This document shows, in pieces, positions 1 through 64,000 of a stretch of DNA of 64,000 bases. Location: positions 113,460,001 through 113,524,000 of the forward strand of contig OX597819.1 of the NCBI GenBank assembly GCA_951406725.2. The letters are read 5' to 3'. The stretch comes from Octopus vulgaris. Taxonomy: Eukaryota. Numbering within the stretch: the first letter of the stretch is position 1; each line of letters starts with the position of its first letter. The position numbers and the translations under genes were made by a program. Below the pieces are notes generated by a model, which made no database searches, was not told the origin of the DNA, and saw nothing but the letters and a program-made list of their open reading frames with translations.

Positions 1-301
1 CAATGTCTTGTTAGGGAGAGAAGTTAAGAGACCCAGTAAAGGTAATGGGAGAAGGAGAGATAGGTGGGGTGAGCTTATGTGTAGCTAACTGTTCAGAGGG
101 GGAGACCATTGTAGTAGAAGTCAGAGAAGCAGAATGAAGGCTTGGAATCAGAGGTTGTAGTGTGTGTTTGGTGATGGAGTAATCACCAATTAGTCTGATT
201 GATTTTTATCTTCAAGACAAACCAAAGCATCAGTGAGGAAGTGTGTCAGTTGGAAAAGGATGAATGAAGGTGAAGCAGTTGTATGAAACAGGGTTACTCA
301 C

Positions 302-366
302 GTTCGCTCAGCTCTTCGACAAATGGATCTGGCCATGTGGAGAGAGGCAGCTGTTTTCCCACCAGA
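302..366 (-). CDS. MMAB: Internal coding exon of cob(I)alamin adenosyltransferase (MMAB); downstream of the 18614-18711 exon
   Basis: Minus strand reads tttatttacag|TCT GGT GGG AAA...GAG CGA AC|gtgagt = SGGKTAASLHMARSICRRAER, which carries the PduO/MMAB RRAER motif (human [22 protein letters not shown]). 65 nt, canonical AG/GT, phase 0 start compatible with the upstream exon. Confidence 0.93.
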
Positions 367-1024
367 CTGTAAATAAATGAATAAATAAATATGAAGCCTT
401 GCATAATCATCATCATCATCATTATCATCATCATATTACAGCACTGTGATTATCATCCTGAGAACAATGGCCACCACCACCACCACCAACCAACAACAAC
501 ATAGCTGTTAAATCAACAAGGAACTTCTAGATGCTTGCTAGAAAACAAGTCAGTGAGAGAGGATCGCTGAAGTTCATCAAACTGCTAGAAATAGCAGTCA
601 ATTTCACTCAAAATGACGACAATAATTCTTCCACAAAGTAATTGATATATAGTTCTCAATATATTCTGTAAAGTGGATGGTATTAGGAAGGGCATTCAGA
701 CATAGAAACCATGCCAAAGAAGACATTGGAGCTTGGTGCAGTCCTCTGGTTCAGCAGATCCTGTCAAACCATCCAATCCATGCCAGCATGGAAAACAGAT
801 ATTAAATGGTGATGATAATGATGATATATACATATAATAAAAATGAGCTAAGAGAAATAACTCAGAGTAGCCAGAGATATGAGATTGTATGGTATTTAAT
901 ATACAAAGGTGTATTAAATGCTATTCAAGATAAATTCCTAATTTATCAAAATTATTAAGAGACAGTGAAGAAACACTTTGTGGTAAACACAACTGACACC
1001 AATATTTAATGCAGGCATTCTCTT

Positions 1025-1340
1025 CATCATCATCATCATCATCATCGTTTAACGTCCGTTTTCCATGCTAGCATGGGTTGGACGATTTGACTGAGGACTG
1101 GCAAACCAGATGGCTGCACCAGGCTCCAATCTTGATCTGGCAGAGTTTCTACAGCTGGATGCCCTTCCTAACGCCAACCACTCCAAGAGTGTAGTGGGTG
1201 CTTTTACGTGCCATAGGCACGAGGGCCAGTCAGGCAGTACTGACAATGGCCATGCTCAAATGGTGTTTTACACGTTCCACCTGTACAGGAGCCAGTCCAG
1301 CAGCACTGGCAACAACCTCACTCAAATGTTTTTTCACATT
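1025..1340 (-). mobile_element. Short RTE 3'-tail copy; related copies at about 670-825(+), 1775-1930(+), 4690-4928(+), 15415-15717(+), 36067-36410(-), 44721-44872(-)
   Basis: (CAT)n-cgtttaacgtccgttttccatgctagcatgggttgg...ctacagctggatgcccttcctaacgccaacc, the same organisation as the 3' end of the LINE at 23275. Confidence 0.85.
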
Positions 1341-1711
1341 CTATTTTATCAAAGAGAATATATGCTTAAAATGTTCTTAAATTAAATGATATTCATTTTT
1401 ATAGCATTATTGATACTGTCAAAAATTGCATAGATGATTTTTTTATTTAAATTTATGTCATATTAAAAGAGTAAAAATAAAAAATGGTTAATTTTTGGTA
1501 TGGTTTCTAATGGCTGGATGCCCTTCTTAACACCAAATATATTTATCATGGCACCTGTACTAAAGATATTGTCATGTCCTTGAATGGACCAGACTAAAGG
1601 GTCCTCTTGACCCTACATTTCTATTCCTTCCATCGTATGCAAACTGAAATGAGGAAATTTCAGGAGAATATTTGGATGTTTAATACACAAAGAAACCTGA
1701 TATACATATAC

Positions 1712-1750
<39 letters not shown>

Positions 1751-4240
1751 TAAATGATGATGATGATATATATATCTCAGAGTGGTTGGCGTTTAAAGGG
1801 TATCCAGCTGTAGAAACTCTGCTAGATCAAGATTGGAGCCTGGTGCAGCCATCTGGTTCACCAGCTCTCAGTCAAAATCGTCCAACCCATGCTAACATGG
1901 GAAGCGAACGTTAAATGATGATGATGATATATATATATATACACATATACATGTCAAGCTTCCACAAAGTTTTCCTCCACCAAATTCATCCACTGATTGG
2001 CTCAGTGTTATAGAAGAAGATACTTGCCCGAGGTTCCATACAATGGGATTGAACCCAAAGCTACATGGTTGCAAAGCAAGCTTCTTAATGACACAGATAT
2101 GCCAGACCTATAATTTATATAATTTATAATGTATATAATTCAATATATATTTATATTAATCAGATCAGTCCGCAAAGTTATCACAGACATTAACCCTAAC
2201 CCCAGCCCTAACCAACCAGATTATACTACTACCACCACCACTACCATTACAACACCCCAATTTACCACCATAAAACAACCACCAGTATCATAACAGCTCA
2301 CCATGACCTACATCATAACAGCATTACCATCAATACCATGTCACCGCCACCAACAGCAACACAACCACCACCACCTCCATCACTTACTATAATCTTTACG
2401 TATCAAGTTGATAAAGGATTATTTGAAAATGATTTTTCTGTTATATGCAGTCTGATGCAATAACATTGACGCCAACAACAACAACAACAACAACCAGACA
2501 TCTTTAAGCTAACATGCAAAATGTTACACAGTCACTTGACTTGCTAGAAATAACAATCAAATATCCCTCATACCACATTCTACTGTCTTAATGAAATGAA
2601 AGACATTGGATAATGTTTATAGTGTACATATCTGTGATAATAATAATAAAAAAAAAACAGGATGGTCAAAGGTGGAATGTCATTGATCATAAGTTTGTTT
2701 AATTAGGGCCAATTTGAAATTTAAAAGCGACAGCAAGCAGATTTCTTGGGCCCACCTTCTAATAGTATCTGATGGTACCAGAAATGGTACATCAACTCGG
2801 AAGTCACAATGGCTCAGAGATTAGAATTCAGGGTTGCTGATCACATAGCAATGATTTTAAACCAAATGTTATATTGGTGTTAGGCACTGGAATTAGAAAG
2901 ATCACCCAACCATAGAAACCATGCCAAAGCTAACACTGGAGCTGAACATGACCCTGGGGCTCTCTGGATCCTTATCAAACCATCCAACCCATGCCAGCCA
3001 GCATGGAAACTAAATATTAAACGATAGTGATGATGACGATATTACAACTGGTTTTGTGACCTTGAACAAGATACTCAGTTTGCTAGGTTGCTGAAGAAAC
3101 AAGGTTCAACTCCCTAATTCACAGTTTGATGGTTAGTAACAGGAAGAACATCTTATTGAAAGAAACACTTCAACAAAAACTCATCCCTCTGAGTAGCCTC
3201 TACCAATCACTTGACCATTAGAAACAGCAGCTTAGTTTGCTTTATATCTCAAAGAAATGAAGGTCACATTGGATAATGATGTAGTTCAGAGTATAATAGC
3301 TTGGAAAAAAGCTGGGATAGTCATGGCTGGGTAACATTGATTATGGGTCTGCTCAATGAAACACGGGATTCAATAATGTGGAGAATTAAGTGCCAAATAC
3401 CAAAAACAAAGCTACACAAAACCCATTCATTTGTACCATAGTGAAAGAGAGTGAGGCACTATTCATTGGTGTTGGTATAAGTCTGTCTAATTAATGAATA
3501 TTTCACTGGTACGATATAATACCTTTCTTCTATCTATCCATCCATCTTTACTGTCAACTATACCTGAAAGGGATGTTTGGTTAGAGTCCTTAGGAACCTA
3601 TTCCATAAGGCTCTATCAGAAGTCAGCGTCATTATAATTTCTGGCTGGATTCCCAAATGTGATCAACTAAGACTATCGATGTAATCCAACCATCTTGTTG
3701 TTGGTCTACCCCTAGGTCTCCTACCAGTTGGCTTGTTTTGCAGAATCTGTTTTCTATCTGTTTTTTCCTTCTTTACTGGTTTCAGTCATTGGATTGCAGC
3801 CATGCATTTACAATATTCTGCAAAGACATGTCTGGCCACAGGGAAATATTATCATACTTGGATAAGGATTGGAGACAGACAGGAAGGATATACAACTCTA
3901 GAAAATTTACATCAATAAACTCTGTCTGATTCATGCAAACATGGAAAAGTGGATGTTAAAATGAGGCTGATGATGATACTGATAAATCTGTATCAAACAG
4001 GTTGCTAACAGCCAATCGGCACAACAGATGCTTTGGCAAGGTAGTCTATGACATTAGAGGAACGTTCTTCAAATTTCTAAACTGATAGACAACATGAGAA
4101 CCTAAGTATAGTCACTGAAACTGGTAGAAATAGCAGTGAAATTTCTCTCAAATCACAGTTTACCATGTTTATTAGTCCACATTACTCTGTAAGGAGCACA
4201 GGACTGGTTTCTCAGTTTCCCTTGACATATATATATATAT

Positions 4241-4652
4241 TACTCTTTGACTTGTTTCAGTCATTTGACTGCGGCGATGCTGGAGCCCCACCTTTAGTCG
4301 AGCAAATTGACCCCAGGACTTATTCTTCGTAAGCCTAGTACTTATTCTATCGGTCCCTTTTGCAGAAACGTTAAGTTACGGGGACATAAACACATCAGCA
4401 TCGGTTGTCGAAGCGATGTTGGTGGGACAAACACAGACACACAAACATATACACACACACACACACATACATATATACATATACATATATACGACGGGCT
4501 TCTTTCAGTTTCCATCTACCAAATCCACTCACAAGGCTTTGGTCGGCCCGAGGCTATAGAAGACACTTGCCCAAGGTTCCACACAGTGGGACTGAATCCG
4601 GAATCATGTGGTTGGGAAGCAAGCTACTTACCACACAGCCACTCCTGCGCCT
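4241..4652 (-). mobile_element. tRNA-derived CORE-type SINE; other copies at about 12672-13052(-), 22225-22937(-), 26670-26900(+), 41249-41659(-), 47420-47790(+), 51300-51676(-), 57212-57624(+)
   Basis: Head GGCGCAGGAGTGGCTGTGTGG (A box) and GGTTCAGTCCC-type B box; CORE-like ccttgggcaagtg; internal (TA)/(TG) tract; aaagagta tail. Confidence 0.85.
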
Positions 4653-4924
4653 ATATAAATATATATATATTACTATATATATATATATATAAAAACACCA
4701 TCCGAGCGTGGCCGTTCGCCAGCCTCGTCTGGCACCTGTGTCGGTGGCACATAAAATCACCCACTACACTCTCGGAGTGGTTGGCGTTAGGAAGGGCATC
4801 CAGCTGTAGAAACACTGCCAGATCTGACTGGCCTGGTGCAGCCTTCGGGCTCCCAGACCCCAGTTGAACCGTCCAACCCATGCTAGCATGGAAAACGGAC
4901 GCTAAATGATGATGATGATGATGA

Positions 4925-4954
<30 letters not shown>

Positions 4955-4960
<6 letters not shown>

Positions 4961-5187
4961 CTAAACATATTAACTACATGTACTTATTTGCACTACTAAT
5001 AGTTTCCCATACATGCATATGTTCATCAGGTGTCAATCACACCATACTCCCAAAACTTTAGTTTAAATAGCGGAATTAAACTAAAGTTTTAGGAGTAAGG
5101 TGCGATTGGCACCTGATGAACGTACACATGTATGGGGGAACTATTAGTAGCATGATAAGTACATGTAGTTGAAATGTTTAGTAATAT
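4955..5187. repeat. Long imperfect palindrome (~110 bp arms, ~9 nt loop)
   Basis: atattactaaac...actttagtttaa atagcggaa ttaaactaaagt...gtttagtaatat. Confidence 0.9.
4987..5036 (-). ncRNA. Degenerate minimal type I hammerhead ribozyme motif in a Penelope-like fold-back (mirror copy 5106-5155 on +)
   Basis: Minus strand: ttgacac CTGATGA a catat gcat gtatg g GAAA ct att ag TA gtgcaaa, showing core boxes, stem II, short stem III and a GUA cleavage triplet. Stem I is completed by ggcac in the other arm. Confidence 0.55.
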
Positions 5188-5240
5188 GGAAATCTCATTG
5201 GATGGAGTACTCTTCATATTGACTTTTACATAGTTAATTT

Positions 5241-5293
<53 letters not shown>

Positions 5294-5949
5294 CCACGGA
5301 CAGGACACTGGTCTGTCACAGGATTACTAATTTTTACCAGCAGGTGAGTGGTCTGGAGCAATATGAAATGAAGTGTCTTGCTCAACAATACAATGTACTG
5401 CCCAGTCCAGGAATCAAAACCACAATCTTACGATCATGAGTCCAACACCCTAACCACTAAGCCATGTGCCTTTGCTCACCATGTTTATCATAGTAAAAAA
5501 AATCATGATATATTGAATAATGTTATCTGAGATAAAATATATAAAAATATGAGATGGTCATGGCTGGAATACTCTTGATCCTAGGTCATTTCAACCATGG
5601 CTGACCTAGACTAAATAACAACTGCTACCAGACTACAAAATCAATCATTTCTCCTATCTTTAAGCCCTGTGCTGGACAGATAAATATTAATGTTAAATCT
5701 GAAGATATTGAGGCAACTAAGTATTGATCTCATCTACATCCTTTGTCTTTCATGTATCAATGTAAGTGATTCAGTGAACTCCAATCAATACAGGCTCAAT
5801 GACTCATTGTATTATGCTCAAGCCTTGCCTTTATCCCACTAAGTTTCCTTTTAGTAACTTTCTCACTGGGCTAGCTTGGTAGATGTGCCACCAGTTCAGT
5901 GACCAATGGCCTATGTAACTGCTTGAAATGGATTACACGGTACAATACA

Positions 5950-6480
5950 ACAATGAACATGTACTCACTGACTCATTAAACCACACTCAACATGTACTCA
6001 CCGATTCATTATATTACTCTTATCATGGACATACAGACTAATAAATTGCACCTCCACTCAAAATGTACTCACAGACTCATCGAACCACACTCGACATGTA
6101 CTCACCGATTGATTGTATTACTCTTTTCAAGGACTTACTGACTGATAAATTGCACTTCCACTCAACATGTACTCACTGACTCATTGAACCACACTCAACA
6201 TGTACTCACCAATTCATTTTATTACTCTAATCATGGACTTACTGACTGATAAATTGCACCTGCACTCAACATGTACTCACTGACTCATTGAACCACACTC
6301 AACATGTACTCACTGATTCATTGTAGTACTCTTATCATGGACTTACTGACTGATAAATTGCACCTCCACTCAACATGTACTCACAGACTCATTGAACCAC
6401 ACTCAACATGTACTCACTGACTCATTGCATCTGGACTCAATAACACTTACTGACTCATTATACCTCTACTCAATATGTCC
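5950..6480. repeat. Minisatellite, 104 bp period built from ~31-40 bp subunits, ~5 copies
   Basis: ccactcaacatgtactcactgactcattgaacc units start at 6054, 6158, 6262 and 6366. Confidence 0.9.
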
Positions 6481-7151
6481 TGAGTGGCTCACAAAACCAC
6501 TCAGACTTTCACACTATATACATTAGCAAAACTTTAACTTGAAGGTCACAGTACATATCATGATGTTTGATAACCTGAAACTTAGCAGTACAACAAATAG
6601 AGACTGATAAAATAAGTACAAGAACGAAATAAAGTACTGGGAGTGGGGTTAATGTAAATAACTAAACCTTTGAAAGTAGTGCTCCAGTATGGCCATAGTT
6701 AACTGATTTAAGCCAACAGAAGAATAAAACACTATCAATGTAGTTCTGGATACTGTGTGCTGTAAAACCAGACAGGGTGGTCACAGCTGGAATGCTTTTT
6801 ATGTTAAGTTTATTTGATGAGGACTGATGTGGAGCTAAACAACAACAACTAATACTACCACTACTATTATTACAACAACAACAACTACTACTACTAATAC
6901 AACTACCACTACTACTAATGCTATTTGAACTGGGCCGGTTCATTTCAGTGCAAACATACATAAATTCTTCTGAGACCAGTAGTACAGGGTTTCAAGTTGA
7001 ATGTAAAGACAGTTTAAGTCTTAAAAGCGTATATATCATGCATATGCGTCCATATGTGTGTGTATATACAGATGTGTATAGATCTACATAAATATATCCA
7101 TATACATATATAAATAAATGTCAGTATGTGCAGGTATACATATATATGTAT

Positions 7152-7193
<42 letters not shown>

Positions 7194-7281
7194 TGTGCAT
7201 ATGTATATATACATATATATTGCGCATCATCATCATCGATGATGATGATGATGATGATGTATATATACATATATATTGTGC

Positions 7282-7324
<43 letters not shown>

Positions 7325-7524
7325 CATTGTGCATATGTATATATACATATGTATTGTGCATCATCATTATCGATGATGATGATGATGATGTATATATACA
7401 TATATAGTGTGCATGTATATATATATATATATATATACATACATAGTTGTAAATATTTGCAGCTATGCATGCACAGAACTAAGTAGATATGTGTGTGCAT
7501 TTGTAAAGGTGTGCATATATATAC

Positions 7525-7561
<37 letters not shown>

Positions 7562-8879
7562 ATATATATATATATATCAGTATGTTCATATGCAAATGTG
7601 AATGCAAATGTGGTTTCTTTAATATTGATTTTTGTTTCCTTTAAGAAGATAAAAGGTTTGTGTATTACATACAAATAGTAGTATGCTTGTGTTTGTGTGT
7701 GTGCCTAACTGCATGTTGTTATATGTGTATATATGTACATTTATGAGTGTGGATATGTATGTATGTATGTATGTATGTATAAATACATGTCTGTGTATAA
7801 GCAAAAGAGTTAGGAAAAGGAGAAGAAGAAGAAGAATGACAGAAATAAGACAGAGACTGCCAATTTGCAATCTGCAGACATCTGATGTGCAATGGTTCCA
7901 TCACAAGGTTTGGTCGAGATGAGATGGGATGGGACACGTGGGTGGGGTATGTTGAGGTGTGTGCATGCGTGGATAAGCCTTGCTGTCAAAGTTGTCAACA
8001 TCTTAGAATCAGATCAGTTCAGATGAAGAGTCTGCATGCTGCTCTAACAGTGCAGCCATGATGCAGATTCTAAGTGAGCGTGTGCACATGTGTGTGAGTG
8101 TGCACATGTGTGTGTGTGAGTGTGCACATGTGTGTGTGTGCACATGTGTGCGTGCACATGTGTGTATGTGCACATGTGTGTATGTGTACATGTGTGTGTG
8201 TGCACATGTGTGTGTGTGCACATGTGTGTGTGCATGTAGGACCATGCATATATGTGAATGATGGAATGTATGTATATATGTGTGTGTGTGAGTGTTTGTG
8301 TGTGTGTGAGTGTTTGTGTGTGTGTGTGTGTGCATCAACATGTTTACATATACACCACGCACACACACTACACACCCATGTACATACAACCTGCTGTAAC
8401 CTGTAAAATGGCATGTGTGTATCTGAGTGCAAAATACATTTGTATACATGCCACGTTCACACACAAGCACACATACATGCACACACACACATACCTCATA
8501 CACATGCATATGCACACATACCTCGCACACACACAAACCATATACCTCGTACATATGTACTATACTTGCATGACTGCACATACAGCCACACCCTCCACAC
8601 TCTCTCAACAGCAACTGCATCTTCATCATCATCATCATCACTACCGTCTCTACCATTGCCACCATTACCATCATCACCATCATCACCACATCATCTTCAC
8701 CATCATTATCGCCTGTATCAAGCTTTACATTATTGTTAACAACACTAATAACATGAACAACATTACTAAATGCTTGGACAGCAGCAAAATCAAGAACTAC
8801 TATTTCTACTACTACCATCACACTACTACTGCTACTACTACAATTAATATCAATGTCTACTTCTAGTATTTCAACTCCT

Positions 8880-8988
8880 ACTACTACCACCACCACCAAT
8901 CCTATTACTACTACTACTGCTACTACTACTACTACTACTACTACTACTATTACTACTACTACTACTACTACAAATAATAATAATAATG

Positions 8989-9080
<92 letters not shown>

Positions 9081-9147
9081 CCTTTCTAGTATAAGCACAA
9101 GGCCTGAAATTTGTGGGATAATAATAATAATAATAATAATAATGGAG

Positions 9148-9186
<39 letters not shown>
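8880..9186. repeat. (ACT)n and (AAT)n microsatellites (SINE tails)
   Basis: Directly visible. Confidence 0.9.
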
Positions 9187-9427
9187 GTCGATCACATTGG
9201 CCCCAGTACTTGACTGCTACTTAATTTATCGACTCAGAAAGGATGAAAGGCAAAGTCGACCTCAGCAGAATTTGAACCCAGATCATAAAGACAGAAGAAA
9301 TGCCGCAAAGCATTTTGCCCGGCGTGCTAACAATTCTGCCAAACTATAGGTACAAGGCCTATGAATGAACTATCCTTTGTTTACAGTTAACACGGAAAAT
9401 TCAATAAACAGTTACCAGGGTAGCAAA

Positions 9428-9657
9428 ATTCACACAAGTAACAAGGATGTAGCAACATGGAGTTGAACACAGGTGTTATTCAGATTCTTTTATTTTCGAC
9501 ATATGTTTCGAAGACAATGTTTTCTTCGAAACATGTGTCGAAAGTAAAAGAATTTGAATAACACCTGCATTCAACTCCATTTATTTACTTATACTATACA
9601 AATTACTGCACATTAACCTGGAGTTTCTACCTTTGAATCCTTGTTACTTGCGTGAAT
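9428..9657. repeat. Imperfect palindrome with half-hammerhead motifs
   Basis: Inner arms 9457-9515 and 9522-9580; outer arms 9428-9448 and 9637-9657. Confidence 0.85.
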
Positions 9658-10159
9658 CGATGTAATCAACTTACTCCCTCCCCTGAAATGCTGGCCTCGT
9701 GCTAAAATTTTAAACTAATATTGATCATTCCACTCTTCTTGCAAAGGAAGAAATAAGTACCATGAGGATGTACAGTTCAGTGCTGTAGATGTGAGAAGAG
9801 TGAGGGGGGGGGAGTATAACTGAAAGAGTATAACTGTTATATGAAAGTTTTACATGGACAAAAATTTTTGAAGTAAATAGGCAGAATTTATTTGTGTAAA
9901 GTCATGTTTAACACATTCAACTGTAACCAGTGGTGATGAAACCTATCAGTACAAGACTAGTCCCAGGCAAACATTTTCTAACAAGACTTGAGTAAATATC
10001 CATTTTGTGATGGTCTGTGAGTAATATCTTTAGATCATAAGACATACACGTTCTTGTGTCATTCCACCTTGTCAGCTATTAAAACTAAATTAACTCACAG
10101 CTCAATTAGTGTAGAAATTAGTGATGAGAGTATTTGGCTCACAAAAAACTGTGCTCACA

Positions 10160-10721
10160 AAGATCTGTTGAGTCAAGTGAAGTCATTGTCATGGCCGATG
10201 CCAGTACTGTCTGACTGGCCCCCATGCCAGGAGCACATAAATAGCACAATTCGAAAGTGGCCATTGCTAGTGCTGCCTGACTGGTCCCGTGCTGGTGGCA
10301 CATAAAAAGCACCATTCAAACGTGGCCATTGCCAGTGCCGCCTGACTGGTCCCGTGCTGGTGGCACATAAAAAGCACCATTCGAGCATGGTTGTTGCCAG
10401 TGCCACCTGACTAGCTCCCATGCTGGTGGCATGTAAAATGCACCATTTAAGAGTGGTCTTTGCCAGTGCTGCCAGTGAATGTAAAAAATACCATTTGAGC
10501 ATGGTCATTGCCAGTGCCACCTGACTGGCCCTCATGCCAGTGGCACATAAAAAGCATCCACTACACTCTCGGAGTAGATGGTATTAGGAAGGGCATCCAG
10601 CTGTAGAAACATTGCCAGATCAGACTGGAGCCTGGTGCAGTCTTCTGGCTTGCCAGTCTTCAGTCAAACTGTTCAACCTATGCCGGCATGGAAAGCAGAC
10701 GTTAAACGATGATGATGATGA
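10160..10721 (+). mobile_element. RTE 3' UTR copy with tandem ~55-60 bp units
   Basis: Repeated gccagtgcc-cctgactggtcccgtgctggtggcacataaaaagcaccattc units, then the common tail and (GAT)n. Confidence 0.82.
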
Positions 10722-10887
10722 ATCATAAGGTCATGAGTTCGATTCCCAGTGATGCATTGTGTCCTTGAGCAAGACACTTTATTTCATGGTGTCCACTCAG
10801 CTGGTAAAAATAAGTAGTACCTGTATTTCATAGGGCCAGCCTTGTCACACTCTGTGTCACTCTGAATCTCCCTGAGAACTATGTTAA

Positions 10888-11929
10888 CCCTTTTGTTACC
10901 AAACCGCCCAAAGCCGCCCGAATTTACCTATTCATATTTAAATGAGAATATCAGAGCAAATCTCTTTAGTACATTCGTGAAAACACGTATTATACTTCAT
11001 AAACAGTTCAACTACAGTTTTGTACAATAATCGAAGTGTAATTTTAATTCCGTGAATTTTGGGAGATTTTTTTCCGAAATTTGTTCCTATTGTGTTTTCA
11101 AAATTTGTAATTCTGACAAAAAATGGATACGAATTTCATTATATCAAGCAGCGAGTCAGAATTCGAAGGATTTTCTACTGAAGACCTTCATAAATCTAAC
11201 TCTATGACTGAAAAAAAAAAGCATGTGGTATTTGATAATGAATCTGATGTTTCATTTTCCGAAAGTGAAAACTGTGAATCCGAGATCTCCGACAGTGATA
11301 AAGAAAATGAATTAGCACCTGAATGGAGTGAAAATTTAAAAACTGTTTCTTTCGGTGATTTTTCTGAAGAAACTGGACCAAGCCACAGACTTTCCCAGGA
11401 GAGTAAAGCCTTAGACTATTTCTCTTTACTTTTTCGAATGAGCCTATTTGAAATCATTACGGCAGAAACGAACCGTTACGTTAAACGTAAACAAAGCGAA
11501 AGAAACGATAGTTTGTGGTTTCCCACAACCTTAAATGAAATTAAGACTATTTTGCCATAAATATTATTATGGGTATCAGAAAGTTACCCAGAATAACAAA
11601 TTCTATCGTAAAATTTTGTTGCATACCCAATTGAATATTAGCTAATAACCCATTTTCTATAGCGATGTTTGAACAAAATTTTAATAATTTTATATTTTGT
11701 TGAATTTACCTGTATCTACCTGCAATTAGAGTCACTTTGTGACAAAAATTATAGTATAGAACTGGTTGAGAATATTTCATTAAATTATCTTCCAAAAATC
11801 AGATTAATATATTGATAAATAAAAAAGTTATAGTTGTTTAATGAAACCAGACTAAATTTATGATTACGTTAGAAATTAATTGAAACACATAAGGGGTGTA
11901 TTTTGGTTAGAAATATAGTAACGAAAGGG
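10888..11929 (+). mobile_element. Internally deleted piggyBac-like transposon inserted in a SINE
   Basis: TTAA at 10884-10887 and 11930-11933. TIRs cccttttgttac / gtaacgaaaggg. ORF 11123-11560 has an acidic N-terminus and FSEETGP..ALDYFSLLF..IITAETNRY..WFPTTLNEIK, then out-of-frame IIMGIRKLP (PGBD N-terminal region). Confidence 0.88.
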
Positions 11930-13259
11930 TTAAGGGCATGCGTATCTGTGGAGTGCTCAACCGCTTGTACATTAATTTCACAAGCAGGCTGTTCCGTTAA
12001 TTGGATCAACTGGAACCCTTGTCATCGTAACCAACAGAGTTCCAGTTAAGTATCTCCCATAATGATACTCATGTTTTTTCTCCATTACAACACATGAATG
12101 AGAAAGGAAGGGGAGATGGCAAACTTGGTAGTGGGATGATGTAAGTCCTATGGTGAAAAACAAAAATCAAACAGCGTTTCAACTCTGTGTGAGTATATGT
12201 GTGTGTATGTAAAAGGGAGTATGTGAATGTTTGTTTGTGTGCGTGCATGTATGCGAGGGAAGTGGAATGGTGAACAATCAATGTTGAAAAGAAAAATCAA
12301 ACAGTGTTTCAACTCTGTGTGAGTATGTGTGTGCATGTACAATGGAAGTATGTGAATGTTTGTATCTGTGATTATTACGTACCTTACTCTGTACCTTATC
12401 TTTATATAAGATACTACAATTAGTAACCATTTTTAATGGCACAGAGCCAGCTAGTAGAAATATATCTATGAAAAGAGCAGACAGAATGTTTGTGCCGGAG
12501 TGTGAATTCCTCGGTCCAATGAGCTAATGACATTACTCAAAGCCCAAAATAAAATGTCTGGATGGAGAATTTTTCCCCCAGGACTACTCTTGAAGCATTA
12601 GGTCTTGTAACATCTGATTGCAATTCAACAATTCAGATATAACTTTACATACTCTCTCTCTTTTTTTTTTCACTCTTTTTACTTGTGTCAGTCATTTGAC
12701 TGTGGCCATGCTGGAGCACCGCCTTTAGTCGAGCAAATCAACCCCAGAATTTATTCTTTGTAAGCCTAGAACTTATTCTATTGGTTCTCCTTTGCCAAAC
12801 CGCTAAGTTACGGGGATGTAAACACACCACCATCAGTTGTCAAGCGATGTTGGGGGGACAAACACAGACACACAAACATATACATACACATATACATACA
12901 TATAAATATATATACACACACATATATACGATGGGCTTCTTTCAGTTTCCATCTACCAAATCCACTCACAAGGTTTTGGTCGGCCCGAGGCTATAGTAGA
13001 AGACACTTGCCCAAGGTGCCACGCAGTGGGACTGAACCCGGAATCATGTGATTTGTAAGCAAGCTATTTACCACACAGCCACTCCTGCGCCTATATCTAT
13101 ATATATTATTCCAAACTGCTTCATACAACAAAATCTGCAGAGTTAAGTGTGGCATTTGGGTAGAGTTGGGTACTCCAAGGAAAATTTGATTGGTTACAGT
13201 TGTTCCAGTTTGGGTACTTCACATACAAATTGACAACAGATAACAGTAAGGCCATCAAC

Positions 13260-13795
13260 AACAACACACTGCCTCTATGCCTACCACTATCACCATCACC
13301 ACACCAATAGAACTAACAATACCACCACCACCACCACTGCCGACAACACCACCATCAACACTATCAACCAATACCACCTAAGCTACCACCACCAACACCA
13401 CCTACCATCATCATTGCCACCATCCACCAATATCACCAACACCACCATCAACACTACCAACACCAACACCACCAACACCACCATCACCACCTACTACTAT
13501 CATCATCACCAACACCACCATCCCCACCATCAATACCACCAACACCACCATCAATACCACCACTACCTTCATTACCACTACCACCACCACCACCTGATCA
13601 CCAACACTACCATCACCACCACCTGACAACATCATCATCACCACTACCACCACCAGCTACTACTGTCATCATCACCAACACTACCATCACCACCACCTGA
13701 CAACATCATCATCACCACTTACCAATACCACCACCACCACCACCTACTACTATCATCATCACCACATACCACATCAATACCATCAATACCAATAA
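13260..13795. repeat. Degenerate (ACC/ATC)n low-complexity tract
   Basis: Directly visible. Confidence 0.85.
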
Positions 13796-14941
13796 TAGGG
13801 AGTATCTATGAAGTAGCACAACATGTTAGAAATAGCAGCCAAATCTCTTTGAACTCACACCCTAATATCTTAAATAAAGAAAAGACTGATTAAATAATTT
13901 AGTCCAGTATACTTCTTCAAAGACATGATGGTCATATTTGGAATGTTTTTAACCTTAGGTGTGCTCAATCAGAAAAGGTCTGGGGGTTTAAGCAACAACA
14001 ATAAAAAAAAATGACCAACAATGAAAGAGCCCTAACATAGTCACTCAGCCTGCTAAAAATAGCAGTTTTTCTCATACCCAACATTACTGTCTTAAAATGG
14101 AAGAAGACATTGTATAATGCAGTCCTAGATACACTATGCCGGATAAAATAAAAATAAAGATGGGGTGATCATGGCAATAGCAACTTTGATTATAGGTCTG
14201 CTGGTTCAGAACTGACCTGTGGTTAAACAACATCAACATCACTACCACCAACAACTCCAACACCCTCTTCAATATCAAATGCAACATCACCACTATAACA
14301 TTAACTACAACACCACCAAATCAAGAGCACCGTTACCATTAACATTAAGGAGAAACTACCACAAGTACAACAACACAAACAACAAAAGCAAGCCAGCATC
14401 AACCCATACTTGCAAGAGTAACTACTGACATAGTGTGATTACTTACACTAATGCTCCACCACCACCACCACCACTAGTACTATTTCCTATACTGCAGCCT
14501 TACATGAAAGTGTTACTTAGTTGCAGACTGATGCAGCTTAAGTGGTGTTACATAGAATTGGTGCAGCAGTTGGTACTTGCTAGATGTAATGTACAGAGAC
14601 AGTTCTTGAGTGGTTGGTTAATTAAAGACCAACACAGAATTGCACACAGCTTATACAACTGTGTATGTGTATGTGTGTGTGTGTGTGCGTGTGTGTATAT
14701 GTTTGTGTGTGTGTATGTTCAGGTAGTTGTATAAGCGGTGTGCAATTGTATGAGTGTATCTACATGTGCACATAAATATACGTGCACACATATATAAGTG
14801 TGTGCATGTGTGTGGTGTGTGAGTGAGTGTATGTGTGTGTGTGAATGTATAATGCAGAATAGTATATTCATATATACTAGCTATATTACACTATGGAGAT
14901 GTTTAAGAAAATTTGTACACGCATATACATATGTAAGTGTG

Positions 14942-14991
<50 letters not shown>

Positions 14992-16924
14992 CATACATAT
15001 ATATACATATATATATATACATATATTATACACACACACACACACACATACAAACTTGTACAAAAACATCTCAATATATATATAGGTGTGTATAAAATGC
15101 TCTTATTTAGACATATAGACATACAAATACATCCAGTTCATACATAGAAATATGTATAAAGACACACACACACACTCATAGATGATAAAATTTTCAGAAA
15201 AATATCAAAACACACTACACACAGACCTAGATATTATAGGTATGTATATTCACATATAAACAAACATACACAGTTGAACATGAACATGCATACATTTATG
15301 TAGATTTACACACACACATAACAACACAAAGATTGAAGGCAAGTACTAGGGAGATGGACTGGAGTAAAATAAATACAGAATGTTTTTGTGTGTCTCTATA
15401 TGTATGTTTGTGTACATGTAAAAAGCACCATCCGGACGTGGCCGATGCGAGCCCCGCCTTGACTGGCTTCCATGCCGGTGGCACGTAAAAAGCACCAACC
15501 GATCGTGGCCGTTGCCAGCCTCACCTAGCACCTGTGCCGGTGGCACGTAAAAAGCACCAACTACACTCACAGAAGGGTTGGCGTTAGGAAGGGCATCCAG
15601 CTGTAGAAACACTGCCAGATCAGACTAGAGCCTGGTGCAGCCTTCTGGCTTCCCAGACCCCGGTTGAACCGTCCAACCCATGCTAGCATGGAAAACGGAC
15701 GTTAAATGATGATGATGCCGGTATATGAATAGATACATACTGTGTAGTGGAAATAGTAAATATGGTTAAATATATTTGCACATGCATATATTCATGTACA
15801 TACAAATATTATACACGATGATGATGATGGTGTGTGTGTGTGTGTGTGTGTAAATGAAGAAGGTTTAAGTACTGTGTACACATATTGCTGAGAAACTGAA
15901 AACTTAGAACTCTTCTTAGAACAATATTTGCTCAATATATTCACTCAACATATCCTGGTGGCTGACAGTTTCATCTAGTGATTCTTCTGATTGAATCTCT
16001 CTCCTTTCTCACCCTTTTCTCTCCTTTTTACCCCACCTCTCTCTCTGTCTTGTGGCTGTGTGATTGAGAAGCTTGCTTCCTAATCATGTGGTCTTGAGTT
16101 CAGTCCTACTGCACAGCAACTTGTACTATAGTCTTCTACTATAAGCCCCAAGTCAACCAAAGCCTTGAGAGTAGATTTAGGAGATAGAAATAGGAAAAAG
16201 CCCATCATGTGCATGGATATGTGTAAGTACAAGCTTGTCTGTGTGCCTACACATGTGTGCATGTATGTGTGCGCGCGTGTGCGTGTGTATGTGTGTGTGT
16301 GTGTCTGTGTCTGTGTGTGTGTGTCTGTGTGTGTGTGTGTGTCTGTGTGTGTGTGTGTGTGTGCCCTTGTCTTGGCATTAGGTGATGGTTGTAAACAAGC
16401 ATTGTTCTTTTCCAGTCTTTTGTGAAAAACGTGTGTGGTCATGGGGAAATATAACCTTCTTGGAAAACATGTGAGGGTTGATGACTGGAAGGGCATCCAG
16501 CCATAGAAAATATACCACATCATATTCGGCCTAACCCATGCAAGCATGGAAAAGTCACCATTAGATGATGATCGCTCACACACACACATACACGCTCATA
16601 GAAAACAGACTTAACCAATTACATGGAGTAAGCTGCACTGAAAATATTTCACAGCTGCATCCAACTGAATATCTCACCTTCCTAAACTGAAATTCACCTA
16701 ATGGAGGTGGACTTCATCTCTCTTTTACTTGTTTCAGTCATTTGACTGCGGCCATGCTGGAACACCACCTTTAGTCGAGCAAATCAACCCCAGGACTTAT
16801 TCTTTGTAAGCCTAGTACTTATTCTATCAGTCTCTTTTGCCGAACTAAGTTACGGGGACATAAACACACCACCATCGGTTGTCAAGCAATGTTGGGGGGA
16901 CAAACACACACACACACACACACA

Positions 16925-17840
16925 AGCACGACCTTCGAACTTTAGGCCTCACTGAGGAAATGACCAGCGACCGAGACCTTTGGAAATATTCTGTACGTGA
17001 GAAGACCAAGCAGGACAAGTGAGCCCAGCCCACTTATGAATGCCTTTCCTCCCTTGGACACAAAGACCTGTTGAGGCAAGCGAAGTCGATATAGAGCCTC
17101 ATCCGACGACAGACACCCATGCCAACCCCCCCCCCTGCTTGCGAAGACATGTTGGGGCAAGCGAAATCGAAATCGAAACCGAGTTGAACCAGCCAGGATC
17201 CCTGGCCTGGTGGTACATAAAAAGCACTATCCGACTTGTGGCCGTGGCACGTAAAATACTCCAATGCGACCGTACGACAGGCACCCATGCCAACCCCCTT
17301 TGCTTGTGAAGACATGTTGGGGCAAGCGAAATCGAAATCGAATTGAACCAGCCAGGATCCCTGGTCTGGTGGTACGTAAAAGGCACTATCCGACTCGTGG
17401 CCGTGGCACGTAAAATACTCCAATGCGACCGTACGACAGGCACCCATGCCAACCCCCTTTGCTTGTGAAGACATGTTGGGGCAAGCGAAATCGAATTGAA
17501 CCAGCCAGGATCCCTGGTCTGGTGGTACGTAAAAAGCACTATCCGACTCGTGGCCGATGCCAGCACCGCCTCGACTGGCTTCCGTGCCGGTGACACATAA
17601 AATACACCAATCCGACCGTGGCCATTGCCAGCCTCGCCTGGCACCTGTGCAGGTGGCACGTAAAAAGCACCCACTACACTCACGGAGTGGTTGGCGTTAG
17701 GAAGGGCATCCAGCTGTAGAAACATTGCCAGATTAGACTGGAGCCTGGTGCAGCCTTCTGGCTTCCCAGAACCCCGGTCGAACCGTCCAACCCATGCTAG
17801 CATGGAGAACGGACGTTAAACGATGATGATGATGATGATG
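16925..17840 (+). mobile_element. RTE LINE 3' fragment (ORF2 end plus 3' UTR with tandem duplications) inserted in a SINE
   Basis: Encodes KHDLRTLGLTEEMTSDRDLWKYSVREKTKQDK*. Ends in ggacgttaaac(gat)n. Host SINE halves lie at about 16719-16920 and 17841-17980. Confidence 0.85.
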
Positions 17841-18613
17841 ACAACAGGCTTCTTTCAGTTTCTGTCTACCAAATCAACTCACAAGGCTTTGGTCAGCCCA
17901 AGGCTATATAGTAGAAGACACTTGCCCAAGGTGCCACGCAGTGGGAATGAACCCGGAACCATGTGGTTGGTGAGCAAGCTAGAACATATGTTAGTAAATT
18001 CCCCAAGGAACCTTATCGGTGATGTTAAGTTCCAGAGCTCAGTAATAACATTAATTGGAGCCCCTTTTGATCTAGTTAATGTTAGTACTCTTGGATTAGA
18101 CACCAGTTTATTAATGGTAAAATCATTTAAATATTCTCTCATCTATTCTCTGCAATTTGGTAAATCAAAGCATGTGGAATTATGCATATAGCATACATGG
18201 CAAGGATGATGATAGTGGAGGTGATAGTACAGTGATGATGATGATGTTTAACCCCAATTCAAATATGATCAAGAAGGCCTATAGTGACCATCATGTCCTT
18301 TTCAAGAAGGCCTATAGTGACCAGCCTGTCCTTTTCAGAGTGAATGGGACTATATGATCTAGAATCATCAGTTTTTCTCACTATTTTGGTATTGATGATG
18401 ATGGTGATGGTGCTGCTGTTGTTTGGCCTAAAATCTACCTCTTCGCAGTATTAGTATACACGGATCATTTGAAAAGAAGTGGAACAAAATTAAAAGAATT
18501 GAAAACTGCGAGCCAAACAAAAAAGATCCGTATATATTGCCACTGAATTGAATTACATTTTAATCAGACGAGAAACAACATAAAAAAAAGAGAAAAGAAA
18601 AGAAAAAATTTAC

Positions 18614-18711
18614 CGGGAGAATGAAATTCTTGAGGGGAGGTAACTCAGCAGTATATTCGTCAATCCACGTTTCAAGATCTTTCACATGTTGGTCGTTGAA
18701 ACCGGTTCTTT
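18614..18711 (-). CDS. MMAB: Internal coding exon of MMAB
   Basis: caaacttag|AA AGA ACC GGT...ATT CTC CCG|gtaaat = RTGFNDQHVKDLETWIDEYTAELPPLKNFILP (human [32 protein letters not shown]). 98 nt; splices in frame to 302-366 to give FILP-SGGK. Confidence 0.93.
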
Positions 18712-18965
18712 CTAAGTTTGACAAATAAAACAGACGAATAAATAAATTCAGCAACGATAAGAATAGAAATAATAACAGTAATGAGCCAACAAAGGAGAGA
18801 CGCTACTCTGTCGCTCAACTTGCTAGAAATAACAGCCAAGTACTCCTCAAATCATACACAACCTTTTGTGACTATCATGTCATGTTTTTTTTAAAAACAT
18901 TACACCTAAGATTTCCTTATCCAATGTCTTCTTTTTTACGACTGTAAGTTGTGATTTAAAATAAA

Positions 18966-19247
18966 CTAGCAGTATAGCCCAGCGTTACTCAGGCTGGTTT
19001 TCTTTTCGACCCTTTAGAATTGGAATTTTTGAAAAGTAAAAGTTTTGCATTATGTAGCTTGAAATACACTGAAAAATGACAACACAGCAGTCAAAAAATC
19101 GTTAAAAAAAGGGATTTTCATAGAAAAAAAAGCACCTTTTTGATGTAAATAATTTTTGGCGTTAACATGGTCCGATTTGAATTTTTTTTCTACGGAAGCC
19201 TTTTTCTATCATACTCTCACAGACAACTTCAGCTTTATATATATAGA
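18966..19247 (-). mobile_element. Short Helitron derivative of the same family
   Basis: Same ctagcagtat..gccc.gcgtt end and aattttt gaaaagtaaaa body as 20555; other end tatataga|t. Confidence 0.72.
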
Positions 19248-20554
19248 TTTGTTTCTTATCTCTAACGAAATGAGCGATTACTTAAAGGCACCATCATTGA
19301 ATGACAAAAAAAAAAAAAAAATGAAGTTTTGTATTTTAGCCCACACACACATACAATGCTGCATGGTTAAGAAGTTTGTTTCCCAACAACATGGTTTCTG
19401 ATTCAGTCCTACAGCGTGGACCCTTGAAGAAGCATCTACTTCACATCTACAAGTGTGGACCCTTGGACAAGCCCCAAGCCAACCAAAACCTTGTGAGTGG
19501 ATCTAGGAGACAGAAACTGAAAGAAGCCTGTCGTGCACGTATGTGTGTGTGTGTGTTTAAACATTAAATGGATATTTTTTAATTGATGACAAGCTGTCAA
19601 AAGCACAGTTATGCACATTTGGGTATCCACCATGGTGCTACCCTAATTTATGACTGCTTTATACACAGATGTTCTTTGTCATTGACTGAAGGAAGCCAAG
19701 TACATCTCCGGGGAATGGCCAACAAACTAGGAAATAATCTATCATGGGACTCCTTTCATTTTTTTCTTTTTTCTACACATCAATAATATAGAAAGAATGT
19801 TTACATTCTTATTTAATCCAGTGATGCTTTATAACATTAAAATTTATTTCTGATCTTCTGATTTACACAATTGTGCAAACACACCCACATGTATGTATAT
19901 ATATCAAGTAAACGTTTCAGTCACTTTCCTCAACCATTGTGTTTTTTTGTACATAAATAAAGTGATGTTCTATCACTGTATCTAGCAAATACTAGCAAAC
20001 TGCTATGGTTAGCTGAAGAGATCTAATAAGACTGAAACATTCCCAAAGTTACTAGTGTTTACCAAGGAGCAGATTAAATTTGATATTATTACTCAAGTTA
20101 TTTATTACCATCATCATTTTATGTCTGCTTTCTGCTGGTATGGGTTAGAAGGATCGTCACAGTCCAAGTCCTTTCTGGAAGCCACTGCTTTCTTGTCTGT
20201 TGCTTAAATGTGCCATTTTGGTTTGGTTTTTATGGCTGGATGCCCTTCCTCTTGCCAATCATTTTACAGAATGTACCAGATATATTTTCTCATGACAACA
20301 GCCCAAGAGAGTGATATTTAAGTTGTCAGTTAGACATTAATAATAGGACCCCACAACTCTAAAATTTCAGACACTGAGTCCTTCATAAACAACATCTATA
20401 TAAACTATGGGAGGGTCATGGATAGAACACATTTCATCGTAAAATAAGTTATTATAGCCAGGGAAGTGGGAGCAAGGATCTGGAGCTCACCATTTAACAA
20501 TTAGCAACATCGTCTGTAGTACCACTTTAATATAAATATATCTTTTATCTTTTA

Positions 20555-22224
20555 CTAGCAGTATCGCCCGGCGTTGCTCGGGTTTGTTTCGACCCGCTGG
20601 AATTGTAATTTTGAAAAGTAAAAATTTTGTGAACATTTTTCTGGTTGAAATACACCGAAAAGTGGCGACACAGCAGTGAAAAAATCGTAAAAAATAGGGA
20701 TTTTCATAGAAAAAAGCATCTTTTTGATGTAAATAATTTTTGGTGTTAACATGGTCTGATTTGAATTTTATGTTCTACGGAAGGAAGAGCAACCCTTCTT
20801 CTACCATACTCTCAATTTTGGTCAACTTGCGCCGCAGGGTCTCGGAGGAGATAGTGTTAGTTGAAGGTTACCATTCTAGGTGCCTGAGTAACAACCTCGC
20901 GGATTTACAGATAAATGAATTAATTACTATTTTACAGAATAAAATTAAATAATTCTTGAAAATTAATTAATATTAATATTTTTTGAACAAAGTAAATAAT
21001 TTTTAAAACTTAAATAATAATTTTTTTTACACAAACGCGAACGGGGCAAAGGGGGTGGCGAATTCGATTTACATACCTAAATTTTTTCTTTTTCATGACA
21101 TTGTAGCAAAATAGTAGTGAATTATATAAATACCAGCAGTACATTTTTTTTCTGGGGTATTTTTTTTCAACCTCGTCACATATTTGCCCCTTTCAATTTA
21201 AACAAAGTCTTAATTAAGCAATTACGGCAGCTTAGCAATGGTTTCAATACAGGCGTGACATCTGTATCTCAATTGTTCAAAACCCTTCGAATTTTTTTGC
21301 ACGTGATGATATCATAGTGAAAACTTTCAATTACGCGCGCTTAGAAGTACGCTCGCAAATTAATACTACCAAAATTTTGAAGTTCGCACTCCGCTTGTGT
21401 GTGTGTGTGTGCGTGCTTTAGGTGTACGTAGGTATGTGTTTTTGTGTGTGTGTGTCACTGAAGCCATACATACATATATACATACATAACCTCTCTCTCT
21501 CTTTTCTCTCTCAGTCACTCACTACAAAAAGTGAATAAAAAAAGTTCAGTTATTTCTGTCTTTCATTCTGTCTGTCTCTTTACACACACTAACAAAAGCA
21601 CTTCACTTACACACCACACTTTCTGTGTCGCACAACCCATCAAACACACACACACACACTCACGCACGCACACATGTACATCAATGCTTTCGGAGTGAAA
21701 TGTTAAAATATTGAGTTTTCTCGAATTTTGTCTTAATTGGGGGTGAAATTGAAAGAAATATATTATGGCATGACCGAATGGAGTACTTTGAAAAATCTTA
21801 GGTAAACTCTAATTGAAGAAATTGTGTGAGGAGTAAATCGTTATGTATTTATTTGTTTCTGTTTGCTGTGTTTTTTTATTTTTTGAGTAGTGGTTTAAAT
21901 ACTTTCAGTTTAGTCTTCCTCAAATCACTCTGTCGCTATTTACTCTCTTCCAATTACTTTCATTCTATTCGTTGCACACTGTGTGTGTGCGTTTGCGTGT
22001 GGTGTAAACCACATTAAGAAAAGCATTTGACATACACACCAGAATGTGAGTTTTCTGTAAATTTTGCTTAATTGGGGTTGAAATTTTAAAAACTGGACCT
22101 GGCAAAACCCGATGCATTCTACTCTTTAAAATGCTAGGTAAATTGTAATTGAAGAAATCCTATATTGTAGATTTCTATAACTGACAAAGGGAGGCAGATA
22201 AAATCTGCCTTTTATAATAAGAGA
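20555..22224 (-). mobile_element. Non-autonomous Helitron
   Basis: Minus strand: A|TCTCTTATTATAAAAGGCAG ... cccgagcaacgccggg hairpin-cgatactg-CTAG|T. These are the Helitron 5' TC, subterminal GC hairpin, 3' CTAG and A/T target, with no TSD. Confidence 0.8.
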
Positions 22225-22297
22225 TTTGTTTCAGTTATGATACTGTGGCCATGCTGGGACACCACCTTGAACAATTTTAGTTGAACAAATCAATGCC

Positions 22298-22641
22298 AGT
22301 AAAGATTGTTTGCCAACATAATATGACAGTCCTGGTTTAGAATGAATGTTGCTGTATTTTAGCCCCAGGAGACATCATCTCCAGCTGGCTATGCAAATGA
22401 TCTGTGTCCTTATATTTTAAAAAAAGGGAATCTAGCGACACCTTGTTTGAAAATATAAAGACACAGAACGTGTTGTATAGCCAACTGGAGACAATGTCTC
22501 CTGGGGCTAAATTACAGCAACATTCGTCCTAAACCAGGACTGCCATGTTATGTTGGCAAACAATCTTTACTACAAAATACTGTTGCTGAATATCTCGCGT
22601 TGTGAGATTTAAAAATAGTAATTTCCAAATGAATACCAGTA
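22298..22641. repeat. Fold-back insertion (~130 bp arms plus ~70 bp extension) inside a SINE
   Basis: Arms start agtaaagattgtttgccaacata (22298) and end tatgttggcaaacaatctttact (22571). Target-like duplication aatgccagta (22292-22301) / aataccagta (22632-22641). Confidence 0.8.
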
Positions 22642-22938
22642 TTTTTTTTAAGCCCTGTACTTATTCAAATGATCGCTTTTACCAAACCCCTAAATTACCG
22701 GGACACAATCAAACCAACGTTGGTTGTCAAACGATATTGAGGGACAAACACAGACACAACACACACAAACAGATATATATTATATGTCAGGCTTCTTTCA
22801 GCAACCTTCTACCAAATACACTCACAAGGGTTTGGTGGGCCTGAGAGTATAATGAAAGACACTAACAAAGGTTCCACACAGAGGGACTGTACTTAGAACC
22901 ATGTGGTTGGGAAGCAAGCTTCTTATCACACAGCCATG

Positions 22939-22981
<43 letters not shown>

Positions 22982-23236
22982 ATACACATATATATAGAGA
23001 GAGGCGGGGGGCAACTAGGTGGTTTTGGAGAAAGGGGGAGGACCAGTGGTTTGCTGTTACTGGGATGCTAGTTGGAACTTGATCAACCCCAGCTGGGTCA
23101 ACTGGGTGAAGGAGTCTGATGGTGAAAGACCTGAATCCCACCTAAAACTCCAGAAGCATCACAGCCGATGCATCTGACAGCATCCATGAGATGTATCTTG
23201 AAACTATATATATATACACACACACACACACATACA

Positions 23237-23274
<38 letters not shown>

Positions 23275-23277
<3 letters not shown>

Positions 23278-26200
23278 TCATCATCATCATCGTTTAACGT
23301 CCGTTTTCCGCGCTAGCACGGGTTGGACGGTTCGACCGGGGTCTGGGGAGCCAGAGGCTGCCCCAGGCTCCAGTCTGATCTGGCAGTGTTTCTACAGCTG
23401 GATGCCCTTCCTAACGCCAACCACTCCGTGAGTGTAGTGGGTGCTTTTTACGTGCTACCTGCACAGGTGCCAGAGGGGTCTGGCATCGGCCACGTTCGGA
23501 TGGTGCTTTTTATGTGTCACCGAAACAGAAGCCATTCGGGGCAGGGTTGGCATCGGTCACGTTCGGATGGTGCTTTTTATGTGCCACCGGCACAGAAGCC
23601 AGTGGAGGCTGCACTGGCAACAGCCACGTTCGGATGGTGCTTTTTATGTGTCACCGGCACAGGTATCACAACTACTGTTTCCATTGATATTTGGTTTGAT
23701 GTTCATGTACATGCACTTGACTCAACAGGTCTCCTCAAGCACAGCAAGATGTTCCGAGATCCCATGATCGGTTGGTGCTTTTTATGTGCCACCGGCACAG
23801 AAGCCAGTCGAGGGGGTGCTGGCGTCAGCCACGCTCGGATGGTGCTTTTTATGTGCCACCGGCACAGAAGCCAGTCGGGGCGGTGCTGGCATCGGCCACG
23901 TTCGGATGGTGCTTTTTATGTGCCACCGGCACAGAAGCCATTCAAGGCGGGGTTGGCATCGGTCCACGTTCGGATGGTGCTTTTTGTATGCCACCGGCAC
24001 AGAAGCCAGTCGAGGCTGCACTGGCAACGGCCACATTCGGATGGTGCTTTTTATGTGTCACCGGCACAGGTATCACAGCTACTGTTTCCATTGATATTTG
24101 GTTCGATATTCATGTATATGCACTTGACTCAACGGGTCTCCTCAAGCACAGCGAGAAGTTCCGGGATCCAAGGTAATTTGGATGGGCAGGGGGTATGCGG
24201 AACTGGTGCCGGAAGCATCCAGGGTCTTAGTAGTCACAGCACATCTCCAGAGATTTGGGTCCTTCGCCATTGCCTCAGTGAGGCCCAACGCTCTGAGGTC
24301 ATGCTTGACTACCTCATCCCATGTCTTCCTGGGTCTACCTCTCCCCCTGATTCCTTCAACTGTTCGGGAGTGGCACTTCTTCACACATCTCTCCTCATCC
24401 ATCCACAGTACATGACCATACCATCGCAAGCGTTGCTCTTGCACACCGCATCTGATGCTTCTTATGCCTAGCATTTCTCTCAGGGTGCTTACACTCTGTC
24501 GTGCATTCACACTGACATTACACATCCAGCGGATCATGCTAGCTTCATTTCTTTCAATCTTATGCATGTCCTCTGCAGTTACAGCTCATGTTTCACTGCC
24601 GTGAAGCATGGCAGTTAACACACATGCATCATACAATCTACCTTTCACTCTGAGTGAGAGGCCCTTTGTCGCCAGTAGGGGTAGGAGCTTTCTAAACTTT
24701 GCCCAGGCTATTCGTATTCTAGTGGTGACATTCTCTGAGCATCCACCCCCACTACTAACTTGGTCACCCAGGTAGCGGAAACTATCAACTACTTCTAGTT
24801 TCTCCCCCTGGAGTGTGATGGAATCTGTTTTTTGAGTGTCTGTGGTGTCTATTGTCCCTGTGCATCTGCCGCACATGAAAGCTATCTTATCAGTTAATTT
24901 CCCTTTGATGTTGCTGCACCTCTTATGCGTCCATAGCTTACACTGGGTGCATCTTATGGAGTTTCTACCTACACCTTTCCTACAGCTCGAGCAGGGCCAC
25001 CTGCCCGATGGGGTGTGTGCTGAGTTCGCCTTTCTGCATACTATAACTTTGGTCTTCGCTACATTTACTCTAAGGCCCTTAGATTCTAACCCTTGTTTCC
25101 ACACCTGAAATTTCTTTTTTAGTTCTGGTAGTGATTCTGCTATGAGGGCCAGGTCATCAGCATAGAGGAGCTCCCAGGGGCAACCTGTTTTGAATTCCTC
25201 TGCTATTGCCTGGAGGACTATGATGAATAAAAGGGGACTGAGGGCTGAGCCCTGGTGTACACCTACTTCTACCCGGAATTCTTCACTATATTCGTTGCCA
25301 ATCCTAACCTTGCTGACAGCCTCTCTGTATAGAGCCTGTACAGCCCTTATTAACCATTCGTCAATCAACAGTTTCCGCATCGACCACCAGATAAGGGATC
25401 GGGGAACCCTGTCAAAGGCTTTCTCCAAGTCCACAAAAGCTATGTAGAGGGGTTTATCTTTAGCTAGGTACTTCTCCTGCAGTTGTCGGACCAGGAATAT
25501 AGCATCAGTGGTGCTTCTACCTGGCACAAAACCGAACTGCATCTCATCTAAGCAAATTCTCTCCCTAATGAGATGGGTTATGACCTTCTCTGAGACCTTC
25601 ATCACCTGTCCAACAGTTTGATACCTCTGTAGTTATTTCTATCTAGAGCATCACCCTTACCCTTGTAGCAGTTGACTATGGTGCTGCTACGCCAGTCATT
25701 GGGTATGACTCCATTATGAACTACCTGGTTAACAATACGGGTGACTAGGCCATAGCCCGCATAACCAGCTGTTTTAAGCATCTCAGCAGTGATTCCTGAT
25801 GGGCCGGGGGCTTTACCCAGTTTCATATCCTTAATTGCTTTATCTACTAGGGAGCCGTCTATTCAGATAGCTGGTCCCTCTACTGGGTCAACATTTGGCA
25901 GGCTCTCCTCCTCTCATTCATTCTCCACATTCAGCAGTCTTTCATAATGGCTTCTCCAAGCCTCTTTCTTTTCACCAACATTAAAGGCAAGTGCCCCATC
26001 ATCCATGCGGACACATTTCTCTCCTATAACATCACTATTTTCTCTCACACACTGTCTAGCAATACGAAATACCTCAGTTCTTTGGTCCTCACGTCGCTGG
26101 ACATTGGCAAACTTCTTTTCTGCTATATCTTTGGCTATGTATACCTGCCGCCCGGCCTCCCTTTTGGCTACTTGGTACGGTTCCCTGCTACCCCCATCCC

Positions 26201-26666
26201 TCCAGGCTCTCCAGGCCTGTTTCTTAGAACTAATGGCTTTGTCTACTGCACTATTCCACCACCACGTAACTCTAGGTCTGGAAGGAACTTTGCACCATCC
26301 ACAGACTTGGTCTGTGGCACTCAGCAAGCTGTCCCGTAGGAATTTCCAGCTACCTTCTATGTCTGACGTCTGTAGCTCCTCCTCCCTCTCATCAAATTTC
26401 TTGATGAGGATATCCCTAAATCTCTGACCATGTGAAGGGTTCTTTAGCTTCCAAATCCTTCTTTTCTGGATTGGTCTGTTTCTTGGAGTCCTTCTGGCCT
26501 CAAGCCTAAAGTCACTAATTATTAGCCTATGCTGAGGGATACACTCTTCACCTGGGAGGGTCTTTGTATTTAAGAGCGACCCTGCATCCCGCTGTCTGGT
26601 GAGGATGAAGTCTATTTGGCTAGCGGAGTCCCCTGACTGATAAGTTATAAGGTGGCAGTCAGGCTT
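23275..26666 (-). mobile_element. 5'-truncated RTE-type non-LTR retrotransposon (LINE): partial AP endonuclease, RT, PHD-like finger, repeat-containing 3' UTR and (GAT)n tail
   Basis: ORF pieces 25914-26327, 25602-25826, 24586-25605 and 24142-24567 carry KAPGPSG, NYRGIKLL, FVDLEKAFDRV, GVHQGSALSPLLF, YADDL, FRYLG, LRWYGHV and GRGRPRKTW. QIDFIL..QHRL near 26520-26620 is the end of the endonuclease. Several frameshifts and stops. Confidence 0.93.
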
Positions 26667-26894
26667 ATATATGTATGTGTGTGTGTTTGTGTGTCTGTGT
26701 TTGTCCCCCTAGCATTGCTTGACAACCGATGCTGGTGTGTTTACGTCCCCGTCACTTAGCGGTTCGTCAAAAAGAGACCGATAGAATAAGTACTGGGCTT
26801 ACAAAGAATAAGTCCTGGGGTCGATTTGCTCGACTAAAGGCGGTGCTCCAGCATGGCCGCAGTGAAATGACTGAAACAAGTAAAAGTAAAAGTA

Positions 26895-27530
26895 AAAAAA
26901 GTATATCTGCTTTGTTTTATTCGGCAGCAATGCAAAGACCCATGGAAAACTGCTGCCTTTAACTTGTACACAAATGCTAAACAGCTGAAACCACTGAATG
27001 AATGTTCCATCACATTTTTTTTAACGTTCCATCACATGCCCAATGATGATATGATGCTATACCCTGAAGAGCACTTTCTGATGCAAATACTAGTATACGC
27101 TGTTGATCCTCGATACCCAAATTGTATCTCAGAAACTGTTCGCCATTATCAAGTTTACAATATTCTTCAGGTATTTCAAAACCAGTCCTAGCCCCTGATT
27201 AGTGGGAAATCCTGAATTTTTTTTGTTAGCACCTTTGAATAATCCTGGAAAGCAGAGGCAAGCAAGGAAGTTGCAAGTAAGTATTTTCTGTTAGCCGCGT
27301 AAAATTAGCTGCTATTATGCTATGCGAAATTGCTGCAATGTTTTCCACAGCTTCATACTTTATTTCTGCAACTGCTTTTCTAGCATTTAACGAATCTACA
27401 TCAGCTGGATGGAGGTGCTCACTAGAAAAATAAATAATTTTTGGCTCATTGTTTTCCATTACGGTGTGAATATGCACTGAACATAGCTTTCTTTTCTCAC
27501 ATCTCCAGTATCCTTTTCCTAGTTTTGTTA
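26895..27530 (-). mobile_element. Mutator-like (MULE) transposase relic with FLYWCH domain; upstream part probably resumes near 28960-29040
   Basis: Minus strand gives GKGYWRCEKRKLCSVHIHT...SEHLH (FLYWCH-like). After frameshifts it gives EQFLRYNLGIEDQQRILVFASESALQ..HWACDGT..QLFSI..FPWVFALLPNKT, typical of MULE DDE domains. Confidence 0.75.
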
Positions 27531-28960
27531 TTTCATTTCATTTGAGTTTGAGTCCATGCTCAGGCCAAGTCGAAGACTCCACCCTCAGAGTCTGGTGTGG
27601 TTGCCAGGTTGTATTCTCTGTTTAATTTTGACATGTGTAGGAGCGAGTTTGAGTCAGTTTGTGCTCGTTGTGTATATCCTGGGAGATGGGGTTCATCTCT
27701 AATGGTGCTTAAGTATCTATCCAGCTGCAATTTGAATGATTCCACACTGCATCCTGATAGATTTCTGACATGTACCGGAATGGAGTTGAATAGTTGTGCT
27801 CCTCGAACCAACAGACTTGACTCTCGCAGGGTTTTTGCTGCCTGGCCAGCCTTTTTGTTGATTGGTGGTAGCTGGCAGCGTCTTCCGTGGTGCAATGAGT
27901 GGTAGGTTTTGATACCAAAGTTTGGCACCTTTTGCTCTATCATTTTCCAAATGTGTATAATTCGGTATTGCTCAAATCTTCTTTCTATTGAGTACATCTT
28001 CAAGGTTTTGAGTCTTAGCCAATAGTCCAGGTCCCTCGTTTCTGAGAAGTATGAGGTAAAATTTCTTTGGAGCGATTCCATCTTAGATAGTTGGCCCTTT
28101 GTTGTTGGTGACCACAACTGAGAACAGTAGTCAATCCTCGGAAGTATCATACTGTTCCAGAGGGTTTTCATTGTCGAAGTATCTCTTGATTTGAAGGTGC
28201 GCAAGATCCACCCGCTGTACTTTCTTGCAGTAAGACAGACTGAGTCAAGGTGTTCTCTGAATTTTAGGCTGGGTCCCATGTGGATGCCTAAATCTTTCAC
28301 ATACTGTTTTTCCATTATTTGTTGTCCTGATGGGTTTCTGTAGTTTGTTGTATTTTTCAGATCTTGATCTGTTCCGTAGCGAATTAGTTCAAACTTCTTA
28401 TCATTGAACAACATGTTGTTTGTTTCCTGCCATTTATATATGGTGGTCAGGTCCTTTTGTAAGGCCTCTGTATCCACCCTCGTCTTTGATTTGTCTCATG
28501 ACCCTGGTGTCATCAGCAAAGGATGAGACGTTGCTGGTTGTATCTTCATCTATGTCAGAGATGAGGATGAGAAACAGGATTGGGCAGAGTACTGTGCCCT
28601 GAGGAACACTGCTGGTCACAGGTGATGGTGTTGAATGGGTTCCATTTACAGTGACTGTTTGAGTACTATTTGTAAGGAACTCATGTATCCATGTACCAAC
28701 TTTTCTTCCTACTCCTAGCTTTCGAAGTTTGTGACCCAGGATGCCATGATCTACCTTGTCAAATGCCTTGGCAAAGTCAAGGTAAATAACATCTGTGTTG
28801 TATCCATTCTCTAGATTTTCTAGGATTTGGTCATGGTGTGCCAGTAGTTGGGAAAGACATGATCTACCTAACCTGAATCCATGCTGGTTGCAATTCATCA
28901 GATTGTTAGATTCCAGGAACTCAACCAGTTTTCCACGAACTATTCTTTCGAAGACCTTGA
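27530..28960 (-). mobile_element. 5'-truncated CR1/L2-group LINE (RT and C-terminal domain) with a short pentamer/hexamer tail
   Basis: ORFs 28434-28898 (QHGFRLGRSCLSQL, YLDFAKAFDKVDH, VPQGTVLCPILF, FADDT) and 27560-28477 (KDLGI, RIDYCSQLWSP, LFNSIP); one frameshift. Tail (aaactc)(aaatg)n on minus. Confidence 0.88.
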
Positions 28961-29883
28961 TATGAATTCAACCTTATGCTTGAATGAAAATCATTGATGT
29001 AATTACTTACATCAACTGCTTTGTTATTTCGGGATGGGTAAATTAAAAATGTGTGCTCTAAATTTGCAGCACTCTCTACACACAGAACCGTACTTAAGAG
29101 AGAGAAGGAAAAAGAGGAAGTAAAACTGTTAACACAGAAGGAAAAAGAACGATAATAACAATCCTATAATGAGGCTTCTTAGATTTCGGAGAATATATCA
29201 TTAGAGATATTTCACCTTGTTTTCTAAAGAGTTTATTTAAAATTGACAAAAAGTTGGACAAAGAAAACATTTGACAAAAAGACAGACAAAGTGACATTAG
29301 ATGAAGTGACGCCAGACGAAAAAACATAGCACCGTCATGCACATATGGTTGTGATGCTTGTGTCTGATGTGCCCTTATCAGACAGGTAGTTATGATGGGT
29401 ATATTGGGCTTCGTATACTTGTACCCCAGTGTCACTTTGGTGGTATGCACTGCTCCTTCACTCCCTAATAACAATCTTTTATTTATTAGCTTCAAGGTCT
29501 CAGAGAGATACAAAACACATAAAACTTTCACTAGGAATTACAAAGAAAGAAAAAAAGTAGAGAGTGAAAGAGAAGTCAAATACGAAAAGAGGGGATGGAT
29601 GATATTATACTAAATATGGAAGAATGTATAAAGAGCTTAAAAGCATCTTCATACATACATACATGAACACACATACTTATGCATATATATGTATAAGTAT
29701 GTGTATTAGCATGGAAAAATAAGGCAAAATACAATAATTAAAAACTATGTAAAAAATCGACTTTTTGTTGTCTTTGTCTATCTCAGGGTTTCCTTACATG
29801 GCTGTAGGTCATTTTTACAAATTCTCTACTGAAAAATCTCATTTTGTAAAAGCGGATGAAATACCACTAAGCATTTTGCTCAG

Positions 29884-31792
29884 CATCATCATCATCATCA
29901 TCGTTTAGCGTCCGTTTTCCATGCTGCCACGAGCTGGATGGTTTGACTGGGGACTGGCAAGCCAGGAGACTGCACCAGGCTCCAATCTTATCTAGCAATG
30001 TTTCTACACCTGGATGCCCTTCCTCATGCCAACCACTCTGAGAGTATAGTGGCTGCTTTTTACATGCCACCAGCACGAGAGCCAGTCAGGCGGCACTGGC
30101 ATCAGCCACGTTAGGATGGTGCTTTTTATGTGCCATCAGCACAGGAGCCAGTCGGGGTGAAGGCACTGGCATTAACCACATTCAGATGGTGCTTTTTAGG
30201 TGCTATCAGCATGGGAGCCAGTCAGGCGGCACTGGCAATGACACACGCATGAATGGTGCTAATTGCGAGCCACCAGCATGGGAGCCAGCCAGGCGGCACT
30301 GGCATCAGCCACAACTACAATTTGCATTTGATTAGATTTTGATTTGCTTGACTCAATAGGTCTCCTCAAGCATGGCATGTCGCCCAACGATCCAAAGGTA
30401 CATTTTTAAGTAGGTTGGTTATGCGACACTGGTGTAGGCTACAGCTGTGATATCACTTTTCTTGCCAGGTCTTCTCATTCACAGTATATCTGTCTCGGTC
30501 TTTCGTCATTGCATCACCACCTCATCCCATGTCTTCATGGGTCTCCCTCTACAACTGGCTCCTTGTACTGTTTGGGAGTGACACTTCTTCACACAGCTCT
30601 CCTCATCCATATGTAACACATGACCATACCAGTGCAGTCATCTCTCTTGCATGCCACATCTGATGCTTCTTATGTCCAACATTTCTCTCAGGGCGCTTAC
30701 AATCTGTCGTGTGTGCACACTGACATTACACATCCACTGGATCATGCTAGTTTCATTTCTTTCACGACTACGCATGTCCTTAGCAGTTGTGGCCCATGTT
30801 TCACTGCCGTAAAGCATGGCAGTTTGCACACATGCATGCATTGTATAATCTACCTTTCACTCTGAGCGAGAGGCCCTTTGTCACCAGTAGAGGTAGGAGC
30901 TCTCTGAACTTTGCCCAGGCTAATTTTATTCTAGTGGTGACGCAATCTGAGCATCTATCCTCCACTACAGACTTGGTCACCTAGGTAGCGGAAGCTATTG
31001 ACTACTTCTAGTTTCTCCCACTAGCATGTGATGGAATTTATTGCCCCTGTGCATCTGCCACACATGAAAGCTATCTTCCCAGTTAACCTTCCTTTGATGT
31101 TGCTGCACCTCTTATGTATCCATAGCTTATACTAGGTACATCTTATGGAGTTTCTACCTACACCTTTTCTACAGATCAAGTAGAGCCATCTATGTGAATG
31201 GGTTTGTGATGTGTTCGTCTTCCTACTTACTAGGACTTTGGTTTTTGCAACATTGACTTCAAGGCCCTTCAATTCTAAACCTTGCTTCCACACCTGAAAT
31301 TTCTTCTCTAGTTCTGGTAGTGATTCTGCTATGAGAGTAAGGTCATCAACATAGTGGAGCTCCCAGGGGCAACCTGTCTTGAATTCCTCTGTTATTGCCT
31401 GGAGGACTATGATGAATAAGAGGGGGCTGAGAGCTGACCTTGGTGGACCCCTAGTTCTACCCAGAATTCTTCAATATACTCACTGCCACCCCTAACTTTA
31501 CTAACGACGTCTCTGTACAGCTCTTATTAACCACTCGTCAATCCCTAGTTTCTGCATCGCCCACCAGATAAGGGATTGGGGGACCCTGTCAAAGGCTTTC
31601 TCCAAATCCACAAAAGTCAAGTATAGGGGGTATATCCTTGGCTAGGTATTTCTCCTGCAGTTGCTGTACCAGGAATATAGCATCAGCGGTGCTTCTACCT
31701 GGCACAAAACTGAACTGCATCTCATCTAAGCAGACTCTCTCCCTAATTAGTGGGGCTATGACCCTCTCCATGACCTTCATCACCTGATCCAG
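29884..31792 (-). mobile_element. Second, more degraded RTE LINE copy (RT C-terminal half plus 3' UTR)
   Basis: Colinear with 23275-25620: LDQVMKVMERV..DEMQFSFVPGRST, MLYGSETW, same 3' UTR repeats and CAT tail. Confidence 0.88.
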
Positions 31793-33249
31793 CATGCTAA
31801 TGATTCTACCGGCTCACCACCTTAAGGCCAACAGTTTTGACAGGGGGAGGTAAATTGATGCCAACTATTCCAATACTTGAATGGTACTTTATGTTCTCTA
31901 CCCCTGGATAGGGTTAGATAAAATGAAGATAAATTAAATGAGTACCAAAAGTGCTGGATAAAATAAGTTTTCTCAATTTGGAGTCATATGGAAATAAACA
32001 ACAATAATAAAATAGGAAAATATATGTAAAATTCAACACATCCATTAACAACAATTTCCAAAACATAAAATTACTAGGTTTAATACATTTACTAACAGGA
32101 TATATTCCATAAATTGAACGTATCAAACATATTAATACACATACACGTGCACACACACACACACAATATATAATACACTGTGTGTACCAAAGACATGTAA
32201 ATAAATGTTGAAATGTGAGACAATGAGAACAATGTTAATCACAAAACTAAAAGTGTTTATTTCTTAAATAAGCAGAAAAGTTGCTAATGCTGTATGCAAA
32301 ATAAAAGATTGAAGAGTTGGTGGGTTTCAAAATAATTTTTTGCTCAGCAAAGAATATCAAACATTTTCATTGAAAGAGAATTTTAATTGCTATTTTTGAA
32401 ATTGTATTAGAATTGCTAAAAGCACAGGGGATTAATTTTAAATCCTTTCTCTGACAAATGAATTGCACAAAAGAAGTAAATACTTTATTAGCAGCATATA
32501 ACATGCATAGGTAACATGTCCGTGTAGATATTAATGATGATCTTCATGGGTTGGCCAGTCTAAAAATTCTGTGATTTAAAAAAGTTGATACAAAGACAGG
32601 AATAATATAATTCTGTGTGGAAGACTTGACCAACAAACTCAAGGACGAAAAGTTTACGTAAGAGTGATGATGATGATGACAGTGGCAATAATGATGATGA
32701 CTGTGATTATAGCAACAATTTTTTTTTTCCCAGTATTTTTTTAATGCAGATTTAATATGTAATTCAGAAACTGTAGAATCCAAATAGTTTGGAGTTTAAA
32801 AGAGAACTCAGATACACAGTTATGGGTCAATAGAAAGTATAAAACAACAGAAACTAGAATAAATATGTAACAGAGAAACTGTTGGTGTTCAAATAGACCT
32901 TTCCGATACTAACCTACCTTTGACCGGCACTGGATCAAGGATATAAACGGCATATTTTAAAAGGCTCATCATTATCATCATCATCATCATCATCATTTAA
33001 CATCCGCTTTCCATGCTGGCATGGGTTGAAATCAAAATTTTTCAATTTTATGAAAGAAAATATAATTCTCCAAACATCATAAAAATAATGAGAAATTTGG
33101 TTATTTTATAAAAATACCTGAAACTGAGTTATTTTCAATATTGTACAAAAAACAACAACAGTATTCTTCTTTGGAAATAGTCAGTAAAGAAAATGTTTCT
33201 TCGACTTGAAAGAATTCCTCTGTATTGAAAGTGTAGTGTAAACCAAATC

Positions 33250-34173
33250 CTAAAATTTCTCCTCAATTTCAAAAATAATTTTATCCCTAGTAAAAATATT
33301 TACAAAACTTTTCCGGAATATTTTATTGCAGAATCCATACACCATGGGATTTAAGGAGGAATTTAGTATCCAAGTACGGTATAAAACCACTTTAAAGATC
33401 TGCAACAAATTAGAATCTTTGCAGTATGGATATATGACAAAGAAGATGAGGAATGGCGAAAAACTGACAGTATACAAAACAGAGATTGAGAAAAGTACAA
33501 TGATGGTGTGATTGATTCGTTGTTGTCTGGGAGCTTCTTCTTTACTTTGCTTTTTCCTGAGACGCTGAGTAATAGTTTTCCAAACAAAGGAATAAAGTAC
33601 AGTCAAGGCTAGGAGAAGTATAGCGTGAAGAATTAAGGCTACTAGAGTATATGACCAGACAGATGACCTTCTAAGGTCACTACCACATATCATGTACATC
33701 TTGTTTTCATAGGTAAAGGGAACACCTTCAGTATAGATAATAATTGGTAATATTAGTATGACCGATGTTATTGCTATGGAAACAATAAGTCTCTGGCGTA
33801 GGTTTTGGGTAATTTGTTTTCCATGTGGACGACATATTTTTCTGAACCTTTCGACGGCAACTGTGAGAAGAATGAGGGATGACATGATAGAACAGGTGAA
33901 GACAATAAACTTGTATAATTTACACAAATAATTTGATTGAATTGCAGGATAAAGTTCAGCCATTTCCAGAGGCATTCCAAAGATACATCCAATGAGATCA
34001 ATGACAGCCAGTACAAGGATGAATGCTTCTACATTGCTTTTCTGGGACTGTCGTGCATAAATATAGATCACAAATATGTTACCAACTAGTCCCACAATTA
34101 GGAAGAAAGGTATCATACTAAAAACAATTAATCTTGAAATCAAAACAGGATCAGACAAATGGGTTGCATTCAT
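33250..34173 (-). CDS. Intronless rhodopsin-like (class A) GPCR, orphan/peptide-receptor-like, 307 aa
   Basis: Uninterrupted ORF with seven hydrophobic segments, TM1 GLVGN, TM2 LAVID, TM3 Cys and AVERF (DRY variant), TM6 SFSPF, TM7 NSSLNPMVY, and helix-8 FRK. Confidence 0.9.
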   Translation of the reverse strand: MNATHLSDPVLISRLIVFSMIPFFLIVGLVGNIFVIYIYARQSQKSNVEAFILVLAVIDLIGCIFGMPLEMAELYPAIQSNYLCKLYKFIVFTCSIMSSLILLTVAVERFRKICRPHGKQITQNLRQRLIVSIAITSVILILPIIIYTEGVPFTYENKMYMICGSDLRRSSVWSYTLVALILHAILLLALTVLYSFVWKTITQRLRKKQSKEEAPRQQRINHTIIVLFSISVLYTVSFSPFLIFFVIYPYCKDSNLLQIFKVVLYRTWILNSSLNPMVYGFCNKIFRKSFVNIFTRDKIIFEIEEKF

Positions 34174-36509
34174 GTTGAAACAAGAGGGTAGTTTATAGTT
34201 TAGTATGTTTAACGTGTATATGTTGATTGTTGAAATGTATATATGTGTATGCTTGTATTAGTACATATATATATATATATTTATATTGTATGGTAATTAA
34301 CTTGATTAGTCCATTACCGGTAGACTGAAAATCATTTGTAATCCAAACTTCTATGTTGGAGATGATATTGGAATTCTGTTCTTGTAGTTGAGTCCTTATA
34401 CAAATGCAATTACAATGTGGAATAAACTTATCCGACAGAGATTTCAAAGGAATTTGCAATAATTTGTCTGATAAGTTGCTTAAATATATATTATACAGAC
34501 TAAAATACATCCTGCTTAATTTTACTAATTAGTTTCAAAGTAGATCACCTCATCACAAATATGTACTAAGTTATGAAACCTAAATAACAACAATGATTTT
34601 AATACTATCACTTTACTAAATTGCACTATTTAGTGATGACGACCAGAAACAAAATATCAGTGGAAAAAAATTCATTCAGATATTTCTTCCAAGTTCAAAC
34701 CTTGCTGAGGCCAAATTTGCCTTTCAAATCTCTATGGTTGAAACAAAGTACCAATCAAGAACTGGTACCAATGGTATTTACTAACACCCTCATCTTCAAA
34801 CTGTTGGCCTTCTGTCTAAATCAAAGACCCATTTAAAGGCAGTAAGCTGGTACAATCTTTAGAACATAGGAGAAAACTTTTGTGGTATTTGTGTCAGCAC
34901 TTTATGGTCTGGGTCCCTAACCAGAAAATTTCAAGTTGGCGTTTTATTCTTTCAGGGGTGGATTAAAGTACCAGTGAAGTCCTGGGACTACTGGTACTGA
35001 CTAATTCCCTCATAGCATGAACACAGCATTTCATCTTTCTATGTTTATTAATGATATAAGAATCCATCAGGTAGATGAGGCCAACAGGATCACAATTATA
35101 TGCTCCACATACAATATAAATTCCCTTGTGCTGATGTCAGAATTTATAATTATTATTATTATTGAGTGAAAGAACAGTGCATGCCATCAAAGTGACACTG
35201 TTGTAAAATATACGAAGCCCAGTATACCCACCATGACTACCCAACTCATAAGAGTACACCAGGCACATGCATCACAACCGTATGTGCATGACATGGTAAT
35301 CTAATATCAAGATAAACAGCACATGACCTAGCAGGTGAGCCCAGTTAGAATTTTCATCAGGTCAAGTAGGCCATCCAGCTCAAAAGGTCCCTGAATGAGG
35401 GTTGTTTAAGGATGTTGAATGAAACATTGTTTCCAGAGGTGAATTATTCAAACCCCAAAGAATTCCTCTCAACATGTGGCTAGGATGCTCCCCCACTACC
35501 TCTGCTTGTGATCAGAGATGCACATATCGTCAGCCACTAAGAGACATGCTCAACTGGTTATGATCAAACAGCTGAGAAGCAAATCTGTGGTATTGAGCAG
35601 AATATTTGCTGTAGTCCATCTTATATACCAAAACAAAACAATGTACATGATAACACTTCCAATCAGTTAAGATCAGAAGCCATGAGAGCCACTGCCTGGT
35701 ACTGCATCAGGGCAGCTACGGCCGCCGCCACCATCATCGCTGTCATCGTTATTATTATATAGGGTGGCAAGCTAGCAGAAATGTTAGCACACTGGGCAAA
35801 ATGCATGATAGTACTTTGTCCCTCTTTACGTTCTGAGTTGAAATTCCACTGAGGTTAACTTTGCCTTTCAGCCTTTTGGGGGTTGACAAAATAAGTAGCA
35901 GTTGAACACTGGAGGTGATGTAATCAACACATCCCCTCCCCCAAATTGCTACCCTTGTGACAAAATTTGAAACCATTATTATTATTATCATTATTATTAT
36001 TATTATCATTATTATTATTATTATATAGGGTGGTGAGCTAGCAGAAATATTAGCAAGGCGGGCAAAATCATCATCATCATCGTTTAACGTCCGTTTTCCA
36101 TGCTAGCATGGGTTGGACGGTTCGACTGGGGTCTGGGAAGCCAGGAAACTGCACCAGGCTCCAGTCTGATCTGGCAGGGTTTCTACAGCTGGATGCCCTT
36201 CCTAATGCCAACCACTCTGTGAGTGTAGTGGGTGCTTTTTATGTCCCACCGGCACAGGTGCCAGTGGAGGCTGGCAACGGCCATGATCAGTTGGTGCTTT
36301 TTACGTGCCACCGACACGGAAGCCAGTCAAGGAGGCGCTGGCATTGGCCACATTCGGATGGTGCTTTTTACGTGCCACCGGCACAGGTATCACAACTACA
36401 ATTTCCGTCCCACTTTTATATCCTGCCACAGGTTGGTATAGATAAATTTTACAGCGGAGGTTTAATCAATGTGTTTACACAACGTACTTCGTGAGACTTC
36501 TAAGATGCT

Positions 36510-38562
36510 CTCTGAATTTTTATTAGGCACAATGGCCTGAACACAGAGGGAATGGTACAAGAGCCGACAGAACAATACAAGTGGGGTCAAAAATATGAAA
36601 TGAATGAATGAAAATAGATTTATATAATGAAGGGAGGTGTAATAGCTACTCTAACCTCACTCTTGAGTAGTACCATTTCATTATATTTTTTCCTCATTTT
36701 TTTTATACCAACATTCATCAATTTAATTTATCTTAATATATGTAATATTGTTTCGATTGTTCAAATTCCATCACAGGTGGTAGATAACCATATTTTACCT
36801 CGCTCCCTAGTGGGTTCACATCAACGCCAAAGCTTGCCTTCAATTTTTTTATAATTATTTAAGTCTATTATTATACACTCCATGCCTGGTATGCGTAAAT
36901 CACCCTCCTCTATAATTTTTATTACCGTCTTCATTTTTGCAATTTTTTCCTCAAATTGCTGTGTTCGACCACTAGTGCATCAGATACTCCCTATGTTTAT
37001 AACTGGCCTGTAATTCTTGTGTGTCTGCTTGTGTGTATTCAACTGGAGACTCTGGGCTGTCTGCGCGTGCTTGTGTATACTTGACTGGAGATTCTGGGCT
37101 GTCCGCGCGTGCTTGTGCATACTTAACAGGATACTCTGGGCTATCTGGGACACTTCTGCATCTCTGCTGCAATGGAATGCGCTGTGTGGGCGCTTGCATG
37201 CCACTTACTTCCTTCTTTTTCTTCGTTTTTGAGTTCTTCGGAGGTGGTGGAGAGTTTCCAAAATCCCTCCTCCCTTGCACCTCCCGGAATCCCTCATCTC
37301 TGCCCTCCACATTTGCCCCCCCTGCACCTTCCTTCAGTTCCTCATTTCTGCCACCCTCCTCCTGCATCTCCTCTCCCGGCGTCCAGCCGTTAAGAAGGGG
37401 ACAATTCACCCCTATGCGCCCCCTCCCTCCACAGTGGCAGCAGATGGGAGGTCTTCCATCCACCACCACTCGCAACTTCACCTCATCTGGCAGCTCCATC
37501 TCCTTGGCAATCTCTTGCAAGCCCAGTGGGGCGGCCCGCATTACAACTTCCAGGCCATATCCCTATCTGTTCACCTGCTTGGTGCAGCTGACCTGCAGCA
37601 CCTCCGGGTCCTCCCTTGTTTCCATTAAGACAGCTGCAAGGAGCCACATCTCACTAATCCCGTGGCACACCCTGCCAATCCACACTCCCGTCACTCGCTC
37701 ACTGAGGCAGGTTGGCAGGAGTGCCCCTTCTTCTGTTTTCAATGTTACAGTGGTGTAATTTACTGCCTCCTCCACAGCAGGGAAGTGCACCTCCACTGTA
37801 CCAAACTTTCTTCCTCTGCAGTAAAATTCAGTTTCACTTCTTATATCTTCCAAGCATTCTTCTATAGCTTCCATTGAAACGTTGAAAACAGAAGAATGGG
37901 CACTCCCGCCAACCTGCCTCAGTAAACATGTGGCGAGAGTGAGGCTTGGCAGGGCGTGCCACAAGATCAATGAGATGCGGCTGCCTGCAGCCATCTTAAT
38001 AGAAACAAAGGAGGACCCAGAAGTGCTGCAAGTCAGCCACACCAAACAAACGAACTGACAGGGACACGGCCTGGAAGCTACAATGCAGGCCACCCCACTG
38101 GGCCTACAAGAAATTACCAAAGAGATAGAGCTACCAGATGAGGTGAAGTTGCCAGTGGTGGTGGATGGAAGACCTCCCATTTGCTACCACTGTGGAAAGA
38201 AAGGGCACGTAAGGGTGAATTGTCCCCTTCTTAACAGCCAGACACCAGGAGAGGAGATACAGGAAGAAAACAACAGAAATGAGGAATTAAAGGAAAACAC
38301 AGAAGAAGCAAATGCAGAAAGCAGAGATGAAGGATTCCGGGAAGTGCAAAAGAGGAAGGATTCCAAAAACTCTCCACCACCTCCGAAAAACTCAAAAAAG
38401 AAGGAAGCAAGTAATATACAAACACCCACACAGCACATTCCATCACAGCAAAAACACAAAAACATCCCAGACAACCCAGAATATCCAGTTAAGTATACAC
38501 AAGCACACACAGACAGACCAGCATCTCCAGTTAAATACACACAAGAATATACACAAGCATTA
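36510..38562 (-). mobile_element. Non-autonomous non-LTR retroelement (gag-like ORF1 with CCHC knuckle) carrying a long fold-back duplication
   Basis: ORFs 36972-37541(-) and 38083-38583(+) are homologous (VVVDGRPPICYHCGKKGHVRVNCP). Arms 37011-37746 and 37878-38562; loop 37747-37877. An A-rich continuation and AATAAA lie on the minus strand toward 36515. Confidence 0.78.
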
Positions 38563-38728
38563 AGAAGATGTCATAATATTTAATTACTATTATCATTACT
38601 ATTATTATTATTATTATTATTAATAATAATATTATTATTATAATCAATTATTAATACCATATTAATATGCATGTACATTTTAATCAGCATATTTATCATT
38701 ATACATTATCATGTTATAATAATAATAA

Positions 38729-38814
<86 letters not shown>

Positions 38815-38817
<3 letters not shown>

Positions 38818-39373
38818 GCCCTGATGCAGTACCAGGCAGTGGCTCTCGTGGCTTCTGATCTTAACTGATTGGAAGTGTTATCATGTACATTGTTTTGTCT
38901 TGGTATAAAAGATGGGCTACAGCAAATATTCCTGCTCAATACCACAGATTTGCTTGTCAGTTGTTTGACCATAACCAGTTGAGCATGTCCCTTAGTGGTT
39001 GATGATATGTGCATCTCTGATCATGAGCAGAAGTAGTGGGGGAGCATCATAGCCATGTGTTGAGAGGAGTTCTTTGGGGTTTGAATAATTCACCTCTGGA
39101 AACATGGGTGTTTCATTCAACATCCTTAAACAACTCTTATTCAGGGACCTTTTGAGCGGAATCGGTTACTTGACCAGAAGAAAATTCTAACTGGGCCCCC
39201 ACCTGCAAGGTCATGTGCTGTTTATCTTGATATGAGATCACCATGTCGCGCACATATGGTTGTGATGCATGTGCCTAGTGTACCCTTATCAGACGGGTAG
39301 TCATGATGGGTATACTGGGCTTCGTATATTTTACCCCAGTGTCACTTTGATGGCATGCACTGCACTCTCACTC

Positions 39374-39400
<27 letters not shown>
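38815..39400 (+). mobile_element. ~560 bp interspersed retroelement with (AAT)n tail; inverted copy at about 35150-35712, fragment at about 29335-29470
   Basis: The sequence gccctgatgcagtaccaggcagtggctctc...gtcactttgatggcatgcactg..ctcactc(aat)n recurs in opposite orientation at 35161-35712. Confidence 0.75.
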
Positions 39401-39419
<19 letters not shown>

Positions 39420-39517
39420 GTAGTAGTAGTAGTAGTAGTAGTAATAATAATAATAATAATGATAATAATAATGATAATAATTATAATAATAATTATAATA
39501 ATGATGATAATTATAAA

Positions 39518-39579
<62 letters not shown>

Positions 39580-40216
39580 TAATAATGATCCGTTCTGCTA
39601 AAGGCACAAGGCCTGAAGTTTTGTGGGAAAGAAAGCAGTCAGTTACATTGAAGCCAGTGTACAACTGGTACCTATTTTATCAACCCTGAAAGGATAAAAG
39701 TCAAAATTAACCACAGCAGAACTTGAACTCAGAACGTAAAGATGGACAAAATGCCACTCTGCATTTTGCCTAGCCTGCCAACAATTCTGCCAGGTTGCTG
39801 TCTTAATAATGATTATAATTATAATAATAATAATAATAATAATAATGATCTCAAATTTTGGCACAAGGCCAGCAGTTTTGTGGGAGAGGGTAAGTCAATT
39901 ATATCAACCCAATGCTTGATTGGTACTTATTTTATCGACCCAATCTGTTTAAGTATGTGGAGACACATCCGTTCAGATAGGGCCCTTAGCACTCCATTCG
40001 ATCGTATATTTAAGGAATAGTTTTTTTCACTAATATCCTCACTTGTTCAATTGCCATTCACATAACAACGCATCTTGAATTAACAGTTAAGTTCCTAAGT
40101 TTTAATTTTATTTAAATGTGACTCAGTCGATGTCTTTATAAACTTCCCCTTTCTCAATAAATATCCCATTTGCCAAAGCCACATGTCACTCTCCCCCTCT
40201 AATTTTATAATGTTTA

Positions 40217-40703
40217 CCGTAAATCCTCGAGTATAGTCCGCCCTTGAGTATAATACGCAGGGGATTTTTAGGGGGCTGTACCTCTGAAAACTTAAACCTT
40301 GTGCATAATACGCACCCCTTCTCTAACTTGAGTCAAGGAGGTCTATATAATGTCCTTGATTTGTAAAAATGTATATGGTAACATCCTTTATCGTTATTGT
40401 ATATATAACATAATGCAAATGTGTAGCATTTTTGTGCATTTTGTTTGCAGAAAATAAAGAAATAACAGTAATAACGTTTAATAAATCTTGCTTACTGCAA
40501 GTTATGGACGATTCTTTTATGACTTCATTGCTTTCAGGCTTAGCTTAAGGTATTTTCGCATCCAACATCACAAAATGAGTCTCACAGCAAATAGAGACTC
40601 GGACATTGCTTAGAAAATATTTTTCATTTTTAACCTTGTATATAGTACGCACTCAGGATTTTGACCTTTAAATTTTGGGGGAAAAAATGCGGATTATTTA
40701 TGG
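40217..40703. mobile_element. Putative TcMar/pogo-like non-autonomous element
   Basis: ta-ccgtaaat start with repeated gagtata.tccgc/tacgcac subterminal motifs; the other end gcggattatttatgg-ta. Confidence 0.55.
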
Positions 40704-41454
40704 TATGCAATAAATATGCTGATTAGAATGTATATGTGTATTAACATGGTATTAATAATCAGGAGACTAATATTCATTCGCACAGATCATGAACACAATG
40801 TCCATGTTTGTACACCCATTATGCCCACCTGCCCTCCCCTACCACTGCCATTTTAATTTAAATGTAAATGAACAGTTTCAACTGGCAATTCATACACCCC
40901 TCCTGTGATGAGGGTAAGGGTACATATTTTGCTTACTTCCCTCTTTCTACTATATGCCTGCATGCAGGCATCCATATGAGTGCCATACACACCTAAGGTT
41001 ACCGCATATATGAATATTTAGACATATTAGTACCTAAACAGTCCTGTGTAGTCTCCCTATCCTCTCTTCCTGGTCAGCCTACATGCACTCTTCTTATATC
41101 CTCCTCATCACTTCCTTGCTGGCTCTTGCTCTGGATATTGTATGGGAATGAGAAAGTTTGTAAAACACTGTAATTCATCGAATAAATTATGTACTAAAGT
41201 CTTTGTGCAGAACCTCTTCTTTCCAGATGATAACAAAAGTGTCACACTTACTCTTTTACTTGTTTCAGTCATTTGACTGCGGCCATGCTGGAGCACCGCC
41301 TTTAATCGAGCAACTCGACCCCGGGACTTATTCTTTTTGTAAGCCCAGTACTTATTCTATCGGTCTCTTTTTGCCGAACTGCTAAGTAACGGGGACATAA
41401 ACACACCAGCATCGGTTGTCAAGCAATGCTAGGGGGACAAACACAGACACACAA

Positions 41455-41487
<33 letters not shown>

Positions 41488-41693
41488 CATATATACGACA
41501 GGCTTCTTTCAGTTTCCGTCTACCAAATCCACTCACAAGGCATTGGTCGGCCCAGGGCTATAGCAGAAGACACTTGCCCAAGATGCCACGCAGTGGGATT
41601 GAACCCAGAACCATGTGGTTGGTTAGCAAGCTACTTACCACACAGCCACTCCTGCGCCTATATATATCAACACACATTTATATACACATATCT

Positions 41694-41740
<47 letters not shown>

Positions 41741-41756
41741 CATACATTCATACATA

Positions 41757-42003
41757 CAGGGCTGGCCAAAAGTAACCTACCAGTAAATCAAAATTCCATA
41801 AATATTATCTGTTATTCTGTATTGACTTGAATGGAAAAATGTGTTTGGAAAAATGTGTTGTTCAAGAAGGATTTCGGTTTGAACAATTTTCATGATGTTT
41901 CATATTTAGTTGCTTTTATTAAAATCCTTCAGTTGTTAAACATAAATAAATCTTGGAATTAAATGGTTTTGATTTACTGTCAGGTGACTTTTGGCCAGCC
42001 CAG
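41757..42003. mobile_element. Tc1/mariner-type MITE
   Basis: TA-flanked TIRs cagggctggccaaaagtaacct..cagtaaatcaaaa / ttttgatttactg.caggtgacttttggccagcccag. Confidence 0.8.
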
Positions 42004-42059
42004 TATATATATGTATATATAAAAACATATATACACACACGCACACATATATATATAGA

Positions 42060-42765
42060 CATACATAATATATATCTATATATCTGTATTTATCTATCTA
42101 TATATATATATCTATACATCTGTATATCTGTATCTATATATATACATCTGTATCTATATATATATATATATATACATCTGTATCTATATATATATATACA
42201 TCTGTATCTCTCTAACATCTGTATCTCTCTATATATATACATCTGTATCTCTATATATATATACATCTGTATCTCTATATATATATACATCTGTATCTAT
42301 ATATATATATACATCTGTATCTATATATATATATATATACATCTGTATCTATATATATATATATACATCTGTATCTCTATATATATATACATCTGTATCT
42401 CTATATATATATACATCTGTATCTATATATATATATATACATCTGTATCTATATATATATATACATCTGTATCTATATATATATATATACATCTGTATCT
42501 ATATATATATATATACATCTGTATCTCTATATATATATACATCTGTATCTCTATATATATATACATCTGTATCTCTATATATATATACATCTGTATCTAT
42601 ATATATATATACATCTGTATCTATATATATATATACATCTGTATCTATATATATATATATACATCTGTATCTCTATATATATATACATCTGTATCTCTAT
42701 ATATATATACATCTGTATCTCTCTATATATATACATCTGTATCTATATATATATATATATATATA

Positions 42766-42806
<41 letters not shown>

Positions 42807-42810
42807 ACAC
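42060..42810. repeat. Compound micro/minisatellite [catctgtatct + (TA)n]n
   Basis: Directly visible; fixed 11-nt core with variable TA spacer. Confidence 0.9.
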
Positions 42811-43252
42811 ACACACACACACACACGTATATATCTATGTATGTATGTATACCACTAATAATACCAACTACCATATCATAAACTCCCAACCCAGTCGCAG
42901 CATTTTTGGTCCCACAAACTTCCAGCACTGCACGAACATTACCCCCCCCCCACCCACCCATTACCACCAACGCCACTACAACTACAACCACCAGAACCAC
43001 CATCCCTACCACTATGACACAAAAATAACAGACCTGGTGTTTTGGTTCCAAAAGTAGGTCAGTGAATTCCTAGGGAGGCAGAAGTGGGGAGGGGACCTCT
43101 CTCCTCAACCCACCTACCTACCTATCACACCACCAACACCACAATCATCATCATCATCATCGTTATTACCAACAGCAGCAGTAGCAACAGCCTTGCTTCA
43201 AGCAAAGATAAGATGTAAATAAAAACACATACAAACAAAAAGAGAGTTAAAT

Positions 43253-43292
<40 letters not shown>

Positions 43293-43381
43293 ATATATAC
43301 ACACATACACACACTCACAAATATACATCCATATATGTGTGTGTGAGTACATATAAGTATGCATATTAAAGTATGTATATA

Positions 43382-43766
43382 CTAGCAGTATCGCCCGGCG
43401 TTGCTCAGGTTTGTAAGGGAAATAACTATAAAGCATTTTTAGAGAGTTATAGCCCAAAAATAGCAAAAAAATGGAAAAAAATGATGGTAAATTTTTTTTT
43501 GAGATTTAAAAAAGGTGGAGTTGTGTCCCCTAGACAGTTTATGGTTTGTGTTTCTGATTCTCGACCCCATGTCGAATTTATCGATTTTTTTCAGAACTGG
43601 GGGAACTTTTCAAAATTTTCGTTGCGTTAGTTTTGAATTATGACATTGGGCTATGTGTGTGTCAAGTTTCATCAGAATCGGTTGAAAGCCGTGGTCAGGG
43701 TGAGGGTACAAGCAAACAGACACACAGAAACACGCACAGACAAACTGCCGTTTATATAGAGAGAGA
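43382..43766 (-). mobile_element. Non-autonomous Helitron, same 3' end with a different body
   Basis: a|ctagcagtatcgcccggcgttgctc...tttatatagagagaga|t. Confidence 0.72.
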
Positions 43767-43772
43767 TGTATG

Positions 43773-43806
<34 letters not shown>

Positions 43807-43812
43807 CATATA

Positions 43813-44697
43813 CAGGGTGCAGTGAATATATTGTCTTCTAAATTACAGAAAAATCAAAATAACACTGACACCTCATTTTAACAGATATATTTACCAAAAT
43901 TACATAAAAATAACTTGAAATACTAAAGTAAATTTATTAAATAAAATCACCATTGGGTTCAACTACAAAGAGCCTCGAGGCAACTTCGGAATCTCCTACA
44001 ACTCTTCTGGATGGTCTCCTTGTTTAAGTTGATGAATGTTGTCATAATCCTTGCCTTCAGTTCATCTTTGGTGTTACAAGGAATTTTGCTGGTCTCTCGC
44101 TCAAATGTACCCCACACATAATAATCAAGGGGGTTGCAGACGGTGGAGTTAGGTGGTTACATTTTAGGGATGATGTGTTCACAGAAATTGTCTGACAGCT
44201 ATCAGTATGTTCTCTTGCTTGTGTGGCATGATGCAGTCCTGTTGCCAGACATAGGGTCTTCCAGCAGCCATCCTCTTCACCCAGGGCAGCACTACCTCCT
44301 CCAGGCACTTGATGTAGGCCTCCATGTTGAGTCTGAAGCCATGTGGGAAGACGAATGGAGGCATAACGTTGCCATCACTAGTGATCAATCCAAACACCAT
44401 GATGTTGACTGAATAATTGATTTTTATCACTCTCGGTACATGTTCTGAGGAGACGGCAAGCCAAGAGTTGTTCTGTGAGTTCACTATCTGTTCATATTGG
44501 AGCTTCTGGCACAAATGCCAAGCAGTACAGCATGTCGTTTCCAAATTTCTGACAGAGTGAATTGCATCATGGTGCTGTTTTTCTCAAGGATGGTGCCCAA
44601 CTGACCCTACTATGCTGTGGAGTCAACAAAATCAAAAACAATGTGCATGCTCGAAATTAAAAATATAAAATGGCATCAATGTACCCATCGCACTCTG
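43813..44697 (-). mobile_element. Degraded Tc1/mariner-superfamily transposon (maT/DD37D-like)
   Basis: Diverged TIRs cagggtgcagtgaatatattg / caatgtacccatcgcactctg. ORF 44179-44544 reads NSQNNSWLA..IMVFGLITSDGNVMPPFVFPHGFRLNMEAYIKCLEEVVLPW..YVWQQD, followed by a PNSxxCNPLDYYVWG remnant. Confidence 0.8.
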
Positions 44698-45356
44698 TGT
44701 ATGTGTGTGTGTGTATATATCATCATCATCATCATCATCATCGTTTAACGTCCGTTCTCCATGCTAGCATGGGTTGGACGGTTCGACCGGGGATCTGGGA
44801 AGCCAGAAGGCTGCACCAGGCTCCAGTCTTATCTGGCAGTGTTTCTACAGCTGGATGCCCTTCCTAACGCCAATATATATATATATATATTGTCCCATAC
44901 TTGTCTCTCATTGTTTGTTTACATGTTTTCTGCTTATTGATGATGTCCCGTACTGAATGTGTATTTTTTCATTTTATATATATATATATATATATGGATA
45001 TAAATATCCACAGTTATATATATCTATCTATGTGCAGATAGACAGATAGATAGAGAGAGAGAGAGAGAAAGAGAGAAAGGGAGAGAGACAGAGAGACAGA
45101 CAGACAGAGACAGAGAAAGAGATACACACATAAACGGAGTTATATTTACATACATGCCTAAAAAGATAGTTATATATGTAATTCATATATGTCTGAATGT
45201 ATGAGTGTGTATATATGTATCTATATTTATAGACACACACATTCATATATATATATGTGTGTGTGTGGGCACATATACATATAAATATGCATATCTATGT
45301 ACATGTATGCATATATGTATGAGTGTGTGTGTGTGTGCATGTATATTTATGTACGT

Positions 45357-45391
<35 letters not shown>

Positions 45392-45741
45392 CATATCTGT
45401 CATATATGATAAACATCAAAATACAAGGTTAGCTTTGATGATGTATGAGATGTAAGAATTTTTAGGAAGAGGTGTTAATGAGAGGTGGAGGGGTGAGTAT
45501 GGATTTCTGTTTATGTTGTATTTATTTGTACACAGATTTATATATATATATATATATATATACAAACACACATATATATATATTATTTTTAACTTCAGGC
45601 TATTAAAAGACCAAGGATAATTAACAGCAACAAATAATGTTGTTGTTGTTGTTGTTGTTGTTGTTGCTGCTGCTGCTGTTGTTGCTGTTGTTGTTGTTTT
45701 TGTGTAACTCCTACTAACCCTGACTTAGTATGCATCTAGAT

Positions 45742-45932
45742 CTAGTGCTCCGCAACCTTTTTCCACTTGTGCCACACTTGTATTCTTTTCAAAATTCGGC
45801 AGCACACCTGAGCTAAAAGTACAACTAAAAAGTATAGGGAAAAAAAAAATTATAATCAGGTTACACTGCGACACACCTAGCATCGTCTCCTGGTACACCA
45901 GTGTGCTGTGGCATACTGGTTTTGGAGCCCTG
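45742..45932. mobile_element. hAT (Charlie-like) MITE
   Basis: 8-bp near-duplication atctagat / atctagaa (NTCTAGAN type) flanking ends resembling cagtg..c.caacc / ggtt..g..ccctg. Confidence 0.6.
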
Positions 45933-48358
45933 ATCTAGAAGGTCCAGTGGCAGGTCAAGTGAGATTCACAAATCTATAAGCTCTAGGTCAGTGGCAGCTA
46001 AATCTATGTCATGCATATCAATAGTGATACAGTGGAGGGGTGGGAGGGATGAAAGTGACACACACACACATATACACACACATGCACGGGCATGATGGAC
46101 TCCTAATCAGTTTTAATGGCCAGTTTTCCATGCTTAAATGGATCAGACGAGATTTATTGAGGCAGGTTTTTTACAACCAGATGCTCTTGCAATTATCAGC
46201 CTCATAGTATTTACATATAGTTATAGACTAGCGATTCAGATTGTCCCCAGTTCAATTCAGGTACATGATGATGATGAGAGGCCACAAAAATGGCGAAATA
46301 TTGGTATCCATCACTCCTGAATTGGATCGATGAGTTGTCTTGCCTCTCTATGACTTTCAGACATTTCAGGTATTTTTAACACCCAGCGTTACGAGGGAGT
46401 TGCCCCCTACCCAAACCAGCAAACAAACAAAACATTCTGAGTATGTGTGGTCGAAAGTCTACAACACTAGCACTGCTTTTAATCCGTTATTCACACACAC
46501 ACACACACACACACGCATAACATACACAACATATACACACATATATACACAACAAATTCACAAACATATACATGAGCAGTACCATTATGAGCAATACGAT
46601 GCACCAAGAGATGTTCTAATAGTTTATTTTTATTTCTAATTTACTTTATCTTATTCTCCCTTAAGTGATCTAAAGATAGACTAGGCAGAATTCTTGGCCA
46701 ATCCACCCCTTTGCACCTTGCCAACAAGGGTTTCTTTCAAAAAAGGAAACTAATAATAATGATAAAGAAAGACCAACAGTGAAGGTGCCAGAAGCCTCAT
46801 CTCAATAAATAATAATCATTTTATTATGTTGCTAGCAAGGGACAAGAGTCGAGAGTATGTAAGAACTACAAGCTTTTAGAGTAACAGACAAGTTCTGTTG
46901 GTTAAGTGACAGATTTAGTACTGCTAACACAGTTTAGTGTTGTTAACTTGGAGTTAGTAAACAAGAATTCAAAGCAAAAAAAAAAAAAAAGACATGAACA
47001 GAAAATTGCATTGAACATCTTTGAAGTCAGCTTCTTTCGACATCAAACGGTTTTTACTGGCTGTGAGGAGGCTTCGGTGTACTTCCTTGACCTATCGCTG
47101 CTACATTTCCATCAACAAACTCTATACCCCCTTGTAAAATAGAGACCACATGTTTAAAGTTTTTAATAACAGGGTATCAAATTGTTGCTTCATTTATATA
47201 TAAAATTACCTACTATTTGGTCTATAATTGATTATGTGATATTTGAGGCTTTGTAATAATATAAGATGAATTATAGCTGCCCACATAACATCTGTAGCAT
47301 CTCTCAATCATCAAGAAACATAGCGTTGCATTGTCATATAATTGCAGTCATTAGCATTTGATGACAACTAGTGTTACACATGGTATATTCACACAAAAAA
47401 CTATACAGCTATATAAATGCAGGCGTGACTGTGTGGTCTAACAAGCTTGCTTTGTAATCACGTGGTTTCGGGTTCGGTCCTTGTGCACGGCACTTTGGGC
47501 AAGTGACTTCTGCTATAGCCCTAGATTGATCAATGCCTTTTGAATGGATTCGATAGATGGAAACTGTGTGGAAGTGCCTTATGTATGTATGTGTATATGT
47601 ATCGGTGTTTGTGTTTGTCCCCCACCACTGCCTGGCAATGGTGTTGGTTTGTTTACGTCCCCATGACATAGCAGTTCAGCAAAAGAGGCCAATAGAATAA
47701 GTATCAGATTTAAAAATAAGTACTGGAGTCGATTTGGTCAAGGTAGTGCTCCAGCATGGCCGTAGTCCAATGACTGAAACAAGTAAAAGAACGATAACAA
47801 TTTACTATCAATTTAAAGCCAAGTCATTTTTAGTCTGTTTCCCTCTTCTTCCTCTTCTACTTCTACTTTACCCTCTGATATTTCTCATCCTTCTCACTCT
47901 GCCGCCTTTTCTTTGATTGTCCTCTCTGCTTCCTCAAAACATTAACGCCTCTTCTCAACTTTTCCTCTCTGACCTACTTGCAGGATGACCCCCACCACTT
48001 CTCTTTCGGGCAGTGACTCTCCCTGGATTCCTTGCCACCCTAATCTATTGCTCCCTTCCTGTCCCCTGTTCACTCCCAACCCACCCCTCAACTTCTGTCC
48101 ATTAGATAACCCTAAGTCTCCCCTTACGCAACACACCCTATTACTTTTTCAACTCTATCCTTCCCTTTTTCTCAACCCTGTCATTAATATCTTCCCTCTC
48201 CCCTGATTCCTGCCATATTCCTCATCCCACCTCTTACTTGACAGTCTTTATGTCTTTACCAAGGAGCATTGCCTCATCTTCTCTTCTCTTTCAGTTGTAG
48301 GGGCCACTTTAGGGCCTTAGCCTTGCAAGTTACAAGGAAATCATCACTAGTGCTGGTA

Positions 48359-48396
<38 letters not shown>

Positions 48397-49584
48397 ACAC
48401 ACACAAAAATAAAATACTCAGTACATACTGTAAAGTGGTTGGCATAAGGAAGGGAACCCAGTTTTAGAAACCATGCCAAACTAGACATTGTCGCATGATG
48501 CAGTCCCCCATCTTGTCAGTCCCTATCAAACCATCCAGTCTATACAAGCATGAAAGCTGGACATCAAATAATGATAACGATGTGATGGTTATAGCTATAG
48601 CATCTTTGATCAATTGCAGATCAGCCCAATCAGCAACAATGGCACCAGCCGGTTTCTCTCATCCTTACCTATAAAACACCCTTCCTCTTCTGCTTTTAGT
48701 ATGTTGAACGTCAAGAAACTCCACACTATAGATGCAATCACGTAGATGATGAGGCCCTAATCCCTTCCATGGAAAAATGAGTGCATGTTTGTATTCTTAT
48801 TTCTTTATTGCCCACAAGGGGCTAAACATAGAAGGGACAAACAATGACAGACAAAGGTATTAAGTCGATTACATTGACCCCAGCGCGTAACTGGTACCTA
48901 ATTTATCGACCCCGAAAGGATGAAAGGCAAAGTCGACCTTGGCGGAATTTGAACTCAGAACGTAACGGCAGACGAAATACCTATTTCTTTATTGCCCACA
49001 AGGGGCTAAACATAGAAGGGGACAAACAAGGAAAGACAAAGATATTAAGTCAATTACATCGACCCCAGTGTGTAACTGGTACCTAATTTATTGACCCCAA
49101 AAGGATGAAAGGCAAAGTCGACCTTGGCGGAATTTGAACTCAGAACATAACGGCAGACGAAATACCGCTAAGCATTTGGTCCGGCGTGCTAACGATTCTG
49201 CCAGTCTGTATTCTGTCAAGGGAATGCCTTTAAGATACATCACATATCTTGCTGCCGTGCATTCTGAGCCACTGATCATATTGGGTTCTTCTGGCTCACC
49301 TGCTATTTCAGTCTTTGTGCACTTAAGGAGTGACTTCCTCTGTACAGCAATCCTTCTGATATTGCGGGGAATTTCTACTTAGTTTTTCCCACCAGCCCAA
49401 GTGAGCTGCCATGGTATGGCCATCAGTGTGCACAAGCTATTCCTGGGAGACATACGTAAGAGTTGTGTTGAAGTTGGAGACCAGAGCTCCTGTCCATGTC
49501 TGAAGACGTGCAGCTGACAGGTTTCCAATGGCACTATTTTTCCACTATATCAAACACCATATACTACCACTAAAACCATTCTGG

Positions 49585-50545
49585 ATGGTGGTGGTGGTGG
49601 CTGTGGTGGGGGTGGGGGTGGAGAAGTGCTGATTGTGATGGTGGTGGTGGTGGTGGTTGTGGTGGTTGTAGTGATGGTGGTTGTGGTGGTTGTGGCAGTG
49701 GTAGTGGTTGTGGCAGTGGTGGTGGTTGTGGCAGTGGTTGTGGCAGTGGTGGTGGTTGTGGCAGTGGTTGTGGCAGTGGTGGTGGTTGTGGCAGTGGTGG
49801 TGGTTGTAGCAGTATTGGTGGTTGTGGTAGTGGTGGTGGTTGTGGTACATTTGAAATTAAATTTATGTTGGCATTAGCTGATAATGTAAAAGTAAGGGGT
49901 TTGTAGTCTATGTAATACCACTACTAACACTGTCCTATTCAGAATACAAACTCCTTACTTTTACACTATCAGCTAATGCAAACACAAATTTAACCCAACT
50001 GCATCAGCACCACCACCAACACCATTACCATTACCACCACTACCATACCACCACCAACACCAAAACCACTACCGCCACTGCCATACCACCACCAACACCA
50101 TAACCACTACCGCCACTGCCATTCCACCACCAACACCATAACCACTATCACCACTGCCATTCCACCACCAACACCATAACCACTACTTCACTGCCCCACC
50201 AACACCATAACCACTACCACCACTACCATACCACCACCAACACCATAACCACTACCGCCACTGCCATTCCACCACCAACACCATAACCACTACTTCCACT
50301 GCCCCACCAACACCATAACCACTACCATACAACCACCAACACCATAACCACTACCGCCATACCACCACCAACACCATAACCACTACTGCCACTGCCCCAC
50401 CAACACCATAACCACTACCACCACCAACACCATAACCACTACTGCCATCGCCATACCACCACCAACACCAACATCATAACCACTACTGCTACTGCCCCAC
50501 CACCACCAACACCATAACCACTGCCATACCACCACCATCGCCATC
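49585..50545. repeat. (GTG)-rich tract, unique inverted repeat core, then (CAC)-rich minisatellite
   Basis: aaatttatgttggcattagctgataatgtaaaagtaagg (about 49858-49897) mirrored at about 49952-49991; accaccaacaccataaccactac units at 50050-50530. Confidence 0.8.
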
Positions 50546-51673
50546 TATGATTATGCCAATGAAACAGCAGAGAAGGTGGGGGAGAAGAAATTCTCTTTGT
50601 CCAAGAGAACAGACAGAAAATTGTCCCTCCAAGAGAGGGAGAAAAAAGTAGCCTAAGGGGGTGCACGGAAAAGGGGGTGGGAGAAAAAAGGAGAGATAGA
50701 AGCCTTTATTAATTATTGAAGAAATAAGGGCAATGGGAGGGGGAGGAGAGGAAAGGGTGCGAAAAATACAAAAAACAAAACCCTATCAATGCCGCCGTCT
50801 GTCACTAAAGTTCCAAGTTCAACTTGGCTTATATAATAATACACAGAGCTGTTCAGGGAATAGTGGGGTGGTGGTGGGGAGTGGAGTAGGGCGCAATGGA
50901 GTAGGGGGCCGGTGGAGTAGGTGGTGGTGGAGTGGTACAGTGGCAGTATCAGTGGGTTGCTGTGTGTGAGGGGCATATCAGTGGTCAGAGGTGGGGCATC
51001 AATGTTAATATGGTTGTGTGGTAGGATGGCAGAGTGGTATTTGAAAGCTATCAGTGATGTGGTGGTGGTGGTCTTGACTGCTGCTTGGGGTGGTAGGGTA
51101 ACCTATGGTGCTCCTGGTGTTGGTGTGGTAGCCTAAGGTACGAGTTCCCAGCCAGAGGACCATGGATCAATTCTAGGTCATGGAACATTTGGTATTGGGC
51201 CACACAGAAAGAATAAATTTTTAATCTTTTTTTTATTTTATTGACTATCACAGTCAATATATATTTATGTGTATATATATTCTTATATTCTTTTGTTCTT
51301 TTATTTGTTTCAGTTATGTTTACAGCGGCCATGCTGGAGCACTGCCTTTAGTCGAACACATCTACCCCAGGACTGATTCTTTGTAAGCCTAGTACTTATT
51401 CTATTGGTCTCTTAGCTGAACCGCTAAGTTACAGGGGCGTAAACACACCAACATCAGTTGTCAAGCAATAGTGGAGGACAAGCACACACACACACATGTA
51501 TGTATATATATATATATATACGACGGGCTTCTTTCAGTTTCCATCTACCAAATACACTCACAAGACTTTGGTTGGCCTGAGGCTATAGTAGAAGACCCTT
51601 GCCCAAGGTGCCACAGAGTGGGACTGAACCCAGAACCAGGTCATTGGTAAGCAAGCTACTTACCACACAGCCA

Positions 51674-51734
<61 letters not shown>

Positions 51735-51973
51735 TATCCTTTCTACTATGGGCAGAAGGTTTGAAATTTTGAGGGATGGAGGGGGACTAGTCTATTACAC
51801 TGACCCCTGTGCTCAACTGGTACTTATTTCATTGACCCAAAAAGATGAAAGGCAAAGTTGACTTCGGCAGAATTTGAACTCAGAAGATAAAGATGAATAA
51901 AACACCACTAAGCATTTTGCCTGCCTTGCAAACAATTCTACCAGTTCACTACCTTTGTTATATATGCGATATA

Positions 51974-52515
51974 CAGGGTGACCACAAAGTCATGCACCAC
52001 AGGAGATATCAACTATGCTTTATTAGGTATGAAGCAGGTAATAATTCATTACAAATTTTCAAAGTGTTGGCCATGTAGCTCAAAACAAGTGTTCATACGG
52101 AATTTAAAATTGCAATGAACCCTCTCTAATAGCTCTTCATTGCTGTTGACTTGTTCACATGCTTCAACAATTCTTTGAAGAAGATGTCCTTGGTTACGAA
52201 TCTTTTCAGAATACACAAGGGGTTTAATGTAGCCCCAGAAGAAAAAGTCCTTGGGAGCTAAATCTGGTGACTGTAGTGCCCATTCAATTGGCTCACAACA
52301 CCCAAGCCATCACCCTGGAAAATGTTCATTCAGAAAATCACAATCCTGTGATGCATAATGGGGTGGAGCCCCATCCTACTGAAACCAGACAGAATTTCCC
52401 CTTCCAAGTGAATTCACAATTGTTCAAGTATGTCACATGGAAATGTTGGTACTTGTCTCCACTTTGGATGAGAATACACAAGTTTACACGAGACTGAACA
52501 GGATTTTGAAATAAA
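51974..52515 (-). mobile_element. Tc1/mariner transposase C-terminal relic, truncated by an RTE insertion
   Basis: ta-cagggtg terminus; minus-strand remnants DGAPPHYA and SPDLAPKDFFFWGYIKPLVYSEKIRNQGHLLQRIVEACEQV. Confidence 0.75.
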
Positions 52516-52519
52516 TACA

Positions 52520-53317
52520 CAGGAAGCCAGTACCTTTGAAAGAAATGAAACCAATATTGAAAGAAATGAAGCCAGTATGCTTCGCTGGATGTGCAATGTC
52601 AGTGTACATGTTCAACAGTGTAAGCAACTTGAGAGAAAAGTTAGGCATCAGATGTGGTGTGCAAGAGAGACAACTGCACAAGTATGGTCATGTGATATGT
52701 ATGGACAAGGACAGCTGTGTAAAGAAGTGTAGATCTCTAACTGTGGAAGGAACATGTGATAGAGGTAGACCCAGGAAGACATGGGACAAAGTGGTGAAGC
52801 ATGACTAGTGACTGAGACCCTTGGCACTATGCTGTGCTTGAGAAGACCCATCAAGCCAAGTGAAATCATGGCTGATGCTGGTGTCACGTAACTGGCATAT
52901 AAAGAGTACCTTTTAAAGCATTGGGCCTCACAGACACAAAGTGGCTGAGTTTCTTTCAAGCATTGGGCCTCAGGGAGGCAAAGTGGCTGAGTTCCTTTCA
53001 AGTATTGGGCCTCATGGAGGCAATGACCAAGACCTTTAGCATTATGTCATGCTTGAGAAGAAGACCCATTAAGCTGAGCAACATCAGTTGTGGCAGATAC
53101 TGGTGTCACACAAATGGCACCTGTGCCAATGGCACATAAAAGCATCCATTACACACTCAGAGTCATTGGTATTAGGAAGGGCATCCAGCTATGGAAAACC
53201 ATGCCAAATCAGACTGGAGTCTGGTGCAGCCCCTCAGCTTACCAGCCCTGGTCAAACCATCCAACACATGCCAGCATGGACAACGGACATTAAATGGTGA
53301 TGATGATGATGATGATC
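52520..53317 (+). mobile_element. Degraded RTE LINE 3' fragment
   Basis: ORF 52536-52808 (LREKLGIRCGVQERQLHKYGHV..GRPRKTWDKVVKHD), then the shared 3' tail and (GAT)n. Confidence 0.8.
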
Positions 53318-53649
53318 ATGGGAGGTAACTTATAAGAATTGTTATCTCCCTTGCATTAACCCTGGATTTCTGCAAGAAATTGTGTTCACCATAAATTAAT
53401 TAATTCTTTAATTATCTTATGCAAGAACACTCATGCACACTCATATTTATAAATATAGTACAAACACATGCACTCACACAGACACATACATATATGTATG
53501 TATACATATATACGCCTGCAGCATGCGTTTTGTTCATTTTTGAGTATGTGCATATAATTATTTATGGGATTTCATAGATTTTTGACGCCGAACTTGGTCT
53601 GGTATTCCTAAACATGGTATTAGCCTATATATGTGTGTGTGTATACACA

Positions 53650-53705
<56 letters not shown>

Positions 53706-54433
53706 GTGTGTGTGTGTCAATATACAAACACATAAACACCCAAATACAGACATAGCAACCCCAAGAAAAATTATCTCAGCTGTCCCTTGTTATTCAAAAC
53801 AGTAAGTGACAAAGAAGGAAAGACAGGTCCTGGTGTGGTGTGTGTGCGGGGGAGGAGGAATCAGTGCAAAGAGGTGGGTTGGTGACCCCCAGAAATCCCC
53901 CCACAAACACACACACATACACCAAACCTCAGACCTTTTAAAATGTCATCTGATATATTAGGGAATGATTGTGTCTCTAGCTGCAACAAGGGGTCTAAAG
54001 ATATCAAATAGGGCACAGATGTTAAACATATTTTTTATCTCATTTCTGTGTGTGTGTGTGTGTGTCTAAATGCTATTATACACACATGCATGCGTAAGTG
54101 TATATAAGTCTATACATATATTTCATGTATGTATGTATGTGTAGGCATGAGTAGTTATATATTATGTGTCTGTACTGTGAAGGTGCTGAAAGAAAAAAGA
54201 GCAAACCCGAATATGAAAGGAGTTACATGAATACACACAGTAAAGATGAATGAAGACACACACACATATATACACACATTTAATGTGTGTGTGTGAACAC
54301 ATTTTAATGCTTTTCTTAAAATTATGACTACGATTAACCCTTTTATTACCATATTTTTTGAAACATGCATTCTTTGTTTGAATTAGTTTTGGAAATAATA
54401 ACAAACTTATTAAAATAACTTTGTCCTTATTAA

Positions 54434-54648
54434 CCCTTTCGTTACTGTATTTATTTTGAGATGCTCTGTGTTTCTTTCAATTACTTCAGATATAACAAAG
54501 AATTTAGTAGAATAACTTAGTTATCATTAAGCAAGTTTTAGGAACATAAATTGTGAAATTGTGGAAGATTTTAATTCAAAACTTATGAAAACAAGACATT
54601 TGTACTACAGAGCCAGGGGTGGTTTCAGCTAGGTTGGTAACAAAAGGG
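54434..54648. mobile_element. piggyBac-type MITE with the same TIR family, nested in an older related MITE starting near 54338
   Basis: ttaa-ccctttcgttac ... gtaacaaaaggg-ttca; a second ttaacccttttattacc end at 54334. Confidence 0.7.
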
Positions 54649-54714
54649 TTCAAATGGAAGTTTTTGGGCTTAGATCACTTTAAAACAGAATCAGGGCCAG
54701 TTTCAGGCAGTTGA

Positions 54715-55280
54715 TCGTTTAAAGTCTGCTTTCCATGCTAGCATGGGTTGGACGTATGACTGAGGACTGGTGAACCAGATGGCTGCACCAGGCTTCGATC
54801 TTTATCTGGCAGAGTTTCTACAGCTGGATACCCTTCCTAACGCCAACCACTCAGAGAGTGTAGTGGGTGCTTTTACATGCCATCGGCATGGGGCCAGTCA
54901 GGCGGCACTGGCAACGACCTCACTCAAATCTTTTACACATGCCACTGGCACGGGTGCCAGTAAGGCGATGCTGGTAACGATCACGCTCAAACGGTGTCTT
55001 TTACGTGCCACCAGCACGGAGGCCAGATAGCCACTCTGGCAATGATCATGCTCAGATGGTGCTCTTAATACCCTACTAGCACGGGGCTCGAGTGCCAGTA
55101 ATGTGACACTGGTAACGATCACGCTCGAATGGTGCCTTTTAAGTGCCACTGGCACGGAAGCCGGTTAGCTGCTTTGTCAATGATCACACTCGTATGGTGC
55201 TCTTTGCACCTTGCTAGAACGGACGCCAGTCATCGAATTTGAATTTGATTTTTGATTTCACTTGCCTCAACAGGTCTTCT
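54715..55280 (-). mobile_element. RTE 3' UTR copy with diverged tandem units
   Basis: Common tail at 54715-54880, then repeated ctggtaacgatcacgctc..ggtgc units. Confidence 0.75.
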
Positions 55281-55994
55281 ACAAACCATTCTACTGGCTG
55301 GCGCTCCATTGGTTACAATGACAAAGGTTCCAGTCGATCAGATCAACAGAACAGCTTTAACATGAAAGTGCCTGAGCACTCCACAAACATTCATGCCCTT
55401 AACATAATTCTCGGGGAGATTCAGTATGACACAGGATATGATAAGACTAACCCTTTTGAAATACAAGTACTCCTCATTTTTGTTAGCTGAGGGGACTAGA
55501 GCAACATGAAATAAAGTGTCTTGCTCAAGGACACAACACGTCACAGGGTATTGAACTCATGACCTTATGACCATGAGTCAAACACCTTAACCACTGAGTT
55601 ACATACCTTCACTGTATAAACATTACCTACTGTAGAACTCAATACATTGGGTAGAGTTGATAGTAATATCTACTATAATCAAAGGTTGACAGTCAATTAG
55701 GAGTTCCAAACAGACACACACACACACAAGCACATACAAATACACAAAAGTATACACCAGCAGACATACACACACACATAAAAGCACACACATTCATTTG
55801 AAGATGATTTGCTTCAGTGCCTCTGTCAGTTTTTGCCATGTGTGACCCTCATATCTGCATAAATAAAACTTCTAATATCTCTATATAAATAAACATACAT
55901 CCATTATTTCGGGGTAACTTTTCTGTTATTATTAATATATTCCACTGTACATTACCAAGAACTTTGTGTGTGTGTGTATACAAGCATGTGTATG

Positions 55995-56038
<44 letters not shown>

Positions 56039-57054
56039 CATACATTTGTAGATATACACATTATATGTATTGTATACACACACATACATGCGTGTACATA
56101 CATATACATAATCATTGAATACATATATATATTTATTTGCACACAAACACACTCAAGGGGACATTGCTGTGAGTTTGACTAACAAAACCTTTCTAGAATT
56201 GACACTAGTCGAACTACTGTCTACTACATTTAATGTTACAGTCTGACTGCAGACAGAGAAGGACAGACAGGGCAATGCTTAATAATGTGATGTTGCTATC
56301 CTTTTGAACCACTGACTGTATGATTCAGTTATCATCTTCAACAGACGATTATCAACAAAAACTCACAGACCAAACAGGATATATGAATACAGATGGAAGT
56401 TTACACAAACTCAGTAACATTTGTAAAGCAACTATATATAGATGGATTGATGTGTGTACGTTTGTGTGAGTGAATTAACTTAAGGTTATTATTCTAAAAA
56501 CAAGTCTGGGATTAACAAGAGAACATTTACTGATGGGGAAGACTCAAAACCGAGTGTAGTGTCAAATTTATTATAAAATTTGTTTTGACTGGGAATTTAA
56601 GTTTTGCTTCTTGGTTGATTCAAACAGTTGAATAAGCTGTCATGTGGAAGCTCCAATCAAAACAAATTGCCGTGGAGGAGGCAGCTGCAACTCAATTTCA
56701 AGCGATTCTATTACTTGATCCCTTCTCTTAAAACAGCATGAATGCAGGTTTTCAGTCCTGCCAGGGACCTCCTACACTCTTTTGTGCAGATGTGGCAATG
56801 ATGGGTGCCTCTTACAGGTGTTCAGAGAACTTACCACCCACACAGATACAAGCCTTCATTCCATCATGGAATTTTTTTATTGACTGTTTTGCCCTTTTTT
56901 TTTTTTGGCTACACCCAGCCACAGAATGCAACACATAAAAGAGATGTTAAAAATCATGCGATGTCAGTGCCAGAAGATTTTAAAGTGAAGAAAGGCCAAT
57001 CCCACTCTCTGAACAACAAATGCATTTGCCCGCCCAAAAAGAATTACTACTCAT

Positions 57055-57732
57055 CAGTGGTTCTCAACCATTTTTTGCCTGTGGACCCTTTTGATTCTTA
57101 TTTTACTCTCATTTTACCCCTTAGCCACTTAAAAATCCTGTTACATTTTTATAACTAAATATAAGGAATTGTATTAAAAAATGTATAAATATAAGGAATA
57201 ATTGTATAAAAAGGAGTGGCTATATGGTAGGTAGCTTGCTTACAAACCACATGGTTCCGGGTTCAGTCCCACTGCGTGACACCTTGGTCAAGTGTCGTCT
57301 ACTATAGCCTCGGGCCAACCAACGCCTTGTGAATGGATTTGGTAGACAGAAACTGAAAGAAGCCCGTCGTATATATGTATATATATCTATGTATATATGT
57401 ATGTATGTGTGTGTGTATATATTTGTGTGTCCGTGTTTGTCCCCCCAACATCGCTTGACAACCAATGCTGGTGTGTTTGTGTCCCCATAACTTAGCGGTT
57501 TGGCAAAAGAGACCGATAGAATAAGTACTAGGCTTACAAAGAATAAGCCCTGGGTCAATTTGCTTGACTAAAAGGTGGTGCTCCAGTATGGCCACAGTCA
57601 AATGACTGAAACAGGTAAAAGAGTATATCTTGAGTATTATAGAAATATAACTGACTTAGTGCCCATAATTTTTAACAACTAAATCTCATCTGGACCCCCA
57701 AGGATCATCTGGACCCTAGTTGAGAACCGCTG
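57055..57732. mobile_element. hAT (Charlie-like) MITE containing a nested SINE
   Basis: TIRs cagtggttctcaac / gttgagaaccgctg, internal ggaccc repeats; SINE at 57212-57624. Confidence 0.7.
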
Positions 57733-58825
57733 TTCTACATCACTGGATGCAAACAAAGTCACAAGGGTTACATCAGTTTTCCTTCCAGAAAGATGTCTAA
57801 ACAAAGATTAAAAGTCTTTCACTTCCACCAGTTGGTTGGATGTTGACTCTACTGAATTCATCGGCCCTTTGACAGGTTGTTTTTGTCCTGCAGTTTCTTC
57901 AATGAAAACCGTCCTCCTTACCAAGTAGGCTTTGTAGGGTAGTACTGGGTTACATGTTACCCATAGCATCTCTTATCTTTTATTTTCAACTTATTTCAGT
58001 CATTAGATTACAACCATGCTGAGACACTGCCTTGAAGGGGTTTAATTGAACAAATCGTCCTCAGGACTTAATTTTAGAAGCCTAGTACTTATTCTAACTT
58101 TTTTTTTTTTTTGCCGAACTGCTAAGTTATGAGAATGTAAATACACCAACATTGGTCTTCAAGCAGTGGTGGGGGACAAAAACAAACACACACACACACA
58201 GTACAAGGTATTTCATTTGATGTTCTAACATTTTCACCAATCTACCACCTTTGGTTAGTACTTTACTTTTTGACCCCAGAAAGAATGAAAGATAAAGCTG
58301 ACCTTAGCAAGATTTGAACTCAGAATGCAAAGGACCTGAACAAGTGCCACAGGGAGTTTTGTCTGATGCTCTAACATCTCTACCAATCCGCTATCCTTAG
58401 TCGGATTTGAAATCACAGAGCAGAGTTTCAGAACAGATATCACAATGCATTTTCTATGATGCTCTAATGACTGTCAATTTACTACCTCTTTTAGCTGCTA
58501 TTTCTAACTGGTCGTGTGACCACATAGAATGAGGTTGGCTCATTTGTTAGTTACAGTGCTGGACGTTGAAGTAGTAACATCTGTGACAGAAGGATACACA
58601 TTGGGATAGCATTATAAGCAACAATGACAATCTACACATGACTTCTATCTTCTTTCTTAATGTTTTAACAAGTGAATTTAAGTGGTACTTATATACTATA
58701 CAAAAAAAACAAACTTTCCTCATCATTGCAGGCACAGGCGTGGCTGTGTGGCCAAGAAGCTAGTTTTACAACCACTTGGTTCCAGGTGCAGTCTCAGTGT
58801 GGCACTTTGGGCAAGTATTTTCACA

Positions 58826-58864
<39 letters not shown>

Positions 58865-60104
58865 GTATACATATATGATGGGCTTCTTTCAGTTTCCATC
58901 TACCAAATTCACTCACAAGGCTTTGGTCAGCCCAAGGTTATAGTAGAAGACACTTGCCCATGGTGCCACACAGTGGGTCTGAACCCATGAACCCAGAACC
59001 ATGTAGTTGGGAAGCAAGCTTCTTATCACACAGCCATACCTGGACCTATATATATATACACACACATACATTCACACATATATCATCATCTTCACTTAGC
59101 AGCCATTTTCCATGCTGGTATGGGTTAGATGGTTAAACTGCAACTGGTAAGCCGGCGAGCAAGGGTCCAGTGTCTGTTTTGGCTTGGTTTGCTTGGCTAG
59201 ATGCCCTTCCCAACAGCAACCACTCCACAGAGTGTGGTCGGTACTTTTTACATGTCACTGGCACATATACATACGTCTTTTATCTTTTACTTGTCTCAGT
59301 CATTAGATTGCGGCCATGCTGGGGCACCACCTCGAAGAATTTTAGTCGAATGAATCAACCCAGTACCCTTTTATTTTGTTTCTAATCAGTCAGTAAAAAG
59401 GTCCAGGGTTCCATAGAGACAGATAAAGGGTCATGAATACCTGACAGGCCTGCCCTTTCCTAAAAATAAAAAAAAACTGGCACCCTTCAATTTTGAGATT
59501 TGGTAAGGGAGACCCAGAAATTCCATATTGCAGAGCTTCTCGCAGAGGTCCTGTATGCAAACATACATATGTACATGTGTGCATGCATGCTTGTATATGT
59601 GTTCACAGCACATCAACACAGTATGGCACAATTATTAAGAAGTTCAATTTACAATCATAAGGTCCCAGGTTCAATCCCACAACATAGTATCTTGAACAAG
59701 TGTCTTTTACAATAGCCTCGAGTTATCCCAGGCCTTGTCAATGAATTTAGGCAGACGGAAACTCTGTGGAAGTCTGTTGGATGGATAGCATCTGTAATTC
59801 AAAAAGTCTAAACTTGTCACAGTATTATAATGATTCTGCCAGAGGAAAACATTATGGGTGCACATGTGTGTGGAATACTCAGCCACTTATACACTAATTC
59901 AGCGATTAAGGTGTTCAGTTGGTTGAACAGCTTAAAATACATTGAAGAAACAAAAGGAGATTTGGGTACTTTTTATATGTGGCACAGTGAGAAAGAGAGA
60001 ATGCATGTGAATGTGTGGAACATAGAAAGGATGAATGTGTGTGTGTGTGAGTATGACGCAGACTATTTGTGTGTGGGAGGGGTGGGTGACTGTGACAGAG
60101 AGTA

Positions 60105-60892
60105 TATATCGTTATTATTATGCAAAAGTATCGTAAGTCCAAAACATTGCTTTTTCAGAAAACGAAAAAAATAGTTTCACCATTCCATTTCTTTTTACAT
60201 TAGCAACAGTTTCGGCATAACAATAATACTTTGTTGGGTGCATAACAAATCGTAACTCCATACATGTATGATATCTTCAGGCAGAAATATTTTTGCAAAA
60301 CTGTCATATGTGGGACTTACTACACTTTTGAAAAATGCTAAACCGTTGTACTACACTTTGACAATTTTCGATATCTTGACATCAGAAGCAGTTGGCTATA
60401 CAATATTTTGACCAAAAGAACTGGGTATTGTAAGCAAAAATAAATATTGAAAAAAAGGGCATTTAGCCAAAATTTGGACATACGACAGTTTAACATAATA
60501 GCAACAATATATATATCGTTATTATGTAAAAGTGTCGTAAATCCAAAACGTTACTTTATGTCAGAAAACAAAAAAATAGTTTCACCATTCCATTTCTTTT
60601 TACATTAGCAACAATTTCAGCTTTGCAATAAAACTTTGTTGGGTGCATAAAATTGTAACTCCAGGCATGTATGATATTTTCAGTCAGAAATATTTTTGCA
60701 AAATTGTTGTATGTGAGACTTATTACACTTTTGAAAAATGCTACATTGTTGTACTACACTTTGACCATTTTCATCTGAAGCAGCTGGAGATACGATAGTT
60801 TGATCAACAGAACCAGCTATTGCAAGCAAAATTAAATATAGAAAAAAAAAGCATTTGGACATACGACAGTTTAACGTAATTGCAATGATATG
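60105..60892. mobile_element. Two tandem diverged copies of a ~390 bp TIR element (MITE-like)
   Basis: Units at about 60105-60510 and 60513-60892. Each has atatcgttattat..gtcgta.gtccaaa at the left end and its inverse tttggacatacgacagtttaac.taat.gcaa at the right, flanked by TA. Confidence 0.65.
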
Positions 60893-60914
60893 TATATGTA
60901 GCAGTGGAGGAAGG

Positions 60915-62072
60915 TGGAGAGAGAGCGAAAGAGAGAGAGAGAGAGTGAGAGAGAATGCATGTGTGTGTACATGTGAACATAGAGAGGAAGTATGAATGTG
61001 TGTGTGTGCGTGAGTATGAAGCAGAGTATGTGTATGTGTATGTGACAGTGTGTCAGAGAGCATATATGTATATGTAACAGTGAAAGAAAGTAGAGTGAGA
61101 GAGAGCTAGTGTGTATGCGTATGTATGCATGTTTGTGTATGTGTGGAACATAGAAAGATGGTGTATGTGCATGAAGCAGTGTGTGTGTGTGTGTGTACGT
61201 GTGACAATGTGACAGAATGTGTATGTATGTGTGTGTGTATGTGTATGTATATATACATGTATGTGTGTGTGTATGTATATATACATATATGTGTATGTGT
61301 GTGTGTTTATGTATTTATGTGTGTATGTGTATACACGACAGTGACGGAAGGCAGAGAGAGAGAGAGAGTGTGTGTGTGTGTAAAAGAATCTGTATATGTT
61401 TACAAGTGTATAATGAGAATGCTTGAGAGAGAGAGAGAGAGAAAGAAAGAGAGAGAGATAGGGAGAGAAAGAGAGAGAGAGGGAGAAAAAGAAAGGGAGA
61501 GAAAGAGAGAGAGAGAGAGAGGGAGAAAAAGAGAGAGAGAGAGAGGGAGAGAAAGAGAGAGAAAGGGAGAGAAAGAAAGAGAGAGAGGAAGGTAGAAATG
61601 GTATGTGTGGAGATACATTTGTCTAAGACAGGGAGGGAATAGAAGGGAAAGTGACAAAGAGAGAAGCAAAACGTGTGAGTATGTGTGTGTGTGTGAGAGT
61701 GCGTGTGTGAGTGCGTGTGTGTGTATTCTGTGAATGTATGTATGTAAGCTTGTGTGTGTTTGTATGTGTGTGTGTGTCTGTGTGTGTATGCATGTAAGCT
61801 TGTGTGTGTTTGTATGTGTGTGTGTGAGTGCGTCTGTGTGTGTATGCTGTGAATGTATGCATGTAAGCTTGTGTGTGTTTGTGTGTGCGTGTGTGTGTTT
61901 GTATGTCTGGGTGTTTGCATGTGTGTGAGTGTGTGTGTGCCTGTGTGTGTATGTTATTAATGCATGCATGTAAGCTTGTGTGTGTTTGCATGTGTTTGTA
62001 TGTGTGTGTGTGTGTGTGTGTTTTTGTGTATGTTTGTATGTGTGTGTGTGTGTGTGTGTTTTTGTGTATGTT

Positions 62073-62105
<33 letters not shown>

Positions 62106-62281
62106 CTGTGTGTGTATGCTATGAATGTATGCATGTAAGCTTGTGTGTATGTGTGTTGTGTGTATGCTTATATGTTTGTGTTTGTGTGTGAGTGTTTGTG
62201 TGTCTCTGTGCATGCATGTGTGTGTTTCCGTGTGTGTGTTTGTGTTAGTGTGTGTGTGTTTATGTGAGTGTTTGTGTGTCT

Positions 62282-62319
<38 letters not shown>

Positions 62320-62320
62320 T
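60915..62320. repeat. Long degenerate (TG)n / (GA)n microsatellite field with recurring atgcatgtaagcttgtg
   Basis: Directly visible. Confidence 0.9.
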
Positions 62321-62459
62321 GATCAAAGGGAACTGAAACAATCAACACTGTTGAAGTGTAAATAAAGTTTAGTGAAGGAGAAACATTCCACAAATTGGTA
62401 ATTTAGTCTTTTTTCTTTTTTCAGACCAACTCAAGTTAGAAATCATTATAACCATTATT

Positions 62460-62896
62460 TAGGGCAGTGGATTAATAAAATCATTAACAAATCAGACAAA
62501 AGCTCTGGTGGTATTTAGTTATGGCTGTTCACCTTCTGAATTGAAAACCACAATGAAATTAACTTTGCCTTTCATCCTTCCAGGATAAATAAAATTACTG
62601 GAGTCATTAATAGTAATGACAAACCCCTGCCCTCAAAATTGCTGGCCTTGTGCATAAATCAGAAACCATTATTAAGGTGACAAGCTAGCAGAACCGTTAG
62701 CACACTGGATGAAATGCTTAGCAGCATTTCACCTTTCTTCATGTTATGATCTCAAATGCTGTCAAGGTTGGCTTTGCTTTTCATGCTTTTGTAGTCGATG
62801 AAATAAGTATCAGACAAGCATTGGGGTTGATGTAATTGACTAGCCCTACTCCCTCAAAATTTCAGGCCTTGTGTCAGTAGTAAAAAGGATTATCAC

Positions 62897-62941
<45 letters not shown>

Positions 62942-63577
62942 CATTAAGGTGGTGAGCTGGCGGAATCGTTAGTGTGTAGGGCGAAATGCATAGCGGTATT
63001 TCGGCTGCCGTTACATTCTGAGTTCAAATTCCGCCGAGGTCGACTTTGCCTTTCATCCTTTCGGGGTCGATAAATTAAGTACCAGCTACACACTGGGGTC
63101 GATGTAATTGACTTAATCCGTTTGTCTGTACTTGTTTGTCCCCTCTGTGTTTAGCCCCTTGTGGGTAGTAAAGAAATAGGTATTTCATCTGTCTTTACAT
63201 TCTGAGTTCAAATTCTGCTGGGGTAGACTTAGCCTTTTGTCCTTTCGGGGTCAATAAATTAAGCACCAGCTGTGTATTGGAGTCGATCTAATCGACTGGC
63301 CCCTTCCCCAAAAATTTTGGGCCTTGTGCCTAGAGTAGAAAAGATTATTATTATTATTATTATTAAGGCAGCGAGCTGGCAGAATCATTAGCACGCTGGG
63401 CAAAATGCTTTGCGGTATTTCGCCTGTCTTTACATTATGAGTTCAAATACCGCCGGGGTCAACTTTGCCTTTCATCCTTTGGGGAGTCGATGAAATAAGT
63501 ACCAATTGCGCACTGGGGTCAATGTAATTGACTATCCCCCTCTCCCAAATTTCAGGCCTTGTGCCTATAGTAGAAAG

Positions 63578-63620
<43 letters not shown>
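62460..63620 (+). mobile_element. Cluster of tRNA-derived SINEs of a second family with (TTA)n tails; other copies at about 9080-9342(-), 35760-35975(+), 39590-39800(-), 48795-49203(-), 51735-51945(-)
   Basis: ggcgagctggcagaatcgttag head, gagttcaaattcc B box, central gtcgactttgcctttcatcctttcggggtcgataaa..agtacc domain (Meta-domain-like, from recall), repeated head-to-tail. Confidence 0.8.
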
Positions 63621-63624
<4 letters not shown>

Positions 63625-64000
63625 AAAAGTGCAGGTGTGGCTGTGTGGTCGCAGATTCAGTCCCACACACATGACACCATGAGCAAGTGTCTTCTGTTAT
63701 AGCTCCAATCTGACCAAAGCCTTGTAAGTGGATTTGGCAGATGGAAACTAAAAGAAGCCCATTGTAATATATATACATAAAATCCACTTTCCCATGCTTG
63801 CATGGGTCAGATGGAGTTTGTTGAGGCAGATATTTTAAGGCCAGATGCCCTTCCTGACACCAGTTATCACTTGTTTCCAAGTAATGTAATATCTTCTCGT
63901 GGCTGGACATGTTTTCACAGAAGACTGGAAATAAAGGACACCACTGGTATGATGACGGCACTCGTATACAAAGCATCATGTGATATCTTCACAAAGGTAT

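Follow-up and report, generated by a model that had tools for sequence, protein, structure and literature searches.

Two inverted copies of an ORF1 element in the genome of Octopus vulgaris form a fold-back that carries a total of about one hundred A-to-G changes, all read on the minus strand. This is an ADAR-type event, it is present in germline DNA, and it is recurrent. It is very probable that ADAR edited a minus-strand RNA which was then reverse transcribed into germline DNA. The fold-back lies in the window, the whole 64,000-nt stretch analyzed here (contig OX597819.1, positions 113,460,001 to 113,524,000, forward strand), and positions given without a contig name count from its first letter. 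Octopuses belong to a group with heavy RNA editing, and adenosine-deaminase domains are found at four loci of this genome.

Results

Fold-back structure and differences between the arms

The inverted copies that the first-pass annotation had described at 37011-37746 and 37878-38562 were confirmed as an inverted repeat, with arms reaching approximately 37011 and 38562 and a core (37218-37753 and 37871-38406) that is 82% complementary. The left copy extends past the hairpin and ends at about 36410-36520. The hairpin stood as first described; its loop is the 5' continuation of the left copy (Table 1) and meets the right arm at a 3-nt microhomology, as read from the sequences. A GT-AG intron at this central junction was considered and rejected on sequence reading. 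The predicted fold of the minus strand is one long hairpin of -1247 kcal/mol, compared to -958 kcal/mol for the plus strand.

Alignment of the right arm with the reverse complement of the left arm over 677 columns gave 83 A/G and 26 C/T differences, as compared to 3 G/A and 5 T/C, with 12 transversions (binomial p = 2.7e-21 for A/G against G/A and 1.9e-4 for C/T against T/C). None of 175 other inverted pairs from 824 kb of the same genome, a control set that excludes the window pair itself, was comparably biased (smallest p 0.023). An earlier hand count over 266 nt (26 A/G, 14 C/T, 2 G/A, 0 T/C and 6 transversions) was matched exactly, as was the rarity of a 5' G at those sites (1 of the 26 A and, on the minus strand, none of the 14 T/C sites).

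Table 1. Features of the fold-back and of the segment that contains it (positions in the window).
Feature	Position	Strand	Description
Left arm	37011..37753	-	Sense strand of the ORF1 element; A>G hypermutated, sites 37064 to 37700
Loop	37754..37872	-	Extends the left copy on its 5' side; unpaired and essentially free of edits
Right arm	37870..38562	+	Shorter of the two copies, placed head-to-head to the left one; T>C on plus, equal to A>G on minus
3' part of left copy	36410..37010	-	Outside the hairpin, unedited
GPCR open frame	33253..34257	-	Rhodopsin family, Pfam 7tm_1 E = 4.9e-31; about 2.2 kb downstream of the element
14.6-kb copy of one GPCR-cluster unit	26666..41248	-	97-99% identical, collinear apart from separate insertions
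5'-truncated LINE	23277..26665	-	(CAT)n tail on plus; RVT_1 E = 8.1e-27; abuts the segment's 3' end
Full-length SINE	41248..41660	-	Abuts the segment's 5' end; absent here in the paralog; unedited, T>C 0/97
Candidate target-site duplication, left copy, 18 nt	23225..23242	+	Followed by (TA)n and the LINE tail
Candidate target-site duplication, right copy, 18 nt	41735..41752	+	75 nt past the SINE head

Direction of change in the two arms

The ancestral state was read from 27 other genomic copies (L004-L030) projected on the arms, one of which is itself hypermutated and makes the comparison conservative. At the 83 A/G sites the family holds A at 72, G at 4 and mixed states at 7, and at the 26 C/T sites it holds T at 16, C at 4 and mixed states at 6. 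Since the family is mostly A at the former and T at the latter, the change in the left arm was A to G on the minus strand, and that in the right arm was T to C on the plus strand, which is again A to G on the minus strand. The earlier claim of minus-strand A-to-G change in both arms is thereby borne out. The family state speaks against a G/C consensus, the reverse direction that the annotation had itself raised, and against G-to-A change on the sense strand as in APOBEC DNA editing. Its caveat about C/T sites was justified, as the four sites with a family C reflect ordinary C-to-T change in the left arm.

In a tree built with the A/G sites masked, both arms and the copy in the paralogous gene unit form one clade with 100% support. 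The arms are therefore sister copies and not members of two different ordinary subfamilies, as could have been supposed. The pairing of L010 with L041up in the same tree is an artefact, as both share sequence through projection.

The right-arm signal is weaker than that of the left arm but holds. T-to-C changes affect 17 of 77 positions; the paralog has 8 of 78, and the rates in 15 other copies lie at 0-16%. Among changes found only in the right arm, T was hit at 13 of 97 positions against 7 of 464 for the other bases (p = 1.6e-6). At six sites (38059, 38065, 38067, 38298, 38408 and 38463; five in TA context) the family's T is replaced by C in the right arm and the paralog alike, and these could stem from an earlier, lighter round of editing or from ectopic conversion.

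Changes are confined to the paired stem and follow ADAR neighbor preferences

The A-to-G changes are confined to the paired stem of the hairpin. Compared to the paralog's copy, the closest unedited one, 86 of 255 A in the main stem of the left arm are changed, as against 1 of 33 in the loop (p = 1.6e-4). The 3' part beyond the hairpin has none of its 217 A changed, and the initial 50 nt of the stem none of 15. Compared to the family, the left arm shows 66 A-to-G changes among 199 A, with 7 A-to-C and 4 A-to-T; the corresponding A-to-G counts are 0 of 27 in the loop and 6 of 119 in the 3' part. A-to-C and A-to-T are thus at background while A-to-G is clustered on one strand.

The left-arm changes depend on the 5' neighbor (T 16/31, A 28/68, C 17/56, G 6/59), and the depletion after G (6/59 against 61/155, p = 2.6e-5) agrees with what had been noted by eye. 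The right arm, read on the minus strand, gave U 12/33, A 4/15, C 6/30 and G 2/18. When three copies were pooled, the counts were T 101/136, A 169/293, C 79/220 and G 40/242 (0.74, 0.58, 0.36 and 0.17), so that the order of preference is U>A>C>G. The same 5' pattern is given for metazoan ADARs in the available text of PMC9989829. That text has a 3' U disfavored in most species, whereas in the pooled copies here a 3' A is lowest (95/299); the 3' neighbor matters less than the 5' one.

The changes are present in germline DNA

Assembled contigs from four of the 24 sequencing runs listed for the stretch were examined. These runs come from four studies with four species labels, and their kind is given as 'DNA?' or unknown. 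No RNA run was among those listed for the stretch, and the best-matching run was omitted as a possible source. The left arm was covered by contigs in all four runs with 0-11 other letters per 188-384 nt, and the junction at 37843-38022 was crossed by one contig in each run with 0-2 other letters. An unedited arm would be expected to differ at about 12% of positions. Contig coverage was piecewise, with none across the whole stretch, and one run had zero depth at 37302-37372. In the distal arm, 8 of 188 nt are different in one run, and two runs show an unedited A at position 37118. The presence of the edits in contigs of four runs from four studies places them in germline DNA, and the concern that the edited arm and central junction were an assembly artefact can be set aside.

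The ORF1 element

The element is an ORF1-only non-LTR element whose protein has two RRM folds and a CCHC knuckle. The first-pass annotation had called it a gag-like ORF1; ORF1 was right and gag apparently was not, the protein being ORF1p-like. The CCHC knuckle is present in the ORF. A first structure model was poor (pLDDT 49), and that of a relative with a long ORF reached pLDDT 91, with residues 50-218 forming two RRM-like folds. Its structural matches are tandem RRM proteins (best Z 9.5, rmsd 2.3, 78 aligned residues), with no capsid among the matches listed. Tandem RRMs followed by a zinc knuckle are the build of non-LTR ORF1 proteins. A search for homologous proteins gave no match among longer proteins, and the Atlas matches are unnamed eukaryotic clusters only.

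No long terminal direct repeats were found at the element ends in 11 family copies and five long-ORF loci, the exceptions to repeat-free ends being short or tandem-type repeats in L006, L050 and L136. A downstream reverse transcriptase frame of at least 220 aa is absent in all five long loci; in one copy, L256, RT-coding sequence directly adjoins the element. Poly(A) was not found at the 3' ends of 11 copies, and no target-site duplication of at least 10 nt was seen at the four edited copies tried, whose ends are only roughly placed. HAL1 (half-L1) is likewise an ORF1-only derivative of a LINE in the available text of PMC5753468, from which the present element differs in its tandem RRM folds and CCHC knuckle and in that neither a poly(A) tail nor a target-site duplication was found. 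It would appear from its sequence to work in a HAL1-like, ORF1-only manner; descent from L1 proper is not claimed, and it is not classed as HAL1 because poly(A) and target-site duplication were not found.

An approximately 95-nt module at 36420-36513 lies at the 3' end of some element copies and recurs with 87-90% identity at many other places; it may represent a common 3' end that a partner enzyme reads. Directly adjoining the ORF1 element at its 3' end, at 36067-36404, is a same-strand 3' fragment of the window's LINE family, and the paralog has this arrangement too. It may be that the fold-back itself came in as a LINE-tailed chimera, for which no target-site duplication was found. In another locus of the same superfamily (L138:5625-6299 and 7569-8242), a 676-nt inverted repeat of 98% identity surrounds an intact ORF1 and is unskewed. 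This repeat includes a hammerhead-like core, by pattern only, and an Rfam search returned no match at gathering level and no hammerhead family. Its layout recalls that of Penelope-like elements.

Other A-to-G hypermutated copies of the family

When 98 partly redundant family segments were scored, eight segments from five loci (on C2, C13, C4, C7 and C12) were A-to-G outliers (p < 2e-4). All eight are biased on the sense strand, and no T-to-C outlier was found among the 98. The two longest outliers have 178 of 384 and 147 of 346 A changed, with 67/184, 36/97 and 33/156 in the others. Edited intervals differ from copy to copy, and the two outliers included in the tree fall outside the window's clade. 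The fold-back has at least five independently hypermutated companions. No inverted partner was found within about 10 kb at any of the five loci, which fits copies of RNA that was edited elsewhere and then inserted.

With the unedited ORF1 protein as query, 1 of 135 scored copies was hypermutated, which marks the class as rare, although such a search is biased against edited copies and three of the five loci came from edited queries. At L254 (G000:C12:54048709-54050561), two partial copies stand in tandem and only the downstream one is hypermutated (33/156 against 6/343). Several unskewed copies show a mild G-to-A excess (smallest p 1e-5).

The fold-back lies in a dispersed copy of a GPCR-cluster unit

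The closest paralog of the window's GPCR (93% aa identity) is in a tandem cluster at C6:114.61-114.70 Mb, about 1.1 Mb away. As the paralogous unit belongs to this cluster, it is probably the parent of the 14.6-kb segment. The parent unit is without most of the left arm. Its remnant of that arm is unedited: 8 of 50 A are changed in the window, and none in the reverse direction. Outside the element transitions are symmetric, and in segment B the counts are C/T 29 (8 of them in the left arm), T/C 28, A/G 15 and G/A 18. A 5:0 skew at 26666-27531 was judged not to be editing, as the SINE part of the window matches its family there.

The edited RNA, the GPCR, the LINE and the SINE share the minus strand. 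The LINE is one that we take from its motifs to be RTE-like. The 18-mer flanking the composite occurs twice in the window and not at all in 951,722 nt of other loci, and none of 470 control flanks shared at least 16 nt. Under a less strict test, matches of 16-17 nt within 25 kb turned up for 4 of 29 other LINE tails, so the candidate duplication rests on its position and not on its length. A short high-copy element with terminal inverted repeats, MITE-like, lies at 41755-42003.

Between the window GPCR (33253-34170) and G000:C6:114625400-114626290, 297 codons were compared, of which 22 differ with and 7 without an amino-acid change. The cluster paralog stops early and the frame in the window stays open. 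A young LINE present in both units, with 97.6% identity, occupies a different position in each (window 27530-28974 and G000:C6:114616453-114617679).

In a second copy from the cluster, L272 (G000:C6:95354660-95360840), a LINE 3' tail is followed by 5.7 kb of same-strand cluster segment with a GPCR, and the insertion splits a SINE with an 11-nt duplication. It looks like a dispersed gene copy retro-duplicated from unspliced RNA. The orientation of the passenger equals that of the LINE in both composites. No editing was seen in L272 against the parent: a 25:1 A/G skew proved to be a (TTA)n/(TTG)n microsatellite difference, and a 700-nt gap considered as a GT-AG intron was rejected on sequence reading. 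A third dispersed GPCR is located at C2:178.78 Mb.

Discussion

Proposed origin of the edited segment

The minus-strand RNA would fold into a hairpin of roughly 690 bp, in which ADAR would convert about one third of the left-arm A and about one fifth of the right-arm A to inosine, to be read as G by a reverse transcriptase. The source was somewhat more probably than otherwise the unspliced transcript of one of the GPCR genes in the cluster at 1.1 Mb distance, written to a new site by a LINE reverse transcriptase. That enzyme would have begun at a (TA)n target with its own RNA as template, then moved over to the GPCR transcript and reverse transcribed some 12 kb of it, the edited hairpin included, before ending on a SINE RNA and leaving the 18-nt target-site duplication. 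The LINE and SINE at the segment ends, the 18-mer outside them and the similarly built L272 together suggest one retro-insertion of an edited, unspliced transcript. The first-pass annotation had envisaged the fold-back alone as the written unit, which probably does not hold, a much longer transcript being the likelier unit; its suggestion of a new insertion is favored over conversion in place without being proven. The explanation as a whole, route included, is held with the same modest preference as the source.

Several observations speak against this route. The paralog's right copy is about 190 nt longer at its 5' side than the window's and covers the loop. An RNA of the parent's form would therefore pair the loop, yet the loop is unedited, and the route then calls for either another source allele or a rearrangement that came later. 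No edits occur in the initial 50 nt of the stem, and the six family-T sites with C in both right arm and paralog go beyond one editing event. Neither intron loss nor poly(A) was found as a mark of RNA origin in the 14.6-kb segment, L272 shows no editing, and about 16 kb is a long stretch for a LINE enzyme to copy.

These points leave some room for conversion in place, a rather unlikely course in which the segment was duplicated as DNA, the window copy lost its center, its own hairpin transcript was edited, and homologous repair from the cDNA or RNA rewrote the locus in one or several rounds. The edits fit the window's present stem and loop, unlike the paralog's structure, and are younger than the split from the paralog; the six shared T-to-C changes could be an earlier round, and the 8 differences in 188 nt of one run's distal arm, together with the unedited A at 37118 in two runs, are in keeping with such a course. 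On the other hand, the LINE, SINE and 18-mer would then sit at the segment ends by chance, whereas L272 shows that LINE-tailed composites do form from the GPCR cluster. The long inverted repeat of L138 has no skew, which, as far as its sequence can tell, would count against conversion, and the five edited loci that have no nearby inverted partner fit insertion of edited RNA instead. Both retro-insertion and conversion in place require ADAR and reverse transcription.

A DNA-level mutator acting with no RNA step is improbable. Error-prone synthesis, by polymerase eta (WA>WG) or under nucleotide-pool imbalance, and deamination by ADAR of the DNA strand in an R-loop are possible mechanisms of this type; only one strand is hit, and 5' T and A are favored as they are for polymerase eta. 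The loop between the arms would share any synthesis tract or R-loop, yet it is spared, which largely refutes such an origin. Moreover, A-to-C and A-to-T are not raised (7 and 4 against 66 A-to-G changes, 2 and 4 against 178, 7 and 7 against 147), 5' C stands clearly above 5' G (p = 2.3e-6), and 33-46% of A are changed. Ordinary causes are less probable still, whether cytidine deamination or CpG decay in the reverse direction, two subfamilies, a transcription-coupled bias or an assembly artefact. They can account for some C-to-T change in the left arm, given the 4 of 26 sites with a family C, and a mild G-to-A excess does occur in several unskewed copies (p down to 1e-5). For most sites they are refuted by the family state (72 of 83), the single clade and the contigs from four studies; the symmetric flanks within the same gene unit and the absence of such a skew in all 175 control pairs speak against them as well.

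Significance

The fossil would show that retroelement RNA is a target of ADAR in the germline or in the early embryo, and would allow the enzyme's sequence preference to be dated. Retro-duplication of unspliced transcripts would be one way for GPCR genes to leave their cluster. The wider proposition, that in this lineage ADAR-edited RNA recurrently enters the germline and that a LINE enzyme copies multi-kilobase unspliced transcripts and so disperses genes such as GPCRs with their current RNA edits fixed in DNA, is evenly balanced. If it holds, past ADAR activity in the germline would be preserved in the genome as a datable record, and RNA editing would lead directly to heritable sequence change. 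The locus has its own internal controls in two arms, a loop and an unedited parent copy, as well as at least five independent companions, and the question thereby becomes one of genome-wide computation, an APOBEC-style scan for A-to-G hypermutated copies.

Comparison with known systems

In the literature searched, which left subscription journals and supplements largely outside, no report was found of ADAR-hypermutated retroelement copies fixed in a genome. Heritable marks of A-to-I editing in retroelements or host genes are assumed rather than shown in the available text of PMC4982230 and PMC9068888, and the former, a 2016 review, describes a role of ADAR in Alu evolution or in suppression by mutation as not determined. 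ADAR1 did not edit L1 RNA in one assay, as given in the accessible part of PMC5224506. ADAR editing of inverted repeats in transcripts is described for Alu and cephalopod repeats (PMC4982230, PMC9068888 and PMC9989829, as far as their available text goes). The substrate, an inverted repeat, and the neighbor preference are the same as in the fossil, and editing of this kind is known there at the RNA level.

LINE-1 chimeras carry non-LINE RNA 5' of the LINE in the same orientation and within one target-site duplication, and template switching is named for them in the portion available of bioRxiv 10.1101/2025.02.02.635956. The window composite likewise has a same-orientation passenger 5' of the LINE, with a target-site duplication that is a candidate only. 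The passengers given in that portion are small RNAs, Alu and mRNA fragments, whereas those of the two composites here are stretches of 6-12 kb from an unspliced gene region in which the GPCR frame is intact, and the LINE clade is different.

The avian retroviruses RAV-1 and ALV show A-to-G hyper-editing, as cited in the accessible text of PMC8586724, and share with the fossil ADAR-linked A-to-G clusters in a genome that passes through reverse transcription. They are exogenous and their editing is reported there as rare, whereas the fossil is fixed in the host germline with several independent loci, is common to four species labels and lies on both arms of one hairpin.

The fossil can be regarded as the RNA-editing counterpart of the APOBEC 'DNA-edited' LTR retrotransposons fixed in vertebrate genomes (Knisbacher and Levanon, PMC4866542; Zaranek et al., PMC2873906). 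According to the available text of these two papers, clustered, one-strand, context-biased deamination fixed in retroelement copies is common to both. In the APOBEC system G-to-A change is produced by a cytidine deaminase on the cDNA of LTR elements, and 19 invertebrate genomes served as a negative control. The fossil described here differs in that A-to-G change by an RNA deaminase would have affected a non-LTR element of an invertebrate, within bounds set by RNA structure.
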